Source of the DNA: a virus
Virus record (IMG/VR): IMGVR_UViG_3300048929_000185
Location: 59,207 to 123,206 of that record
Reading direction: 5' to 3' (one strand)
Length of the DNA stretch: 64,000 nucleotides
Shown here: in pieces, positions 1-64,000 of the stretch
How the letters are laid out: the number at the start of each line of letters is the position of its first letter
Position numbering within the stretch: the first letter of the stretch is position 1
The notes under the pieces: model-generated
Databases searched by the model: none
Seen by the model: only the letters and a program-made list of their open reading frames with translations
Told to the model about the DNA's origin: nothing
Made by a program: the position numbers and the translations under genes

Positions 1-128
1 TGCTAGGATAATATTTGCTTGTAAGAGGATTATCATTTTTAGATATATCTGTCACACCCTCAAAAGTACGTTTTACTATTTTAATATTAGTTACCTGCAT
101 TCTTATTTCCTCCTTTAAAACCTGTTTT

Positions 129-266
129 TTATCTGCACATATCAAATGGAATATAGTAACACTCACCATTACAAAGCATATATTCAAAGCCAAATTTTGT
201 TATCGTTGTAATAGTTCCGTTGATGTTATTTTCTCTCATGTATCTAGTAGCTAGACATTTTTCCAT
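129..266 (-). CDS. Small hypothetical early protein (45 aa, MEKCLATRYM...)
   Basis: Read manually; GGAGGG RBS upstream; below the ORF-track cutoff. Confidence 0.6.
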   Translation of the reverse strand: MEKCLATRYMRENNINGTITTITKFGFEYMLCNGECYYIPFDMCR

Positions 267-285
267 TCTATTCCCTCCTTAAAAT

Positions 286-486
286 CTATTTTTCATGGTG
301 TATTGACGCACCCATTTTATTGCCACATGAACACCTGATCTCCAATGTGATTTTTTCTAATTTGCCATTAATGGATTCACAATAATGATGTGTTGGCACT
401 ATCCAAGCTTCCTTTCCGCACCTATTGCATACAACACTAAAATCTTCATTATTTCCATATTCTTCTGTTCCAAATGGTCTAATCAT
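286..486 (-). CDS. Small zinc-finger-like hypothetical protein
   Basis: CNRC and CSC motifs; AAGGAG RBS. Confidence 0.7.
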   Translation of the reverse strand: MIRPFGTEEYGNNEDFSVVCNRCGKEAWIVPTHHYCESINGKLEKITLEIRCSCGNKMGASIHHEK

Positions 487-520
487 TTTACATTCTCCTT
501 TTCATTTTAAAATTACAATT

Positions 521-790
521 TTAATTATATCCTAGACATGTTTTACAAGCTCCTACAAGCGCGTGATCCGTTAACATTTGTCTGGTAATAATTGCATAAG
601 CTAATTGACGGTCGAGCAATGCTTTTTCTGTTAAGTGCTTGATTACATCGCTACCGTCTCCCATTTCAAAACAAGCATCGAATTCCCTGTCGTCTTCTCC
701 TCTGCGTGGTCTTCCTGACTTTATCATACTGGCTGCTAATGTTGCTCTTGCTTTTGCGGTTTTTACTGTATATGGATTTCTTTTATTCAT
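521..790 (-). CDS. Hypothetical early protein
   Basis: ORF in leftward array; AAAGG RBS. Confidence 0.7.
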   Translation of the reverse strand: MNKRNPYTVKTAKARATLAASMIKSGRPRRGEDDREFDACFEMGDGSDVIKHLTEKALLDRQLAYAIITRQMLTDHALVGACKTCLGYN

Positions 791-842
791 AATATTTAAA
801 CCTTTCTTTTATTTTTATAAGCCATTGAAAATTACATTTTAT

Positions 843-1028
843 TTACATTATTTCTACATTATACTTTTTACTATCTATTGCTTGACCCGTGTATCCATCT
901 CCACAAAAATCTGAAACATTCATTGCTTCGGTTTTATTCCCTGTGATTGCTAAAATCTTATAAAAAACAGTTTCGCTATGTGAATATTGAGATATTTCAT
1001 TGTTCTCTTTGTTTAACACTTTAAACAT
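843..1028 (-). CDS. Hypothetical early protein (start MFKVLNK)
   Basis: GAGAGGG RBS precedes ATG at 1028. Confidence 0.65.
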   Translation of the reverse strand: MFKVLNKENNEISQYSHSETVFYKILAITGNKTEAMNVSDFCGDGYTGQAIDSKKYNVEIM

Positions 1029-1074
1029 ATTTATTGCCCTCTCTTTCCAAAGGAAACTTACTTTTGAACCGCTT

Positions 1075-1719
1075 CTATGCAAATACTTTTCCATCTGATT
1101 CTCTTATTTTAAAGTTTCTATACTCGACCACTGGCTTCCCAAAATGTTCAACACAATCTTTAAAAAATCTTGCATCGAAACAGCTGTATTTTGATTGACG
1201 TAAATTATCGCTTATTTTATTGTGTGTAACTTCTTCGGATAAATCATGCCAACCCTTATATATTGCAAGGCTGCAATCATAGAAATTAATATACACGTCA
1301 GAGCGTTTTATTGCCCTTTTAGCCGTTATTTTGATAGCATCAGTATATTGTGCATACTGGCAAGGTGAAACGCCTTTAAACACGATTTTATCAGCTACAG
1401 GGAAGCCAAATTCATTCATATAAACAAGAGTGTATTTGTTCCCTTTGATCAACTTGGCGTTGATAATTGCTTTCTGAAATGGTTCTGCATTCTCAATATA
1501 AAACTGCCTGAATTCGTCTACTGTGTCCGGTTCCATTTCTCCAGATTCTATAAAATAAGCAAGCACATTTTCGTCTGTCAATTCCCTTTGCCATCTTTTG
1601 CAAAAAGAAAAGAGTAATTTTTCATACTCTTCTTTTGTATGTGCCTGTGATGTAACCGTAAAATATTCCTCTGCGATATGATTGTAAAATCCTGCGTTAC
1701 TTCTGATATATGGCAACAT
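1075..1719 (-). CDS. Hypothetical early protein (214 aa)
   Basis: Long ORF; GGAGG RBS. Confidence 0.8.
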   Translation of the reverse strand: MLPYIRSNAGFYNHIAEEYFTVTSQAHTKEEYEKLLFSFCKRWQRELTDENVLAYFIESGEMEPDTVDEFRQFYIENAEPFQKAIINAKLIKGNKYTLVYMNEFGFPVADKIVFKGVSPCQYAQYTDAIKITAKRAIKRSDVYINFYDCSLAIYKGWHDLSEEVTHNKISDNLRQSKYSCFDARFFKDCVEHFGKPVVEYRNFKIRESDGKVFA

Positions 1720-1721
1720 GT

Positions 1722-1922
1722 TTATTCCTCCCGTACTTCTTGTTTATTGTCAATGTAATCATATAAATCTGCAAGAGTTTCAAAAGTCTCTGTATAATCC
1801 TCTGGCGTTTGTAAATAAAAATATCGTATTTTCATGTTTTCAATCCAGATATATGTTTTGTATCCCTTATAATCACAATCTTCCAAATAAGCAGAAAAAC
1901 TTGTTCTATTATATCTTGACAT
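1722..1922 (-). CDS. Hypothetical early protein
   Basis: GGAGGT RBS; packed between neighbours. Confidence 0.7.
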   Translation of the reverse strand: MSRYNRTSFSAYLEDCDYKGYKTYIWIENMKIRYFYLQTPEDYTETFETLADLYDYIDNKQEVREE

Positions 1923-1939
1923 ATTCTATATCCACCTCC

Positions 1940-2515
1940 TCAAACTAATAATAATGCTTCTTTTCTGTTTACATCTCTAAGATTGTGAAAATTCGGTTTC
2001 ATGTTGCCTATATAAGTTGAACCGACAGGAGCAGTACAATAACCTAAATTAACCCAACCTTTTGGCATTTCTGTCATAACTTCAATACTTCTTTCTTTTG
2101 CAAATTCTTTTACTTTTCTAACCTTTTCTTCTGTAGCTGTTTCACCTATGGCACTTGAAAATAATCTGAACGTTTCGTCAATTAATTTTCCCTTGTTTTC
2201 TTCAGTTGCTTCATACATCCAGTCAAAATTTATAACTGCTCGTTTACCGTCTTCACTCCGCTTGCTCTGAGGATTATACATTATCCAGCATCTACCCTCT
2301 GTATCTGTTACATACGTTGAAATACACCAATATGTTTCTAAAACTCTATCTATATATCCGTGCTGTTTCCACAAAACCGGAAGTGCATGACTCCCTCCCC
2401 AATTAGTGCACAATGATAGTTCAATCGTAAGTGTCTCACCTTTTGCATTTGGTTCTGCAAATTTATACCACCATACTCTTTCTGCTGACTGTTCTACTGT
2501 GTATTCTTTTTTCAT
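1940..2515 (-). CDS. Hypothetical early protein
   Basis: GGAGGT RBS before ATG at 2515. Confidence 0.8.
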   Translation of the reverse strand: MKKEYTVEQSAERVWWYKFAEPNAKGETLTIELSLCTNWGGSHALPVLWKQHGYIDRVLETYWCISTYVTDTEGRCWIMYNPQSKRSEDGKRAVINFDWMYEATEENKGKLIDETFRLFSSAIGETATEEKVRKVKEFAKERSIEVMTEMPKGWVNLGYCTAPVGSTYIGNMKPNFHNLRDVNRKEALLLV

Positions 2516-2606
2516 GATAACTACCTCCATTTAATTTAACTTAATTATTCCCACTATTAAAGCCACCGGAACGCTGTCCAATGGCTTTAAACTGTGGATA
2601 AAAGTA

Positions 2607-2813
2607 CTATTCTATGTGTATTAATGATTCTCTAACCACTTTCAAAAGTGCGGTAAAATTATCTTCATGTATTGTATAATCTGAATAATAGTTTTTAAGT
2701 TTCCAACCGCTTTTGCAACCAATGACGCACCAAAACCCATCATCATCTTTATATATATCTTTAATGGCAGCGTGATACTTTTTAGGTATCCTATTTAATA
2801 ATTTTTTATCCAT
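2607..2813 (-). CDS. Hypothetical early protein
   Basis: AGGAG RBS. Confidence 0.7.
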   Translation of the reverse strand: MDKKLLNRIPKKYHAAIKDIYKDDDGFWCVIGCKSGWKLKNYYSDYTIHEDNFTALLKVVRESLIHIE

Positions 2814-2856
2814 ATATGTTATCTCCTGTTTGTTTTAGGTTAAAATCCGCATTTTA

Positions 2857-3027
2857 TTAAGCAAATAGGTTCATGGGTTTCATAGTCTTACTTGCTACCC
2901 AAGACTTCCAACCATATGAATAATAAACGTTTGTATATTCTGGATTTTCGTTACTGAATACGATTGCCTCTTCTTCAAAATCAAATGTATAAAAATCATG
3001 CGTTTTGTTATCTGTATAACGTTCCAT
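2857..3027 (-). CDS. Small hypothetical protein (56 aa, MERYTDNK...)
   Basis: Read manually; GGAAGG RBS; fills the gap between two intergenic motifs. Confidence 0.6.
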   Translation of the reverse strand: MERYTDNKTHDFYTFDFEEEAIVFSNENPEYTNVYYSYGWKSWVASKTMKPMNLFA

Positions 3028-3069
3028 TTGATTACCTTCCCTTTTACTGTCAAAGAATAGTTTTATTTA

Positions 3070-3312
3070 CTATTGTTTAAGTACGGAAAAACCTTTTTCG
3101 TTTTCCATATCGTAAAATAAACTTGCTTCTTCTAATGATATTTCATCTATTGATTCTATATCATGTGTTTTATAATGATATTTCATCATATCAGTTTTCA
3201 AGAAATTCCATACTTGTTCTCTTGATGGCTGTTCTACATCTGATTTAATGCAAATACCGTAACTATCAGTGAATAAAATTTCATAATACTTTGTGTTCTT
3301 GCAATATTTCAT
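3070..3312 (-). CDS. Hypothetical early protein
   Basis: GAGGAGG RBS. Confidence 0.7.
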   Translation of the reverse strand: MKYCKNTKYYEILFTDSYGICIKSDVEQPSREQVWNFLKTDMMKYHYKTHDIESIDEISLEEASLFYDMENEKGFSVLKQ

Positions 3313-3349
3313 CTTCTTTTCCTCCTCATAAAATAATCGTTTAATTGGT

Positions 3350-3559
3350 TTAATACTTCAATGTAAAATCATCTGTTAAAAGAATGTCGTGTACCCCTTT
3401 AATGAAATGAACGTATCCTTTCTGATTTATGTACCATTCCTGCCCCTTTGTGTTATAGATATTGTTTGATGTGTAACTACCTACAACACTGTTTATAAGT
3501 TCTTCTTTTAGCTTTATACAAGCATTATTTGTATAGGCTTCTTTAATACAGTAGGCCAT
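3350..3559 (-). CDS. Hypothetical early protein
   Basis: GGAGG RBS. Confidence 0.7.
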   Translation of the reverse strand: MAYCIKEAYTNNACIKLKEELINSVVGSYTSNNIYNTKGQEWYINQKGYVHFIKGVHDILLTDDFTLKY

Positions 3560-3582
3560 GTCATTTCCTCCATTCTACACCT

Positions 3583-3651
3583 ACGGACTTGTGACCGTCT
3601 GACTTGCGTCAGGTGCATTAAAACGGCTATGTGTCAGCCGTTTCACTCTGC
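3583..3651 (-). ncRNA. Twister self-cleaving ribozyme, circularly permuted (P5-type)
   Basis: Minus strand GCAGAGUG-[P1 hairpin AAACGGCU..AGCCGUUU]-UAAUGCAC-[P3 CUGAC gcaa GUCAG]-ACGGUCACAAGUCCGU matches the twister core; predicted U|A cleavage at 3620/3619. Confidence 0.8.
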
Positions 3652-3654
3652 TGA

Positions 3655-3990
3655 TTAATAAGTATACATAGTTTCAATGTCTACCCATTTGTTATTTTCT
3701 TCATTATAAAGTTTTCCGGTACAACCATCTAACCAACTAGCTTTTATAAACCAATCACCAGAAAACTCAAAGTATTTGTAAGAAATATTATAATTTGCTT
3801 CAAGTAATTTTAATATTACTGTTTTAGGAACTCCTTCTCTTCCGGCAGATAAATAACATCCACATTCCCCTTCTTTTCTTGCTTCTTCAATTTTGTCTAA
3901 ACATTTAATCAATGCTTTTGGTTCTGTCTCCATTCTCATATTTTCCGCTTTTGGCACATGAATTTCTTTGATTGTTCCGTTCTTTTTCAT
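3655..3990 (-). CDS. Hypothetical early protein
   Basis: ORF in leftward array. Confidence 0.7.
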   Translation of the reverse strand: MKKNGTIKEIHVPKAENMRMETEPKALIKCLDKIEEARKEGECGCYLSAGREGVPKTVILKLLEANYNISYKYFEFSGDWFIKASWLDGCTGKLYNEENNKWVDIETMYTY

Positions 3991-4037
3991 AATTATTATT
4001 CTCTCTTTCCGCCACGTAAGGCTATAAAATTCGGTAT

Positions 4038-4211
4038 TTATTGATTAGTCATTTCTTCGATTCTATTTGTTACCTGTTCAATTTTACCATCTATTGCAAT
4101 CAAGCTTGATACAAGCTGCCAGTCGTAACCGCTACCTAATTCCTTGCAAATCATTTCTCTTTTATCTTTCATTCTTTGTAAATCGGTAATTAAATAATCA
4201 ATCTGTTTCAT
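4038..4211 (-). CDS. Small coiled-coil hypothetical protein (start MKQIDY)
   Basis: GAGAGG RBS before ATG at 4211. Confidence 0.65.
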   Translation of the reverse strand: MKQIDYLITDLQRMKDKREMICKELGSGYDWQLVSSLIAIDGKIEQVTNRIEEMTNQ

Positions 4212-4246
4212 ATTTATGTCCTCTCTTTTCTGATAAAATGGATATT

Positions 4247-4423
4247 TTAACGTTCCCAATAGTAACCAGATCCGTCTAATAACGTAATCTGTACGCCATC
4301 TGCGTCTGCTTGAATGTCTGCAACCTGATTCATGTCAATCATGTCTCCGTTTCCAAATCTGCCAAATAAAAAAGCACTTATGACAAGTGCGGTTGTGATG
4401 ATTGCATATTTGATTTTTCTCAT
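4247..4423 (-). CDS. Small membrane-anchored protein (58 aa, MRKIKYAIITTALVISAFLFG...)
   Basis: Read manually; AAAGGTG RBS; N-terminal hydrophobic helix. Confidence 0.65.
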   Translation of the reverse strand: MRKIKYAIITTALVISAFLFGRFGNGDMIDMNQVADIQADADGVQITLLDGSGYYWER

Positions 4424-4499
4424 ATTTATACACCTTTCTTTATAATTATTCGCTTAATAGAAATGAGCCTATAACCTGTAACAGCTATAAGCCCTTGTT

Positions 4500-5408
4500 T
4501 CACGCTTCAATTTTCAAATCGTTAAACATTTCATTTACGTCCGTTTCGTAATATTCACACAAGGCTGAAAACGACTTAATAACGCATTGCCATTCATCTT
4601 CCTTTACATATTGTAACCATGGTTGCTTTCCTCTGTTCTGTAAATCAATGTGGTATTTATTTTTGAGTTGTTTGTATAAGTCGTTCCATACTTTACCATA
4701 ACCTACGTGTGCGTACTTGGAAAGCTTTCTGACTGCAAAATTAATACGGCTTCTATCTTCCCATTCAAGGATTCCATTTGCAAGCGCCTTGTTTGTACTT
4801 TCCAATTTGGTATTTGACTGTTCCAACTGTTTAATATGTCGGTTCTTATAATCCATCATCTTTGTTGTTGCAATCATAATAGCGTCAGGATCACCACTGG
4901 CATATGCCATACCAACAGACAGAGCAAGTGTTTGTTCTTCTGTGATATCAGCCGTTTTAATTTCTGGCGTTGCCCTTTCTTCTATATTAAGAAGTTGAGT
5001 GCGGATCTCTTTGGCTATTTCGGAATCTCTGAGCAACATTCCGACTCTTAATATTGCCCTTCTAGTAAATAAGAGGTTATTTCTATTATTAAATCTGATG
5101 TTTTCGCAAGTGAAATATCCTCTAAAGTTAGCAAGGTCCCTAGAGAACCTTCCTAAAAATTCCTTTGTTTCTGTACCTGTTAGATTTTTTAATCCATCTT
5201 CTTCAATTTCTTCTCTGTTGTCTTTTACAAGGGATTTAATTGCCTCAAGTCCCACCTCGTAATACTCGGCTACTTGCTGAGTTGTTGCTAAATCAGTGTT
5301 GGGGATAAGAAGTAACTTCTTTACCTTTTCCAGTGTTTCAACCCTTGAAACCATTTCTTCTCTTAATTCTTTGCTTTCCAATAACTCATTTGCTTCTAAT
5401 GTATACAT
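4500..5408 (-). CDS. Phage antirepressor-like DNA-binding protein
   Basis: ATTQQVAEYYEV and FTRRAILRVGMLLRDSEIAKEIR motifs plus coiled coil; AAGGAGG RBS. Confidence 0.65.
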   Translation of the reverse strand: MYTLEANELLESKELREEMVSRVETLEKVKKLLLIPNTDLATTQQVAEYYEVGLEAIKSLVKDNREEIEEDGLKNLTGTETKEFLGRFSRDLANFRGYFTCENIRFNNRNNLLFTRRAILRVGMLLRDSEIAKEIRTQLLNIEERATPEIKTADITEEQTLALSVGMAYASGDPDAIMIATTKMMDYKNRHIKQLEQSNTKLESTNKALANGILEWEDRSRINFAVRKLSKYAHVGYGKVWNDLYKQLKNKYHIDLQNRGKQPWLQYVKEDEWQCVIKSFSALCEYYETDVNEMFNDLKIEA

Positions 5409-5464
5409 TTTTCCTCCTTTATTTTTGATTATTTATGCAGTTTATTACATATTCATACAGACAA

Positions 5465-6000
5465 TAAGCCAATGATTCCAAAATAAGAAATTCACTACAT
5501 ATTAAGGATTGTGTAGCAGAGCCTCTCCTGATGAGTAGTTGCCAAGAGCCTTAATCATTGTTCCTTCCATACGTCTCAGATATGTTTGGTTTATATATTT
5601 GCCTGCATGATAAATAATAAAATGTATAACTGTTTATCCGTTCTATAATTGATTGCCTATAACAAATAGGACTTTGTGATTCCGTTCTATTCTTCTGCCT
5701 GATACTCACAGGCTCGTTATTTCGTTCAATTTGGATTCCAGTATTGTCCTATGGAATTTGTTTATTTCTATGCCGTAATGCAAGCTGATTTCACTTGCTG
5801 ACAGCTTCTATATATTCTTACGTGTCTACTTTTTCAGGACTGCCTAACCTATGGACAATGGCTACATTCTTCACTGTAGCAGATTCAAGGAAAGTCACTT
5901 TTCACATCACGTCTTAACCGTATAGAATCGGTTATGTGCAATATTCGGTTTTTTGTTATGCCGTTCAATATGTGATCAGCTTCGCCACTGATATTTTCTA
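5465..6000 (-). ncRNA. Candidate large structured ncRNA or 5' leader
   Basis: No ORF >=60 aa; many hairpins and a long-range helix 5743-5754/5848-5859; downstream of the minus-strand promoter at 6140-6168. Confidence 0.45.
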
Positions 6001-6023
6001 AGGAAATTTGTGTGCGATTGCAC

Positions 6024-6125
6024 TTGAAAAGTTAATAAAAGAATGTTAAAATACTTACATCAACTTTCAAGTTGTAGAGAAAAGAGTTTTCATTGATTGG
6101 TCGTCGGTGGAACTCTTTTCTTATT
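6024..6125 (+). ncRNA. Candidate antisense sRNA with own promoter and terminator
   Basis: TTGAAA-17-TAAAAT (6024-6052), then hairpin AAAAGAGTTTTCATTGA-TTGGTCG-TCGGTGGAACTCTTTT. Confidence 0.5.
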
Positions 6126-6139
6126 TCCTTTGATGATAT

Positions 6140-6168
6140 AAGTATAACACGATTTTTGTTATTTGTCA
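6140..6168 (-). promoter_or_regulatory. Sigma70-type promoter overlapping an ATAAC..GTTAT operator
   Basis: TTGACA-17-TATACT with extended TG; related palindrome ATAAC-N7-GTTAT at 6426-6442. Confidence 0.7.
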
Positions 6169-6392
6169 ACACTATTTTTGTTACTTTTTAAATCATTTTC
6201 ATGTCTGAGTATGTCTCCTATGTCGCAGTTAAACAGATTGCATATATCGTCTAAAAGCTTAACTGGAATCTGTTTTGACTTATTATTACACAGATCGTTG
6301 ATAGTTGGAAGTCTAGCGTCTATTTTATTTGCTAATTCCTTTTGTGTTAACTCATGTTCAGCTAATAGGACTTTGAGTCTGGATTTAATCAC
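6159..6392 (-). CDS. XRE/Cro-C1 HTH transcriptional regulator
   Basis: RLKVLLAEHELTQKELANKID..LDDICNLFNCDIGDIL; GTG start after AAGGTGG. Confidence 0.85.
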   Translation of the reverse strand: MIKSRLKVLLAEHELTQKELANKIDARLPTINDLCNNKSKQIPVKLLDDICNLFNCDIGDILRHENDLKSNKNSVDK

Positions 6393-6535
6393 AATATCAC
6401 CACCTTTATAGTTAATGGTTATATTATAACACAAATCGTTATGTACTAACATTCCTTTATTAACTTTTCAAGGTTCACACATCAAATTTAGTTTGGGATT
6501 TTCGTCCAGAAAGAAATACAAACGTATGTTTAGAC

Positions 6536-6640
6536 TTGAAACATTAGTTTCAATGTGATACACTCAGACTGTGTAAAGTGGTGTATCGCCATACGTTCAT
6601 GGGTCTGATAGTTGGAAGCTGTCAGGCTCATTTTTATTTC
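6536..6640 (+). ncRNA. Second candidate antisense sRNA with own promoter and terminator
   Basis: TTGAAA-17-TACACT, then hairpin ATGGGTCTGATAG-TTGGAAG-CTGTCAGGCTCAT-TTTTT. Confidence 0.4.
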
Positions 6641-6728
6641 CTATCGGTACAAGCTGTGAACCACTTGTCGTAATAGCCTTTGTGTGAATTGCACCCACTC
6701 CCATAATGTTCTATGGGTAAGACTTGAG

Positions 6729-6926
6729 TTAAGGCTTAATGTTTAAATATGGTTTAATGTTGATTGTGTCTGAAATGTCGGACAGCTTGGAGCATAACAC
6801 GTTTTGGATCTCTTCCTCTATGTCTACTTGAAATGCAAGTGATTTGAATACCTTTCTGCACTTCTTTACAATCTCGTCTTGGATTGCTTGCGGTAACTGA
6901 CATACGTATACTACCATGATTATCAT
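6729..6926 (-). CDS. Hypothetical protein
   Basis: AAAGGA RBS. Confidence 0.6.
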   Translation of the reverse strand: MIIMVVYVCQLPQAIQDEIVKKCRKVFKSLAFQVDIEEEIQNVLCSKLSDISDTINIKPYLNIKP

Positions 6927-6939
6927 TCCTTTCTGTCAT

Positions 6940-6994
6940 ATCCTGACTGGCAATTAAGCCAGTCGTCGTAATTCTCAACAACTCGTCAGAGGAT
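6940..6994 (-). ncRNA. Hammerhead-like ribozyme, degenerate (GAC in place of GAAAC)
   Basis: AUCCU-CUGACGA-[stem II]-GAC-[UGGC..GCCA]-GUC-AGGAU. Confidence 0.45.
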
Positions 6995-7279
6995 TTATAA
7001 TTTGTCATAAGCTTCGGCTTCAACCACTGTGTGAGTGTGTGCTATATAGTCTTTACTGCTTCCAGATCTGACACAACTAACAGTTACCCCGTATCCTTTT
7101 GATAAAAAGTTATTGTATCTTACATTGATTGAAAACACTTCGTTAGACTCATCAAAGAGTCCATTACTTTTGAAATTTTCAATGTTGCCACTAGATTCTA
7201 ATATAGATATCTTATTTGAAGATACTTCGAATATTTTTGCAATTGCTTTCGTTACTGCCTTTTTAGTTGTCTTCGTCAT
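6995..7279 (-). CDS. Hypothetical protein (start MTKTTKK)
   Basis: AAGGTAGGG RBS; directly downstream of promoter 7338-7366. Confidence 0.65.
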   Translation of the reverse strand: MTKTTKKAVTKAIAKIFEVSSNKISILESSGNIENFKSNGLFDESNEVFSINVRYNNFLSKGYGVTVSCVRSGSSKDYIAHTHTVVEAEAYDKL

Positions 7280-7337
7280 AACATTCCCTACCTTTCGAGT
7301 AACTTGTTTGTGTGTTATGTATTTCTTAACTGTCTTT

Positions 7338-7366
7338 ATTATACTACATATATCTAGTATTTGCAA
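7338..7366 (-). promoter_or_regulatory. Leftward early promoter with TAGATATAT operator repeats
   Basis: TTGCAA-17-TATAAT; ATATATCT-type repeats near 7347, 7385, 7411, 7432 and 7940. Confidence 0.65.
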
Positions 7367-7498
7367 GTTATTTCTTGTATTTTGTAGATATAATATTGCA
7401 CAAACATAATAGATATATCTTGTATATTATGTACATATCTTTTATAATAAAGACTATGCTATGATGTACTACTGTCCACAAGAAAGGAATAATGAATT

Positions 7499-7720
7499 AT
7501 GACATATACAAATACTCCTGATATACTGAATTATATCCGTCAGTTGATGGTAAAGAAACGTATGCAAGTAAAGGATATAGCCATTAATATGAACAAGTCG
7601 CAAGGCGCTACAAGTGCATTACTGCGTCAGGAGAATATAAGCCTTGAATCCCTGAATGAGATCTGTCAGGCAATGGATTGTCAGTTAGTCATTGATATCG
7701 TCCCAATGGATCGCGAATAG
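7499..7720 (+). CDS. XRE-family HTH regulator
   Basis: MQVKDIAINMNKSQGATSALL..SLESLNEICQAMDCQL. Confidence 0.85.
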   Translation: MTYTNTPDILNYIRQLMVKKRMQVKDIAINMNKSQGATSALLRQENISLESLNEICQAMDCQLVIDIVPMDRE

Positions 7721-7937
7721 TTTTGTATGATCCTGATTCGCTACTACTGCTATGTATGTGTTATTTGGCTCGTAATCGTAACTATTTGCCCTTGTAATGC
7801 GTTTAGGCTAGGATTGTTAGCATAAAGGATTTAAGCCGTAAATGAGCCGTTTAAGCGTGTTATAATGCATTGTGTTGGTGTTTATGTTATTACTGTATTT
7901 CGTTTGGTTATGTAAGAACACTCGTTTGTATGTTATT

Positions 7938-7966
7938 ACTATATATCTTTGTCTAGAATCTGTCAA
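7938..7966 (-). promoter_or_regulatory. Sigma70-type promoter
   Basis: TTGACA-17-TATAGT; SOS-box-like GAACACTCGTTT just downstream (7915-7926). Confidence 0.6.
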
Positions 7967-9697
7967 GAAGAATTTTTGTGAGTTGATGGATTATTTTTTA
8001 ATGGAGTGAATGATTATGATGAGTCGAGGTTAATTGTTACTAGATATCGCTGTGAACGTTGTATTCGCCTGTTGCTGACGTTGTGATGATGTGAGTGTGG
8101 AATTGTTAGGGTTGATAGGTTGAGTGGGTAAATAAGACGATATGAACGTTATATGATGATGTGTATCGTGATAACTTTGTGCTTAGGTGTCAGGAGTTGG
8201 AACGTGATGAATGACTGATAGTGTTGAGTGAGTGGAATCAGGTGATAGAATGGTGATGGCATAAGATGATAATTCATAGTGGTGTGGTGTAATATATGTA
8301 GTATTGTAAACTATGTATAATGGTAATCATATCTATTAATGTGAATGTGTTGTAAAATCGATGATGACATACGTAGTATTGATTACTGTGTAGTGATGTG
8401 TTATGTACTGTTATATACTGTTTAGTAGACTATGAAAAATTAGTTCAAAAGTGAACCATTATTAGATCCGAACAGGTATGTTGTAGATAAAACGTTTTCG
8501 TTGTTTTCACAACGTAATTGCAATCAATACCAGTTGACCGCTAATCAACCGCCAGATACGTCATGAAATGGTTCAATACTTGACTATCAACCCAATACTC
8601 CTACGGTCAAAGTTAATATTCAAAAATCCTATAACTACATATTAACACCAAAATAGTACGTATTTACTAGGTTTCAAGGCTATTTCATAGGGTGGGGGTA
8701 AGTTTACATTTTCAACGACCACCGAAAAGCAGCCAGGAGGCATATCTGTTCCACTCACACATAACTCCCCATTTTCAACTCCGAAATCACCAAAATCGCC
8801 CAATTTAACTATACAAGTTGCACAAAGAAATCACCAAATAGTTCGGTATCGAGTTCGGGGATTTTCGAAGTCATTACCAGTAAGTACAGTAAAATCAAGC
8901 ACTTTAGTGACTATACAATATGCACAAAAAAATAATAACACGAAAAATCACTCTATTTTCACCATCAAAATCCTCGCAAACCCTTATAAAATAAGCATTC
9001 TCCCGAACTCACCCTAAAAATGTAAAAATGAGCACTTAAATCACCAAAATTTGCACCAAGAATGACCACTAAAATCGCAATAAACCCTTATAGAATAAGG
9101 ACATTCTCATCTCTCACCGAAGTACTCTCCCGAAGTCATATAAAAAATTCATGTTCAAACTCATCTTAAATCACCATAAACGTAGCAATAACAAGGAGAA
9201 TCTCCCATAACACAAAATATTTTCATCTTACAGGCTCAAAATACTACTCTTATTACACAGGAAAAATATCAGAAAAAAAGAGAATAATCCAGTAAAAATG
9301 ATCAGATTCGTAAGATAGTGATTTATGCATACCTTATTATAGGCAAAATAAATATGATACGCTCATAGCATAAAGTAAATAGTCACAATCCAGCAACAAG
9401 CATAATCAAATCAGTAACCATAAAAACCAAAATATAATAAGCGGCATATCTTACACAAATAATCCAGTCCAATAATCTAAGCAGCATTAATCTCTCACAA
9501 TCCCAAATTAATCTAATATCTCTACTCTCCTATCACTCAACTATTCTTACTACTAATCTATTGCTCAAATTCGCGAAAATAGCATCAAAAATCCATTCTC
9601 TACTATTTAATGGAGAAATACTCATCTACAGGCTAAAATCCAGAATTGGTACCAAAAACGCAAAAATAAGCACGTAAAAATATTTCATAAAAAAGTG

Positions 9698-9726
9698 TTG
9701 ACAAAGAAATGTAGTAATGATAAGAT
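9698..9726 (+). promoter_or_regulatory. Promoter of the rightward (RNAP) operon
   Basis: TTGACA-17-TAAGAT with extended TG and an A-rich UP element. Confidence 0.7.
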
Positions 9727-10064
9727 AACAGTGTAGCAAGAGTAATACAGTAATATTATAAATAAAAACTCATGGCAGTGAGATAAATGTAAATACCATT
9801 TGTTTTCCCTACACTTTATGACGTACCTTGAAAATTACATATGGAAATAACCAACAAGTATTAGTGTGGTTTTGGATGGAGTATTTAATATTGAGCGTTA
9901 GCGAAATATTAAATACGTAATGTTTTGTTTTATTAATAGGTTTATCTTTTATTTCAGTTCAGTAGACAATGCATTTGCACCCTCTGCTGAACTCTGGTGA
10001 AGATTCACGGGGATACATTTGCATAGTTTACTGAACTCTCGCAAAAGAAAAAGGAGGGATCTTA

Positions 10065-10856
10065 ATTAAGAAAGATTATTTTACAAGGATACCCAATCAG
10101 TATATCAGGGGGGATATCCGCAAGTTATACGGAGTAAGCAGAAAGTTCTATATCACCTACATATTAATTGATCGTTATCGGTCACTTGAAGACTTTAGCT
10201 GGATTACGATAAAAAAGATACTTAACTATTATGGGCTGAAGAATACCAGGAATAAGCCAAAGGCGTTTAAAGAAATCTTAGATGTACTGGAATACATGGT
10301 AAATAGCAAAATGATATCCATTGCTCAAGACATGGATTCTATTACATACGATACGGGGATTGAAGTAAAGATAATTTCAGACAACTTTGACTTCCCTAAA
10401 AATTTCTGCAAGTTTGAATTCTGTGTGTTTGATAAGATTATGGATTCGGATTCTGCAATCAATAACGAGACTTTGTTGCTGGCCTATATTTATATCCTAT
10501 CTTATATAGGCGAAAAAGGTGAACAGCATAAAGAAGAAAGCGACTATGAGTATTTAGAAAGGCTCAAAGAGTATCCAAGAGCATTCTTTAAAGACATTAG
10601 TAATATGGCAAAAGATCTATCCATGTCAAAGGATACGATAACAAAATGCATTAATTATTTTTTATCTGAGCAAATGCTTGTGAAGAAAACGGTGGGAAGT
10701 ATAAAAAAAGACGGTAAACCACCTCAGAACGTTCCAAATATTTATGTTTTAAATAATGATGAGTGCCAGCAAGAAATTGACTGGGCATTAGAAAAAATGA
10801 AAGAGATTTATAAAGTAGACTATTTTGATGAGATTAAAGGAGGAAATAAAAATTAA
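10065..10856 (+). CDS. HTH-containing replication-initiator-like protein, probable ATT start
   Basis: Frame open for 77 codons upstream of ATG 10296 to an ATT after AAGGAGGG; ISNMAKDLSMSKDTITKCI HTH and PNIY motif. Confidence 0.65.
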   Translation: MKKDYFTRIPNQYIRGDIRKLYGVSRKFYITYILIDRYRSLEDFSWITIKKILNYYGLKNTRNKPKAFKEILDVLEYMVNSKMISIAQDMDSITYDTGIEVKIISDNFDFPKNFCKFEFCVFDKIMDSDSAINNETLLLAYIYILSYIGEKGEQHKEESDYEYLERLKEYPRAFFKDISNMAKDLSMSKDTITKCINYFLSEQMLVKKTVGSIKKDGKPPQNVPNIYVLNNDECQQEIDWALEKMKEIYKVDYFDEIKGGNKN

Positions 10857-11069
10857 ATGAATCATACGGTAGAAATCAACACATATCACTCCCACACTAG
10901 GGATCAGCTCCACAAGGAATTTGCAGGTGAAATTACAGAAGGAAGTTTCAATACATATCAGAACGAGAACAAACGCATTTGGTTTACGAAAATGGAATCG
11001 CTTGAATGGAAAAGAATAAAAGAAGAAAAGCAAGCAAAAGAGCGTGCTGCATTGAAAGGAGAAAAATAA
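10857..11069 (+). CDS. Hypothetical protein
   Basis: AAGGAGG RBS; abuts neighbours. Confidence 0.7.
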   Translation: MNHTVEINTYHSHTRDQLHKEFAGEITEGSFNTYQNENKRIWFTKMESLEWKRIKEEKQAKERAALKGEK

Positions 11070-11341
11070 TGTTTGAAAATGTAAAAATGGCACTTGGTTA
11101 TTATAAGCCAGGTAAGGAATATTGGCTGAATATTGAAAAGATACATATTACTGATGAGTTTGCTTCTAAGAAAGTTGGCTGGAAAAAGATGCAGCGTAAA
11201 AAGAATTATTTTAGAAGGACTCGAAAATTTGAAAGTAAGGTTGTGTTAAATAAAGATTTTACTTTAGTAGACGGATATAGCACGTACTGTATTATTGATG
11301 AACTTAAACTTGGCAAGGTTCCAGTTTGGTTTGAAGATTAA
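11069..11341 (+). CDS. Small ParB/Srx-like domain protein
   Basis: VVLNKDFTLVDGYSTY motif; AAGGAG RBS. Confidence 0.55.
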   Translation: MFENVKMALGYYKPGKEYWLNIEKIHITDEFASKKVGWKKMQRKKNYFRRTRKFESKVVLNKDFTLVDGYSTYCIIDELKLGKVPVWFED

Positions 11342-11384
11342 AACAATACTCGCAAGGTTTTTAAATAAATAACAAAATTGAATA

Positions 11385-12239
11385 ATGGAGGGATGTATTA
11401 TTTTAACTTGTAAATTAGGAAGCGAATTTATTAATTGTTATGATGGCGGTCATGACCGGGAGCAACTCAAAAAATGGGCAGCAAAAAGAATATTATTATG
11501 CCCCGCATGTGGAAAGCCGTATGAATATTGCCACGGCAAAGTAAAAATGCCTTATTTTAGGCATATGGATAAAGAAAAGTGTGAAGACTCATATTCTGAA
11601 CCAGAAACAGAAGAACATTTGATGGGCAAATGGAGATTGTATGAATGGATAAAGAAACAAAATGGAGTTACTGATGCATATTTAGAGGGATGGATTCCAG
11701 AAACTAAACAGAGACCAGACATTGTATTTAGATACTATGGCGAAAAATGTGTAATTGAGTACCAGTGTAGCCCAATTAGCTCAGAATACTACGAAAGACA
11801 TAATCTATATAAAAGTAGTGGAATTAAAGATGTTTGGATTTGTGGAGTGGAAAAATATATACAATGTTTACACGCCGGTAGTGGAGCTAAAAGGTTAAAT
11901 GTATTAGAGGAAAGTTGTAAATTATATTTTAATTCTGAAACAAACCAATTTTATAAAATTGATCCAAGAATGACGAAAGAAGATTTTGATAAAATACGAG
12001 ATAACAAAAGATGTAAATTAATGAAAAATGTAAATGATTATGTTAATTGTAATATAAAAAAATACATCGAAGTTAAAAATTCTTCTCTTAGTTATGATAA
12101 ATTTTATAGATATCCGTCTCCTACAGGTAGAAGTTCAAGAAAGTATCCATACCCAGTTCCAGTGTTTAAGTATAGTCGTAATGTGTCTTTGGCGGAGTGT
12201 TTTGATTTAAATACGTTAGTGCTAAAAGGGATAATTTAA
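11385..12239 (+). CDS. CoiA-like nuclease
   Basis: CPACG..PYFRH..ETEEHLMGK..QRPDI..IEYQCSPIS..R..Y..GI..VW. Confidence 0.8.
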   Translation: MEGCIILTCKLGSEFINCYDGGHDREQLKKWAAKRILLCPACGKPYEYCHGKVKMPYFRHMDKEKCEDSYSEPETEEHLMGKWRLYEWIKKQNGVTDAYLEGWIPETKQRPDIVFRYYGEKCVIEYQCSPISSEYYERHNLYKSSGIKDVWICGVEKYIQCLHAGSGAKRLNVLEESCKLYFNSETNQFYKIDPRMTKEDFDKIRDNKRCKLMKNVNDYVNCNIKKYIEVKNSSLSYDKFYRYPSPTGRSSRKYPYPVPVFKYSRNVSLAECFDLNTLVLKGII

Positions 12240-12252
12240 GGAGGGAAACAAA

Positions 12253-15200
12253 TTGAGTAAAGCAAAAGTATCTCCAAGATTTATTTTAAAGATTCATTCA
12301 GCTAGATTAAGAAGAAATAACTGGAAACTAAGTTTAACAATTAGTCAGGCAAGGGAAAACAATGAACTTATCTCTCTGAATGATAGTCAAATGCTTCGAT
12401 GGTTAGATGAACTGAATAATATTAAAAATCCAAATATATATACCGAGTATTTAAAAGATAAGATAAAAAAATTAAAATATGACGATGATATCAAAAAAAC
12501 ACAAAGAGAAATTAAAATGCTTTTGAGTGAAATTGATGATTTACTATACAAGCGAGATTATGTATGCATTGTGATTGATAAGATATCAGATTTTGACAAA
12601 TTACATTTAAATGGATTTGAATTAAATAATAAGAAATACGTGAGATTACTCGGTACTACTGGTGGAGTAAAAAATGAAACAGTTGTATTTATAAGTGAAA
12701 AACATGCAGGTGAGATTAGACGGCGTATAAACAATGAAAGGGATGAAACGAAGGAATTTTCTCCTGCAAAATTAGAAGCATATAAATCTTTGACTTGTAG
12801 TGCTTCTACTCCGGTGTCGTATCCAAAAGGAATTTGTGTAGTACATGACTGTATTACTCATTTTAATTCAGATGTTATTTTATTAGATGATACAGACATA
12901 GATCAACCAAAAATGATTTTTAAAAAAGATGAGCTAATAGAGTTAATTGACAGCGATGGATACGGTTTGGGAATGCCTTCGTTAATGGAACGCTGGGGAA
13001 GTGAATTGGGGGAAGATTATATTCTGCCAGGCTGTGTTATAAGAAATAGCTTCTGTAAGGGCGCTGTATTCTGCGTCGACTTCCAAAAATTTGCAAGAGA
13101 TAGAGGAATAAAATACATACAAGACGTGTGGGGAACTTGGCACCACGTTCACAACATAGAATTAATTTTAACTGAATCTATGTTAAAACTATGGGATTCT
13201 TATCACTCTATTTATACATATCTGTACAATTGCAAAAAAAACCATTATGATTTTGCAATAACAAAAGCATCTGAAGAAAACTTAGAAAATGTTAGAAATA
13301 TGAACTATCAGTTTTTACAAAGTTACGATTTTACTGACAAAGATTTAGATGAGTTAATATCTCCTACTATATCTGAAATAAATGATATTCTTTCTGGAGA
13401 TTATAGAAAAACCATACTATACACAAAAGGAACTCATTTGACAAATAGAACGGTACAGCATCTCGACTCATCTTTCGCAACGGCTCTTATGATAGATGAG
13501 AGAATGAAAGACGACCCGTATATACAAAATCAAATTAATAAAATGATAAATAAGCGAATAAACGAAGCAAAAGTTGGAGTGTTAACTGTTCCAGCTAATT
13601 ATTCATTGGTGTGCGGAGATCCTTACTCTTTGTGTCAATCAATGTTTGGAATTAAAATAACTGGATTATTGAAATCTGGTCAGGTATATTCAAAATACTG
13701 GATTAACAGCGGAGTTTATAAAGTATCTAGTTTTCGCGCACCAATGACGTGTCATAATAATATTAGATTGTTGGAAGTTGTTCATGACGACGAAATGGAC
13801 GATTTTTACAAGTATATGACAACTATTACAATTTTTAATAGCTGGGACACGTCTGATAAAGCCATGAATGGCATGGATAAGGATTTGATTAATTTCTGTC
13901 CTTGTAAAACTTGGTGAACCTAGATATCTAGGGTGTACATATTACGGATAGGAACTGTAGGAAATGACAGTTAGAATATGTGCTAACGGGGGAGGGTTTA
14001 ATATCCTAATCGCCGTGCTAAAAATCAAATAATTATTTGATTTATGTGGAACGACTATCGAAAGGATAATTACGAAGAAATATCGTAGTGAATAACCGAG
14101 TAGAGTACATAATGTTTGAAATATCATTATGGAAGCGCCAAGGCTCAGTATGACGGTAAAAGAAATATTGAGTATGATATAGTCTATTCCCCTAATAAAT
14201 ATCGGGAAACCGAGGGTAGATAAGGGCGACTGTGTAATCAATACATCAATGGACGTTATTGTAAGGAACACAAAACAACTGCCGGCGATTATGTGTGTGC
14301 AACGAAAAGCTCCAAAATGTGTGCCTACTGAAGATGATTTTTTTCAATCAAACATAAATAGCTTTGGGAACGATGTTGGTTCAACAACAAACAAAATAAC
14401 CTCAATGTTTGAAGTTCAATCTCGTTATCCTGTTGGAAGTAGAGAATACAATATTTTGGATTATAGGATTAAGTGTGGGCAGCTTTATCAGCAAAATGCG
14501 ATAGACAAGACAAAAGGAATAGATGCAAAGCCTATGCCAGAGTCTTGGAGCGATTGGGCTTCTAACCGTCTAAGTAAACGAAATAAAGAAGGAAAAATCG
14601 AATTACTTGATTTACCAAATGACGAGAGAAAAAAAAGAGTATTTAATCGCAATGTAATCGCAGATAAGAAACCTTATTTTATGCGTTACATCTATCCGCA
14701 GTGCGATAAAGAGTATATGAATTATATTAAATACACATCTGAAAAATGTAGGATTAAATTTGACAAATCTTTAGACGAATTAATTCAATGCAAATCAAAA
14801 ACAGATGAAGAAAGTAGATTTTTTGATTATTATGAGAGTCACTTTCCTTTAGGAATGAGTCCGTGTGTAGTAAATAGGATTTGCTGGAAAATCGAAAAAG
14901 AATTTGATGGTAAATTAAATACAGATTCACGTAAAGAGTTTGATTATTCGATTCTGCAAAGTACTGGTGTTATATACTCAACAGATTTGTATAAAAAAAT
15001 ACAAAAAATATATAAAGATTATAAAACTGTATCTTCAAGATATTCGGCAGAAGCAAAAAATAAACGTATTAAATCAGACGAAAGACGATTACAAAGATAT
15101 GCCATTAAAAGTACATTTATTAATATGTGCTTAATTGCTTGCCCGGATGAAGATATTTTATGTAATATTATATTAGACATGTGCTACAAAAATAATTCGT

Positions 15201-15391
15201 CAAAACAGTTTGCGTGGGATGTATGTGGAAAAACATTTATTAAAAATTTACTCAGATTAAATGATTTTAAAATTTCGTATCCAACAAAATCGGGTGATGG
15301 TGACATAATTTTTAATGGTGAAAAATTTAAAATTGAAACCTGTGATATAAAAGTTGAAGTAAATGTTGATGATTCGGAGGAAAATGAATGA
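12253..15391 (+). CDS. yonO: YonO-like single-subunit (RdRP-homologous) DNA-dependent RNA polymerase; exons 12253-13884 and 14225-15391, 932 aa spliced
   Basis: SDGYG, IRN..CKG, FRAP and AIDKTKG motifs; splicing restores the catalytic NGMDKDGD in frame. Confidence 0.88.
13885..14224 (+). ncRNA. Group I intron (IA-like, 340 nt, no homing endonuclease ORF)
   Basis: Exon 1 ends in U paired to G of the IGS GUCCUUGU (13898-13905); P3 CUUGGUG/CGCCAAG; P7 GACUA (14053)/UAGUC (14180); terminal G at 14224. Confidence 0.9.
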
Positions 15392-16158
15392 GCTTAATAT
15401 TAAATGAGGTTAAATATGTAGAAGAAATTTTAAAAACAGGCGAAGTGGGCAGAAAGCCTTCTTCTACCCTGTTATTACTTGCAAAATATTATTATAACGA
15501 AAAATGCTTAAGAGACAAAGAAATTGAGATAAAACTTGATGAGTTTATGAATAAAAATTATCCAAACTATAATAAAGTGTTTTGGGAAAATAGTATTGAA
15601 TCATATTCAAAAAAGGCTGGTAAGTACACATTAAATAAAATTGAAGAAATTCCAATTACGGAGTTAGAGTTAAAAGTGATTGCATCTGTATGTGATTCAA
15701 GATTGGAAAGGTTTTTATTCACGATGCTGTGTTATGCAAAGGCTTATGATATGATAAATGATAAAAATAATGGGTGGATAAATACAGATCTATCAGTTAT
15801 CTACAATACTGCAAGATTAAGGGCGAGGAGGAGCGATGATCGGTTCCATATGGTAAATCAATTATTAAAACTATCTTATGGGCAAAACAATGATTTATTA
15901 ATATCGATATCTCAAAAAAATACCAATAGAAATATAAAAATAAACTTTATAGATTTTTCAAATAACGTAGTTTTACATATATCAGATTTAAGAGAACTTG
16001 GGTACGAATATATGTTGTATAAAGGAGACAATTTTGTCAGATGTGAGAAATGTGGGCGATTAATTAGAAAGAAAAAAAACAAAAAATATTGTTCTGAGTG
16101 TTCTGTTTTAGCAAGAAATGATAGACAGAAAGAATATATGAGAATAAGAAGATGTTAG
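15388..16158 (+). CDS. Hypothetical protein with C-terminal zinc finger, coupled to RNAP
   Basis: ATGA overlap with the RNAP stop; CEKC..CSEC. Confidence 0.8.
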   Translation: MSLILNEVKYVEEILKTGEVGRKPSSTLLLLAKYYYNEKCLRDKEIEIKLDEFMNKNYPNYNKVFWENSIESYSKKAGKYTLNKIEEIPITELELKVIASVCDSRLERFLFTMLCYAKAYDMINDKNNGWINTDLSVIYNTARLRARRSDDRFHMVNQLLKLSYGQNNDLLISISQKNTNRNIKINFIDFSNNVVLHISDLRELGYEYMLYKGDNFVRCEKCGRLIRKKKNKKYCSECSVLARNDRQKEYMRIRRC

Positions 16159-16391
16159 TATGTTAGCTTTTTTAAATTAAATAAAATCCCACGAAAGCCT
16201 TGATTTTACTGGGTTTTAATGGTCTATTAAATATGGTGTGTTTTTCCTTATTATGATAGATATAATGTATCGTAAGTTGTCGTAAGCTATCGCAGTTTAT
16301 TGTAAATTTATTTTTCATATTCTTTTCCTTTCAGTGGCTGTACTTGTGTAATGCGAGTATGGTCACTGACCCTTTCTAAAATAATTATTAT

Positions 16392-16478
16392 GCTAGAATA
16401 ATTCGGACGGCTCCGGAACCTGCCTTGAAAACAGTGAGTGCTTAACGGCATGGGGATCGACACCTCATTCTAGTGCTA
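16392..16478 (+). tRNA. tRNA-Ser(UGA), atypical
   Basis: Acceptor GCTAGAA(T)/(A)TTCTAGT, loop CTTGAAA, long variable arm, T arm GGGG-ATCGACA-CCTC, G discriminator. Confidence 0.7.
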
Positions 16479-16522
16479 CTCTCCTACGAAGGAGAAAATT
16501 AATAAGGAAGAAGGTAGTTATT

Positions 16523-16714
16523 ATTTTACAGATTTCACAAAAAGAAGCAGAATATCTTGAATCCAAAGGTTTAAAATTTGGAACAAACTCGGAGGGGGAT
16601 ATTCACAGAACATATTCTGGGCATCACAAGTATTGGTGTACTGAATCATCTTATGCAAAGAAGTTATTATTTGAGTATCGTAAATCTCGCATTCTAAAGA
16701 CTGTCGAGAAATAA
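16523..16714 (+). CDS. Small hypothetical protein (63 aa, ILQISQKEAEYLESKG...), ATT start
   Basis: Open frame after the AAGGAAGAAGG RBS; no ATG/GTG/TTG start. Confidence 0.55.
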   Translation: MLQISQKEAEYLESKGLKFGTNSEGDIHRTYSGHHKYWCTESSYAKKLLFEYRKSRILKTVEK

Positions 16715-16725
16715 TCTAAAGAAAG

Positions 16726-18168
16726 GTGGTTTTGACCATCGCAAAGAAAAAAGAAAAAATTTCAGTATCATTTGTTGATGAACCGGCTAGTGAGGACGTA
16801 ACTGGCAGTTGTGTTTATATCGAAACACCAAACCATAAGATTTTACTTGATATGGGTTTACATCAATCAAATAATAAATACGAAGATTTTTTAGTAAATA
16901 ACAGAAAGTTTGCGAAATTCAAAGCAAAAGACATTGACTTAGTTTTTATATCACACTTGCATGGAGATCATTGTCTTGCCGTACCAAAACTATACAGAGA
17001 TGGGTTTAGAGGGGCAACTGTGCTACCCAGAAGCTCTAAAGGTGTATTTAAGACCATGGCAAGCGATTCAGCCTACATCGCAGAACGGGATATATTTGTC
17101 ATAAATGATCAAAATAGTAAAAATTATAACCCGCTTTATGATATTTCAGACGTAAATACAATGCTTGAATATACTATCGAAAGACCCATCGGAGAAAAGA
17201 TATTTATAGACGACGAGCTATCTTTTATGTTTGTTCCAAGCGGGCATTTATTAAATAGTTGTCAGATCATTCTTTATATTACAGTCGATGGATTAACAAA
17301 AACTATCGTTTATACGGGCGATATTGGCAATAAAAAGATAGACAATTATTTCGTAGGTAAATTTGAGATGGTACCGTCATGCGACATATTGATTGGAGAA
17401 TCTACATATGGAGATAGACCAGATTTAAAGACTGGCAAAAAAGAGCGTGACAATGATCTAAATAAGTTAAAATCGGTTATTGATAGACAGATAAAAGAAA
17501 TGAATGGTAGGGTGTTGATCCCATCATTTGCGCAGTCAAGAATTCAGCAGTTAGCATTGATGATTTATGAACTCTATAAAAATGAGCCATGGCAGCCAAA
17601 AGTATATATCGACTCCCCTCTTGCTATCTCAATATTTAAAGATTATGCTGAAATATTGGAAGGCGATGATAAGAAGAAATTCGATGAAATGCTTAAATGG
17701 GAAAATCTAGTATTCGTTAAAGAAACACAGGCCAGTAAAGCGCTAGTATCTTCAATTGAGCCATGTTGCATTCTTTCAACTGCTGGAATGTGTCAGGTTG
17801 GTCGTGTGAGACATCATTTAAAGTCTTTGGTTGGGAATCCAAATGCTACTATTCTATTTGTTGGCTTTAGTACTGAAGGCAGCCTTGCGAGTATGTTAAA
17901 GGACAATAAAAGAAAATCAATCACAATTGATGGCAAAGAATACGATTGCAGATGTAGTTCTTATAGTCTTAAAAGCATGTCAGGACACGCACCATTTGAT
18001 CAGTTAGTGGATATTTATTCATCTATAAACTGTAATAAAATTGTACTGCACCATGGTAGTAGGGAAGCAAAAGAAACATTAGCGCTGGCACTTAAAAATG
18101 AATTAGAAAAGAAATGTAAGTCAACCCGCGTAATTATTTCTAATTCAAGCTTGAGATTTTCATTATAA
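16726..18168 (+). CDS. Metallo-beta-lactamase / beta-CASP ribonuclease
   Basis: HLHGDH, GHLL, YTGD, ESTYG and SGHA motifs. Confidence 0.9.
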   Translation: MVLTIAKKKEKISVSFVDEPASEDVTGSCVYIETPNHKILLDMGLHQSNNKYEDFLVNNRKFAKFKAKDIDLVFISHLHGDHCLAVPKLYRDGFRGATVLPRSSKGVFKTMASDSAYIAERDIFVINDQNSKNYNPLYDISDVNTMLEYTIERPIGEKIFIDDELSFMFVPSGHLLNSCQIILYITVDGLTKTIVYTGDIGNKKIDNYFVGKFEMVPSCDILIGESTYGDRPDLKTGKKERDNDLNKLKSVIDRQIKEMNGRVLIPSFAQSRIQQLALMIYELYKNEPWQPKVYIDSPLAISIFKDYAEILEGDDKKKFDEMLKWENLVFVKETQASKALVSSIEPCCILSTAGMCQVGRVRHHLKSLVGNPNATILFVGFSTEGSLASMLKDNKRKSITIDGKEYDCRCSSYSLKSMSGHAPFDQLVDIYSSINCNKIVLHHGSREAKETLALALKNELEKKCKSTRVIISNSSLRFSL

Positions 18169-18195
18169 AATAAATCATAGGAAGAAGGTTTTATT

Positions 18196-18810
18196 ATAGA
18201 CGAATTATTATTAACATTACCTACGAATTTAGAAAATATGCAATTACCTGCTCCAGAAATGGTAAATTATTGGAGACTTGCCGAAAATCGTACATTTTAT
18301 ATTGATTATGAAATTGATACTGGTGTATTAGAAATTCAAAAGGCAATTATAAATATAAATCGAGAAGACAAAGGAAAACCAGTAGAAAAACGGATTCCGA
18401 TTAAGATTTTTATTCAGTCACCAGGCGGTTGTTTATATAGTACATACAGTCTCGTCGATACAATTCTTGCATCTGTAACACCTGTTATTACAGTAAATAT
18501 GGGTATCGCTCTTTCAGGCGGATTTTTATTATTTATCGCTGGATCTAAAAGATATTGCCTATCAAGATCGCAAGCAATGCTACATACCGGTTCTACTGGC
18601 GTACAGGGAACATTTGAGCAGGTGGAGGAATCTCAAAAGACATATCGCAAGCAGATTCAGCAAATGGGCGAATATATTTTGTCTCGTACAAAAATTGATC
18701 AGAAGACTTTTAGTAAAAATAAAAGTAAAGATTGGTATTTTGATGCAGCTGAACAGGTTGAATATGGTATAGCAGATAGTATATTAAATAGTTTAGACGA
18801 AATAATTTAA
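18196..18810 (+). CDS. clpP: ClpP-family protease (probable ATA start at 18196; first ATG at 18238)
   Basis: IQSPGG, ALSGG (Ser), AMLH (His), DWYF (Asp), YGIAD. Confidence 0.85.
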   Translation: MDELLLTLPTNLENMQLPAPEMVNYWRLAENRTFYIDYEIDTGVLEIQKAIININREDKGKPVEKRIPIKIFIQSPGGCLYSTYSLVDTILASVTPVITVNMGIALSGGFLLFIAGSKRYCLSRSQAMLHTGSTGVQGTFEQVEESQKTYRKQIQQMGEYILSRTKIDQKTFSKNKSKDWYFDAAEQVEYGIADSILNSLDEII

Positions 18811-18933
18811 TTTTTTTATTTTACATATTTTTTCGTATATTCTTACGTATCTCATTTTATCACGTAATATACTATTCGCACAATAGTAAATATCAACAAT
18901 AATATATCAATTATTTTGGAGGAAATTAACAAA

Positions 18934-19128
18934 ATGGTAACTCATAAAGACGTAGAACCCAAAGTAACTGCGGGTAAAAGAAATATTTTGATTAAAGATG
19001 TATCAATCGATGGAGAATTGTTAGTTGACGAAAACGGTTCTATCGCACCGGAGTTGAAAAAGAATTTACCTGACTGGGTACATAAATTCGATATGAAAAT
19101 TAGCATTGAACTTCCAGACGAAGAATAA
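18934..19128 (+). CDS. Small hypothetical protein (YonK-like position)
   Basis: GGAGG RBS; precedes the metallophosphoesterase as in SPbeta. Confidence 0.65.
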   Translation: MVTHKDVEPKVTAGKRNILIKDVSIDGELLVDENGSIAPELKKNLPDWVHKFDMKISIELPDEE

Positions 19129-19133
19129 GAAGG

Positions 19134-20360
19134 GTGGGGACAAAAATAAATAATCAGGCTTTGATACAACCAAATGAAAGTCCAAAGGCTTATAGAATAC
19201 GATTATATAAAAATAGAGATTTATATGGCTTGACAAATACTGAAATCGGTAAATTATGTAACGAAGCTTTTGGCGTAAATTGGGACGAATCTGCCCACCG
19301 AAAGAAAACAAAGAATTATTTAGATGGATATAATGATGCCAAAGATGAATTAGGTACTCCTGATAAGCAATTACAGGGCATGATTGAAGAAAACAAAACC
19401 TTAAAACGTGAAGCACAGCGAGAACTTATGAAAGTGCAGACCGAAAAGCTCGAATATGCCCGATGGCAGCGTGAACTTGCTAGAGATGAACTGTTTGAAG
19501 AAAAAGTATTACAGGCAATTAGAGATAATTCTAAAATAATTATTCCAGAAGATATTCCTGTAGTACATAACAAACGTGCTGGACAGTTAAACTTTGCCGA
19601 CTCTCATTTTGGAAAGGAATTTAAGATTTATGGACTTTTTGATGAAGTTATAAACGAATATAGCCCTGAAATCTATTATTCCAGAATGGAGCAAATATAT
19701 AATCAGACAGTTGAAATTATTGAAAATGAAAAACTGTCAGAAATTCATGTTAATAATCTCGGAGATCATATTGAGGGATTTATAAGACACTCTCAGTTAT
19801 GGAGTCTTCGTTACGGAGCTATTGATAGTGCTATTATCTTTGGTAATTATCTTGGGAATTGGCTCAACAAACTCTCCAAGTTAGTTAATGTGGTATATCA
19901 TCAAACGGACGGAAATCACGACGAATTTCGGCTTCTGGACGGAAAAAAGAATGAGCATTTATGTGATACGGCAGGTAAAATTGTTAGAAATAATATCATT
20001 ACAAAGAATGAAAATAATCCAAACTTCAAATATGTAGAAAATAAGACTGGATTTATTTTTGATTCTATTGCTGGATATAACATTTTAGGAATTCATGGAG
20101 AAGTTTCAAATTTAGCACAGGCTTTAAAGGATTTTTCTGATATTTATGATGTGCGTATTGACTACATAATTGGAGGACATAAACATCGTAATGACTTTAT
20201 AAATTGTGGAGTAAGACGTGGAGCTATGACGGTTGGATCAATTGTTGGAAGCGATGATTTTTCTATGAGAATTAGGAAATCGGCTGATGCCACCGCTTCT
20301 TTTGTGATTTATGAAGAAGGAAAAGGCAAGGTATGTGAACATACACTTGTATTAAATTAA
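19134..20360 (+). CDS. Calcineurin-like metallophosphoesterase (YonJ-like)
   Basis: DSHFG, LGD, GNHD, HG and GHKH motifs. Confidence 0.85.
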   Translation: MGTKINNQALIQPNESPKAYRIRLYKNRDLYGLTNTEIGKLCNEAFGVNWDESAHRKKTKNYLDGYNDAKDELGTPDKQLQGMIEENKTLKREAQRELMKVQTEKLEYARWQRELARDELFEEKVLQAIRDNSKIIIPEDIPVVHNKRAGQLNFADSHFGKEFKIYGLFDEVINEYSPEIYYSRMEQIYNQTVEIIENEKLSEIHVNNLGDHIEGFIRHSQLWSLRYGAIDSAIIFGNYLGNWLNKLSKLVNVVYHQTDGNHDEFRLLDGKKNEHLCDTAGKIVRNNIITKNENNPNFKYVENKTGFIFDSIAGYNILGIHGEVSNLAQALKDFSDIYDVRIDYIIGGHKHRNDFINCGVRRGAMTVGSIVGSDDFSMRIRKSADATASFVIYEEGKGKVCEHTLVLN

Positions 20361-20432
20361 TTATTCGCGGAGAGTATGGCGCTCTCCTATTTTATTACAA
20401 AAAAAAATAAAATTAAGGAGATTTATAAAAAT

Positions 20433-20708
20433 ATGACAAAGACAGAATTCATTTCAGAAGTAGCTACAAGAGTAAACGTGAGCAAATTACAGGCTGAAGA
20501 TTTAGTAAAAGCCTTTTTAGAAACAGTAGAAGAAACACTGGTTAAAGATGATAGGCTTCAGCTTACCGGATTCGGGACATTCGAGGTTGTTGAACGTGCT
20601 GCCAGAGAAGGTAGAAATCCTAAAGATGGTACTCCACTTCGCATTGAAGCTTCAAAATCTCCCAAATTTAAACCTGGCAAGTCTCTGAAGGATTCCTTAA
20701 ATAGATAG
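20433..20708 (+). CDS. hup: HU-family DNA-binding protein
   Basis: MTKTEFI..LTGFGTFEV..AREGRNPK..PKFKPGKSLKD. Confidence 0.95.
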   Translation: MTKTEFISEVATRVNVSKLQAEDLVKAFLETVEETLVKDDRLQLTGFGTFEVVERAAREGRNPKDGTPLRIEASKSPKFKPGKSLKDSLNR

Positions 20709-20720
20709 GTGGTGTTATAA

Positions 20721-20864
20721 ATGTATGACGAAGATGCTTTAATCATCTCTCTTACCGATGATGAGATTACTATTTTAAAAGAAGTATTAAAGAACAGACT
20801 TGAATCTTGTCTTTCATTGGGAGAACAGGTAACGATTGAGGAATTAATTGAAAAGTTAAATTAA
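20721..20864 (+). CDS. Small acidic hypothetical protein (47 aa)
   Basis: AGGTGG RBS; followed by a terminator. Confidence 0.5.
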   Translation: MYDEDALIISLTDDEITILKEVLKNRLESCLSLGEQVTIEELIEKLN

Positions 20865-20867
20865 CAT

Positions 20868-20902
20868 AGGACTCTGCACTGTAATAGGTGTGGAGTTTTT
20901 TA
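20868..20902 (+). terminator. Intrinsic terminator
   Basis: GGACTCTGCAC..GTGTGGAGTT followed by a T-run. Confidence 0.6.
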
Positions 20903-21050
20903 GATGGAAAATAATGTATGGGTATGCTCCATGCTCCATTAATGGTTGTTTTGAGAGATAATTACTCTCCTCTTCCATAAACGCATTGAACCTGACGAAA
21001 CGTTTGGTTCTTTTTGTTTACACAAATGAATCAACGAAAGGATTGATAGC

Positions 21051-21710
21051 ATGTTAATAGAAATTGCAAAATTTAATAAGGTAGAAACAACTGTAGTGAG
21101 TAGTCTTGATGTATCAGAAACATTTGATAAACATCACCGCGATGTAATGGAGTCAATAAGGACGATAGGTTCAAACATTAGTACAGCGGAATTTTCCGCT
21201 CTATTTAATTTGACATCATACAGAGCTTCTAATGGTAAAACCAATCCTATGTATGTAATGACAAAGGACGGATTTACACTTCTTGCAATGGGATATACAG
21301 GTGAAAAAGCTATGAAGTTTAAACTTGCTTATATTAAGCAGTTTAATGCAATGGAAAAAGCTTTACAGGGAAAACTTATTGAAAGAGAAAAAGGAATTGC
21401 CGTAAGGCAGTCTTTGACAAAGGCTCTACAGCTATCAACAGAAAATGAGAGAATGCATGGACATGCATATTCAAATTATACAAATTGTATATATAAAGTC
21501 TTATTTGGCATGAACGCAAATCAGTTAAGAGATAAATATGGAATTGGTAAAAACGATCAGATAAGAGACTGTTTGTCAGAAAATGAGTTAAGAGCAATAC
21601 AATCCATGGAAAGCATGGTGAGTGGATTGGTTGATTGCGGTTGGGGATATGATCAAATTAAAACTTTTATTGAACAAACAAATACAACAAAACAATTAGG
21701 AGTGGCTTAA
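21051..21710 (+). CDS. Rha-family phage regulatory protein
   Basis: SSLDVSETFDKHHRDVM..MTKDGFTLLAMGYTGEKAMKFKLAYIKQFNAME. Confidence 0.9.
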   Translation: MLIEIAKFNKVETTVVSSLDVSETFDKHHRDVMESIRTIGSNISTAEFSALFNLTSYRASNGKTNPMYVMTKDGFTLLAMGYTGEKAMKFKLAYIKQFNAMEKALQGKLIEREKGIAVRQSLTKALQLSTENERMHGHAYSNYTNCIYKVLFGMNANQLRDKYGIGKNDQIRDCLSENELRAIQSMESMVSGLVDCGWGYDQIKTFIEQTNTTKQLGVA

Positions 21711-21751
21711 TGTCACTCTCTTTTTATTAGCAAAAGAGGGGGAGTGAGTGA

Positions 21752-22783
21752 ATGGACGGTAAAATTGCAGACCGTAGCGATGATATAACAGACGAAATGT
21801 GGCTTGAAGTAAATGAGTTTAATCGTAATATGGTTCAGGAATACTTAGAAAATCAGGCTGAATTAGCAGTAAAAACAAAAATAGGCTACGAATCAGCGTT
21901 AAAAATATTTTTCTACTGGGTGAAAGAACATCTGAATAATAAAAGTTGCCTGGAAATAAAAAAGAAAGAATTTGTAAGATACTTAAACTGGCTTACAAAC
22001 AGAGGGCTTTCGGATTCGGCTATTAAGTTTAAGAAATCTGCGGTAAGCAATATATGTAATTACATAATGATGATGTACGAGGAGGAATATCCTACCTTCA
22101 GAACGTTCGTAACAAAGGAAATGAAAGTGGTAAAAACCGGTTATGTACACCCTAAAATCCCGCTCACTCCTGATGAATATGTTCATTTATGCGAAGAATT
22201 GGAGAAACGAGAGGAATGGGAGAAACTAGCCTACCTTATGTTTTCTTATTCTACAGGTTGTCGTAGAGCTGAAGCAAGACAATTACTAAAGGAAGTAGTT
22301 AATTATACTCCCGTTGAAAATGAAATTACAATTATCGATGAAGATAAAAATGAGCAAAAAGTGATGTCTAAAAAATACATAACACACACAATTCGTTGTA
22401 AAGGAGCTTCCGTAATCGGAAAACCAAGAAAACTTAAATTTGGCGAAGAAGTCATGGACGTATTTAAAAAGTGGTTAGAGGTACGTGGTGAAGATGATAA
22501 CCCATATATGTTTACCATTAATGTAAAGAAAACTGGAGAGGTTAGACAGGTTGCAGAAGGAACATTTAATGGTTGGTGCAAAGGCTTATTTGCTGAAATA
22601 GTTGGTCGAAGAGTTCATCCTCATCTATTTCGGGAGTCAAGAGCTACAAATTTAGTCGTTTATGAACATAAATCTGCTGAAGTTGCTCAGAAATTATTAG
22701 GCCACAACGATGTAACTACCACGAAAAATCATTATATTATCCGAAATGATGAGGCTGACGAATCTGACGAAGCATTCACTTAG
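21752..22783 (+). CDS. Tyrosine recombinase (XerC/D-like)
   Basis: STGCRRAE (R), KG, HLFRESR (HxxR), LLGH, HY. Confidence 0.9.
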   Translation: MDGKIADRSDDITDEMWLEVNEFNRNMVQEYLENQAELAVKTKIGYESALKIFFYWVKEHLNNKSCLEIKKKEFVRYLNWLTNRGLSDSAIKFKKSAVSNICNYIMMMYEEEYPTFRTFVTKEMKVVKTGYVHPKIPLTPDEYVHLCEELEKREEWEKLAYLMFSYSTGCRRAEARQLLKEVVNYTPVENEITIIDEDKNEQKVMSKKYITHTIRCKGASVIGKPRKLKFGEEVMDVFKKWLEVRGEDDNPYMFTINVKKTGEVRQVAEGTFNGWCKGLFAEIVGRRVHPHLFRESRATNLVVYEHKSAEVAQKLLGHNDVTTTKNHYIIRNDEADESDEAFT

Positions 22784-22864
22784 AATCCAACTTTCATTGG
22801 TAAAACACAGGCTCGCTTGCCGAGGGAATTGTAGTAGCCAATCCGGGCACTCCCCTGTCTAAAA

Positions 22865-23218
22865 AAAATTGTGAACGATTGTTACTTAAAAGAACCGTTA
22901 AGTCGGCAATTCAAAAAGAAATGAGTTAATAACTCAAACCTTCGGGTATGAAATCCCAACAAAAAATAATATTGGTTCTGACGTGCATGGGAAGTCAGAT
23001 TAAATGTGGTCAATCAGGTAACGGTATCTGAGCGTAAAACAACCAACAGCAGGAAGAGCTTGCTGCTTATCAAGGCGAGGTTGGTAGACCTACTGAACTG
23101 CCTAGGAACTGACATGCTTCCTAGAAAGGTGAAAACCGTATGTTTAAGTGCGATAGAATTAACTGTAGGCGAAACGCCGTACTTCCGTATTATTGGAAGT
23201 GTGTCATTTGACACTATA
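22865..23218 (+). ncRNA. Candidate large, multiply pseudoknotted ncRNA (ROOL/GOLLD-like context)
   Basis: At least 7 hairpins, closing helix 22878-22890/23143-23154, pseudoknots ACCGTTA/TAACGGT and GCATG/CATGC. Confidence 0.6.
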
Positions 23219-23275
23219 TATTAATAATTCAGAAGAGACAACTACTCTCCTATCTTGCCGAAAGGAGTAATTAAA

Positions 23276-24157
23276 TTGAATATTAACCAAAATACAAACT
23301 TTGGAACACACAATACATCTGTGCGTCCAGGCAAAATAGAATACATAATTATACATTACGTAGGAGCCACGGGTGATGCAAAGGCAAACATAAATTATTA
23401 TAATCAGCCAACTACTACAAATGCATCTGCCGACTTCTATGTCGGATTTTCCGGTGATGTATGGCAATACAATCCTGATCCAATCTCTCGCTATTGTTGG
23501 GCAGTAGGAGGAAAGAAATTATCTACGGGTGGTGGATCATTATACGGGATTGCTAAGAATGTCAACTGTGTAAGCGTCGAAATGTGTGTTAGGAATAATG
23601 GCAGCAAAGCAGATACAAGCCGAGACTGGTATTTTGAAGATGCCACTGTACAGTCAGCTATTGAACTTACTAAAGAACTGATGACTAGATACAATATTCC
23701 AGTTGATCGAGTAATCAGACACTATGATGTGACGGGAAAGATTTGTCCAAATCCTTACGTATACGATCATACTAAACATACATGGACTGATTTTAAGGCG
23801 GCTCTCACTGAACAAAAAACACATGAAAAGAAATCCGGTTGGAAACAGGAAGACGGTGGCTGGCGCTTTTATAACGGTGACACCGGAGAATGTATTAAAA
23901 ACGACTGGTATCATGACACAGAAAAAAATTTATGGTACTGGTTTGACGGAAATGGAATGATGGTTACAAATACATGGTATCAATATAAAGGTGGTTGGTA
24001 CTATCTCAACGCAGATGGCGCTATGTGCAGATCACAACTTGTAGAAAATAATGGTAAGATCTATGCTGTTGATTCTGATGGAAAGATGGTAACTGGAGAG
24101 GTATTGGTATCAACATTAAGCGATGGATCTTTACAGTATAAAGGGTTAGCAAAATAG
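23276..24157 (+). CDS. Endolysin: Amidase_2 N-acetylmuramoyl-L-alanine amidase with C-terminal cell-wall-binding repeats
   Basis: IIIHYVG, SADFYV, VSVEMC, IRHYDVTGKICP; WYYL/GWK repeats; TTG start after AAAGGAG. Confidence 0.9.
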   Translation: MNINQNTNFGTHNTSVRPGKIEYIIIHYVGATGDAKANINYYNQPTTTNASADFYVGFSGDVWQYNPDPISRYCWAVGGKKLSTGGGSLYGIAKNVNCVSVEMCVRNNGSKADTSRDWYFEDATVQSAIELTKELMTRYNIPVDRVIRHYDVTGKICPNPYVYDHTKHTWTDFKAALTEQKTHEKKSGWKQEDGGWRFYNGDTGECIKNDWYHDTEKNLWYWFDGNGMMVTNTWYQYKGGWYYLNADGAMCRSQLVENNGKIYAVDSDGKMVTGEVLVSTLSDGSLQYKGLAK

Positions 24158-24168
24158 GAGGAATAAAA

Positions 24169-24462
24169 ATGGAACAGATTATGAAATATATTAAACCGGA
24201 ACTTGTAGTTGTGGCTGTAGTTCTTTATTTTATTGGCATGTGGATTAAACAGGGACAGCTTATTAAAGATAAATATATTCCACTGGTTAATGGAGCCGTA
24301 GGGATCGTTCTGTGCGCTATTTATGTGTTGGCGGCAACTACATTCGGTAACACACAAGAGTTCGCTCTAGTGGTGTTTACGGCGCTCACACAGGGTATTC
24401 TTGTGGCAGGATTAAGTACATATGTTGACCAGATTATTAAGCAGATTAACAAGGACGAATAA
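24169..24462 (+). CDS. Phage holin
   Basis: Three hydrophobic segments, DKYIPL and QGILVAG motifs; follows the endolysin. Confidence 0.85.
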   Translation: MEQIMKYIKPELVVVAVVLYFIGMWIKQGQLIKDKYIPLVNGAVGIVLCAIYVLAATTFGNTQEFALVVFTALTQGILVAGLSTYVDQIIKQINKDE

Positions 24463-24655
24463 CGGATAAATGTAATGTTTTATTGGAGAAATAAATATTC
24501 GCAGTAGATATGGGACATCTCTCTGAGGTGTCTCTTTTTGTGTTGCGAAAACACTAAAACATGGGAGACATGCTGGAGTAGCTACCAGCGTGAGTTAGGT
24601 CTACCTACCCTACTCTCCCATTATTATTTTTTGTAGGTAGAGAAAGTAGGTAAGT

Positions 24656-26302
24656 ATGGTTTCAGAAGAGGAATATAAGCAAAGATTGCAAAAGGTTCAT
24701 GGCAATAAAATTAAATTGGTGTCTGGATATAAAGGCACCTCATTTAAAGCAATTCATTGTTGTGAAAAACATAATTTTGAATATGAAATGTTTCCATATG
24801 CCGCTTTAAGGGGACAAGAATGTAGATATTGCATGAAAGAAAAATTAAGAAATGCTGCTCTTATATCAGAAAGTGAAGCGAAACGTAGACTATTTAACAC
24901 GTATGGAAATGAATTTGAATTATGCGAAAAATATCATGGAGTATCCGAAAACATAAATTTAAGCACAACTTAAAAGATGGAACGAATCATATATTTATGA
25001 CGACATTTACTTTGTTATATTTAGGAGAATGCTGTGGTATATGTAGCAATAATAGAGTTCTAGTTGGATATAACGATATTGGAACAACAAACCCATATAT
25101 CGCGTCATTATTTTCAAACAAAGAAGATGCTTATAACTATGTAGAATTAAGCAATCAAGAAATTGAATTTATATGTCCTGATTGCGGAAGCCGTTCAAAC
25201 CAAATTATTGCTAAAGTTGTAAAAGGGAATAGAGTGCTATGTCCATACTGTTCTGATGGAATTTCGTATCCTAATAAATTTATATATAACTGTTTGATGC
25301 AAATATCATACGAATTGGATTTTATTCACAGAGAATACAAACCTAATTGGTGTAAATTTAAATTAAAAATAAAAGCAAAACTGGTATTTATGATATTTAT
25401 TTTGGGATTAATGGTAAAAAATATATTGTTGAGATGGACGGAGGTTTTCATAATAATCCATATGTAAAATCTGAATTATCTATTTCAGACTCTAAGTACA
25501 TAGATGAACAAAAAGATTTATTGGCGATGCAACATGATATAGAGGTTATTAGAATTGATTGTGATTATCGAAAAATATCTGAAAGATACTCCTTTATTAA
25601 ACAGAACATGTTGAAATCTATTTTATCAAAAATTATAAATTTAACACATATAGATTTTCATGATGCAGACATTAAATCGCTACAGTCTTTGTTAATTGAA
25701 TCTTGCAAATTATGGAATGACGGAATGACAGTTACTAATATAGGAGAAGCTATTGGTGTTAGTGTACAAACTGCCAGATCATATTTAACTTCCGGAATGA
25801 AATGTGGATTATGTGACTATTCAAAGAGTTTAAGTAGAATTCGTTCAAAAACTCAAATACCCGTAATATGTTTAAACGATTTTTCTGAATATAAAAGTAT
25901 TACAGAAGCGGCGGAAAAATATATGCTAACACCTGAATCAATAAGGTCTTGCTGTTGCGGTAAAACATTATCATCTGGAGAAGAAAATGGAAATAGGATT
26001 GTTTGGAAATATTTAGATGATTTTGCACATATGAAAACAAAAGATATAAAGCAATGTTTGATTGACGCGTATACAAAGAAAGTAGTTTGTATATCTAAAA
26101 TATATTATTCGCTACAATTAAAGACGCTGCTGAATGGACTGGAGTAAGTTCATCTGCAATAAGTAAATGTTGCACGGGACTTAGTAAATCATGTGGAATA
26201 GATACAGATAAAAACACCCCAATGCATTGGAAATATTATGATGATTATATAGTAAATAACGATATTAGCACTCTAATCCTTTATGGAAGATTGAGTGCTT
26301 AA
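24656..26302 (+). pseudogene. Free-standing zinc-ribbon / PD-(D/E)xK endonuclease with NUMOD1-like repeats; three single-A frameshifts
   Basis: ORFs 24656, 24922, 25434 and a final frame to TAA 26302 join if one A is added near 24950, 25368 and 26099; shares CSDGISYPNKF and VEMDGG with 39077-40255. Confidence 0.75.
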
Positions 26303-26332
26303 TTTATTGCAAAAAGAAAGGATGGTGTTGTC

Positions 26333-27367
26333 GTGGCACAGCCAAAATCAAACAGACGAATTACTATTACTTCACCGTCTAAAAACACAGAAATTGAAAA
26401 AATTAAATACTCAAAAGAAGATGAACCAAATTTCTACAAATGCCCCGCTTGTGGTTCATCATATAAAATATTAGACGATAATTTCCCGGCTTCTCAAAGT
26501 GAATTATATGCAGGTTGGAGTTACCATCTTCCAATTTGCAAGAAATGTTTGGATAAAATGTTTGAACATTATACAGAGGCGTATGGTGGAGATGAAGATA
26601 CTGCAATAAGAAGATTGTGTGAAAAATATGATATTTATTATGATTTGAGTTTATTAAATGCTAGCAGAAAAATTACAAAAAATAGATCTCGTATTCATAC
26701 ATACATATCAAAGGCAAATTTAAATCAATATTCCGGTAAGACATTTGATACAACATTAGACGAAGAAAGAAAAGAAGGAATTATAGAGACTCTTGAAGAC
26801 GTAAAAGATTCTAAGAAAGCAAAGCTTAAAACTGTAAAATTCTTTGGAACGGGTTTTGAAGACGATGACTATTCTTTTCTTGAAGATGAATATTTAGACT
26901 GGACAACAAGACATGAGTGTAGCACAAAGGCACAGGAAGAAGTTTTTAAACAAATATGTTACGCCCAGTTAGATATATTAAAAGCAAAAAGAAAAGGATT
27001 ACCAACAAAAGACCTAACTAAGACATTACAGGATTTATTGGCAACAGCAAATCTTCAGCCAAAACAAACAAAAGATAATACTTTGGCGGAGCAAAATACA
27101 TTTGGAACCTTAATTAGAAAATGGGAAAACGAGAAACCAATACCTGAGCCAGATGAGGAATGGAAAGATGTTGACGGAATTGTAAAATATATCACCGTCT
27201 ATTTCTTAGGTCATTTGTGTAAAATGATGGGTATTAAAAACTCTTATTCTCGGCTATACGAATCTGAAATGTCAAAATATAAAGTTGAAAAACCAGAATA
27301 CGAAGACGATGATGAAGCTTTGTTTGATGCGGTATTTGGGGGTGAATTGGATGATTCAAACCAATAA
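26333..27367 (+). CDS. Zinc-finger protein upstream of terminase (probable small terminase)
   Basis: CPAC..CKKC; overlaps the large terminase start. Confidence 0.6.
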   Translation: MAQPKSNRRITITSPSKNTEIEKIKYSKEDEPNFYKCPACGSSYKILDDNFPASQSELYAGWSYHLPICKKCLDKMFEHYTEAYGGDEDTAIRRLCEKYDIYYDLSLLNASRKITKNRSRIHTYISKANLNQYSGKTFDTTLDEERKEGIIETLEDVKDSKKAKLKTVKFFGTGFEDDDYSFLEDEYLDWTTRHECSTKAQEEVFKQICYAQLDILKAKRKGLPTKDLTKTLQDLLATANLQPKQTKDNTLAEQNTFGTLIRKWENEKPIPEPDEEWKDVDGIVKYITVYFLGHLCKMMGIKNSYSRLYESEMSKYKVEKPEYEDDDEALFDAVFGGELDDSNQ

Positions 27368-29111
27368 AAAAACAGAGCAAGAAGTCGCAAATGATAAAGC
27401 ATCAAAAATAATGAATGGTGTTGCTACATGGTGTAGCTTTTACCGTTCAAATCCTCATCGATTCGCCCGCGATTATTTGGGAGTCTCCTTAAAGCTTTTT
27501 CAAGTAATATTGCTTTATATGATGAATATAAGTAATTATTTCATGTATCTAGCTGCCCGCGGGCAAGGAAAAACGTGGTTGACTGCTTTATTTTGCACAA
27601 TTCGTTGTATTTTATATCCAGGAACTAAAATTTGTGTAGCATCTAAAAATAGAAATCAAGCTAATGAAGTTCTTGAGAAAATCACGACTGACTTCTTAGA
27701 TAAATCTGATAATTTAAAATTAGAAATTGAAGATTATTCAGTTGGTCAAAACAAGGCATATGTTTTATTTAAGAACGGGTCATGGATAAAGGTTGTAACG
27801 GCATCGGATTCCGGGAGAAGCGCCCGCGCCAATATTTTAATTACAGATGAATTTAGAATGGTTGATTTGATAGTAATAAATACGGTTTTACGTAAATTTT
27901 TAACAGCTCCAAGAACTCCAAAGTATTTAAGCAAAAAAGAATACAAACATCTAGTTGAAAGAAATAAAGAAATCTATATGTCTAGCTGTTGGTTTAAAAG
28001 TCATTGGTCTTTTGAAAAGGCAAAAGCTTATTGCGCCAATCTTGTAAGCGATTCAAAAAAATATTTTATTTGTGGACTTCCATATCAAATATCAATTAAA
28101 GAGGGTTTGCTTTCAAAGGAACAAGTAGCAGATGAAATGTCTGAGGCTGACTTTTCTGAGATGGCATGGGATATGGAAATGGGGTGTTTGTGGTATGGAG
28201 ACAAAGATGGCTCTTTATTCTCATATGAAGATACGTCTAAAAACAGAGTACTTAAAAGAACAGTATATCCTACACACATATCAAAATTACTTTCAGATAA
28301 ATCAACCAAAATGCCAGATTTAAAAAATCAAGAACAAAGAATAATTTCAGTTGACGTGGCTCTTTTGGCTTCAAAGAAACAAAACAACGACGCTGCTTCT
28401 ATTTTTATTAATAGTGCTATTCCCACAAACAATCAAAGATATATTGGGAATTTAATATATACTGAAAATCATGAGGGACTAAATACTGATGAACTTGCAT
28501 TGATTGTTAGAAGATATTATGAAATGTATAAGTGCACATATATTGCATTAGATGTTAAGGGAATTGGCCTTGGAGTGTATGATTGTTTAATAAAAGATAT
28601 GTACGATCCATTAACAGGAGAAACGTATGGTGCATTAAGCTGTTGTAATGATAAAGTTTATGCCGATAGATGCAAGGTTCAGGGCGCACCAAAAGTAATT
28701 TGGGCAATACAGGCGACCGCGCAGTTTAATAACGATATGTATTTATCTTTGCGAGAAGGATTTAGACAAAATAAAATAAACCTTCTTATAAATGAATTTG
28801 AAGCAGACGAAGTCTTAAAAGATATTAGAGGATATAACTCCTTACAAATAAGTGATAAAACTTTATTACAAATGCCATATATACATACCACATTACTCAT
28901 AAATGAGCTGATTAATTTGGAATATGAAGCAAAAGGGGTAAACATAAGAGTACATGAGAAATCTGGAATGCGAAAAGATAGGGTTTCTAGTGTTGGATAT
29001 AATTATTGGGTGCAATGCCAATTGGAAACAAAATTGAAAAAGCCAGCAAGTACTTCATTTGATCCATCAGAAGCATTTAAAATCAGGCAACCAAAATTAC
29101 GTAAATATTAA
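27351..29111 (+). CDS. Terminase large subunit
   Basis: AARGQGKT Walker A, ILITDE Walker B, SVDVA and KDRVSS nuclease motifs. Confidence 0.92.
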   Translation: MIQTNKKTEQEVANDKASKIMNGVATWCSFYRSNPHRFARDYLGVSLKLFQVILLYMMNISNYFMYLAARGQGKTWLTALFCTIRCILYPGTKICVASKNRNQANEVLEKITTDFLDKSDNLKLEIEDYSVGQNKAYVLFKNGSWIKVVTASDSGRSARANILITDEFRMVDLIVINTVLRKFLTAPRTPKYLSKKEYKHLVERNKEIYMSSCWFKSHWSFEKAKAYCANLVSDSKKYFICGLPYQISIKEGLLSKEQVADEMSEADFSEMAWDMEMGCLWYGDKDGSLFSYEDTSKNRVLKRTVYPTHISKLLSDKSTKMPDLKNQEQRIISVDVALLASKKQNNDAASIFINSAIPTNNQRYIGNLIYTENHEGLNTDELALIVRRYYEMYKCTYIALDVKGIGLGVYDCLIKDMYDPLTGETYGALSCCNDKVYADRCKVQGAPKVIWAIQATAQFNNDMYLSLREGFRQNKINLLINEFEADEVLKDIRGYNSLQISDKTLLQMPYIHTTLLINELINLEYEAKGVNIRVHEKSGMRKDRVSSVGYNYWVQCQLETKLKKPASTSFDPSEAFKIRQPKLRKY

Positions 29112-29123
29112 GGAGGTGAGAAT

Positions 29124-30656
29124 TTGGAAGAAAAAAAAGAACCATCTGGAAATAAAACCTTAGAACAGATTGCGGTAGAAAAATATTCTCAGCTTGCGTT
29201 TGCAAATTTAAAAAAGAATATTGTTCAGGATTTAATAAAAAATCGCAACGAAAGTATCATATATAGGAAATACCCGAAAGAGCGCGTTGTTCAAATGCTT
29301 GAAGCGCCACAAACATTTGCTTCTGCTTTACAGGAAATGAGTAACTTTTTATATATGGTAAGTCCTCATTACAAAAGATTGATAAATTATTATTCAATGC
29401 TTCCGAAATTTAATTATTCTATTCGTCCATTGAACTTACCTCAAAAAAGTAAAATCAAAAAGACTGAGTATCGTAATACATACAATTACGTGTGCGACTT
29501 ATTTAAAAAATACAACTTAAAACAAGAATGTTTTAAAATTATGCAATCAGTATTTCGAGATGGTATCTTCTACGGATTATCATACGAAACTACTGATTCT
29601 TTTTATATTAGGCCATTTAATCGTGCATTTGCAAGGATATCTTCTGTTGAAGACGGAGTATTTGTAATGTCTATCGATTTGCTCTATTTTTCAGATAAAG
29701 AAGATTTGCTTCCGGAATACGGAAAAGAAATTGAGTCTGCGTATTTAGCTTATAAAGGTAATCCCAAAAAGGGGACAAAAGGAGACGGATCGAAAAGGTG
29801 GTATGAACCTAGCAATGGTATCTGTATTAAAGCAGATGAAGATGATCCGATTTACGCAATTCCAGTATTTACGGGTTTAATTCTCGGAGTTTTGGATATT
29901 GAGGATTATAAGCTACTTAAAAAGGCAAAAACTGAGATTGACAATTATAAGGTTTTAGCAATGAAAATGGAAGCAGATGAGCAAGGTATACCCAAAATGG
30001 ATTATGAGATGGCTATGAAATATTATGGTCAGGCAGCTGCTAATATCCCAGACGGGATTGGACTAATATTGTCTCCGTTTACTATAAGTGATTTTTCATT
30101 CCAAAAATCTAGTGTGGCGGATACAGATGCAGTAAGTGAAGCCGAAGAAAACTTTTGGTCAAGTTCAGGAACATCGCCTTTACTATTTGGATCAGCTAAA
30201 AATAAGACCTCAACATCAATGGAACTTTCAATCCGGAATGATGAGTTAATATCGTTTGCTGTAATGAACCAAATACAAAGATATTTCAACATGAAAACCA
30301 AGAAAATGGATTTACCATATTCTTTTGAAATGAGATTTTTGGAACAAAGTATCTATAATGAAACTAAAGTTCAGGACTCGTATTTAAAGGCTGGGCAGTA
30401 CGGAGTATCTACAAAACTATTGTATGCTAATTCATTAGGGCTTGAACCGGCAGATATTAATGGAATGTCATATTTAGAAGATGAGATTTTGGGAATTGGC
30501 AAAAACATGTTTATTAGACCTCTTATAAGTTCTAATACATTAAGTGGCGGATCAGTAGATAATACTGGAGGTAGACCAACCAATGAATCTAAAGGGGAAC
30601 AATTGACAGAGTCTGGTCAACAAACGTCAGAGACAGATCAAAATCTGAATCGATAG
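29124..30656 (+). CDS. Portal protein
   Basis: Follows terminase; 510 aa; C-terminal GGRP motif. Confidence 0.8.
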   Translation: MEEKKEPSGNKTLEQIAVEKYSQLAFANLKKNIVQDLIKNRNESIIYRKYPKERVVQMLEAPQTFASALQEMSNFLYMVSPHYKRLINYYSMLPKFNYSIRPLNLPQKSKIKKTEYRNTYNYVCDLFKKYNLKQECFKIMQSVFRDGIFYGLSYETTDSFYIRPFNRAFARISSVEDGVFVMSIDLLYFSDKEDLLPEYGKEIESAYLAYKGNPKKGTKGDGSKRWYEPSNGICIKADEDDPIYAIPVFTGLILGVLDIEDYKLLKKAKTEIDNYKVLAMKMEADEQGIPKMDYEMAMKYYGQAAANIPDGIGLILSPFTISDFSFQKSSVADTDAVSEAEENFWSSSGTSPLLFGSAKNKTSTSMELSIRNDELISFAVMNQIQRYFNMKTKKMDLPYSFEMRFLEQSIYNETKVQDSYLKAGQYGVSTKLLYANSLGLEPADINGMSYLEDEILGIGKNMFIRPLISSNTLSGGSVDNTGGRPTNESKGEQLTESGQQTSETDQNLNR

Positions 30657-30667
30657 GCGGTGAATGA

Positions 30668-30859
30668 ATGAAAAGCATGATAAAGGTTTTAAACCAAGAA
30701 AAGGCAAATCAACTCGCCATACTTGGATTTAAATATGTTTTAGAGACTGTGAACGGAGAATCTGTTTGCAGTTTTTTTATGTCAGAAAAAATTATGGATT
30801 ATATTAATTCCAATTTTGATAAAAAAGACTTCTTTCTGACAAACAAAATTACTTTTTAA
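30668..30859 (+). CDS. Small hypothetical protein (DUF5659-like)
   Basis: KANQLAILGFKY pattern; RBS. Confidence 0.55.
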   Translation: MKSMIKVLNQEKANQLAILGFKYVLETVNGESVCSFFMSEKIMDYINSNFDKKDFFLTNKITF

Positions 30860-30872
30860 GAAAGGAGGAAAA

Positions 30873-32405
30873 ATGAAGAACAAAAATATACAGGTAACTT
30901 TTAATGCAAAAATTACTCCAATAAAACCTGTTAACGAAGAATTTACTCTATGCAAATGTTATGTGCAAGGGATTGGGAAAAACCGCAACGGAAGTTACAT
31001 GAGCAAAGAAAATGTTGAAAAGTACTCTCCAACTCTTAATTATTGTCCAGTTGTTGGACACATAATCGAAGCCACAGATCCTGGGACAAAAGAGACTCAT
31101 AGATACATGGGTGGGCATGATTGGACGGTAGATGAAAACTGGGAAATTGTAGATTTAACGGTTCCATATGGGGTTGTTGTAAATGACACATTCGATTATG
31201 AAACTGTAAACGAATATGGAGTTGATGTTGAGTATTTAACTGCTCACGTTATTTTATGGACTGGCAGATATCCAGAACTTAAAGATGCAATTTATTCTGA
31301 TAATTTTTGGTTTAATCAATCAATGGAAATTAGTCCAAAACAATATCGTCAATTAGAAGATGATTCTAATTATGTGGAACTATTGGAGTGGAACTATTCT
31401 GCTTTATGCTTATTGGGCAAAGCAGATGATAAAACAAGCCCAGAGCATACAGAGCCTTGCTTTATTAGTTCTAGTGTTATACCTATTGAGTTCTCAAAGG
31501 CTGAATTTGCATTAGAGTTTAAAGAATTAAAAGAGAAATTATCTGCTTGCTTTAACTATGAAGGAGCAGAAAAAGGAGGTAATAATTTGAATAAAAAAGA
31601 AGAAATTATGATCAAATATGGCAAGACCGTTTCTGATTTAAATTTTTCATATGAAGATATGACAGATGAAGAATTTGAATCTAAAATGTTTGATCTATTT
31701 GGGAAGACAGATGAGCCAATCTTGTTTTCTACTACTTATAGGCAGAAAAGAGATGCGTTGTCAAATGCTCTTGATTCTGTAATTGTAAAAGATCTAAATG
31801 GAAACGTAACAGAAGAAACATATTTTTATGTTGAAGACTTTGATGATGAATACGTTTACGTAGAAAGAGATCATTGGACTGTGAATGATTATGAATCTAA
31901 ATATGGACGTTTTACATATTCGTTTGACGATTCAAATTTAACCGCTACGATTACTGGCGAATTTGAAGAAATGATTAAAGTATGGCTCACCATAGAAGAA
32001 AATCAGCAAGTACAGGAAGCAAGAAATTCATACTCAAAGTTAGAACAGGAATTTTTAGATTACAAGAAACAATACTCTGTCTCTAATGAAGAGTTTGATG
32101 TACTTAAATCATACAAAGAAAGCAAAGAAGCTGAGGAAAGAAAATTTGCAGAAACTGGAATTTTTGAAAAGTATGATAAGAAAATCGGTACGACAAAAGA
32201 GTTTGAAGAATTAAAGAAAACTTCATCTAATTATTCCATAAAAGACTTGGAAAAAGAATGTTTATGTATCGTTGGATTGTATTCATTTGAAGATGAAGGT
32301 ACAGACGGTTCAATTAAAGGAGATTCAATTAAATTCTCTGCTACGAATGAGACAAATAATGAAGATCCAATTGATGCAACATATAAAAAATATTTAAAGA
32401 GATAA
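30873..32405 (+). CDS. Prohead protease / scaffold protein
   Basis: NRNGS, ILWTGRY, QSMEI, ALCLLG, EPCF, then an acidic coiled coil; lies between portal and capsid. Confidence 0.75.
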   Translation: MKNKNIQVTFNAKITPIKPVNEEFTLCKCYVQGIGKNRNGSYMSKENVEKYSPTLNYCPVVGHIIEATDPGTKETHRYMGGHDWTVDENWEIVDLTVPYGVVVNDTFDYETVNEYGVDVEYLTAHVILWTGRYPELKDAIYSDNFWFNQSMEISPKQYRQLEDDSNYVELLEWNYSALCLLGKADDKTSPEHTEPCFISSSVIPIEFSKAEFALEFKELKEKLSACFNYEGAEKGGNNLNKKEEIMIKYGKTVSDLNFSYEDMTDEEFESKMFDLFGKTDEPILFSTTYRQKRDALSNALDSVIVKDLNGNVTEETYFYVEDFDDEYVYVERDHWTVNDYESKYGRFTYSFDDSNLTATITGEFEEMIKVWLTIEENQQVQEARNSYSKLEQEFLDYKKQYSVSNEEFDVLKSYKESKEAEERKFAETGIFEKYDKKIGTTKEFEELKKTSSNYSIKDLEKECLCIVGLYSFEDEGTDGSIKGDSIKFSATNETNNEDPIDATYKKYLKR

Positions 32406-32425
32406 GAAAGTGAGGATTAAATAAT

Positions 32426-32896
32426 ATGGCAAAAGCAATTATCAGACTCGACAATGTGTCTGCAACAAAAAACGGGAATTTATTAAAGAGTGTAAAAATC
32501 TCAGCTGAATTACAGAATGGTTCTGTAGTCGCAATTGGAGGACTCGTAAGTGGTGAAAGAGAAACCCACACAGCCACCACTCCAGCAGTAGATACTACAT
32601 ACTACGGAATTCTGTGCACTCCAGAATTAATGTATGACGAAAAGAAACAGATGGATGAATTTGTTAATGTTGTTGATAAACCAGCGAGAGCATTTATTCC
32701 AACAAAAGGGGATATTTTCTCTGCTACGGTTGAGGCTTTTGATGCAACTCCTACAGTTGGTAAATTAGTTGAGCTTGCAGCTGCAAACACAATGAAAGTT
32801 GTAACGACCGCAACTTCTGGATCTACACAGATTGGTAAGGTTATTGGAATTGACGTATATGGAACAAAAACATTTTACGCTGTTGAAGTACAGTAA
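32426..32896 (+). CDS. Capsid decoration/cement protein
   Basis: Precedes the major capsid gene; beta-rich, ELQNG motif. Confidence 0.65.
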   Translation: MAKAIIRLDNVSATKNGNLLKSVKISAELQNGSVVAIGGLVSGERETHTATTPAVDTTYYGILCTPELMYDEKKQMDEFVNVVDKPARAFIPTKGDIFSATVEAFDATPTVGKLVELAAANTMKVVTTATSGSTQIGKVIGIDVYGTKTFYAVEVQ

Positions 32897-32921
32897 TTAA
32901 GAAAGTGAGGATAGACTTAAT

Positions 32922-33917
32922 ATGAGTAAAGAAATTATCAAAATTGCGGTAGAGGCATATAAGGGAAGACAGTATGGAAATTATTCCACTTCCGATTCAA
33001 TGGAAGTATTAAGAAACGCTTTAGTAGAAGCAAATAATGGCAAGGCATATTTAGATTATAGAGACATTCGAGATGGAAAATGCAGTGGATTATTCGCAAT
33101 TATGGAAGAGATTATCACAAAGACAGTTCTTGAAGGACTGCCAGACTCCTCTCCTATTTTCCAGTTTGTAGATTTTAGAAATAAGGCACTCGGCGATCAG
33201 GATTCCTTTATCGTAAGGGATACTGGTCTTTTTACTGTTGCCGATATTGCTGAAGGAACACAGGGAGTAAGAAGACAGAGAGCCGTAAGCGGAGAAACAA
33301 TTTATGTAACTCCACAGCTGAAGGCAATTAAGATCTATGATGAACTGAATCTTATTTTAGCTAATCGTATTGATATGAACGAATTAATTAACAGAGTATC
33401 AAGATCTTTTATTGCTAAGACAAATACAGACATCTACACATCATTTGCCGGTACATATTCTAAACTTGTTGCACCATATCAGGTATCAGGTACATTTGCA
33501 GAAGATAAACTTGCAACATTAATTGATCATGTAGAAGCAGCTACTGGTATGACTGCATATGTTTTAGGTTCAAAACAGGCAGTTAGAAAGATTACTGGCG
33601 TTAAGGGTGCTGATTCAGATTCTGCAAAAGAGGCTCTTTACAACGTAGGATATTATGGTAACTTTGGAGCAAATCCAGTTATCGCAATGCAGAACGCTCA
33701 CAAAGTGGGTTCTACTGATTTTGTTTTAAATGATACAGATTTACATGTTGTAGCAGGTGAAGATAAATTTATCAAGTATGTAACAGAAGGTGATACCTTG
33801 ATTATTCCGGGAACACCAATGTCTAACGCAGATCTCTCCCAGGAGTTCTTAATGGCTCAAAGAAGCAATGCAGGTATCGTTATGTCTGAAGTGTTTGGAT
33901 GTTATAGAATTGGCTAA
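32922..33917 (+). CDS. Major capsid protein
   Basis: 331 aa; position; FAIMEEII..VAEG-like motifs; followed by a terminator. Confidence 0.8.
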   Translation: MSKEIIKIAVEAYKGRQYGNYSTSDSMEVLRNALVEANNGKAYLDYRDIRDGKCSGLFAIMEEIITKTVLEGLPDSSPIFQFVDFRNKALGDQDSFIVRDTGLFTVADIAEGTQGVRRQRAVSGETIYVTPQLKAIKIYDELNLILANRIDMNELINRVSRSFIAKTNTDIYTSFAGTYSKLVAPYQVSGTFAEDKLATLIDHVEAATGMTAYVLGSKQAVRKITGVKGADSDSAKEALYNVGYYGNFGANPVIAMQNAHKVGSTDFVLNDTDLHVVAGEDKFIKYVTEGDTLIIPGTPMSNADLSQEFLMAQRSNAGIVMSEVFGCYRIG

Positions 33918-33926
33918 TTAATAATA

Positions 33927-33962
33927 CGGTACGGTTAGATTATACTAACCGTACTATTTTTA
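33927..33962 (+). terminator. Intrinsic terminator after capsid gene
   Basis: GTACGGTTAG..CTAACCGTAC plus T-run. Confidence 0.8.
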
Positions 33963-33987
33963 TATGAATAAATGGAGGTAATAAAAT

Positions 33988-34617
33988 ATGGCAAATTTAA
34001 CAAAGGAAGAACGTGAAAGGCGACTCGCTGAAAAGGAAGCAAAGGTGCGTTCTGAATTAGAAGAAAAAATACGAAAAGAGTATGAAGCTAAGTTAAATGT
34101 TACGTCAGTAAGTCATGAAGAAGTAAAAAAGAATCATACGAAAAAGAAAACTAAAATTCCTCTTGATATCTTAGTGCCTGTTAAAAGTGGCGTACAGGGT
34201 ATATTGGTGTATGGTTCAAGAAAAACGATTGGATATCAGATTGAATGGGATTCCTATGGTTCTATTGAGTATGTGGAACTGGGAGAACTATTATCAATGA
34301 GAAATACAAATCGTAGTTTTTACAAAAATAATTGGATATTCTTTGAAGATACTGATGAGTATACTGCGGTAGAAATATATGAGTTCTTAGATGTGGCGCA
34401 ATACTATCAAAACACCATTATTGGAGAGGACATAGAAACTATTTTCACAAAATCGTTAGATGATATACGCAAGATTATAACCCCATTGTCAAAAGGAGTT
34501 AAAGATACAATAGCCACAAAAGCGCGTTTAATGATTGACAGTGGAGAATTTGATTCAATTAATAGAATTCAGTTATTAGAGGAATTGCTTGATGTTGAGT
34601 TAAAGCCTTCTTATTAA
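33988..34617 (+). CDS. Conserved virion-cluster hypothetical protein
   Basis: GGAGGT RBS; position after capsid. Confidence 0.75.
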   Translation: MANLTKEERERRLAEKEAKVRSELEEKIRKEYEAKLNVTSVSHEEVKKNHTKKKTKIPLDILVPVKSGVQGILVYGSRKTIGYQIEWDSYGSIEYVELGELLSMRNTNRSFYKNNWIFFEDTDEYTAVEIYEFLDVAQYYQNTIIGEDIETIFTKSLDDIRKIITPLSKGVKDTIATKARLMIDSGEFDSINRIQLLEELLDVELKPSY

Positions 34618-34627
34618 GGAGGTATTT

Positions 34628-35068
34628 ATGAATACTACATACCAATTTGTTTATGACGAGTTTAAAGACGGGATTACAGATCCTGATTTATTGCAATTTG
34701 CAGAAGAACTTCAGTCTGAGATGCTTTTGGCAATTATGAGAAAAGCAATATCAAAATGTAACAGAATAGTAAAAAAAATGTGTGATTTAAACGACAGAAA
34801 TGATTTAACGGCAGAGTTTAATATGTCTGTTCCAGACGATGTGTTGGATGTATTGTTGGAATGGATGACTGTTATATGGTTAAAACCTTATGTAAATAAT
34901 ATTGAAAACTTAAAAAATAATTTGAACACAAAAGACTTTACCATGTATTCTCCAGCTAATTTATTAGAAAAAATCGGTGATAGATACGATTATTCCTTTA
35001 AATATGCAAATAGTTTGGCAAACAAATTTTCCTACATATATGGAGATTTGGAGAATTTAAAATCATGA
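34628..35068 (+). CDS. Probable head-tail adaptor
   Basis: Position; KDFTMYSPANLL motif. Confidence 0.6.
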   Translation: MNTTYQFVYDEFKDGITDPDLLQFAEELQSEMLLAIMRKAISKCNRIVKKMCDLNDRNDLTAEFNMSVPDDVLDVLLEWMTVIWLKPYVNNIENLKNNLNTKDFTMYSPANLLEKIGDRYDYSFKYANSLANKFSYIYGDLENLKS

Positions 35069-35403
35069 TTACCGTTGAATATGGTTTATTGCCAACCGAA
35101 AGTTTTAACAATTATTTTAAGTTTTTAATAAATAAGACATATAAGATTTTACCAATGAAAGAAGAAAAGTCAGAGACACTTAAATCTTATTTGGAAAGCT
35201 ACCAAAGGGAACTAATTGGAAATCAAAAGCTAATCATAGAACTGACTAATGAACCTCAATTTATTACCGTATTAAACATAATTCAATATTTGATTAGCGA
35301 AGAATATTCACTGGATACGTGTAAAAAAGAGGTGTTTAGGTGCATTCACATTCTTGAAAAAATTAAAGATAAATATTTTACTGAGGAGGTAGATCATGGA
35401 TAG
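35065..35403 (+). CDS. Virion-cluster hypothetical protein
   Basis: Overlapping start/stop; YKILPMKEE. Confidence 0.7.
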   Translation: MITVEYGLLPTESFNNYFKFLINKTYKILPMKEEKSETLKSYLESYQRELIGNQKLIIELTNEPQFITVLNIIQYLISEEYSLDTCKKEVFRCIHILEKIKDKYFTEEVDHG

Positions 35404-36406
35404 ATATTCAGCCCGTATTAATCTACATGGCACTTCTCAAAGAGAACGTTTAATTAGCCGTTGTAAGGATAGCTTAACTCGCAAATTACCAGATTCAGGG
35501 GCGTACAAAAGTGTAAAGCTAAACGGTGAAGCGTCAAGTTTAGTTATAAATTCAGGCACTAAACCCTATTATAAAGAATTCACATCTCTACCTGGGCAAA
35601 CAGTTTTAGCTGGAGACTATGTTGAATGGGCAAATAATACGTGGTTAATCTACGAAGCAGATTGCGATGACGAAGTTTACATTGATGGAAAAATGTATCA
35701 ATGCAATTACATTCAAAGATGGCAAAATGAAAATGGAACCATAATTGAGCGTCCAAGTTATGTTACAAGAGAGTCAAGTACTGGAGAAGATGGGAATAAA
35801 ACAATTACTCTAGGTGCAAATGAATATTTCGTGTATATGCCATATGACGAAGAAACGGTTAAACTTCGTAATGGGGAAAGAGTATATATTGATTTTAACT
35901 CAAACAGTCCAAATCCATATATATTAACATTACCTGATAATGTCTCGATGAAGTTTGGATCAAAGGGAGTTCTTTGTTATTTATTTGAACAAACAGAAAA
36001 AAGTCCAGACAAAGATAAATTAATTACTCTTGAATCTGGAGAAAAGGCATGGATTGCAGATTACATCTCTCCCACTCCTACGCCAGAGCCAACGCCTACA
36101 ACAAAATCATATATAGCCACTATCGTATGCACCAAAGCAGCTATTGCATCTGGAAGCAATCGTAAGTTTACAGCAAAATTCACAGATACCGATGGAAATG
36201 TAATTACTACTCTTACACCGAAGTGGACTGTAACTTCTGATTTTAGTGATAAATTAACCACGACTTATGGTGCTGATTATATAAGAATTGGCGTTGATGA
36301 TGACTCGTTAATCAATGAACATTTTATGCTTAAATTAGAATCTACAGATGATTCTGCGGAGCCAAATGAAATATCGATTTTAATTACGTCACTATATGGA
36401 GGATAA
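35396..36406 (+). CDS. Probable head-closure protein with C-terminal Ig-like domain
   Basis: GDYVEW..WL..CNY motif, PT linker, Thr-rich beta domain. Confidence 0.6.
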   Translation: MDRYSARINLHGTSQRERLISRCKDSLTRKLPDSGAYKSVKLNGEASSLVINSGTKPYYKEFTSLPGQTVLAGDYVEWANNTWLIYEADCDDEVYIDGKMYQCNYIQRWQNENGTIIERPSYVTRESSTGEDGNKTITLGANEYFVYMPYDEETVKLRNGERVYIDFNSNSPNPYILTLPDNVSMKFGSKGVLCYLFEQTEKSPDKDKLITLESGEKAWIADYISPTPTPEPTPTTKSYIATIVCTKAAIASGSNRKFTAKFTDTDGNVITTLTPKWTVTSDFSDKLTTTYGADYIRIGVDDDSLINEHFMLKLESTDDSAEPNEISILITSLYGG

Positions 36407-36415
36407 GGAGGGTAA

Positions 36416-36913
36416 ATGAAAAGTGCTTTAAAAGATTTTGGATTATATAAGAATAGACTAATTGAAGCATTTTTGTCCTCTCCTGATATCCTAAAATTAT
36501 TACTTGGAGATTTGTATGACGAAAATGCAGAGATGTCAGATATAAGAGATATGTTAGTTTATCAACACATATTCCCATACTTATACATACCAGAAGTTCA
36601 GAGTGAAAAGAAGTCATATATATGCATTGATTGTAGAGCTAGCTTTTCCGGAAGTATGAAAAACAATATACTCACAATATGGGCGTTTTGTTCAAAGGAT
36701 AAAGACTTTATGAGGTATTCGTATCCGGGATATGTTGGTACAAGAAGTGATATATTGGCAGACATGATCGACAGACGATTATATGATTCGTACAGTTTTG
36801 GAGTTGGAGAATTAGAATTTAAAGACGCAGGTATTATAACACCACAAGATTCGTATTACGGAAGAAGTTTGGTGTATACTGTTCCAGATTTCAAGACAAA
36901 GGAAGTGAAATAA
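36416..36913 (+). CDS. Probable tail terminator
   Basis: Position; IFPYLYIP motif. Confidence 0.55.
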   Translation: MKSALKDFGLYKNRLIEAFLSSPDILKLLLGDLYDENAEMSDIRDMLVYQHIFPYLYIPEVQSEKKSYICIDCRASFSGSMKNNILTIWAFCSKDKDFMRYSYPGYVGTRSDILADMIDRRLYDSYSFGVGELEFKDAGIITPQDSYYGRSLVYTVPDFKTKEVK

Positions 36914-36914
36914 A

Positions 36915-37733
36915 ATGAGGTTGGATTATGGCACGCTCCTGAGTTTTAAACCATTGTATTTGCAAGGTGGATTTGGAATCATATCTCCTACCTTAAAACA
37001 AATTAGCGAGTTGGGGTTTGATCTTTATCACTATTATCTCTCTGTTCTAAATTTGAGTATTAATAAATATTATGAGCAAGTAACAAGTATTGATATTGAT
37101 TATTTTAAAAATTATACAAAAGATGAAAAAGATGTAATTCTGAAAATCAAACAAAGCTATGACGGATTATCGGACGACGAAAAATCCAATATAAGCACCG
37201 CCGCTATTCTGTCTTATGATAAAAGAATTATTGACGAGGTTGCACTGTCATTATCTTTTTTTACAGATAAAAAATTTGAGTATTCAAAAGATAATAATGC
37301 ATTCATTAGTGTAGATAACGGGGAAATAACTGCAACATTAGATATTCGCATATATAATGAAGTAGTTAATTTTGTTTTACAAAGAAATGCTATAGACTCT
37401 ACAAAACAAGAAGAAAAACCCAAATTTAAAAACAAGCTTGTAGAGGAATTGTATTATAGAACATTAAAGGCAGAAGAAAAAAGAAGTAAAGACAAAAAGA
37501 AAAATGTGGATTTAGAAATACCTAATATGATTTCATCGGTTTCAGCGAGACATAATACTTTAAACATAATTAACATATGGGATATAACTATATATCAGTT
37601 ATATGACCAATTTCAAAGGCTACAGAATAATTGTATGTTTGACATCCAATCACTATCTGTAGCTGCTTGGGGAGACAAAGAAAGTAAGTTTGACCCGGGC
37701 ATATGGTACAAAAATCTATATTATCAAAAATAA
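36915..37733 (+). CDS. Virion-cluster hypothetical protein
   Basis: IWDITIYQLYDQF motif; followed by a terminator. Confidence 0.7.
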   Translation: MRLDYGTLLSFKPLYLQGGFGIISPTLKQISELGFDLYHYYLSVLNLSINKYYEQVTSIDIDYFKNYTKDEKDVILKIKQSYDGLSDDEKSNISTAAILSYDKRIIDEVALSLSFFTDKKFEYSKDNNAFISVDNGEITATLDIRIYNEVVNFVLQRNAIDSTKQEEKPKFKNKLVEELYYRTLKAEEKRSKDKKKNVDLEIPNMISSVSARHNTLNIINIWDITIYQLYDQFQRLQNNCMFDIQSLSVAAWGDKESKFDPGIWYKNLYYQK

Positions 37734-37781
37734 GACCGTATTGGGTCTTTTTTTATTACAACAAAACAGGAGGAATTTAAA

Positions 37782-38510
37782 ATGGTAAATGTTAATAAAG
37801 CAAATAGAACTTGCTGTGATGTAGACATCAGGGTTCTTAAAACAATGGCTCCATTTTTATTTTTTGAAGACGCAAACGTAACAACTTTTGGATTTACAGC
37901 AGATGAAACTTACGCTACCAGCAAGGGTGCTAAGAAGGTTGCATTCTCTAACCCCATGGACGGCACAATGACTATTGAAGCCCAGGTGCTTCCGTTCAAA
38001 CTTTATTCCATGATGTCAGATGGAACAATTGATACAACTGCTGTTGTGGCAGAAAAGACCTTAATCGAATGTACGGTGGCGGGTGAATTAACACTTCCAG
38101 CTGATGTAAAAACCGGAACTGTATTTGTTTATGCAGAGGGGGATTTTGGAGGAACTGCAATTGTGGGTACTGTTGCAAGCACCAAATTTACCGCTACAAC
38201 TCCAGCAAACATCGTAGTTGGTACGTCTTATGAGGTGGCATATTTAATCACCAAGACAACTGGAGTACAGAAAATCAGCTTCAACAACAACAAGAATCCT
38301 CTGGATTACTACATTACAATGAAGACCGTAGATAAAGATGAAGAAGGAACTCTTACTCCTTATATTATTACAGGATATAAGTGCAAGCCTAAAAAGTCTC
38401 TTGACTTAAGCTTCTCTTCCACTGGTGATGCTATCACAGTTAAGATTGAATTCTCTTGTCTTGAAGACAAAGATGGTAATGTGGCTGACATCGTAGAACT
38501 CACAGCGTAA
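37782..38510 (+). CDS. Major tail (tube) protein
   Basis: Thr/Val-rich beta protein, 242 aa; position; strong RBS. Confidence 0.7.
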   Translation: MVNVNKANRTCCDVDIRVLKTMAPFLFFEDANVTTFGFTADETYATSKGAKKVAFSNPMDGTMTIEAQVLPFKLYSMMSDGTIDTTAVVAEKTLIECTVAGELTLPADVKTGTVFVYAEGDFGGTAIVGTVASTKFTATTPANIVVGTSYEVAYLITKTTGVQKISFNNNKNPLDYYITMKTVDKDEEGTLTPYIITGYKCKPKKSLDLSFSSTGDAITVKIEFSCLEDKDGNVADIVELTA

Positions 38511-38528
38511 TAGCTCGCGAGGTGCTTA

Positions 38529-38765
38529 ATGATAAAAGAATGTAAGGTTATTATGAAAAATCCCATCAATATGGTTGTATTGTTTGATGGGATTGAGGTT
38601 CAAATGCCGTCTAATGATAAAGTGTCTACTATAGCATATGTTGAGTATGATAACAGCAAATACTATTTGTCTTCTAAAGATGAATATGAAAAAGAACTGG
38701 CTTCTGAAAAGAGAAATAAGACCAAACAGAAAGCAGAAGAGGTTTCTGAAGAAGTGATTGATTGA
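38529..38765 (+). CDS. Small hypothetical protein
   Basis: GAGGTG RBS; followed by terminator 38799-38837. Confidence 0.6.
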   Translation: MIKECKVIMKNPINMVVLFDGIEVQMPSNDKVSTIAYVEYDNSKYYLSSKDEYEKELASEKRNKTKQKAEEVSEEVID

Positions 38766-38858
38766 TTATAAGAATAGCGAATTGTGTTGTAAGTCTATAG
38801 GGATGACAATTCGCGTAATTGTTGTCCCTATTTTTTTACTGATTAGAGGTGATTAATT

Positions 38859-39074
38859 TTGATAAAATGTAAAACTTTAGAAGATGTAATAAATACATAT
38901 GGCTCAGAAAATATTGTGAAAATCGTTAATTTGAAGCAGATTTTAACTTATGCACGAATGAAATGTCAGCCAGTTTGGATCGATGAGGGATATAACGAGC
39001 GGCTAGTGTGTTATTATTTCAAACCAGAAACTGAATTGGCGTGGCAATATTGGAAAACAACTAAAAGGGAGTAA
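38859..39074 (+). CDS. Small hypothetical protein (DUF5659-like)
   Basis: IVNLKQ..Y..CQPVWID..LVCYY pattern. Confidence 0.6.
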   Translation: MIKCKTLEDVINTYGSENIVKIVNLKQILTYARMKCQPVWIDEGYNERLVCYYFKPETELAWQYWKTTKRE

Positions 39075-39076
39075 GA

Positions 39077-40255
39077 TTGAAAACTTTATCGCAATATAAG
39101 GCAGACGTGTATGCTTTGTGTGGTGATGAATATAGAGTGATTGGAACATACACTGGAAATAAAAACAAAATAACTATGACACACTTGAAATGTGGATGTA
39201 ATTTTGATGTTACTCCAAATAACTTTTTATCAAAATATTCAAGGTGTCCTATATGTTGCAATAGAAAAATAGTAGCTGGAATTAATGATATGAACACTAC
39301 AAATAAAGCTATGGCGGAATATGTATTAAATGAAAATGACAAATATAGGCTTAGTGAAAACAGTAGTATAAAAATTGATTGGATTTGTCCAAAATGCGGA
39401 AGCGTTATTAAAAATAAAACACCTTATTATATAAATGCTAATGGATTTATTTGTCATAAATGTTCGGATGGGATCAGCTACCCAAATAAGTTTTTTAATG
39501 AATTTTTCGGACAACTAGAATCAAATAATTTAATAAAAAATTACATATCCGAATACTCGCCAGATTGGATAAGTCCAAAAAGGTTTGATAACTATTTCGA
39601 AATTAATGATAATAAATTTATTGTTGAGGTAGATGGGGGTATAGGCCATGGTAAATATGTTTTTAAAAATAGTAATAAAACAGTCGATGGTACATTAATG
39701 ACAGATAATTATAAGACACAGAAAGCCATAGAACATGACATTAAAGTTATTAGAATAAACGCAGATAAATCCGATATGGAATTTATTAAGTCCGAAATAG
39801 ATAGTAGTATTTTATCTAATTTGTTCGATTTAAAAACAATAGATTGGGAAAGGTGTAATTTTTCAGGGCTGTCTTCAAAAAAGGTAATGGCTATAGAATT
39901 ATACAATAATGGTTGCAAGAGTACCGGAATGATAGCCAATAAATTAGGACTTAACATAAATACAATTACAGCATATTTGAAAGACGCCGCAAATAACTCT
40001 TTATGTGATTATTCTAAGGAAAACTCATTAAAAAATAGGAGTGTTGCATACTTAAATACAACTAAGGTTATATGTATTAATACGAGCGAAATTTTTAATT
40101 CAATTTCGATTGCCGCTAAAAAATACAATATAAAATCATGTTCAAATATTTACGCTTGCTGTGGCGGATTATATAAGAGCGCAGGCAGAGACGGCAATGG
40201 GAACAAATTACAATGGATGTATTATAACGAATATTTGAAATTAAATGCCGTATAA
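39077..40255 (+). CDS. Free-standing zinc-ribbon / PD-(D/E)xK endonuclease (homing-endonuclease-like) with NUMOD1-like tail
   Basis: HLKCG, CPIC, CPKC, CHKC; RFDNY..IVEVDG..H..K..A..IRI; KVICINT..SISIAAK. Confidence 0.75.
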   Translation: MKTLSQYKADVYALCGDEYRVIGTYTGNKNKITMTHLKCGCNFDVTPNNFLSKYSRCPICCNRKIVAGINDMNTTNKAMAEYVLNENDKYRLSENSSIKIDWICPKCGSVIKNKTPYYINANGFICHKCSDGISYPNKFFNEFFGQLESNNLIKNYISEYSPDWISPKRFDNYFEINDNKFIVEVDGGIGHGKYVFKNSNKTVDGTLMTDNYKTQKAIEHDIKVIRINADKSDMEFIKSEIDSSILSNLFDLKTIDWERCNFSGLSSKKVMAIELYNNGCKSTGMIANKLGLNINTITAYLKDAANNSLCDYSKENSLKNRSVAYLNTTKVICINTSEIFNSISIAAKKYNIKSCSNIYACCGGLYKSAGRDGNGNKLQWMYYNEYLKLNAV

Positions 40256-40423
40256 ATTTTTTTGTTTTTATGAATTATAATTTAAATTAACAAATTGGGT
40301 TGCTCAGGACAATGGGCGTAAAAGCAGATGACATACTGGTGACGATGTGCTTACTAGAAGCGAAGAATAGTCCATGCAAGTCTACTGCTTTCCTTTACTA
40401 ATTGAGAAAGTGATGGTGTCAAA

Positions 40424-40954
40424 ATGGGGGCGATTATACAACCAATACTTCCGTACTTATATTATATGGGTGCTGGTATTGTTTATGTAATAATAGGATT
40501 GGTTCTTATATCAATTGCGTATGAAAAACTTATAATACCTGTTGGTAATTTTATTAAAGATACAAAGTTTGAACCAAAATGGCTATTAGAAAGACGAGAA
40601 CAGCACGAATTATTAATAAATACAGTTAATGGATTGCACGAATTAGAAGAGCAAAGAAAAATAGATGTTGAACAATCTATGAAGCATGATGCCGTCATAC
40701 GAAATGATTTGGCTGAGTTAAAGTCTATGTTTATTGATAGAGAAATAGATTCGATGAGATGGTCAATACTTAACTTTTGTACAGACATATCAAGTGGGAA
40801 AAAAGTAAAAAGAGAATCATTTGATTACATTTTAAAAACATATGATAAGTATGAGCGCATATTGGATGAGAATGGAATGGAAAACGGGTTAGTAAATGAA
40901 AGTATAAAATACATAAAAGAACAGTATCACGAACAGTTAAAAAACGGATTTTAG
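40424..40954 (+). CDS. Membrane-anchored hypothetical protein (holin-like)
   Basis: N-terminal TM helix then coiled coil; MRWSILNF..ENG. Confidence 0.65.
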   Translation: MGAIIQPILPYLYYMGAGIVYVIIGLVLISIAYEKLIIPVGNFIKDTKFEPKWLLERREQHELLINTVNGLHELEEQRKIDVEQSMKHDAVIRNDLAELKSMFIDREIDSMRWSILNFCTDISSGKKVKRESFDYILKTYDKYERILDENGMENGLVNESIKYIKEQYHEQLKNGF

Positions 40955-41011
40955 CATTGTGAGCAGATTTGAAATTAATCAGGTCTGCTCTTTTATTATG
41001 CAAAGAAAAGG

Positions 41012-41482
41012 GTGAGTGTTATTAGTAGAACGAAATATAACGTAAGCAAAGATAAATCTAAACGCACTTATGAAGGGGTCGCGTTCGCGAGTGGGCTTGA
41101 GATGACTTACTACCGAGACTGGATACTTCCAAGGATTGAATCTGGTGAAATAATCAAATGTGATAGGCAGGTGAAATATGTGTTACAACCTGCGTACGAG
41201 TTGAATGGAACAAAGTATCGCGAGATAGCATTCGTGAGCGATTTCGATATTACGTATGCTGACGGACGATTTGAGGTTATAGATGTAAAGGGCATGGTGA
41301 AGCCTATGGATAATTTACATAGAAAAATGTTTTTGTACCACTACCCTACTCTAAATTTGATTTGGATCGGGAAATCAATTATCGATGGTGGATATGTGCC
41401 TATTGATATTATTAATAAAGGACGAAAAGAACGTAAAAAATTAAAAGAATCAAAGAATAATAAAAGCATTGTCGTCACATAA
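41012..41482 (+). CDS. DUF1064-family PD-(D/E)xK nuclease
   Basis: KYN..FAS..E..RQVKYVLQP..DF..VIDVKG. Confidence 0.75.
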   Translation: MSVISRTKYNVSKDKSKRTYEGVAFASGLEMTYYRDWILPRIESGEIIKCDRQVKYVLQPAYELNGTKYREIAFVSDFDITYADGRFEVIDVKGMVKPMDNLHRKMFLYHYPTLNLIWIGKSIIDGGYVPIDIINKGRKERKKLKESKNNKSIVVT

Positions 41483-41652
41483 TTAGATATTTTTTTACTT
41501 ATTGCGTACTTTTTCTCATTAATATCGACGCTTATTGCAAATTTTGCTACGTTCACGACGAGTTCCACATATGGAACTGGAAAAATGTTACAATACACTT
41601 ATAGATAAAACCAAGTAAAATATAGGTAATAAACTAGATTGGAATTACTTAT

Positions 41653-41871
41653 ATGAAAATTAACTTGCGCAAGTTGAGAATTAAAAGGGGTTTAACTATA
41701 CCACAATTATCAAGGAAGTCTCATGTAGGAGCTGGTACAATAAGTCGTATTGAAAATCATGAAATATATCCTACTATTCCGACAATTTGTAAACTATGCA
41801 TAGCATTAAACGTTCCTATTAACGAAATGATAGAATGCGAGAGGTATTACTATGATGATGATGAATGGTGA
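41653..41871 (+). CDS. XRE-family HTH regulator
   Basis: LRKLRIKRGLTIPQLSRKS..ISRIEN..PTIPTICKL. Confidence 0.85.
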   Translation: MKINLRKLRIKRGLTIPQLSRKSHVGAGTISRIENHEIYPTIPTICKLCIALNVPINEMIECERYYYDDDEW

Positions 41872-42055
41872 AACTATGTATTATAACATAATATGTGAGG
41901 AAATCGGAGTTACTGGAGGGAAAATGGTTTACGTAGATGAAAATAGGGGGACTCTTGAAGAAATACATGAGATAGTTAACATATATTCGAAGAAGCATCC
42001 TAATGCTAAATGGGAAATGTATCCAATGACGATATACGTTCCCATGAATAAATAA
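41852..42055 (+). CDS. Small hypothetical protein
   Basis: ORF followed by terminator 42088-42118; exact start uncertain. Confidence 0.5.
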   Translation: MMMMNGETMYYNIICEEIGVTGGKMVYVDENRGTLEEIHEIVNIYSKKHPNAKWEMYPMTIYVPMNK

Positions 42056-42147
42056 CTGGTACATAAAATTGAAGATTAAGAAAACGTAAGAGTCATCGAA
42101 ATGTCGGTGGCTCTTTTATTATGCAAAAATATGGAGGAAAATAAAAT

Positions 42148-42375
42148 ATGATTAAATTTATTAAGAATTATTTCAAAATGAAAGCACAGGAAATCCAATT
42201 GAAATTAACATTTTATACATACGCAAATACGATTATTGCAAATAATAAAGAAATTATTGCTTCTGTTTTAAGTCTGATTTCTACGCTGAAAGATACTCCG
42301 ATTGATGAATTACAGGATAAATTTATTGAAACATTGGCTGAAATCATTCACGAATCTGGAAAAGATGATGAATAA
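42148..42375 (+). CDS. Small hypothetical protein
   Basis: GGAGG RBS. Confidence 0.65.
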   Translation: MIKFIKNYFKMKAQEIQLKLTFYTYANTIIANNKEIIASVLSLISTLKDTPIDELQDKFIETLAEIIHESGKDDE

Positions 42376-42377
42376 AT

Positions 42378-42875
42378 ATGGCTACCTATATTAGAAATAA
42401 TGCTGATTTGATTAAAGCAGGAAAGCAATTGATATATAAGCAGATGCTAATACTACAAAAGAAACTACCAGATTATTTAGAGCAATATATTATGTCTGAG
42501 TACTATGATCAGTATACTCCGGTTATGTACGAAAGAAGTTTCCGTATTTTGGCAGCGATAACATCAAGCGAGATTGTAGATGTTGGAATTGGGTATCAGT
42601 TAGAAGTGTATCTAGATCCAAATAAGGTGTCATATGATCCTTCGGTTTGGGCTTATCCAGACGGAGCCACTTCTTATATACAAGGAGATGATCCATTGAC
42701 TGTTTTTAACAACATGGCGAATGGTATACATGGATTCATTGGTAATCCACGCCCATATCAGACGGAAGGTAGATTCTGGGAAGAGTTTCTTAATGCTATT
42801 GGACATGGTGGGGTTTATGACATGTTTGTTGGATTTAAAAGATTTATAGCTAGTAAGGGATATCTAATAGCATGA
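42378..42875 (+). CDS. Probable tail completion protein (HK97 gp10-like)
   Basis: YTPVMYERS motif; GRFWE near the C-terminus; precedes TMP. Confidence 0.55.
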   Translation: MATYIRNNADLIKAGKQLIYKQMLILQKKLPDYLEQYIMSEYYDQYTPVMYERSFRILAAITSSEIVDVGIGYQLEVYLDPNKVSYDPSVWAYPDGATSYIQGDDPLTVFNNMANGIHGFIGNPRPYQTEGRFWEEFLNAIGHGGVYDMFVGFKRFIASKGYLIA

Positions 42876-42972
42876 TGAATTTTAAATATTATAATGAATT
42901 TTTAATTAGTAGGAAGTTGGTTCACTACCACTCTCCTGCTTTTTTATTTGATTTTTAGAAGGGGGAGACGTT

Positions 42973-45900
42973 GTGGACGAATTTAAAATGCTATTGCAGA
43001 TAGGTGTTGATATTTTAAAATCACGCCCAGAAATAGATAAGGCAATAAAAGAACTTCAAAAACAAGCTAAAATACAAGCCGAATTAAAAATAAATAGTTC
43101 AGATTTAAAAAAGACAAAGACAGATTTACAAGGCGTGTCTTCTGCTGTTCAAAAAATAGCAAGCGATTCACAGCGTCTATCAAAACTTAACTCGATAAAA
43201 CTTTGGGCGGAAAACAATTCCAAAGCTATGAAGGTATTTGGTTCAGAACTTGATCAAATTTATGCAAAATTAAATAATCCAAATCTTTCTCTTAATGAAT
43301 TTAAGCAAGTTAATGCTCAATTTCAAAATATAAAACTTAATGCAAGAGAAGCTGGATTATTAGGAAAATCACTCGGTGATTCATTTAAATCCGCTGCTGC
43401 TAGTTTTACGTCGTGGATAACCGTTTCTGGAACAATTATGTACGCAGTCAATTCACTTCGAAAGATGAAAGAAGCAGTGTTCGATGTTGATACTGCAATG
43501 ACTAACCTATATAAAGTTACCGACGAAACGAGTTCGAGATACACTTTATTCTTAAAGAACGCAAACAAAAGCGCCCAAGAATTAGGGCAATCTGTTTCTA
43601 ATTTAGTTGAACAAACGGCAAACTGGGCAAAACTTGGATATAGCATTGACCAAGCATCTCAATTAGCTAAAGTTTCCTCTATTTATGCTAACGTTGGAGA
43701 AGTTGACAATAAAACAGCTGTATCAGACCTGGTTACAGCGCTTAAAGCCTTTAACATAGAAAGTTCAAAAAGTATCACAATTGTTGACTCTTTGAACAAA
43801 CTTGGAAACGAATTTGCCACTGATGCTGGTTCTCTCGGGGAAGGGCTTAAAAATGCAGCTTCTGCTCTTGCACTTGGTGGAATGGATATAAATAAATCTC
43901 TTGCATTGCTTACGGGCGGATCAGAAATCACTCAGAATGCAGGAGAATTAGGAAATGCTTTAAAAGTTGGACAGATGCGTGTTATGGGAATGAAAGGCGC
44001 ACTTGAGCAACTCGGTGAAGAGTCCGAAGGATTAGAGTCTATAAGCAAGATTCAAACTCATATTTTAAACATTACCAAGGGTCAAGTGAATATTATGAAT
44101 TCAGCAGACCCCACTAAGTTTAAAGATTACTACACTATTCTAGAAGATGTATCAAAGGTATATTCAAAGCTTGATCAGACAAAACAAGCCGACCTCCTAG
44201 AAACACTTTTTGGCAAACAAAGAGGAAATCAGGGTGCGGCTGTAATACAGGCGTTTCAGTCTGGTCAGGTACAAAAGGCTTTAGAAGCATCTATAAATTC
44301 TGCGGGAAGCGCTTATGAAGAACAGAGCAGATGGATGCAGAGCCTAGAAGCAAAGACACAGCAATATGAGGCAAGTTTTCAGTCTCTTTCTCAAACAATT
44401 CTAAACTCGGACTTTTTAAAGGGACTTGTTGATTCAGGCACTACTTTCAATAATGTATTAAATTCTATAATACAAACGATAGGTCTTTTCCCCGCAGCAA
44501 TTGGAGCAGTGGGAATTGGTGCTTTTGTAAAGAATTTTGAACAGTTAAAAAACGCCAGCGTTGCTGCTACAGCAATGAAAGAATTAAGTACAGCTGTTTC
44601 TACCGGCACGACGAATTACTCATCTCTGGCAGCAATATTACAGACGGTTGATACTCAGACAAAAATTAATATAGTGTCTCAATCAGCGCTAAGTAAAGAA
44701 CAAAAGGTAATGGCATTAACGACGGCTGGTGTTTCAGCCGAAGAAATAAACGCAGCAATATCTACTGGAGCACTTACTACAGCACAAACAACGGCGAAGT
44801 TTTCTACAATTGGATTTACAACTGCGTTAAAGGGATTGTGGACTACTATGCTTGCCAATCCGTTGCTCGCTGTTGGAATGGCTGTTACTGCTGGCATCGC
44901 GGTCTGGAACGCTTACAAACAGTCAGTTGAAGATATGAGACAGAAGACAAGTGAAGCAACTAGCACATTTGTAGAATCTTCTAAATCAATTGATGATAAT
45001 GCTGAAAAATATAAAGCACTGCATGATGAATTAACTAATGCCAATACAACCGAAGAGCGTCAAAAACAAGTTAAAGAAGAACTTCTTAATTTGCAAAAAG
45101 ATTTAAATGATAAGTATGGGGAAGAACACGGGAAGATTAACCTTGTCACTGATGCATATAAAGATCAAACACAAGCTATTAGAGAGTTAAATAAGGAAAC
45201 AGCTCAGAAATTTTTAAATGAAAATACAAAAGGGTTAGATGATGCTGAAAACCAAATGACCTCTCAAAAGGGCTATAATATTTTTGGGCAAGACGTTAGT
45301 ATGTATTCAGATCAGGGAAAGGATATTTTAGATGTAGCAAAGCGCCTTGGACTTAAAACCGACACCGATGAATCAACAGGTTCTTTTACTATTCGACTAA
45401 AAGCCGATCCTACATCCGCATATAAGCAAATAAACGATTTTATGAATGAAGTTACTTTACTTCAAGAGAAGTATGGTAAAGACGATTCTTTTATAACCAC
45501 AATGCTGGGTGCGTCAAGCTCTGAATTAAACAAAGCAAAAGCTATTATTGATGACTTTGGAGAAAAATATAACTCACGTTTAATTGCTGAAATTCAAGCA
45601 GGAGATAATGATAAATTATCAGAGGGATACATTAAGGCTAAAAACGCGGTTGATGAATATAATGACTCTGTTGCTTCTGGCGACGAGTCAAAAATTCAAA
45701 AAGCACGAAGCGATTTGAATGATGTTAAAAACTCTATTGATTTAACCAGTGATGAGTGGAAACGTTATGGTAGTGTGGTAACAGACGTATTTGCTCAAGC
45801 TGATACTAAAGTATATGATTTTGTAGATGCGTTAAAATCCAATCAAAATGGAATAATGGATATCGCAAAATCATTTGCTGGAACATCAAAAGAAAACTTA

Positions 45901-48900
45901 TTAGCCATGGCTGACGATGGTGTCTCTGATAATTTTGATAAATTGGTAGATGCGGGAAAAGCTTATGGCCTAACCGTAGAAGACATAATTTCTTCGTTAG
46001 AAAAATTAAAAATAGTTCAAGATAACGTTACTCAATCAAGTGAAAATGTGTTTACCCCTCTTTCGAAACAGGAAGTTATTGCAAACATAAATTCATTATC
46101 CGAAGGTTTTGAGTCACTCGACAAGATAATGAATAGTATGCAAGGTAAAAACCCGTTTGATTATTCATTATTAGACGACACCAAGTTTAAAAAAGTGTTT
46201 GGAGATCTTGGAGATTCATATACTGCGTTTATTGAAAAAGTGTCTTCATCTCCAAAAGACATCAAAGGTACTCAGTCCGCATTTAATGATCTTGTTACCG
46301 AATGGATTGATAGTTCTGGTGTTCTCAACGGATTAACCGAAGATAATTCGAAACTTGCGGTTGCTATGCTGCAAAATATGGGAGTTGCAAACGCAGAAGA
46401 AGTTGTTACCAGTCGACTTACAATTGCCCAGGAACATCTTGCCGCACAAAAAGCATATACAGCTGATATGAGTAAGTTACTTTCAAATGCTACGGCAGAC
46501 GAAATACCAAAACTCATAGACGAGGCAACTCAAGGTGACATTGCAAAAGTAGCGCTGGCTGGGTTAGCAATTGAAAAAGCAAATGTAAATGGTACGGCTC
46601 TTGATACAAGCGGAGATATTGAAAATATTATTGCCCTTACAGGAGTAATCGGAAGTGCAAATTCCGCTTTAAAAGCGCTTAATATACTGAAATCCGGTGG
46701 AAATGTCGGATATGGACTTGGCGGGAAAGAGGGATATGATGCCGTAGTTTCCGCTGCTCAAAAGGAAGTAGACGATGCAATTAAAGCTGCTTCCGAATAT
46801 AAGGGCAAAGGAACAAGCACTAATGCCAGTTATTCAGGCGGTACAAAAACCAATAATCCGAGTTCCTCAAAAGAAAAGACAAAAAAAGAAACTGAAGAAA
46901 TATTTGATTGGGTATCTGTCGGTGCGGAAAAAACACAAAAAAATCTTGATAGAGTCAAAGATTCGTTAGACGAAATAGACAGTTGGAAGTCTAAGAACGA
47001 TACTACAGATGAATTACTTTCTGGAATGTCTTCTCAGCTTGAAGAATTACGAAAGCAAGCCAATGTATATCAATCTGAGGCAGATAAGTATGCCGAGACT
47101 CTCAATGCGTCATATGTTGAAAAAATTAAGAATGGGTCGTTAGATATCGAAAAAATTACAGACGACTTAGTGGCTAAGAACGTAAAAGGCTATCAGGATA
47201 TGTACGAAAAGGCTGAAGACTTCAGGGATAAAATAGACGATGTAAAAAAATCCATGAAAGAATTGGCTCAGTCAAAACTTGATAATATTATTAAGGATTT
47301 CGATAGTCTCATCTCGCTAATGGACGCAAGGTCGTCTTCTGCTAAGTCATACTTAGAGTTGAAAAAAGAACTTGGAGAAGAAACTACCAGTACTGACTAT
47401 AATAACTTAATTAATCAACAGGAAGATACATATAATCAGCTACAAAAGAAGTATAGCACACTTGAAAGAGAACTTTCAAAGGCCGTAAGTACGGGAACGA
47501 TTAAATATGGTTCAGACGAATGGAATAAATATAACAAAGAATTAATTGACGTAAATAATTCCATGAATGATATCGTTTCTAATATGAATGATTTCCGCAA
47601 GTCGATGATAGATCTTCCTTTTGATGAAATGGGTCGGTTTAATGATGAGTTAAATCGTGTGAGCGACGGGTATAGTACTCTCTTAGGCTTAATTGGAGAT
47701 GGCGGACTTACTGATAACGGGGCTATTACTTCTAAAGGATTGGCTAAAATTGCAATCTTAGGACAGCAATATACCAATGCAAAACAGCAGGTCGCTAATT
47801 ATGCCGAAGAAATTAGGGCATTAGAAGAAGCATATTCCGATGGAACCATTACTCAAACTGAATACAATGACAAATTAAGCGAATTCACAAGTGCTCAAAA
47901 CTCGTCGGTGCAAGCAGTAAAACAAGCACAAGATGCCATTGTTGAATTCCGTAAGACAGCCATCCAGGAACAGATTGATGACTATAATAAGCTGATTGAA
48001 GCCAAGAAAAAAGCATTGCAAGAAGATAAATCTTACGCTGATTATCTTGACGAAGTTGCCGAGAAGCAGAAAAATATCAGTACGTTACAGGCTAAAATTG
48101 ACGAGTTATCAACTAAGTCCGATGCATCTGACCGTAGTGCTATCGCTATGCGTTTACAGCTTGAAGATGACTTAACGACTGCTAAAAAAGACTTAGCTAA
48201 AACACAGTCAGATTATGCTTACGATCAAACAACAGCAAGTCTTGATAAGCAAGCTGAAGACTACGCAAACGCTAAGAATAAGGAACTTGATGAATTAGAA
48301 TCTAGTTACGACGCACAGCAAAAAGTAGTTGAGGATTATCTTGGTCAGGTCAAAGATAATTATAAAACTGTATATAACACTCTCACCCAGTATGGAGAAA
48401 GCTATAATCTGTCCGCAACCGAAGACTTAGTATCTCCGTGGGAATCAGCAGGTAGCGCAGTCGATACATTCCAGTCTGCAATGTCTGATGCTATCGCACA
48501 GATTAACATTGACCTTGCCAGCATAGACCTCTCCTCTCTCACCGAGTTAGTAAGCACAATGAATGGATTCTCTGGCGGCGGATCATCTGGTGGATTCGAG
48601 GATATTACTGGCACCGGAACGTGGCGTAAAGATAAAAATGGTGATTGGTATGGGGCTTCTAACGACGATTATGCTTCTGACGGAATCTATACAATCGGTG
48701 GAAAGCAATATTCATTTAATGAAGACGGCTATATGAAAACTGGTTGGAACGATGATTCTGGCGAATGGCGATACTTTGAACCAGAGAACGGTCAGATGGT
48801 TAAATCTACTTGGAGAAAAGATTCAAAGGGCGACAATTACTATCTTAGATCAGATGGAACTATGGCTACCAATGCTGCTATTAAAGACAAATCTGGAAAT

Positions 48901-49392
48901 GGCTACTACTATGTCGGAGATGATGGTGCTTGGGATGGTAAAGATCCTGTGTCACTGTCAGAAGTTAAACGTCAAGGTTGGACTATTGGATATAAGAACG
49001 GGACTCTTAGTACAAAAGACGAAGTGGCACTTATGGACGAAGATGGTGTCGGTTCTGAATTAATGAACAAACAAGGCACTCTCATGCAGTTTAAAAATGG
49101 AGACGCAGTTTTCGATAGCGCAAAGACTAAGGCTTTGTGGGAAATGGCAGATGATTATAACAATCCAAGTAGTTATATCACTGATAAACTTATGAGAAAC
49201 CAAGCGAATTTATCTTCGTCGATGATGGTAAATAGAGTTAGTCAACCGATTAGCATAGAAATAAATAAAGAATTAATACGTGTTGATGGTAACGCTGATG
49301 AAAAGACACTGGTTATGTGTAGTAACATGATCGTAGATGCACTTAAAAATGATTTACCAAAATATATTTCTTATGATAGAAAGAACAGATAA
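42973..49392 (+). CDS. Tail tape measure protein (TP901-type core) with C-terminal cell-wall-binding repeats
   Basis: 2139 aa Ala/Leu-rich helical protein; DTAMTNLYKVTD, VDSLNKLGNEFA; YSFNEDGYMKTGW repeats. Confidence 0.92.
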   Translation: MDEFKMLLQIGVDILKSRPEIDKAIKELQKQAKIQAELKINSSDLKKTKTDLQGVSSAVQKIASDSQRLSKLNSIKLWAENNSKAMKVFGSELDQIYAKLNNPNLSLNEFKQVNAQFQNIKLNAREAGLLGKSLGDSFKSAAASFTSWITVSGTIMYAVNSLRKMKEAVFDVDTAMTNLYKVTDETSSRYTLFLKNANKSAQELGQSVSNLVEQTANWAKLGYSIDQASQLAKVSSIYANVGEVDNKTAVSDLVTALKAFNIESSKSITIVDSLNKLGNEFATDAGSLGEGLKNAASALALGGMDINKSLALLTGGSEITQNAGELGNALKVGQMRVMGMKGALEQLGEESEGLESISKIQTHILNITKGQVNIMNSADPTKFKDYYTILEDVSKVYSKLDQTKQADLLETLFGKQRGNQGAAVIQAFQSGQVQKALEASINSAGSAYEEQSRWMQSLEAKTQQYEASFQSLSQTILNSDFLKGLVDSGTTFNNVLNSIIQTIGLFPAAIGAVGIGAFVKNFEQLKNASVAATAMKELSTAVSTGTTNYSSLAAILQTVDTQTKINIVSQSALSKEQKVMALTTAGVSAEEINAAISTGALTTAQTTAKFSTIGFTTALKGLWTTMLANPLLAVGMAVTAGIAVWNAYKQSVEDMRQKTSEATSTFVESSKSIDDNAEKYKALHDELTNANTTEERQKQVKEELLNLQKDLNDKYGEEHGKINLVTDAYKDQTQAIRELNKETAQKFLNENTKGLDDAENQMTSQKGYNIFGQDVSMYSDQGKDILDVAKRLGLKTDTDESTGSFTIRLKADPTSAYKQINDFMNEVTLLQEKYGKDDSFITTMLGASSSELNKAKAIIDDFGEKYNSRLIAEIQAGDNDKLSEGYIKAKNAVDEYNDSVASGDESKIQKARSDLNDVKNSIDLTSDEWKRYGSVVTDVFAQADTKVYDFVDALKSNQNGIMDIAKSFAGTSKENLLAMADDGVSDNFDKLVDAGKAYGLTVEDIISSLEKLKIVQDNVTQSSENVFTPLSKQEVIANINSLSEGFESLDKIMNSMQGKNPFDYSLLDDTKFKKVFGDLGDSYTAFIEKVSSSPKDIKGTQSAFNDLVTEWIDSSGVLNGLTEDNSKLAVAMLQNMGVANAEEVVTSRLTIAQEHLAAQKAYTADMSKLLSNATADEIPKLIDEATQGDIAKVALAGLAIEKANVNGTALDTSGDIENIIALTGVIGSANSALKALNILKSGGNVGYGLGGKEGYDAVVSAAQKEVDDAIKAASEYKGKGTSTNASYSGGTKTNNPSSSKEKTKKETEEIFDWVSVGAEKTQKNLDRVKDSLDEIDSWKSKNDTTDELLSGMSSQLEELRKQANVYQSEADKYAETLNASYVEKIKNGSLDIEKITDDLVAKNVKGYQDMYEKAEDFRDKIDDVKKSMKELAQSKLDNIIKDFDSLISLMDARSSSAKSYLELKKELGEETTSTDYNNLINQQEDTYNQLQKKYSTLERELSKAVSTGTIKYGSDEWNKYNKELIDVNNSMNDIVSNMNDFRKSMIDLPFDEMGRFNDELNRVSDGYSTLLGLIGDGGLTDNGAITSKGLAKIAILGQQYTNAKQQVANYAEEIRALEEAYSDGTITQTEYNDKLSEFTSAQNSSVQAVKQAQDAIVEFRKTAIQEQIDDYNKLIEAKKKALQEDKSYADYLDEVAEKQKNISTLQAKIDELSTKSDASDRSAIAMRLQLEDDLTTAKKDLAKTQSDYAYDQTTASLDKQAEDYANAKNKELDELESSYDAQQKVVEDYLGQVKDNYKTVYNTLTQYGESYNLSATEDLVSPWESAGSAVDTFQSAMSDAIAQINIDLASIDLSSLTELVSTMNGFSGGGSSGGFEDITGTGTWRKDKNGDWYGASNDDYASDGIYTIGGKQYSFNEDGYMKTGWNDDSGEWRYFEPENGQMVKSTWRKDSKGDNYYLRSDGTMATNAAIKDKSGNGYYYVGDDGAWDGKDPVSLSEVKRQGWTIGYKNGTLSTKDEVALMDEDGVGSELMNKQGTLMQFKNGDAVFDSAKTKALWEMADDYNNPSSYITDKLMRNQANLSSSMMVNRVSQPISIEINKELIRVDGNADEKTLVMCSNMIVDALKNDLPKYISYDRKNR

Positions 49393-49448
49393 CTATTCAC
49401 AGGAGTCTCTTATTGAGGCTCCTTTTATTATGAGGAAAGGAGGGACAT

Positions 49449-50234
49449 ATGCTAACTGGATTTACTTTTGGAGAATATTCTAACGAAGAATTAGGAGTAA
49501 TAGCTGTTCATTTTGGAACTGTAAATGGAGGTACATTATACGACGGAGAAGTGACTGACTTAGTAACGGATAAAAGTTCAAAATCAAATGAATATGAAGT
49601 AATTTCTCATAGAGATAAGCAACCACAGGGTTTTCCTTTTCAAATCATAAACCAAGATGGGCTAGATATCGGTCAGGAACAAGAGCGCTTTTTAAATAAA
49701 GTCATGTGTAAAAAATATACTTACCAGTGGCTTTTCTTTCACGAAGAAAGATATTCTGATATTTGGATTAAATGTATTATGCATAATCCTAAAATATGGG
49801 ACGTTGCTGGAGCTAAAGGAATGCAGTTTGATGTTGTGTCATCATCTCCTTATGCCTTTACCGATGAAAGAGAATGCAATTATACTTTTACTGACACAGA
49901 TAAGGTGATTAATGATTTATACATAAATAGTGACATAGATGATCCTATTTTTCCAGACTTAGAAATTACGGTTCTTCAAGCTGGTAATTTAACAATTACT
50001 AATGAGAATGAATCTGATTCTAATTGGATTACTACCATAAATAACCTTGCCGTCGGTGAAGTAATTAACATAAAGGATAAGAAAATAACATCTAGCATAT
50101 TAACGCATGATGTTTTTAATGACACAAATAAAAAATGGCTAAGGCTGTATAACGACTATAATCAAATTACATTTAGTCTAAAATGCCAAGTTACATTAAA
50201 GTATCGTGAGTACAGAAGGATGGTGATTTACTGA
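49449..50234 (+). CDS. Distal tail protein (Dit)
   Basis: FTFGEYSNEELG, SSPYAF and WLRL..N motifs; follows TMP. Confidence 0.75.
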   Translation: MLTGFTFGEYSNEELGVIAVHFGTVNGGTLYDGEVTDLVTDKSSKSNEYEVISHRDKQPQGFPFQIINQDGLDIGQEQERFLNKVMCKKYTYQWLFFHEERYSDIWIKCIMHNPKIWDVAGAKGMQFDVVSSSPYAFTDERECNYTFTDTDKVINDLYINSDIDDPIFPDLEITVLQAGNLTITNENESDSNWITTINNLAVGEVINIKDKKITSSILTHDVFNDTNKKWLRLYNDYNQITFSLKCQVTLKYREYRRMVIY

Positions 50235-53071
50235 TGAATATTTCTTTCAACTCTTATAATGAGGCAAATAAGCCAAGAGTATTCTTATCACTTCCTAATA
50301 GAAAATTTATCGCAAACACGGAGTTAAACGTAAAGAATTTAGTTACCACGTTTCGCACAAAAAACGGGATATCATACATTTCGTTTAGAATATATAAGTA
50401 TTCAAACATGCAAGAAAATGATGGTTACGACCAAATTGTTGTTGAAAGATATATTTGGCTTGAAGATCTTGGTTGGTATAGGATTACAAACATAGACATA
50501 AAAGACGATGGTGAAAATCCATATAAGGAAGTAAAGTGTTCAGACTTAACGATTGAATTAAAGTACACAAAATTGACCTCATTTGGCTCTATGGGAACAT
50601 CGACTGATGAACAAGGCGGATTAGATAGGTATGCATTATATGACGCAGACGATCAAGCTCATAGTATCGCTCATATTTTTATGGTGAAAAATCCATCATG
50701 GACATTTAAATACATAGACGATGCTATTTCAAAAAACCACAGAAGCTTTGATGTAGATAGTATATCATCTTATGAGTTTTTAACCGGAAGCGTGGCTGAA
50801 TCTTTTGAGTGTATATTTACTTTTGATAGCAACGACAGAACGGTTAGTGCTTATAAGGTAGAAAATCTTGGTAAAAAGATCCCTCTCCTACTCTCCTTTT
50901 ATAATTTAATAAAGGAAATAGACATTTCATGGGATTCAGATGATATAAGAACCGTTCTGCATGTTTCAGGCGGTAATGATGCTACTGGAACTGCTTTATC
51001 TATAGCGGGTGTCAATCCAGCGCTAAACGATTCCGTTAGTAACTTCTCATTCTTTTATAACTCTATGAGTGCTGCACTTGTTGCAAAGCTTCAAGAGTAC
51101 TATCAGCAAATGGAAAATGCTGACGGATTAATTGCCACTGCCCTATCACAATTGAAGGTTTTGCAAGACGCATTAGCTGTTTTAAATAGCCACGACCCGT
51201 CCAGCCAGTCAAGTACAACATGGTCAGAATACGGACTTGTACAATTAAAGACGAAGGCGGCTGAATATCTAAACAATATGTCTGTTGCGTCAGATGGCAA
51301 CTTGGCTGACCCCATTATAAAGCAACAATATGATAATTACAATGCTTTGTATACCGCGGTTAATAACGAAATAAAAACTCGACAGATACAGATAACAGCC
51401 AAAGAAGCTGAAATTACAGCTAAAAAGACGGAAGCAAGTTCTTATGGTGTTAGTCTTTATGAAGTGCTCGGAAACGACTTATATAATGAATTGCAACCAT
51501 TTATAAAAGAAGACACTTTATGCGACGACTCTTTCATAGTTACATCTTCTATGACGGATAACGATATACTTGATATGAAAAAAGCGTTATATAATCATGG
51601 AGTTACCGAGTTAAATCGTATTTGTTATCCACAATTTGATATGACTATAAATTCAGTAAATTTTGCGGTATTGAAAAAGTATCAGGAAGAAGTAAGTAAA
51701 CTTGAAATAGGCGATATATTAACCCTCCAGTTAGATGATGACAATTTTATTGAAGCAAGATTGCTGGAGATGGAATTAGATTGGGAAGACTTTACGAAAT
51801 TCAATCTTAAATTCAGTTCAAAAACAAGTCTTGAAGATGGATTTTTTGAGTACGATCAGCTGTATAAAATGGCAGATAGTGCAAATTCTACAATCACACA
51901 TCGAAAGTCTGGATATGACGGAGTGACAAAACAGGCAAATGAAGCTTATTTTGCTACGCAGAAAGAATTTCTTGATTTAAGTTTGCAACAGATTGTTAGT
52001 AATGGCACAAATCAAGACGTTAGTGTTGATCAAACTGGAATCCTTTTGAAGAAATGGCTACCAGATGAAAATAAGTATGCTCCTGAGAAAATGTGGATTA
52101 CAAACAGACAAATATTGTTATTTGAAGAACCGGACGGAACCAATTTAAAGACGCCAAAACTTGCTATAGGTAAAGTATATGTAACGAAGAATGGAGTGAC
52201 CACTTCATTTTACGGGGTTTCGGCGGATGTCGTGTACGGAAAAATGTTTTTTGGTCAATCTCTCACTATTCAGAATACAAATAACACGCTTACTATGGAC
52301 GAGAATGGATTTAAAGCAGCTTCCACAAACGGTTTCTCTGTAAAGATTAATCCGGATACTCCAGATGACATATTTACAATCTCTGAAAACTCTACAAAGC
52401 TCATGTATATAGACGCTACAAATAGAAAGTTAGTATTCAAGGGTCGTATCGAAGCCAATGAGGGATTAATAGGAAACTGGACTATCGGAGCAAACGCGCT
52501 AACCTCCGGTGGAGTTGGAATGAGTTCCTCTACTGCTACCAATGCTATTTCGTTTTGGGCGGGTAATACTACTCCTACTTCTGCTCCGTTTTGGGTCAAC
52601 AATGCGGGCAAGCTTCACGCTTCTAATATAGAAGTAACTGGTGGTACGCTTTCAGTGGGAAGTAAATTTAGTGTTGCTAATGATGGAACGCTTACTGCCG
52701 TAAATGGTAATTTCTCCGGAGCCATTACTGGTGGAACAATTAATATTAATAGCAGATTCTTTTATGTGAGTGATTATGAAATTTATATGGGTGATTTCTA
52801 TATGACGTATACCGATCGTGCACTATTCATGTCTACCGACCAATATTCTGGAATGTCTGCAAGCACAGGATCGAATAGATTTGCTTTGTGGGGTGGGTTT
52901 AATGGCGGAAGTCCAACATCTATTTCTAACTACATTTTTGCTGTAAGTGGAGAAAAGGTTTATGCCAATGACATAAGAATCACTGGAGATTCATGGTGGG
53001 GAGGAGAAGACTGGACAATAACCAAAACAATGAAGTGGCTTGATGATAGGATCAGTGCATTGGGTGGCTGA
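50234..53071 (+). CDS. Tail-associated hub/spike protein (Tal-like)
   Basis: Follows Dit; FECIFTFDS, LEIGD; C-terminal Gly-rich beta repeats. Confidence 0.75.
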   Translation: MNISFNSYNEANKPRVFLSLPNRKFIANTELNVKNLVTTFRTKNGISYISFRIYKYSNMQENDGYDQIVVERYIWLEDLGWYRITNIDIKDDGENPYKEVKCSDLTIELKYTKLTSFGSMGTSTDEQGGLDRYALYDADDQAHSIAHIFMVKNPSWTFKYIDDAISKNHRSFDVDSISSYEFLTGSVAESFECIFTFDSNDRTVSAYKVENLGKKIPLLLSFYNLIKEIDISWDSDDIRTVLHVSGGNDATGTALSIAGVNPALNDSVSNFSFFYNSMSAALVAKLQEYYQQMENADGLIATALSQLKVLQDALAVLNSHDPSSQSSTTWSEYGLVQLKTKAAEYLNNMSVASDGNLADPIIKQQYDNYNALYTAVNNEIKTRQIQITAKEAEITAKKTEASSYGVSLYEVLGNDLYNELQPFIKEDTLCDDSFIVTSSMTDNDILDMKKALYNHGVTELNRICYPQFDMTINSVNFAVLKKYQEEVSKLEIGDILTLQLDDDNFIEARLLEMELDWEDFTKFNLKFSSKTSLEDGFFEYDQLYKMADSANSTITHRKSGYDGVTKQANEAYFATQKEFLDLSLQQIVSNGTNQDVSVDQTGILLKKWLPDENKYAPEKMWITNRQILLFEEPDGTNLKTPKLAIGKVYVTKNGVTTSFYGVSADVVYGKMFFGQSLTIQNTNNTLTMDENGFKAASTNGFSVKINPDTPDDIFTISENSTKLMYIDATNRKLVFKGRIEANEGLIGNWTIGANALTSGGVGMSSSTATNAISFWAGNTTPTSAPFWVNNAGKLHASNIEVTGGTLSVGSKFSVANDGTLTAVNGNFSGAITGGTININSRFFYVSDYEIYMGDFYMTYTDRALFMSTDQYSGMSASTGSNRFALWGGFNGGSPTSISNYIFAVSGEKVYANDIRITGDSWWGGEDWTITKTMKWLDDRISALGG

Positions 53072-53148
53072 TATTATTGACTAACTTTTAGGATAGTATT
53101 ATAATAAACATACAAACTATAATATTATCTTATAAAAGGAGTGGAGTT

Positions 53149-53901
53149 ATGAAAAAATCAAAAATAATCATAATATCATTAATGTTATCAGTATCATTTT
53201 GCTTAAATGCCTTTGCAGGAGAATGGAAATCTGACAATAATGGTTGGAGATATCAAGAGGACAATGGCTCATGCACCACAAATACATGGAAAGAAATTAA
53301 TGGTAAATGGTACTATTTCAATGAAGGAGGATATATGTTAAGCAACACGGTTACTCCAGATGGATATTCCGTTAATGAATCAGGAGAATGGGTGCAGACA
53401 AAAGAAACAGTTGATACAACCACAACAGTAAACAAATACGTTTTTAGTACACAAGACAAGTGGGTTAATAAAGGAGATATACCAGAAGGCGAGTATCTTT
53501 ATTACCCTGGAGATCAATATAGATCATATGTGGTTAAGGGTTCTTCTAGCCCTATGAGTAATTTTAATTATGTAAAGCTATATAAAGATGATATTGTAAA
53601 TGCTGGAACCTATATTCCCACGTCTGATGTTAAAAATTTAGACATTAGCAAAGAAGGAATGTTCTTAGTAGGGAGGGACATTAAGGCAGGAACCTATAAT
53701 TTAACACCAACAAAAGCGGTTGGTGGTCGTGCCGAATGTATGGTATTTAACTCGATTCCATCAAGCAAAGATACATCGACAGAGCAAAAAAATATAGATC
53801 AAGATTTCTTTGTATTCAAAAATATGAACAACTCAGTAACGGTTAAAGACGGGCAATATGTACAGATTATTGAATGTACCGCAAATTTTGTAAGACCATA
53901 A
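53149..53901 (+). CDS. Secreted cell-wall-binding protein (moron)
   Basis: Signal peptide ending AFA-GEW, WYYFNEGGYM repeat, GRDIKAGTY domain; own promoter (TTGACT..TATAAT) and terminator. Confidence 0.8.
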   Translation: MKKSKIIIISLMLSVSFCLNAFAGEWKSDNNGWRYQEDNGSCTTNTWKEINGKWYYFNEGGYMLSNTVTPDGYSVNESGEWVQTKETVDTTTTVNKYVFSTQDKWVNKGDIPEGEYLYYPGDQYRSYVVKGSSSPMSNFNYVKLYKDDIVNAGTYIPTSDVKNLDISKEGMFLVGRDIKAGTYNLTPTKAVGGRAECMVFNSIPSSKDTSTEQKNIDQDFFVFKNMNNSVTVKDGQYVQIIECTANFVRP

Positions 53902-53962
53902 TATATTTAGAGAGTAGGTAAAACTGCTCTCTTTTTATATGTAAAGCTGAAAGGAGTTTTAT

Positions 53963-54100
53963 ATGTCAATTAAACAAGCAATGATAGATCTTAATGAGAA
54001 AATGAATGAAATAGAAGAAGAAAAATTGAGAGAAAAGGAATCCGAAGAGATTAAAGAAGAAATAGATTATTTATGTCAAATTCTTGGTAAAATATTTTAG
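53963..54100 (+). CDS. Small acidic coiled-coil protein (45 aa)
   Basis: AAAGGAG RBS; read manually. Confidence 0.55.
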   Translation: MSIKQAMIDLNEKMNEIEEEKLREKESEEIKEEIDYLCQILGKIF

Positions 54101-54201
54101 GCTTTTATTAGTTACTCTCTTATCGAAAACATGTTCCTGTAGAAATATGGAAAATTATGGTATATAATTAGAAGTATTACTGATGATAGGGGAATGGGAG
54201 C

Positions 54202-54660
54202 ATGACAAACAAATTTGAGAATCTATATAAGTGGTCAGCGCATAAACTAAGATTACAGGAAAAATTTTTTAAAAACGATCAAAAGAAGGCGAAATATCCA
54301 AGAGGTGCAATATATGCATGTTATCTTGGTGAAAACATAGGACATGAAAAAAGCAGACTTGAAGCACGTCCATGTTTAATTGTATCCAGCAATGGAATTA
54401 ATTATAAAAGTACTAACGTAATCATCGTACCTTTGTCGAAAGATATAAAATATAAAGATGATTCTAGTACAGAATTGAAATATGATTGGCATTATGTTTT
54501 GTACAAAACTAAATATAATAAACTTAGCTTTGATTCTGCAATTCAATGTGAGGATATACGATGTGTTTCAAAGTCAAGATTTGGAAAGTTTATTACTAAA
54601 ATATCTGATGATGATATGTCGGAAATAAAAAAGCGTTTAAAAAGTACTTTACAAATTTGA
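54202..54660 (+). CDS. PemK/MazF-family endoribonuclease toxin
   Basis: RGAIY..LGENIGHEKS..RPCLIVS..VIIVPLS..CEDIRCVSKSR. Confidence 0.9.
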   Translation: MTNKFENLYKWSAHKLRLQEKFFKNDQKKAKYPRGAIYACYLGENIGHEKSRLEARPCLIVSSNGINYKSTNVIIVPLSKDIKYKDDSSTELKYDWHYVLYKTKYNKLSFDSAIQCEDIRCVSKSRFGKFITKISDDDMSEIKKRLKSTLQI

Positions 54661-54682
54661 TGTAATAGAATATAATCTAATT

Positions 54683-54868
54683 ACAGGATAAATATATTTT
54701 ATATAGCCTTCCTTAAGCTTAAGTTATAAATGTATGGCAATTGCCGATATTTACAAAAGCAGCTTATGTTCGTTGGCTCATGACAAGTTTGAATAGGGAT
54801 GGCATAATCCCACCTGCGATTTTTATATTAAATAGAAAAGCACTTGCTTAACGGTAGGTGCTTTTCTA
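54683..54868 (+). ncRNA. Candidate antitoxin sRNA (pemK-motif-like) downstream of toxin
   Basis: Promoter TTTACA-17-TATAAT at 54648-54676 overlapping the toxin stop; ORF-less; ends in terminator AAAAGCACTTGC..GTAGGTGCTTTT. Confidence 0.55.
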
Positions 54869-54996
54869 TGTATAAAATTATTATATTCCATACCCTCAGA
54901 AATAATCCACAATTTTACAATTTAATATTATTTTTCATTTTTATCCTCTAAGTTAGAATGGAGCCAGTCTACTTAATGTAGGTGGCTCTTTTTGCG

Positions 54997-55599
54997 TTAA
55001 TCAGAAATGTCTTTATATTTGCTTAAAATGTCAGATACAAATTTATCGGCCTTATAGTCATCTGGTACTCCAAAGATATCATATCTAGCAGCTAGCCACA
55101 AATCATAAAGATCACTATACTCGGCACCTTGTAATACGGGCAAACTATCTGAATTTGGTTGAAGATATATTTCTAAATCCATTTCCTCAAATCTTCCGTG
55201 CCTCGTAGTGTACTGTGCTACTAGATAAAGATATCCCCCCGCTAAGTCCGCCCAGAGAATTTCACGTTCGTCTTGATAAATTTCAAGGTTTTCAATATCA
55301 GTGGGAAAAGAAAACATTTCTCCATCGTTCCACACAATTTTTTTAGTTTGTGTAAGTTTTAATAACAGCGGGATTAAGCTTTCCTCATCCTGTCTACGCA
55401 TTTTTCTTCCAACTAATCCATCTAGCGAGACATAAAAAAAATTTGCAATGTCTATTATTTTGCTCAAAGATGGATCTGCGTTAGCCCATCTGCTTATTAA
55501 GCCAGATCCAAAACCAAGATCTTTTTCAAGTTTAGAAATTGGAATATTGTTGGTTTTACAAAGATTTTTTATATTAGACACAAGTAACTCGTTATCCAA
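54997..55599 (-). CDS. XRE-family HTH repressor
   Basis: IKNLCKTNNIPISKLEKDLGFGSGLISRW..PSLSKIIDIANFFYVSLDGLVGR. Confidence 0.88.
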   Translation of the reverse strand: MDNELLVSNIKNLCKTNNIPISKLEKDLGFGSGLISRWANADPSLSKIIDIANFFYVSLDGLVGRKMRRQDEESLIPLLLKLTQTKKIVWNDGEMFSFPTDIENLEIYQDEREILWADLAGGYLYLVAQYTTRHGRFEEMDLEIYLQPNSDSLPVLQGAEYSDLYDLWLAARYDIFGVPDDYKADKFVSDILSKYKDISD

Positions 55600-55850
55600 A
55601 TAATTACCTCCATTTCTGATTTTGATTCAAATTTGTATTATTTTCATTTTTTATATTGACAATTTTGTAAATTAGCCATATAATGATTATAATACATATT
55701 TGTATTAATTTCAACAGAAAATCCTTGCTCCACCGACCAAAGTTAAGCAAGGATTAAGGAAGTGTACTATAATACGCTTCATATTATACATAAGGTATTA
55801 TAGCACACTTCTTCTGAGATAATCAATATATTTTTAGAAGGAGGCTCAAT

Positions 55851-56564
55851 ATGGGCGAATTAGTGGAAGTAAATGGGGTTAGTTTTAAATCTAAAATTTG
55901 GAACGGGCAACGCGTGATAACATTTGCAGATGTTGACTTGGTACATGACAAGGTCGAAGGTACGGCAAAGGCAAGATTTTACAAGCATAAAGACAGATTT
56001 GTCGAGAATGAGGATTACTTTGTAATAAAACCCGCCGATGCTCTAAAGTATACCAAAGATACTTTAGGAATTGAAAAGATTCCAAATAGGGGGCTTGTTC
56101 TACTTACCGAATCTGGATATTTGATGACAGTAAAAACTTACGATGATGATATTGCATGGAGTGTTCAGCGTAAACTGGTTAATTCGTATTTTAAGCTGCA
56201 AGAAATTGCAAGCGAATCTATAGAAGTTCAAGCATTACAATATGATTTATCGGTAATGTTTGTTCAAGTAAATAATATGGAAAACATGCTCGAAGAACAA
56301 TCAGAACTGCTCTCTTCCGTCATGGATAATATGACTATCTCCACTCGTCAGCAAGAGAAGATTCTAAAAGCTACTCGAGACAGAGTTAATCATTTACTTG
56401 GCGGTGCGCACTCTGCTGAATACTTGTTAATGGGTCGCACTTACTTGGCGAATCTATGGAATAATTTCAAGTCAGAGTTACATTGTGGTAGTAGTTACAA
56501 GGATCTTAACCCAGCAGATTTTAATAAGGCTTTAGACTGGATTGGGGAATGGCAATACATATAG
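55851..56564 (+). CDS. Antirepressor (ORF6N + ORF6C domains)
   Basis: WNGQRVITFADVDLVH..RFVENEDYF..LLTESGYLM..AWSVQRKLVNSYF; SYKDL..F..ALDWI. Confidence 0.85.
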   Translation: MGELVEVNGVSFKSKIWNGQRVITFADVDLVHDKVEGTAKARFYKHKDRFVENEDYFVIKPADALKYTKDTLGIEKIPNRGLVLLTESGYLMTVKTYDDDIAWSVQRKLVNSYFKLQEIASESIEVQALQYDLSVMFVQVNNMENMLEEQSELLSSVMDNMTISTRQQEKILKATRDRVNHLLGGAHSAEYLLMGRTYLANLWNNFKSELHCGSSYKDLNPADFNKALDWIGEWQYI

Positions 56565-56865
56565 CTTTAAATCAGAGTAGGACTAATCACCTACTCTTTT
56601 AATTATGTTTTGACAAAATATACTTGAGATATTGAGATTCTGGTGTGTAAAAATAATACTTTTGTTGATATCTATAGTTTACTGCGATAAGTATATTATC
56701 TTTATACTCTATAGTGACATATATTTTGTACGTTTAAAGTTACAATATGAGTACTTATATGTTGATTATTATCGAGAGAGGTGATATACTTTGAACAAGA
56801 GGGAAATGAGATGTCAAAAGGCTGATGAAAAATGCGACGATGAATCAATCAAGGAGGTGTATGGT

Positions 56866-57033
56866 ATGGCTACTCTAGCGAAACCAACAAATAGAATGTT
56901 TATTGTCAAAGAAAAGGATGCAAAAAACTTTATAGAAGATCTAAATAAAAGCATCGCATCTAAAGAACTACTAGAATCGTGTAAAAAAGCTGGAAAATTA
57001 TTCGGAATAGGAAAAAATGACAAGTGTCAGTAA
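56866..57033 (+). CDS. Small putative antitoxin (MATLAKPTNR...)
   Basis: AAGGAGGTG RBS; overlaps the GNAT gene. Confidence 0.55.
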   Translation: MATLAKPTNRMFIVKEKDAKNFIEDLNKSIASKELLESCKKAGKLFGIGKNDKCQ

Positions 57034-57656
57034 ATTCGAGTGTACATAGATTTATCAAAAACTTCAATCCAGTTGTTAAAAATTTAAATTATATCAGCGA
57101 GGATTTGTTGCGTCAATTTGATGCCGGATGTTCTAATTTCCCTTTTAATGAATTTATATCAGATGATGCTAAAAATTGTGCTAAATCTGGAGAAGGCGTT
57201 ACTTATGTAGTACTTAATAAAATAAATGAAAAAGAAGAAGTAGTTTCATACTACACTTTATTATCCACGGCTCTACCATATGAAAGCAAAATAGAATTAG
57301 AACCAGATGAAGTTATCAACGATGAAAAATATGATATAAAAATTTGTGGAATACCTGCAATCGAAGTAAAAATGTTTGCTGTGGCAGAAAAATATCAAGA
57401 TGTTTTTTATGAATATGATAACGAGTCAAAGCCAATTTCGGCATGGATTCTAAATAGTATGATTGAATCTGCGAAGATTATGATGACTTCAATAGTTGGA
57501 TTTAAAGTACTATTTTTACATTCGGTTCCAAGCGCTGTAGAATTTTATAAGAACAATGGATTCCGTCCAGTAAAGGAAGGAATGAAACCATTATATTGCA
57601 TAGATGACGACTTAGATCCGATGTATTTAGCTTTGAAAGAAATCTGTATGTGCTAA
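57024..57656 (+). CDS. GNAT acetyltransferase (putative toxin)
   Basis: VVSYYTL, PAIEVKMFAV..YQ, LHSVPSAVEFYKNNGF. Confidence 0.8.
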   Translation: MSVNSSVHRFIKNFNPVVKNLNYISEDLLRQFDAGCSNFPFNEFISDDAKNCAKSGEGVTYVVLNKINEKEEVVSYYTLLSTALPYESKIELEPDEVINDEKYDIKICGIPAIEVKMFAVAEKYQDVFYEYDNESKPISAWILNSMIESAKIMMTSIVGFKVLFLHSVPSAVEFYKNNGFRPVKEGMKPLYCIDDDLDPMYLALKEICMC

Positions 57657-58090
57657 TCAAATAGTATTTGGAGCCAGGCTACCGATCTGGCTCTTTTTTG
57701 TATATCATTTTATCAATAAAACCACTCTTTCACTGCTACAAATTAATGAATCTTAAGATTTTATTATCCTAATTGACAATTTATGGACAATATGCTATAG
57801 TAATCACATAACAATTAATGGAATATTCTTGCAAAAGAGGAGAAATCATATGAACGATATGATCTCCTCTTTTTGTGTGGGAGGGTGATGTGATTGCAGT
57901 GTTAATCGAATCAGAATGTTACGAGTTGGATAAAATGTGAATATAGATATAGTGGCTCGATTGATTTGGTGACTATTTTATCTTTGAGTTATACGCCAAA
58001 GAAATCCTATCGATTAGTTAAGTCGCCGAATAAACAAGACATTACATAAATACTCCATCGTCGCTAATCTCATATTGCTGGAGGTGTAAA

Positions 58091-58291
58091 ATGGGTAGGA
58101 TTTGTGTATGTTGTTATTACAAGTGTGTCGTGGTTAAATTAGATCCGTTTTGTGAATCATCTGTTGTCTTGGATAAAAACTGTGCTCAGTGTGAGTTGAG
58201 TAAGTTAAAGAGTGAAGTAAAGCAAAACTATCCAAGCAAGAACGGATACGTGAGCATATTTAGAAAACAAAACATGTATTTGGAAAATTGA
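58091..58291 (+). CDS. Small Cys-rich hypothetical protein
   Basis: GGAGGTG RBS; CVCC..CAQC; followed by a terminator. Confidence 0.5.
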   Translation: MGRICVCCYYKCVVVKLDPFCESSVVLDKNCAQCELSKLKSEVKQNYPSKNGYVSIFRKQNMYLEN

Positions 58292-58378
58292 ATATTGGTT
58301 AATTTTGAGAGTCTATAGTCCCCCCCCCGCTGTAGGCTCTTTTTTTGTTGCGCAAAAATATATGAAATTAAGAAGGGA

Positions 58379-58570
58379 ATGGTGATTTTGACTGAGAATA
58401 ATCAGATCGTAATTAAGGCATCTAATGCCAGAAAACTATTAAAGATGGGGTTTAAGATTGTTGACGTAAAACCACAGAAACAAGAGGATGGTACTATTGA
58501 TTTTACGAGGTGCGTTTTTGTTTTTGAGGGCAAGGAGGGATTAAATAAAGCAATCAAAACCCTTATATGA
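58379..58570 (+). CDS. DUF5659-like small protein
   Basis: ARKLLKMGFKIVDVKP..VFVFE. Confidence 0.7.
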   Translation: MVILTENNQIVIKASNARKLLKMGFKIVDVKPQKQEDGTIDFTRCVFVFEGKEGLNKAIKTLI

Positions 58571-58589
58571 AACTATAAGGAGAACAATA

Positions 58590-59135
58590 ATGAATGATTC
58601 AAAACAAATATTATCTATAATGGTTGATCCGCAAACCGGGGAAATAACAGACAGCTTCCGAGATGGAGACTCATATAAAAAATATACACGAGAAGATAAA
58701 GATAAAATAAGAAAATTTTTGAAAGAAAATGATGAATGTGAGCCATTCAATGAGGGGGTTAGTTTTGTGAAACTTTATGATGACGTACTAGATGATTTAA
58801 GTGAATGTCTTACGAGTGCCGAATTTGAATTTGCTATAAGACTAGCAAAACATGTGTCATACAAAGATTGTATATTGAGAACAAATGGTAATCCGAATGG
58901 GAAAATATTAAATGCTCAAGATTTGGCTGAATTAATGAAATCAGATCCATCGGCGGTGAGAAGAAATATATCATCTCTTATAAAGAAGGGAGTTCTAGGG
59001 AAGCACGTTACTGGTTGTAGAGATAATCCCAATATTCAAATAAAAGCAATTACTTGCAATCCTTACATATTTTCTAGGGGAAATAAATTAAACCCTACTG
59101 CTGTTTCGTTATTTGCTAATAGTAGGTGGAAATAA
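58590..59135 (+). CDS. RepL-like / winged-HTH replication-maintenance protein
   Basis: VDPQTGEI, FVKLY, DLAELM..VRRNISSLIKKG, NPYIFSRG. Confidence 0.7.
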   Translation: MNDSKQILSIMVDPQTGEITDSFRDGDSYKKYTREDKDKIRKFLKENDECEPFNEGVSFVKLYDDVLDDLSECLTSAEFEFAIRLAKHVSYKDCILRTNGNPNGKILNAQDLAELMKSDPSAVRRNISSLIKKGVLGKHVTGCRDNPNIQIKAITCNPYIFSRGNKLNPTAVSLFANSRWK

Positions 59136-59303
59136 AAAAAGAAGATAAAGAAGGGAAAACGCTTAAAAATAGCGTCAAACCCTTTATTTATATGACTTTC
59201 AGCGTTTTTAAAATGTGCGAAATTTCAACATATAAAAAATATACGCTTAAATTCTGCACATTTTGGATAAGTATAAAAAACAATAATATTTAAACAGGAG
59301 GAT

Positions 59304-59711
59304 TTGAATTTGAAATTAAAAATATGTGAAATAGTAAATATGTCTAATGCAATACATGGTTTATCAAATACGAAAGTTCCACCAGAATTAAGTTTATGGG
59401 TATTTAACAACTTTAGAGCAATCGATGCCTATTGTACTTATAATGGGAATGAACAGAAAAAAATAGCCGAGGAATATTTGACAAAATCTCCAGACGGAAG
59501 CTATGGAAAAATTCTTGAAGATGGTACTTTTTCTATGAATTATAAAGACAAAGAATCAAAAGAAAAATATCAAGACGAGATTGAAAAATTAGGAGAACAA
59601 GAGGTAGAAATAGTTCCAGACATTCTTGATTATAATAAGTTTGTCAAAGATAATCCCACGTTTATGTTAGAACCAAAATATTTACTGGCACTCAATAAAT
59701 TTATTAAATAA
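59304..59711 (+). CDS. Tail-cluster hypothetical protein
   Basis: AGGAGG RBS; TTG start. Confidence 0.65.
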   Translation: MNLKLKICEIVNMSNAIHGLSNTKVPPELSLWVFNNFRAIDAYCTYNGNEQKKIAEEYLTKSPDGSYGKILEDGTFSMNYKDKESKEKYQDEIEKLGEQEVEIVPDILDYNKFVKDNPTFMLEPKYLLALNKFIK

Positions 59712-59748
59712 GGAACAATGATCTGGGCGCAAATAGCGCTCTTTTTTA

Positions 59749-60690
59749 TTGCAAAAACACCAATGGAAGGAGGGTTTTATTTTGATTGCTAGAAGGATTA
59801 TAAGGGCGGATCTATCGCAAGATTTAAACAATTTATATTTTTTATCAAATCAGTATGACGATTATTCACGTAAGTATCGTGTGATTATTACTAATAATGG
59901 AATATTGCAACCATTTACGGCACAAAAGCCCATTCGATTAATAATGAAAGCAGAGAATGAATCTGCGCCATATTATGATGACTATTTAAAGAGTGATGAA
60001 TGGGAGGATGGATTCCCAGTGGTGACATTTACAGCTTCGATGTTGTCAAAGGTAGGAAATATAGACTTTCAGTTTATCATATACGAGCCGGGAAGTCCAG
60101 AATCTGTATCAACTAGACAACAGCATTTAAAAATAAAAGAGTCTTTGATTGATTACGATGGAATTATTGCGAGTCAAGAATTTAATTTTCTTACCGATCT
60201 GATTGCGCAAGCAACTACAATTCCAGCTTTAATTATCGATATTAATACAAGTATCGAAGAAGTAACGGCAAAGATTGCAGAAGTGAATACTAAGTTGGCA
60301 CTGTATGAAACACAGATGCAAACATACGCTACCGAATTTGCAGAGATGCAAACAGAACAACAGGCGGTAATTAATGCATTGCATGCTTATATGGAAAGTG
60401 TTGAAAATACTGCGGCGGCTAGTGCAAAACTTTCTGAGTCTTGGGCAATTGGACACACTGGAACGAGAGTTGGCGAAGACACTAATAATAGCAAGTATCA
60501 TAGCGATCAATCTAAAGCGGAGGCAGATAGGGCTAAAACAGAAGCTGATAAAGCGGCAGTTTACGCCGAAATCACAATCCCATCTTTTGTTACAGATTTA
60601 ATAACTGGACATCTTACTTATTCAGACGATTCCAGTTTGATTTTTAATGCAAATCATGCAACTGGGCACTTATTATATAATCCAGCTTAA
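59749..60690 (+). CDS. BppU-like baseplate upper protein
   Basis: QYDDYSR N-terminal domain, coiled coil, SESWAIG..TNNSKY; true start probably near 59782-59785. Confidence 0.7.
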   Translation: MQKHQWKEGFILIARRIIRADLSQDLNNLYFLSNQYDDYSRKYRVIITNNGILQPFTAQKPIRLIMKAENESAPYYDDYLKSDEWEDGFPVVTFTASMLSKVGNIDFQFIIYEPGSPESVSTRQQHLKIKESLIDYDGIIASQEFNFLTDLIAQATTIPALIIDINTSIEEVTAKIAEVNTKLALYETQMQTYATEFAEMQTEQQAVINALHAYMESVENTAAASAKLSESWAIGHTGTRVGEDTNNSKYHSDQSKAEADRAKTEADKAAVYAEITIPSFVTDLITGHLTYSDDSSLIFNANHATGHLLYNPA

Positions 60691-60704
60691 AGGGAGGAAT
60701 TTAC

Positions 60705-62888
60705 ATGGCAGACGCAGGAAGAATTTTACCAGTATATCAAGGAGATTGGGTTCATAGAGCCTATGAAATATTAGATCAAGTAACACACGCAGGTTCTACA
60801 TATACAGCAAAAAATAATATAGCTGATAGTACTATAACTCCGGATTTAGATACTACAAATTGGTTTTGTAGCTCAAAGGGGTTTGTAGGAAGCTCTTTAT
60901 CTGATATTACAGCAACTGACACAAGTGGTTTATTGGGAGCTGTAGGTGCAGAAGTTGGCGGACAGGAATTAACAGATGAAATTGCAAATAGGGTTGCTAC
61001 GGAATTATTGCCGTATTCTCACATAATAAACGATCAGACAAAAGAAGATGAAGGATATGCAGCAGACGCTAGACAACTTAATCCAAATATTGAAAATAGT
61101 TTGGCGTATAAAGTTAATCAAGCGAGTAACAAACTTGTTTGTGACTTGGTGAAAAGATTACAATCTGGTCAAGTAGAAAAAATTAAACTTATAGGCGATA
61201 GTATTACAGAAGGATATGGGGCAACAAATCATGTGAATATATTCCCGAATGTTGATAATGGAAATCCTGTAATTTTTAATAATACTTCAGACACTATATA
61301 TTATGAGTCTTTATATACGGACGCAAACTGGGCTAATAAATTTAGGAAGTATATAAATAATATTTTTCCTACTGTTCAATTTGTAAATGCGGGGATTGGT
61401 GGTAAGGACACCACTTGGGCTTTGGCGAATAAGCAATATTGGGTAGAGAATGAAGAAGATGTGATGTTCGTTATGTTGGGAGCAAACGATAGGTGGAATA
61501 TAACACCGGAACAATACAAAACAAATCTGGTGAATTTTCTTGCATATATAAAAGCTCATTGTAATCAGATAATAGTAATGAGTACTCCAATGTCAAAAGA
61601 TGACACAACGATAACATTTACTACTAATTTAATAGATAGAATAGTAACTGAAGTTTGTATTGAAAACAGGTACCCTCATATTTCATTATATCGAGAATTA
61701 AAAAAGATGGGAGATGTATATGGAATAGACCCAGAACAATTTCTTCACGATACAACTCATACCAACAATTTAGGACATAGCGCGATTTGGATGATATTAC
61801 AAGATAAATTAGGCATAGCAGACAATACCCTATCCCTAAATGACATACTTAAAAACCAATTTGGGAAAAACAGACAGTTTATAATTGATGGTAATTTTCA
61901 AGTTGCTCAGGCAAACCCAATAGTAGGATCGGAGATTATAAATCCGACAGCATATTCATACCCAGTTTTTGATATGTGGAAAGTTGGATATTATTTAAAC
62001 AGTGGTTCATTTCCAACAATAAAACACTCGCAAAGAAGGATTACAGATAGTGGTGCTCAATATGGCAGTGTTCAGTTTTCAAAATATTGCTACAGAATTA
62101 ACGTAAATGGCAGCGGAACTATTTCTGACGGAATTTATGATATAATTAATTATGTTGAAAACGGAGTTTCCAATTATTGTATTAGTAACGAAGAAATTAT
62201 TGTCACATTTTTCGCTAGATCAAGCATAAGCGGTAAAAAGATAAGGGTTGGTCTTGAACTTGATTATGGAACCGGTGGAAATCCATCTGCTTCATCCTGG
62301 TTATATAATCCATCGGATATAGACTTAACTAATAATTGGAAAAAACACACGGCTGTATTTAAATGCCCAGATTTCTCAACGAAAACATTTGGAACAAATA
62401 ATAATGATAAATTAGCATTACATTTTTCTCTCGCCGGTACGTTCCAAAATTTTGTTGGTTCGGGAGATATAGAAATAACACAAGTTTGTGCTGGATCTCA
62501 ATTTACAAAATTTAAATATAAAACATTCAATGAAGAATTGACAGATTGTCAAAGATATTATGAAAAGAGTTATAAATACACAAACTCGATTGGAAGTTCA
62601 AATTCATGGGATGATGCTGATTTTGTAGTAAATACAGGCGGGGCATATCACCTGATGTCTATGTTTATAAAATATAAGGTACCAAAATATGCCATACCCA
62701 CAATGAAGATAATATCATTTGATGGTACGGGAAATACAATAAAAGATTTAGATACATCCACCAATTTAAATACATCTAGCGTAGAAATAGTTGCGCGAAG
62801 CAGTGGGTTTGAGATAGTTTCACCAACTAATACTTTTGTGAACGGACATGTATATGGTTTTCAGTGGGTCGCTGATTGCAGATTATGA
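60705..62888 (+). CDS. Tail fibre / receptor-binding protein with SGNH/GDSL esterase domain
   Basis: GDSIT, NAGIGG, GAND and DTTH blocks; IDGNFQVAQ..EELTDCQRYYE fibre module. Confidence 0.8.
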   Translation: MADAGRILPVYQGDWVHRAYEILDQVTHAGSTYTAKNNIADSTITPDLDTTNWFCSSKGFVGSSLSDITATDTSGLLGAVGAEVGGQELTDEIANRVATELLPYSHIINDQTKEDEGYAADARQLNPNIENSLAYKVNQASNKLVCDLVKRLQSGQVEKIKLIGDSITEGYGATNHVNIFPNVDNGNPVIFNNTSDTIYYESLYTDANWANKFRKYINNIFPTVQFVNAGIGGKDTTWALANKQYWVENEEDVMFVMLGANDRWNITPEQYKTNLVNFLAYIKAHCNQIIVMSTPMSKDDTTITFTTNLIDRIVTEVCIENRYPHISLYRELKKMGDVYGIDPEQFLHDTTHTNNLGHSAIWMILQDKLGIADNTLSLNDILKNQFGKNRQFIIDGNFQVAQANPIVGSEIINPTAYSYPVFDMWKVGYYLNSGSFPTIKHSQRRITDSGAQYGSVQFSKYCYRINVNGSGTISDGIYDIINYVENGVSNYCISNEEIIVTFFARSSISGKKIRVGLELDYGTGGNPSASSWLYNPSDIDLTNNWKKHTAVFKCPDFSTKTFGTNNNDKLALHFSLAGTFQNFVGSGDIEITQVCAGSQFTKFKYKTFNEELTDCQRYYEKSYKYTNSIGSSNSWDDADFVVNTGGAYHLMSMFIKYKVPKYAIPTMKIISFDGTGNTIKDLDTSTNLNTSSVEIVARSSGFEIVSPTNTFVNGHVYGFQWVADCRL

Positions 62889-62914
62889 TAAAATCGTGAT
62901 TTATTGGCATTTCA

Positions 62915-62985
62915 AGACTATATATAGTGGTTTATATAATATCATTCCACTATATATAGTGTATGCCGATACAATATGTTGTGTG
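62915..62985. promoter_or_regulatory. Tandem NrdR-box-like palindromes
   Basis: ACTATATATAGT at 62917 and 62949 (32 bp apart); weaker ACAATATGTTGTG at 62971. Confidence 0.45.
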
Positions 62986-63181
62986 TCTCATCTTATTTAT
63001 TCATATCACTATCAATAAGGGCTTTTACATATCCACTCATAGCTTTGTAGCTTTGTGTTTCATAATGGGCCTTTATGGCTTCGTATTCGTCAATGGGAAT
63101 ATAGACTTTTACAGTCTTGTAAGTTTGCTTATTGTATTCCCTGACATATTCTGTTCTTTCTTGCATAAAAAATTAATCCTT

Positions 63182-63367
63182 TCAACTATCCATATCCGCG
63201 TCAATAAGGGCATTTACGTAACTGTTTAATGATTTGTACCCCTTGGCTTTCCAATGACTTTCTATGACAGCTTTCTTGCCTTTAGGAAAATTGATACTTG
63301 CGCGGTCATAGGCTTCTTTTGCAAATTCATTTTTGTACTTAGTAGAATTAAAATCACTCATATCCAT
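63182..63367 (-). CDS. Arc/RHH-like small DNA-binding protein
   Basis: YKNEFAKEAYDRASINFPKGKK..SLNSYVNALI; AAAGGA RBS. Confidence 0.7.
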   Translation of the reverse strand: MDMSDFNSTKYKNEFAKEAYDRASINFPKGKKAVIESHWKAKGYKSLNSYVNALIDADMDS

Positions 63368-63616
63368 TCCTTTCAGCATTTTTTGCGCGCCAACTTCATT
63401 ATTGATTATTGTAACACTGAACGATAAAGAAAAATCCACCCTTAACACGGTAAATGTTTTTCAGGGTGGATTTTCTGTTTACATAGATAAGTTAAAAAAA
63501 TAGCCTACCCTGCTGCAAACAAGGCATACACGAGTTGCGAATACTCATGTATTATCGGTTACTTTAAATTAATTATATCACGAGGATAGTTAAAATTCAA
63601 GTTGCAATTATTATTT

Positions 63617-63856
63617 TTAATCGCAAGTTTCCTCTTTATATGGCAAGATCTCTATTGTCCTAGCCTTTGTCGGATCACGCCTTATATATCCCATCTCTTC
63701 TATCTTTTTTAGATTATTAGATATGGTTCCTGTAGACTTAATCCCCAATGCTTCGCCTATCTCATGCATTGATGGTGGATATCCCTTATTATAAACGTAG
63801 TCAAGAATGTATCGGTATATCTTTGACTGTGTATCGGTCATGTTTTGCTTTTTCAT
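63617..63856 (-). CDS. LexA DNA-binding domain-only protein
   Basis: TQSKIYRYI..GYPPSMHEIGEALGIKSTGTI..LKKIEEMGYIRRDPTKARTIEI; ends with no S24 protease domain. Confidence 0.85.
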   Translation of the reverse strand: MKKQNMTDTQSKIYRYILDYVYNKGYPPSMHEIGEALGIKSTGTISNNLKKIEEMGYIRRDPTKARTIEILPYKEETCD

Positions 63857-64000
63857 ATTTTCATACCTCCATGGTATGATTATATCATATGTGATTCAAG
63901 AATTAAATATGTAGTAATGTTAAAAGCACGCAAAAAAATAAAGCCAGAAATTAATCTGGCTCTAGTATTATTTCTTATCCGTATTCTCTAATATATTTTT

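Follow-up and report, generated by a model that had tools for sequence, protein, structure and literature searches.

Two open reading frames, at 12253-13917 and 14249-15391 of the window (the whole 64,000-nucleotide stretch of DNA that was analyzed), are very probably parts of a single gene for a YonO-family two-barrel RNA polymerase that is interrupted by a 340-nt group I intron. The parts of the gene, as assigned from the sequence, are as follows:

12253-13884, + strand: exon 1 of the YonO-like RNA polymerase gene, 544 codons, TTG start, ending in ...NGMDKD
13885-14224, + strand: putative group I intron, ORF-less, 340 nt, last base G14224
14225-15391, + strand: exon 2, 388 codons plus stop, opening with GGC GAC (GD, the end of the DxDGD loop)

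A polymerase gene interrupted at its catalytic loop

The exon and intron boundaries, and the in-frame DKD|GD junction, were found in the sequence exactly as an initial annotation of this DNA had described them. Exon 1 closes with ATG GAT AAG GAT (13884) and exon 2 begins with GGC GAC TGT (14225), in frame with the ATG at 14249, while the unspliced exon-1 frame runs on to a stop at 13915-13917, 31 nt inside the insert. Joining of the exons by coordinates produced a stop-free frame of 932 aa (...AMNGMDKD|GDCVINTS...), and the junction thus yields the predicted DKDGD, within NGMDKDGD. The spliced product aligns with the uninterrupted protein of phage PMBT24 (AMNGCDFDGDAIYS), with that of BUCT082 (SDFDYD) and with SPbeta YonO (DNDGD). 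This alignment to YonO relatives places the insert after the codon for the second Asp of the catalytic DKD|GD loop and before that for the Gly, inside the DxDGD motif as had been claimed. Exon 1 contains FRAPMTCH (residues 494-501) and the first barrel motif, and neither unspliced fragment carries the complete Asp triad. Among the sequencing runs listed as containing the stretch, none was of RNA; the contigs of three DNA runs ran across the intron and no joint was seen in them.

Assignment to the YonO family, also proposed initially, was borne out by several types of comparison. In tblastn searches exon 1 matched the yonO genes of SPbeta-like phages over residues 121-479 with 28-30% identity (E 3e-18 to 7e-20), including that of SPBc2 (28.8% over the same residues, E 3e-18), and Clostridium phage c-st with 42.4% identity (E 3e-129). 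Exon 2 alone gave no significant BLASTP match to YonO; it aligns with YonO at DxDGD and at the G...G..TN motif that follows. The Asp triad, an R-x-P motif and the first-barrel motifs were invariant in 43/43 full-length relatives, and in the window only the spliced product has the DxDGD triad (DKD|GD). A PDB search with exon 1 alone returned nothing relevant, and with a profile of the family the top 7 of 11 matches were RDR2/QDE-1-type polymerases (E 0.0065-0.03), at the first-barrel motif. Based on these similarities, the 932-aa product is classed as a YonO-family two-barrel RNA polymerase. Its likeness to SPbeta YonO amounts to ~29% identity over 359 residues, with a DKDGD triad in place of DNDGD. 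The YonO of SPBc2 is an uninterrupted single chain of 839 aa, whereas the window has a 932-aa product and a 256-aa ORF downstream of it.

Structure of the insert

The designation of the insert as a group I intron is backed by its structure, its homology and its exact in-frame excision. The following helices were assigned:

13877-13905, + strand: P1, in which exon bases 13877-13884 (AUAAGGAU) pair with the internal guide 13898-13905 (GUCCUUGU)
13910-13916, + strand: P3, 5' strand (CUUGGUG), seven pairs with 14136-14142 (RNAalifold)
13919-13983, + strand: two covarying hairpins (13919-13932 and 13935-13983), between the P3 5' strand and P4
13986-14016, + strand: P4-P5, from the Rfam alignment; hairpin in 6/6 introns
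14017-14047, + strand: P6/P6a, from the Rfam alignment; hairpin in 6/6 introns
14053-14058, + strand: P7, 5' strand (GACUAU), pairing with 14179-14184 (AUAGUC); the expected guanosine-binding helix
14064-14097, + strand: P7.1, peripheral hairpin
14108-14131, + strand: P7.2, peripheral hairpin
14136-14142, + strand: P3, 3' strand (CGCCAAG), from covariation
14144-14172, + strand: P8 hairpin, folding in 6/6 introns with differing sequences
14179-14184, + strand: P7, 3' strand, inside the conserved GAUAUAGUC
14189-14224, + strand: P9 (CCC/GGG), enclosing P9.1 (14203-14212, GAAA loop), then a tail to the terminal G14224

Covariation was judged from pair changes in six related introns that were segmented by anchors of our choosing, since pairs could not be counted reliably in MAFFT alignments of the wider intron family. 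Across these six introns plus that of locus L076, covariation was apparent in P3, P7, P7.1, P7.2 and P8, and the conserved core with its P3/P7 pseudoknot was present. For example, P3 pair 27/257 is U-A in the window, G-C in L013 and A-U in L076, and the last pair of P7 is U-A in the window and C-G in L114. In the P7.1/P7.2 region, pair 181/212 is G-C in the window, C-G in L131 and U-A in L127, and pair 188/202 is A-U in the window and G-C both in L008 and in a second variant in DNA run X2. All three changes in P8 relative to L008 preserve pairing. RNAalifold, run on three introns, predicted 83 pairs, of which 17 were changed on both sides; P1 accounted for eight pairs, three of them changed on both sides, with the U.G wobble pair at the 5' splice site (U13884-G13898) retained in 3/3. 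Despite their sequence differences, P1, P4-P5, P6, P7.1, P7.2, P8 and P9.1 fold in all six homologous introns. The stems of the hairpins at 13919-13932 and 13935-13983 likewise vary in sequence with complementarity retained in all six, and their placement between the P3 5' strand and P4 departs from the textbook order. In the model of the window intron 81/81 pairs are standard, while P10 has two base pairs at best. A terminal G precedes the exon-2 GG in the window, in all six aligned homologues, in c-st and in CB457P1, and a hairpin-GGGUA-tail-G motif also closes the same-site inserts of c-st, CB457P1 and MT835481. P7.1 and P7.2 are peripheral hairpins typical of subgroup IA. Taken together, the pair changes point to a conserved, covarying ribozyme fold at 13885-14224.

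Most of the helices listed in the initial annotation, namely the U.G P1, P4, P7 and P7.1/7.2, along with the terminal G, could be retained, and P3 is put here at 13910-13916/14136-14142 on the basis of covariation. The P1 and P3 positions in the Rfam alignment were without covariation support. We rejected Rfam's P3 (13977-13984/14104-14111), of which the 3' strand falls in the covarying P7.2 and the 5' strand is uncompensated in L013, L114 and L067.

Group I model scores and intron lineage

A search of a 701-nt stretch with the Rfam group I model (Intron_gpI, RF00028) gave a match to the full model at 21.3 bits (E = 0.0045), and no other Rfam family had an E below 1. The model scan thus supports the group I assignment by a full-length match, at a score under the RF00028 gathering cut-off of 50 bits. 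The intron was absent from Rfam scans of the whole window at the gathering threshold and at E up to 0.5, and it was missed by an RF00028 search of the whole 123-kb record. A 14.2-bit RF00028 match at 33561-33786 of the window lies inside an ORF and was taken as chance. RF00028 appears to under-score this subtype, because homologous introns of the same type also fall below the cut-off: the DNA polymerase I intron of SDFMU_Pbc (41.2 bits, E 1e-7), the same-site intron of L131 (41.3 bits) and another same-type intron (22.6 bits). The c-st insert alone scored 25.4 bits (E 1.5e-4), a joint Rfam scan of L001, L003 and L006 found nothing at E up to 0.1, and site-A introns in the same genes scored 92.9 and 91.7 bits. 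The fold energy of the insert had a z of -4.64, with 0/100 shuffles folding as well, and its 3' core matched 212 phage records in megablast; these two results and the full-model match together indicate structure beyond chance.

The probability that the insert is some other element (an intein, a group II intron, an IS or a MITE) is negligible. Beyond the interruption of a gene, nothing speaks for such an element. An intein is excluded because the exon-1 frame stops 31 nt into the insert, and Intron_gpI was the sole Rfam family with E below 1. Searching the 123-kb record with the insert gave, besides the insert, a single match of 22 nt, on the reverse strand and inside the intron itself. A group I identity agrees with the fold, with the U.G pair and with the terminal G.

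Within group I, sequence and architecture (subgroup IA) place the intron in the lineage of the SPO1-type introns that interrupt DNA polymerase genes in Bacillus and Staphylococcus phages. Over 173 nt it is 76% identical to the intron in the DNA polymerase I gene of Bacillus phage SDFMU_Pbc (L013 1365-1675), and the SDFMU_Pbc/SPO1-type introns share with it the helix order, the P1 U.G, a GUAAAAC-P3-AAC motif, P7.1/P7.2, a GAAA-capped P9.1 and the terminal G. SPO1/SP82/Bastille-type DNA polymerase introns host the nicking HNH endonucleases I-HmuI and I-BasI, and the SPO1 intron reportedly self-splices, a result credited to Goodrich-Blair et al. in 1990. A further likeness to the SPO1-type introns is that siblings of the window intron carry HNH endonucleases in P6. 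The settings differ, however: the SPO1/SP82/Bastille-type introns interrupt DNA polymerase genes and SPO1-type introns occur in Herelleviridae phages, whereas the window intron is without an ORF, interrupts an RNA polymerase gene and is carried by a phage whose hosts are Clostridia-type gut bacteria.

Alleles at the same site

Three kinds of allele exist at this one site: without an intron, with an intron that has no endonuclease gene, and with an intron that has one. A survey for intron-minus alleles, suggested in the initial annotation, did find them: in 4/5 relatives fetched by protein similarity (L007, L009, L010 and L011), and also in phage PMBT24, the gene is contiguous exactly at the codon boundary. 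The fifth relative, L008, has a homologous insert of 339 nt at the same boundary. Same-type introns occur at this site in L127, L131, L114, L077 and L067/L123, which are intron-plus by construction because they were found with an intron motif, and same-site inserts of 317 nt, 531 nt and 948 nt are present in c-st, CB457P1 and MT835481, respectively. CB457P1 and CB473P3, both culturable phages of Enterocloster bolteae, are relatives with this site.

The insert of the window contains no recognizable gene, as had been claimed: there is no + strand ORF of at least 40 aa, and the only ORF of at least 60 aa is a 109-aa frame on the opposite strand that matched 0 Pfam families. In view of the Pfam HNH_3 domains in the same-site introns of L077, L067 and L006, and the location of the HNH genes of L077 and L067 in the P6 loop, the window intron appears to have lost, or never had, the homing-endonuclease gene that its siblings carry in P6.

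Introns without an endonuclease gene are expected to decay, and we considered whether splicing had been lost here, leaving a pseudogene or two fragments that assemble into a split polymerase. Consistent with decay are the lack of an endonuclease gene, the ATG at 14249, eight codons into exon 2, and the low Rfam score (21.3 bits). We nevertheless judge it highly improbable, given that all 81 modeled pairs are intact (81/81) and that the changes relative to L008 mostly preserve pairing: 28/340 intron positions differ, with 8/10 affected pairs kept. The intron is 92% identical to that of L008 (312/339), compared with 84% for exon 1 (1371/1632) and 76% for exon 2 (884/1161), and both exons are open and conserved (89% and 77% amino acid identity to L008, respectively). 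Moreover, a fragment starting at 14249 would be without the triad Gly-Asp, and substitution of the triad with Asn abolished YonO activity, according to the available text of Forrest et al. 2017 (PMC5467207).

Splicing, mobility and competition

The reading that we favor is that the RNA self-splices: guanosine would attack after U13884 and exon ligation would follow G14224, such that polymerase with all three catalytic aspartates would come only from spliced mRNA. The intron itself would be a selfish, formerly mobile element, the presence of which would also remove the target of related homing nucleases. The initial annotation's suggestion that the intron protects the site from a cognate homing nuclease remains a reasonable inference by analogy: same-site siblings carry HNH_3 domains, and an occupied site is not a homing-nuclease target, according to the portion of a review that was available (PMC3984707). 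A CoiA-like nuclease ORF upstream was rejected as a homing partner: the window has both this ORF and the intron, L007 and BUCT082 have the ORF but no intron, and L008 has the intron but not the ORF.

The initial annotation also suggested that splicing might act as a checkpoint on the expression of virion genes. In a fuller form of this idea, slow or condition-dependent splicing (e.g., dependent on GTP or translation) would gate the late-gene polymerase as a timer. This proposal was not supported and we consider it very unlikely. It is in keeping with the full Asp triad being obtainable only from spliced mRNA, with the role of YonO in driving the late genes of SPbeta (available text of Forrest et al. 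2017, PMC5467207), with the position of the polymerase gene ahead of a long series of large ORFs on the same strand, and with the better conservation of the intron than of the exons, and there are precedents for group I ribozymes taken over for regulation, such as the c-di-GMP riboswitch-intron (review PMC3984707, in part). However, 4/5 close relatives and 95 of the best 150 family clusters are uninterrupted, which indicates that the intron is dispensable for the life cycle. Its patchy distribution, endonuclease-bearing siblings and several alternative sites agree with a selfish element, the higher conservation could equally stem from ribozyme constraint or recent spread, and no sensor domain or aptamer adjoining the intron was seen in the 701-nt Rfam scan. 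A broader version, in which rate-limiting or condition-sensitive splicing is a late-polymerase timer and the catalytic loop is also an HNH battleground of co-infecting gut phages that disable late transcription, with the ORF-less intron as an immunity allele, seems to us quite unlikely.

A selfish element of this type has a parallel in the jumbo phage PhiPA3, in which, according to the available portion of Birkholz et al. 2024 (PMC11620839), the gp210 intron is a putative group I intron in an RNA polymerase beta-subunit gene, and its HNH endonuclease cleaves the intron-free copy in a co-infecting phage, a competition function that was shown experimentally. Both introns lie in a phage RNA polymerase gene, and that of PhiPA3 directly follows two conserved aspartates. 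In contrast to the window, the PhiPA3 polymerase is multi-subunit, its site is in the beta-like barrel rather than the DxDGD loop and its intron has an endonuclease, whereas the window intron is ORF-less. The endonuclease-bearing, endonuclease-less and empty alleles described here represent a natural system for intron-mediated competition among gut phages, comparable to PhiPA3.

Other insertion sites and annotation consequences

Comparison of family sequences suggests that introns have entered YonO-family genes repeatedly, at three or four positions, each of which falls within an invariant motif (RAPMT|CH, D|xD|GD or ID|KxKG). Among the 150 best family clusters, at least 33 end at one of the intron sites. 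Insertion after the first Asp (D|xD) is a candidate site, read from the ends of protein clusters; the queries for clusters ending there (P0041 and P0020) found no related loci, and the phage collection gave known loci only. In the SPbeta-like phage Goe11, yonO itself is split, at a different site (ID|FAK, residue 625|626).

Group I introns of this kind are well known and the mechanism is not new; it is the YonO family as a frequent target that was previously unnoted. In the literature that was searched, nothing linked YonO with group I introns; supplementary alignments of Forrest 2017 and Iyer 2021 might show split homologues. The word "intron" has 0 occurrences in the available text of Forrest et al. 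2017 (PMC5467207), and the intron passages met in the polymerase literature, as far as those sources were available, concern phage 201phi2-1 or, in Iyer et al. 2021 (PMC7824862), other genes.

The closest named phage is c-st, with 42% (exon 1) and 37% (exon 2) amino acid identity. It has a 317-nt insert at the identical codon boundary (NGMDMD|GDAV) that scores as group I, and the same downstream partner ORF; its intron core differs in that a P7.1/P7.2 block of the window's type was not seen by eye. The insert is not annotated as an intron. Instead, the c-st annotation has CST179 as "YonO-homolog (N-ter only)", CST178 as "hypothetical" and CST177 as "YonO-homolog (C-ter only)", and the gene is similarly split in CB457P1 (CB457P1_00001-3). 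In the portion of Iyer et al. 2021 that was available (PMC7824862), the c-st exon-1 fragment BAE47877.1 is cited as a YonO-like enzyme with the intron unmentioned. Two PHROG families correspond to the separate halves, phrog_25339 fitting exon 1 (E 7e-169) and phrog_35857 fitting exon 2 (E 7.5e-67). The expectation that automated annotation would report broken pieces was thus correct for c-st (CST179/CST178), CB457P1_00001-3 and PHROG 25339 and 35857. As such, two "hypothetical" ORFs and two functionless PHROG families are probably halves of one RNA polymerase, and the same one-gene-in-pieces reading applies to c-st and CB457P1, both cultured phages, and to Goe11, in which the break lies elsewhere in the gene.

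A conserved downstream ORF

The polymerase gene is directly followed by a further conserved frame:

15388-16158, + strand: conserved downstream ORF, 256 aa, its start overlapping the polymerase stop

Homologues of this ORF follow the polymerase gene in 8/10 other loci by tblastn and in BUCT082 by profile (E 2.7e-32). Its zinc-ribbon-like C-terminal part matched YonO residues 783-835 (E 1.4e-6 in a search against three sequences), and it is likely that the 256-aa protein is a partner or second chain of the polymerase. The initial label "single-subunit" may not hold for this clade, in view of this overlapping ORF and its match to the C-terminal tail of YonO; the YonO-family enzyme of the clade may have two chains.

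Polymerase gene and splice junction

The window (G+C ~33%) is the final 64 kb of the 123-kb IMG/VR virus record, and its ORF list breaks the YonO-like RNA polymerase gene into two frames:

12253-13917 (+), 554-aa frame, TTG start
14249-15391 (+), 380-aa frame

The polymerase gene is followed by a long series of large same-strand ORFs, two of which are 2139 and 945 aa long. The 5' boundary of the insert lies at 13884/13885 (...ATG GAT AAG GAT|TTGATT...) and the 3' boundary at 14224/14225 (...GATAAG|GGC GAC TGT...), and excision of the 340 nt at 13885-14224 leaves an open 932-aa frame reading ...AMNGMDKD|GDCVINTS.... When aligned with MAFFT, this joined product matched uninterrupted proteins across the junction, namely those of Enterocloster phage PMBT24 (AMNGCDFDGDAIYS in the junction region), Bacillus phage BUCT082 (SDFDYD) and SPbeta YonO (DNDGD). 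The initial annotation had placed the junction at DKD|GD, and on the sequence evidence this junction is real.

For exon 1, yonO in SPbeta-like phages was matched with E values from 3e-18 to 7e-20, and part of these genes are annotated as DNA-directed RNA polymerase. Exon 1 was 42% identical to c-st CST179, annotated "YonO-homolog (N-ter only)", an exon-1 fragment that Iyer 2021 (PMC7824862) cites as the enzyme. The exon-1 family is large, with 998 clusters at an E limit of 1e-3 and 267 when the limit is 1e-30. R-x-P, the three Asp, G..TN and ID..K are among the columns that do not vary across 43 full-length members; the Asp triad of YonO is reported to be essential (PMC5467207). Searched against the PDB, the profile of these 43 members gave RDR2/QDE-1 RNA-dependent polymerases as the top 7 of 11 matches (E 0.0065-0.03); a second match, below threshold, fell on the DxDGD loop.

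A 256-aa ORF (15388-16158, +) starts in overlap with the polymerase stop codon. With tblastn, 8 of the 10 other loci proved to have a homologue 3' of the polymerase gene, and a profile search added BUCT082; the loci that keep it are c-st, PMBT24, CB457P1, BUCT082 and L007-L011 (the relatives compared below). Because the Cys-rich C-terminal part of this ORF matches YonO 783-835, the last ~50 residues of YonO, the polymerase of the window's clade may be a two-chain enzyme. Immediately 5' of the polymerase gene is a CoiA-like nuclease ORF (11385-12239, +; PF06054, E 9e-27); L007 and BUCT082 have a homologue in the same place and L008-L011 do not, and its presence therefore does not follow that of the intron. 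We also observed that two profiles of "unknown function", phrog_25339 (exon 1, matched at 1-544 of 558 profile positions) and phrog_35857 (exon 2), appear to have been built from intron-split polymerase halves.

Identity of the intron

In the scan with Rfam models suggested by the initial annotation, the insert was not reported at the gathering cut-off; a 701-nt scan gave an end-to-end Intron_gpI match (21.3 bits, E 0.0045). The 3' core of the intron (about 14160-14227) matched 212 phage records, mostly at 95-99% identity over 50-60 nt, from Staphylococcus, Listeria, Enterococcus and Bacillus phages. These include part of the split terminase region of phage Romulus, in which a CDS ~750 nt downstream bears the annotation "group I intron protein". 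The longest match (173 nt, 76%) was to the insert that, in the SPO1-like Bacillus phage SDFMU_Pbc, splits DNA polymerase I; this insert itself scored 41.2 bits (E 1e-7) in Rfam and can be read as a 311-nt intron (L013 1365-1675) after ...FGLAYG, with a U.G P1. This intron is of the window's type, with a DNA polymerase rather than an RNA polymerase as its host gene. Judged by homology and the predicted fold described below, the window insert is a group I intron.

Intron fold

A 357-nt stretch around the intron folded better than 100 of 100 shuffles (z = -4.64), and RNAalifold applied to the window, L008 and L013 predicted 83 pairs, 17 of them changed on both sides. Six ORF-less introns (window, L008, L127, L131, L114 and L013) were then cut at conserved single-stranded anchors and the pieces folded separately. 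The resulting model places these elements in the window:

13877-13884 / 13898-13905 (+), P1, with U13884.G13898
13910-13916 / 14136-14142 (+), P3
13919-13932 and 13935-13983 (+), two extra hairpins
13986-14016 (+), P4-P5
14017-14047 (+), P6
14053-14058 / 14179-14184 (+), P7
14064-14097 (+), P7.1
14108-14131 (+), P7.2
14144-14172 (+), P8
14189-14216 (+), P9 / P9.1
14224 (+), terminal G

P1, P4-P5, P6, P7.1, P7.2, P8 and a GAAA/CGAC-capped P9.1 formed in all six introns, the second extra hairpin in five, and the first, small one in four; in the other two its strands are complementary, and the energy model scores the pairing as too weak to form. Each of the 81 pairs of the model is a standard pair in the window. 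Covariation was seen at P3 pair 27/257 (window U-A, L013 G-C, L076 A-U), P7.1 pair 181/212 (window G-C, L131 C-G, L127 U-A), P7.1 pair 188/202 (window A-U, L008 G-C) and the final P7 pair (window U-A, L114 C-G). Between the window and L008, 28 of 340 positions differ, touching 10 pairs, of which eight are kept (one double change, seven wobble) and two are broken, at helix ends. L008's compensatory changes (14072 A>G, 14086 T>C) also occur in a second variant contig from metagenome run X2.

Covariation contradicts the positions that Rfam itself assigns to P1 (the first small hairpin) and to P3 (13977-13984/14104-14111). An odd arrangement of the window's subtype is the pair of covarying hairpins (13919-13983) between the 5' strand of P3 and P4; the related introns of L076 and L025 pass directly from this helix to P4.

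Distribution at the window's site

Five relatives were fetched by exon-1 protein similarity, two from IMG/VR and three from genomes (two Lachnospiraceae and one MAG labelled Bacteroides). For four of them (L007, L009, L010 and L011; 63-67% identity) the match to exon 1 runs up to base 5632 and that to exon 2 begins at 5633, and in the fifth (L008; 89% identity) a 339-nt insert separates the two. The PMBT24 and BUCT082 genes in the phage collection are likewise contiguous at this boundary. Inserts at the same boundary were present in c-st (317 nt, NGMDMD|GDAV), CB457P1 (531 nt, SDFD|GDAI) and MT835481 (948 nt, DADFD|GDIS). By tblastn, window-type introns also sit at this DxD|GD boundary of YonO-like genes in L127, L131, L114, L077 and L067/L123, IMG/VR loci that were found via the intron's 5' motif and are intron-plus by design. 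Identity between the window and L008 is 92% for the intron, 84% for exon 1 and 76% for exon 2. A second intron variant (window 14042-14201, 13 differences) coexists with that of the window in run X2.

The 340-nt intron contains no + strand ORF of at least 40 aa, and a Pfam search of its 109-aa reverse-strand frame found no family. With the exact in-frame junction, the fold and the homology, this upholds the description of an ORF-less group I intron within the DxDGD loop of a YonO-like polymerase. The P6 loop of sibling introns encodes HNH_3 proteins (L077, 170 aa; L067, 174 aa; L006, 229 aa with NUMOD4), and the L127 intron has a long P6 stem resembling that flanking the HNH gene of L077, with the gene itself absent.

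Further insertion sites in the family

At site A (FRAPMT|CHNN), which seems to correspond to the RAPTLH motif of bacterial beta', a second group I intron is present in L114 (470-708) and L131 (5042-5308), scoring 92.9 and 91.7 bits in Rfam, well over the cut-off. Site C, at the invariant ...ID|K.KG motif, lies 93 residues beyond the splice site by the window's numbering, is equivalent to YonO residue 625|626, and holds inserts in L077 (3853-4968, with a NUMOD3 ORF), L114 (1453-2531) and CB457P1 (L003 2558-3037). In Bacillus phage Goe11 (L163 4480-5769), yonO is split at TID|FAK by 1290 nt containing a 300-aa ORF, GIY-YIG-like by eye, and a weak Rfam group I match (18.9 bits); its annotation as yonO_1 and yonO_2 is a split at site C. 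We also surveyed the best 150 clusters of the exon-1 family for where the proteins, as opposed to the DNA, end.

Protein ends among the best 150 clusters of the exon-1 family
Extends beyond position 800: 95
Ends inside the catalytic loop: 21
Ends at site C: 10
Ends at site A: 2
Ends elsewhere: 22

The 21 loop-ending clusters comprise six that, like exon 1 of the window, end after the second Asp, five that are ambiguous, and ten that stop right at the first Asp (...NG.D) and lack a read-through tail (P0020, P0039, P0041, P0056, P0059, P0068, P0076, P0081, P0102 and P0110). These ten protein ends suggest an additional insertion site, 6 nt 5' of the one in the window. Introns at several invariant motifs form a useful wider pattern in YonO-like polymerase genes.

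Precedent and function

The patchy spread, endonuclease-bearing siblings and invariant-codon targets are the signature of homing introns. Homing sites often code for functionally critical residues, and an allele whose site is occupied by an intron is immune to that intron's endonuclease, as summarized in a review (PMC3984707). A close precedent is PhiPA3, in which an intron putatively of group I, carrying an HNH endonuclease, directly follows a pair of conserved Asp in a beta-like RNA polymerase subunit and is described as harming a co-infecting phage (PMC11620839). The initial annotation had also raised splicing as a possible checkpoint; this role is unsupported, and most relatives are without an intron at the window's site.

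Among the papers searched, none combined YonO, "RNA polymerase" and "group I intron", and none combined Enterocloster, phage and "group I intron". The word "intron" was absent from the main text of Forrest 2017 (PMC5467207), a preprint on SPbeta relatives and one on Actinobacteria/Firmicutes phages. In the main text of the other two papers that mention YonO-like proteins or yonO, its lone occurrence in Ruprich-Robert and Thuriaux 2010 concerns phage 201phi2-1, and Iyer 2021 (PMC7824862) lacks "group I intron", its one passage on self-splicing introns concerning other genes.

Elsewhere in the window, a sub-threshold Intron_gpI match (33561-33786, +; 14.2 bits) within ORF 32922-33917 and a weak SurA Rfam match (54750-54869, +; 27.4 bits against a cut-off of 100) are probably due to chance. 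A Type-P5 twister ribozyme was matched at 3583-3652 (-) with 51.3 bits against the Rfam cut-off of 37.6 (E 9.8e-8), and would be a second self-cleaving or catalytic RNA of the same phage record.

Follow-up and report, generated by a model that had tools for sequence, protein, structure and literature searches.

ROOL and GOLLD, structured RNAs several hundred nucleotides long, have been reported with tRNA genes nearby, and phage T4 carries among its tRNA genes, and co-transcribes with them, two stable structured non-tRNA RNAs, "species 1 and 2", whose function was long unknown. At the small end of the scale, the abiF RNA motif (RF03085; RCd22 of C. difficile) is a hairpin RNA of Clostridia and their phages and the antitoxin of AbiF, whose RNA antitoxins are real (PMC12373285). 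In phage HK022 the put RNA (putL and putR) acts in cis to make host RNA polymerase terminator-resistant; it measures about 70 nt, has two stem-loops, follows its promoter either immediately or at 270 nt, and works without any phage protein (PMC9378689). Gram-positive temperate phages, finally, have the ltr-terS late control region with its activators RinA, ArpU, LtrA, LtrB and LtrC. The late promoter and a terminator are located in the ltr-terS gap, and the Ltr late-activator families, whose target promoter lies between ltr and terS, include Sigma70_r4 and DUF1492 (PMC3753634).

Here we compare these systems with a gap that precedes the lysis genes in the window, by which we mean the whole 64,000-nt stretch of DNA that was analysed, itself part of a 123-kb virus record. 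The gap and its surroundings comprise the following features:

21752..22783, + strand: tyrosine recombinase gene, bounding the gap on its left side
22784-23275 (492 nt): non-coding, hairpin-rich gap before the lysis genes
22784..22805, + strand: 22-nt block adjoining the stop codon of the recombinase, with a small hairpin CCAA/TTGG
22806..22887, + strand: GC-richer stretch unique to this phage (84-nt gap in the L036 alignment, 22804-22887)
22888..22969, + strand: sequence-conserved blocks upstream of M2, found with blastn
22966..23052, + strand: M2, a conserved Y-shaped RNA motif (covariance model R1)
22970-22976 with 23042-23048: helix P1 of M2
22977-22982 with 22994-22999: helix P2 of M2, with loop GUGCAUGGGAA
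23000-23004: linker UUAAA of M2
23005-23007 with 23039-23041: helix P1a of M2
23008-23013 opposite 23032-23038: internal loop of M2, GGUCAA opposite GCGUAAA
23014-23020 with 23025-23031: helix P3 of M2
23053..23160, + strand: hairpins unique to this phage (ACCAAC/GTTGGT domain, CTAGGAA/TTCCTAG, GGT-GAAA-ACC)
23161..23222, + strand: three adjacent hairpins or palindromes (GGCG-AAA-CGCC, ACTTCC/GGAAGT, GTGTCA/TGACAC), RNA hairpins or DNA operators
23223..23275, + strand: endolysin leader, with a hairpin AGAAGAG-N7-CUCUCCU (one A.C mismatch) followed by a Shine-Dalgarno sequence AAAGGAG at 23261-23267
23276..24157, + strand: endolysin, the lysis gene after the gap (Amidase_2 and choline-binding repeats by Pfam)
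24169-24462: holin, after the endolysin (Pfam)

The recombinase matches Pfam PF00589 (4.4e-17), N-terminal SAM-like domains and PHROG 1 integrase (1.5e-35), and 36 loci related to it were found. On the other side, the probable start codon of the endolysin is the TTG at 23276, which shares its reading frame with the listed ORF 23255-24157; relatives of the endolysin align from query residue 3-8 onward and the Shine-Dalgarno sequence lies 8 nt 5' of this codon. A Rha-like gene and the recombinase are the upstream neighbours of M2 in the window, with no adjoining Ltr gene by Pfam. Twister-P5, at 3583-3652, is the sole Rfam match in the whole window at gathering score, ARAGORN finds no tRNA gene in the window and RF00005 has no match in the gap at E<=10. 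The gap has no match in the GenBank phage collection by blastn at its "distant" setting and recurs elsewhere in the 123-kb record only as chance matches of at most 15 nt. The first-pass annotation had weighed a conserved peptide as the alternative to an RNA; the small ORFs at 23006-23224 (+) and 23014-23214 (-), along with a third at 22882-23013 (-), match no Pfam or PHROG family, and the DNA of the first two is either M2, whose hairpin indels do not come in threes, or unique sequence. Sigma-70-like sites number 11 in 21500-24700 against 10.8 expected, and none was identified as a promoter 5' of M2. The three sequencing runs listed for this stretch include none of RNA.

M2 is a genuine folded RNA and a member of an uncatalogued family of Y-shaped RNAs of about 85 nt. 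A 7-bp closing stem is stacked on a hairpin whose 11-nt loop is conserved, and the second arm combines a strictly conserved internal loop with a variable terminal hairpin. The window holds a single, full-length match to R1 (model positions 1-87, with P1, P2, P1a, P3 and the conserved UUAAA, GGUCAA and GCGUAAA stretches), which is also the only copy in the 123-kb record; its score of 95.6 bits (E 4.4e-27) is partly by construction, this copy being one of the 11 seed sequences. Nine non-seed loci match the model at 43-92 bits. In a plain MAFFT alignment of 11 sequences, 93.0% of cells are paired and 11 of the 23 pairs have changed on both sides, a level that 0 of 500 shuffles attain and that compares with 28-44% in slid controls. 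For the 20 distinct homologues, counted on an alignment (A6) that was fitted to the model, 92.4% of cells are paired and double changes affect 13 of 23 pairs and 52 cells; slid controls give 27-41% and none of 500 shuffles reaches the real value, a control that overstates significance, since a large share of the 20 sequences are closely related. RNAalifold, run on the MAFFT alignment, independently predicts all four helices, and the single-sequence minimum free energy structure is the same as that of R1. Folding energy alone is no better than that of shuffles (z -0.48). Because the alignment contains 54 G.U cells, pairing falls from its sense-strand value to 82.5% on the other strand, and the fold is thus sense-strand specific. 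Note that the count of 20 omits L301 and L297 (the same sequences as L251 and L294, respectively), L296 (cut at the contig end), L256 and L258 (repeats of L251 and L254), L042, L055 and L067 (the same contigs as L120, L149 and L180) and three weak matches, namely those in L259 (26.6 bits, amid ordinary bacterial genes) and L247 (21.3 bits) and the second of L229 (13.3 bits); L302 was kept though truncated at its 5' end. Rfam, searched over 14 M2 loci, returned tRNAs only. The earlier suggestion of a new class of late phage RNA therefore stands for the 87-nt M2, which is supported by covariation, absent from Rfam 15 and tied to late genes, and falls for the 354-nt unit of which it was made.

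As far as searched, which for the large virus and metagenome collections was by exact-pattern scans, the family occurs only in phages and prophages of Lachnospiraceae-type Clostridia. Among host genomes, R1 matched 2 of 151 in a family sample (the centre genome, plus a 26.6-bit hit with ordinary genes next to it) and 1 of 151 in a class sample (the centre genome only); neither sample yielded a host-side copy outside prophage-like contexts. ORFs flanking M2 lie on its strand wherever listed, bar a few doubtful antisense ORFs (e.g. L299 826-1284). Large phages have M2 before tRNAs or the lysis cassette, small temperate phages between the late activator and the packaging (terminase) genes. A same-strand tRNA follows within 308 nt in 9 of the 20 loci, abutting M2 in L291 and 89-308 nt away in the other eight. 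In five loci (L214, L290, L303, L300, L302) M2 ends some 10-25 nt before a Shine-Dalgarno sequence and must therefore be in mRNA. Under a strict terminator rule a match occurs 3' of M2 in 6 of 20 loci, once inside the next ORF (L302), against 5' of it in 2 of 20; by eye, further long-loop hairpins with T-runs come after M2 in L294, L299, L257, L180 and L248, and in five small-phage copies the first gene follows M2 with no intervening terminator. An "extended -10" upstream of M2 in L120 and L209 was rejected as the 3' end of another module, common to L277.

The gap around M2 is a patchwork of separately inherited modules rather than a single large closed RNA. Of the 116 loci fetched at first, four relatives match the 471-nt gap, and they do so in pieces only. 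L036, for example, has 22784-22805, 22888-22916 and 23161-23270 in common with the gap, but not the centre, and blastn finds no homologue of 22806-22887 or 23053-23160 in any fetched locus. In relatives L004, L005, L006, L030, L031, L041 and L067 the same gap holds tRNAs, and Rfam over 17 related loci returned no family covering the gap or M2. The block after the recombinase stop codon is 100% identical in the L036-L039 contigs and L040, and similar by eye in L002, L042 and L254. In the GC-richer stretch beyond it, 22800-22875 folds no more stably than its shuffles do (z -0.37 on the + strand, -0.47 on the - strand); a Twister-like look of 22806-22887 was discarded on this ground and for want of a model match. 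Immediately upstream of M2, 22888-22916 is common to L036, and 22913-22969 ("M1") to L040, L042, L254 and part of L248. These blocks are conserved as sequence, not as hairpins: in the hairpin TGAGTT/AACTCA, the TT of the 5' arm has become CC in L042 and L254, uncompensated. They may serve as a promoter or as a site for a protein.

Downstream of M2, 23040-23092 folds at z -1.25 and 23095-23145 at z -2.15 (8 of 200 shuffles as good); the idea that 23053-23160 is a decayed tRNA found no support from RF00005 (no match at E<=10) or ARAGORN (0 tRNA). The stretch 23161-23270 is 82.7% identical by blastn to two L036-type contigs, and 23160-23255 folds at z -2.47. Since the stems of 23161..23222 are identical in these contigs, with a difference in ACTTCC loop length, there is no covariation either way. 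From the same block, GGCGAAACGCCGTA is also present in L120. We read the hairpins of 23053-23222 as lineage-specific additions. The endolysin-leader hairpin is conserved in seven of eight aligned endolysin-linked loci (L067 has part only), with stems that hardly vary across loci. A perfect version lies 5' of a tRNA in L041, and a similar hairpin with a T-run 5' of a tRNA in L251 and, by eye, L180.

The first-pass annotation had read 22865-23218 as a single large pseudoknotted RNA. Its eight local hairpins are all present at roughly the places given, and their number exceeds chance: five perfect hairpins with stems of at least 6 bp against 0.79 +/- 0.86 expected, with 0 of 300 dinucleotide shuffles reaching five. 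For the 471-nt gap the folding energy is -118.3 kcal/mol on the + strand (z -2.50; none of 100 shuffles does as well) and -116.3 kcal/mol on the - strand (z -1.96; two of 100 do), so that the energy excess of the whole gap is modest and barely strand-specific. The long-range architecture fared worse. A supposed closing helix, 22878-22890/23143-23154, has just seven contiguous pairs (ACTTAAA/TTTAAGT), and long-range pairs are at chance level: perfect complementary 7-mers at least 40 nt apart number four in 22865-23218, against 3.11 +/- 2.11 in shuffles, a count reached by 114 of 300 of them. The complementarity of the proposed pseudoknot ACCGTTA/TAACGGT does exist, but 7-mer pairings of this kind are no commoner than chance; TAACGGT forms the loop-proximal side of P3, the variable hairpin of M2, and ACCGTTA lies within a block that is 100% conserved in L036, a locus without M2. 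Another helix of that annotation, ACCAAC/GTTGGT, clashes with the covariation-supported P1 of M2: in 20 homologues the strand that it uses has TTGGTT at 22972-22977 as its partner. For the proposed loop-loop contact GCATG/CATGC, the partner falls where no homologue was found. The idea that the P2 loop pairs with the J2/3 linker, or with the downstream CATGC, was dropped because by eye it was inconsistent across homologues. The further proposal of a compact ROOL-like RNA finds neither a ROOL, GOLLD or other Rfam match to the gap nor a 354-nt unit conserved whole in the fetched loci; no covariance model reaches gathering score over the gap, 22600-23400 returns only two junk hits of 12-14 bits at E<=10, and the GOLLD model has no match at gathering score in 17 plus 14 related loci.

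What, then, might M2 do? Our leading interpretation, on which our confidence is evenly balanced, is that the 492-nt gap is a module-built leader and that M2 acts in cis within the late transcript of Clostridia phages. M2 would be made as the 5' part of a late transcript and would act on that same transcript, its position on the sense strand corresponding to the start of late transcription units. Because the conserved unpaired bases are common to otherwise unrelated phages, a host partner suggests itself. By analogy, we tentatively favour a mechanism in which folded M2 binds the transcribing host RNA polymerase, which would then run through the hairpin-plus-T stops that follow, in parallel with the put RNA of HK022. 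A bolder claim, which we regard as unlikely on present evidence, would make M2 a processive antiterminator of Gram-positive phages that consists of RNA alone and needs no protein, a second class after put and unrelated to it. If this were true, M2 would load onto host RNA polymerase where late transcripts begin, and the tRNA, lysis and packaging genes behind leader terminators would be expressed only from the promoter used there.

The parallel with put runs as follows. Both are small phage RNAs built on two stem-loops (about 70 nt in put and about 85 nt in M2, where these are P2 and the P3 arm), M2 folds on the sense strand, and terminator-like hairpins by the strict rule lie 3' of it in the six loci noted above. 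put stands in the leader of a phage operon, directly or a few hundred nucleotides after the promoter and ahead of terminators, a placement that M2 would share. put needs no phage protein (PMC9378689), which fits the conservation of M2 across unrelated phages. However, put and M2 have no sequence likeness, no put model was seen to match M2 in Rfam, and in M2 a third helix (P1) closes the structure and the internal loop is conserved. The hosts of put are enterobacteria, where it acts on early operons, whereas M2 belongs to Clostridia and stands before late genes. The terminator-free spacing in five small-phage copies and the strict count of 6 of 20 weigh against a put-like reading.

The genomic setting recalls the ltr-terS region. 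The gene just 5' of M2 matches Sigma70_r4_2 and DUF1492 in L257 and L299 and PHROG 36 "transcriptional regulator" in these two and L291, with a weak likeness in L294, and M2 precedes terminase genes in L294, L291 and L299, where the large subunit lies about 0.7-2 kb downstream. Yet the ltr-terS literature has activator-bound DNA repeats and not a folded leader RNA, and in this window no Ltr gene stands beside M2.

Among the alternatives to a cis-acting leader, the one that survives best, possible though doubtful, is that M2, and possibly the modules beside it, exist as separate, stable small RNAs that act in trans, binding and titrating a host protein. Such RNAs would be released by terminators or tRNA-processing enzymes and might, for example, serve as decoys against an RNA-guided or RNA-neutralised defence toxin. 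The modules are indeed reshuffled as cassettes between phages, M2 abuts or shortly precedes tRNAs in the nine loci described above (as T4 species 1 and 2 lie among tRNA genes, although the window itself has no tRNA), and terminator-like hairpins follow M2 in several loci. The tRNA abutting M2 in L291 and the terminators right after M2 elsewhere fit a released stand-alone small RNA equally well. Moreover, a module of the relative L120 (4083-4139) matches, at 86% identity over 57 nt, an element of L277 that ends in a terminator and lies about 0.5 kb upstream of an Abi_2 domain match. This AbiF-linked module is, however, absent from the window, R1 has no significant hit in 30 Abi_2 loci (best 11.4 bits, E 1.1), and abiF RF03085 is unmatched at E<=10 in the gap, the 123-kb record and the L120 gap, as a 37-position hairpin model that, taken as a rough positive control, scores 31-37 bits in 5 of 20 Lachnospiraceae Abi_2 loci. 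The window gap compared with the 30 Abi_2 loci gives a best blastn match of 15 nt (E 0.039) and nothing with nhmmer, Rfam over the L120 gap matches no family, and the phage record contains no Abi_2 (PF07751) gene. With no RF03085 match, no Abi_2 gene and no L120 module, we rejected an AbiF decoy for the window. Two further observations argue against a trans-acting role: the host samples held no M2 outside prophage-like contexts, and five small phages have M2 near the ribosome site of the first late gene, which is a late-mRNA and not an early anti-defence placement.

A second alternative holds that the conserved blocks are DNA signals, be it a target of the recombinase, a site for dimer resolution or for packaging, or palindromes belonging to a promoter or operator. 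A tyrosine recombinase gene immediately precedes the gap, GTGTCA-TT-TGACAC and ACTTCC-N8-GGAAGT form perfect palindromes, the sequence conservation of M1 and of the 22-nt post-stop block comes without covariation in hairpins, and M2 lies near terminase genes in small phages. For M2 itself, though, the double-sided compensatory changes in 13 of 23 pairs and the G.U cells, each of which would be A.C on the other strand, favour a single-stranded, sense-strand fold, and M2 is also found far from any recombinase (L161, L209, L214). We consider DNA signals an improbable account overall; they may apply to the blocks other than M2.

A role for M2 within the late leader as a riboswitch that senses a ligand, or as a ribozyme that cleaves itself, is in our judgement a slim prospect. 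A junction of three helices whose unpaired bases (UUAAA, GGUCAA opposite GCGUAAA and an 11-nt loop) are strictly conserved would suit either, as would a variable P3 (seen in many aptamers and ribozymes) and a place within the 5' UTR in five loci, and the phage bears a ribozyme elsewhere, the Twister-P5 already mentioned. But no Rfam riboswitch or ribozyme model matches, P1 overlaps neither a terminator nor a ribosome site, and there is no consistent expression platform, the next gene being anywhere from about 20 to more than 300 nt away. Unlike those of a metabolite switch, the downstream genes are unrelated (tRNA, endolysin, PhoH-PIN, terminase).

Finally, despite hairpins in excess, a modestly low folding energy and, as with ROOL and GOLLD, a non-coding phage or prophage site in Firmicutes beside the place where relatives hold tRNAs, a single closed, ornate RNA across 22865-23218, whether ROOL-like or of a new giant class, is very improbable and already largely refuted: no ROOL or GOLLD model matches at gathering score or E<=10, the closing helix and pseudoknot occur at chance frequency, one helix clashes with P1, the minus strand folds nearly as well, relatives with recombinases 72-88% or endolysins 76-87% identical share blocks only, and the conserved unit is 87 nt, not several hundred, with no conserved global fold. 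Hairpin-dense phage gaps tempt one to read them as one ornate RNA; here they are separate, independently moving modules.

To our knowledge, almost nothing is known about the timing of late genes in large and temperate phages of gut and rumen Clostridia. Standing at the heads of late units and common to phages that differ in size and gene content, M2 offers a handle on late control, and is a candidate for a new Rfam family. Because one copy resides in a prophage of a cultured strain (L251, recorded as Konateibacter massiliensis Marseille-P3773), transcript mapping and reporter tests are feasible.

The window covers the final 64 kb of an IMG/VR virus record that is 123,206 bases long and has an estimated completeness of 62%, and the non-coding stretch considered here, the gap, is bordered by two genes of known type, all flanking genes being on the plus strand:

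21752-22783, plus strand: tyrosine recombinase gene (PF00589)
right border of the gap, plus strand: endolysin gene (Amidase_2 and choline-binding), with a holin gene next downstream

The endolysin most likely starts at an in-frame TTG at 23276, 8 nt after AAAGGAG, so that the gap comprises 22784-23275 (492 nt). The first-pass annotation had read 22865-23218 as one large, ornate and pseudoknotted RNA. Its local hairpins are real: every one quoted is present, and the region holds five perfect stems of at least 6 bp where 0.79 +/- 0.86 are expected, none of 300 dinucleotide shuffles reaching five. The ornate architecture, however, does not stand. The proposed closing helix (7 contiguous, A/T-rich pairs) and 7-bp pseudoknot belong to a set of four perfect long-range 7-mers, which is at chance (3.11 +/- 2.11 in shuffles, 114 of 300 having as many), and whole-gap folding gains modestly over shuffles and near-equally on the two strands (z -2.50 on plus, -1.96 on minus).

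Comparison with known families was made by Rfam cmscan, over the whole window at the gathering score and over 22600-23400 with permissive filters at E<=10. The window has a single Rfam match:

3583-3652, minus strand: Twister-P5 self-cleaving ribozyme (51.3 bits; gathering score, 37.6)

The gap itself is without a family match at either threshold; at E<=10, 22600-23400 yields no ROOL, GOLLD, abiF, tRNA, ribozyme or riboswitch, two junk matches of 12-14 bits aside, and the suggestion of a ROOL-like RNA is accordingly dropped. The abiF model (RF03085) also finds nothing in the phage record, which encodes no Abi_2 gene. ARAGORN calls no tRNA gene in the 64-kb window, and the small ORFs proposed within the gap have no Pfam or PHROG match.

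Is the 354-nt object nevertheless conserved as a unit? We compared the gap by blastn and nhmmer with 116 fetched loci of relatives (L-numbers; 36 recombinase loci and 80 of 193 endolysin loci), and only pieces matched, in four contigs. L036 has in common with the window the 22 nt that follow the recombinase stop, 29 nt at 22888-22916 and the final ~110 nt of the gap; it lacks 84 nt around 22806-22887, and the central 240 nt are unalignable; L002 has a recombinase 88% identical, yet only the last 40 nt of the gap in common. In L004, L005, L006, L030, L031, L041 and L067, tRNA genes occupy the gap, relatives carrying one or two of them (Ser, Tyr, Asn, Ile) behind the recombinase or ahead of the endolysin. 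Such piecewise sharing means that the 354-nt object is not a conserved unit; judged by sequence comparison, the gap is a mosaic of modules.

The individual blocks differ in what they retain. The 22 nt directly 3' of the recombinase stop (22784-22805) recur in L036 and L040 with 100% identity and in similar form in L002, L042 and L254; they could serve as a gene terminator or as a site linked to the recombinase. The next block (22806-22887), GC-richer and then A8, folds no better than chance and could be a small mobile insertion, the 84 nt that L036 lacks being 22804-22887 in the alignment. Neither this block nor 23053-23160 has a homologue in any fetched locus, later fetches included. Between them, 22913-22969 is kept as sequence, not as hairpins. 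Three perfect palindromes at 23161-23222, common to L036-type contigs and free of informative change, could equally be RNA hairpins or operators, and a hairpin in the endolysin leader (23223-23275) is kept in seven of eight aligned loci; hairpins of this type also precede tRNAs in L041, L251 and L180.

Relatives carry further modules that are absent from the window. L040, L120, L180 and L254 have in common a non-coding block around AATGACTGCTGTG.GGTCAA, and L180 and L251 a ~110-nt block before their tRNAs. Likewise absent is a module of L120, whose gap measures 571 bases: it lies at 4083-4139 and has a similar counterpart in L209. Over 57 nt this L120 module matches, at 86% identity, an element of L277 (908-1000), a Lachnospiraceae genome; that element ends in a GC hairpin and T-run, and an Abi_2 domain match follows it by ~0.5 kb.

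One module of the gap is of a different order. Its first sign was that 22969-23015 is 98% identical to L042 (same contig as L120) but its flanks are not, and that L055 and L067 (same contigs as L149 and L180) have the same flanking words as the window with a different hairpin between. Pattern scans of three collections, with candidates screened first by eye and afterwards with a covariance model, yielded further copies of this motif, M2. For 11 copies aligned with plain MAFFT, RNAalifold predicts four helices, which give a Y-shaped RNA of ~85 nt (22966-23052):

22970-22976 with 23042-23048, plus strand: helix P1
22977-22982 with 22994-22999, plus strand: helix P2, 11-nt loop
directly after P2, plus strand: linker UUAAA
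23005-23007 with 23039-23041, plus strand: helix P1a
between P1a and P3, plus strand: internal loop, GGUCAA opposite GCGUAAA
23014-23020 with 23025-23031, plus strand: helix P3

In the 11 copies 93.0% of cells are paired, with double-sided change in 11 of 23 pairs, which none of 500 shuffles reaches; slid controls pair at 28-44%. The covariance model built from the motif, R1, collects 20 distinct copies, 19 of them full-length (L302 is without the 5' part). Keeping in mind that this alignment is fitted to R1, which flatters pairing, and that many sequences are kin, 92.4% of 446 cells pair (slid controls, 27-41%), with double changes in 13 of 23 pairs (52 cells). Unpaired bases are strictly conserved. 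The window's minimum-energy fold is the consensus fold, albeit with no gain in stability over shuffles (z -0.48). It takes the strand previously paired with GTTGGT at 23081, and the supposed pseudoknot partner TAACGGT is the variable tip of P3. By this covariation, M2 is a new, well-supported late-phage RNA motif, and to that extent the earlier proposal of a new late-phage RNA survives, inside the region.

M2 is single-copy in the phage record by R1, which has no match in the window's other long stretches without an ORF of at least 100 aa (7367-10295, 2.9 kb; 5409-6994; 2531-3654; 62889-64000); additional non-coding RNA may lie there. Of 99 related loci searched, the other 96 lack M2, which was not found at 30 Abi_2 loci either and is rare in the bacterial genomes sampled. 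With counts that are lower bounds (29 candidates scored per genome), the family sample of G001, the genome of L251, has matches in at least 2 of 151 genomes, G001 and one 26.6-bit match that we discount for the ordinary genes beside it; the class sample has at least 1 of 151, G001 only among candidates scored. Two copies, both in prophage-like surroundings, occur in one Lachnospiraceae genome.

Wherever flanking ORFs are listed they are co-oriented with M2, bar a few doubtful antisense ORFs. In large phages (contigs of 24-128 kb) M2 comes after the recombinase or another gene, and is followed by an endolysin (window, L120, L149) or, 89-308 nt downstream, by a tRNA (L161, L209, L229, L248, L251, L254, L180, L298). 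In small temperate phages and prophages the upstream gene encodes 139-166 aa, matching Sigma70_r4_2 and DUF1492 in L257 and L299, PHROG 36 in these and L291, and, weakly, Sigma70_r4_2 and HTH_23 in L294. According to PMC3753634, Sigma70_r4 and DUF1492 proteins are two Ltr families that activate late-operon transcription, acting at a promoter in the ltr-terS interval. The large terminase lies downstream in L294, L291 and L299, and three small phages encode an RNA-polymerase alpha-CTD protein (PF03118, E 2e-17 to 3e-16) right after M2:

L214 4869-5846: alpha-CTD protein gene
L303 3491-4258: alpha-CTD protein gene
L300 4145-4690, minus strand: alpha-CTD protein gene

These proteins may bind DNA in the manner of a terminase small subunit, or may be transcription factors. 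In L291 the 3' end of M2 adjoins a tRNA (2544-2610, minus strand) that Rfam scores at 53.6 bits and ARAGORN does not call, and a tRNA-like stretch with T-arm-like CCCGGTTTAATTCCGGG lies just upstream of M2 in L294 (~3060-3140, minus strand).

By a strict rule, 6 of 20 loci have a terminator no more than 300 nt downstream of M2 (in one case inside an ORF) and 2 of 20 have one upstream; by eye, a long-loop hairpin and T-run follows 40-80 nt past M2 in L294, L299 and L257, and imperfect ones precede the tRNAs of L180 and L248. In five small phages M2 ends ~10-25 nt ahead of a ribosome site.

How might M2 act? Release as a stand-alone small RNA, for example a sponge or decoy, is slightly less likely than the mechanism favoured below. 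A riboswitch or ribozyme is less probable than a small RNA. So are DNA signals: with 54 G.U cells, the opposite strand would pair at only 82.5%, which assigns the fold to the sense strand.

The reading we favour, tentatively, is a put-like mechanism, by analogy with HK022 put RNA, the closest working analogue. PMC9378689 describes put RNA as ~70 nt with two stem-loops, located at the promoter or 270 nt after it, binding RNA polymerase and overriding terminators with no need of phage proteins. M2 stands at the start of late transcription units, and does so in phages with little else in common; it would make up the 5' portion of the late transcript and be read by a host component, and in a put-like mode the RNA would bind RNA polymerase so that terminators are overridden without phage proteins.
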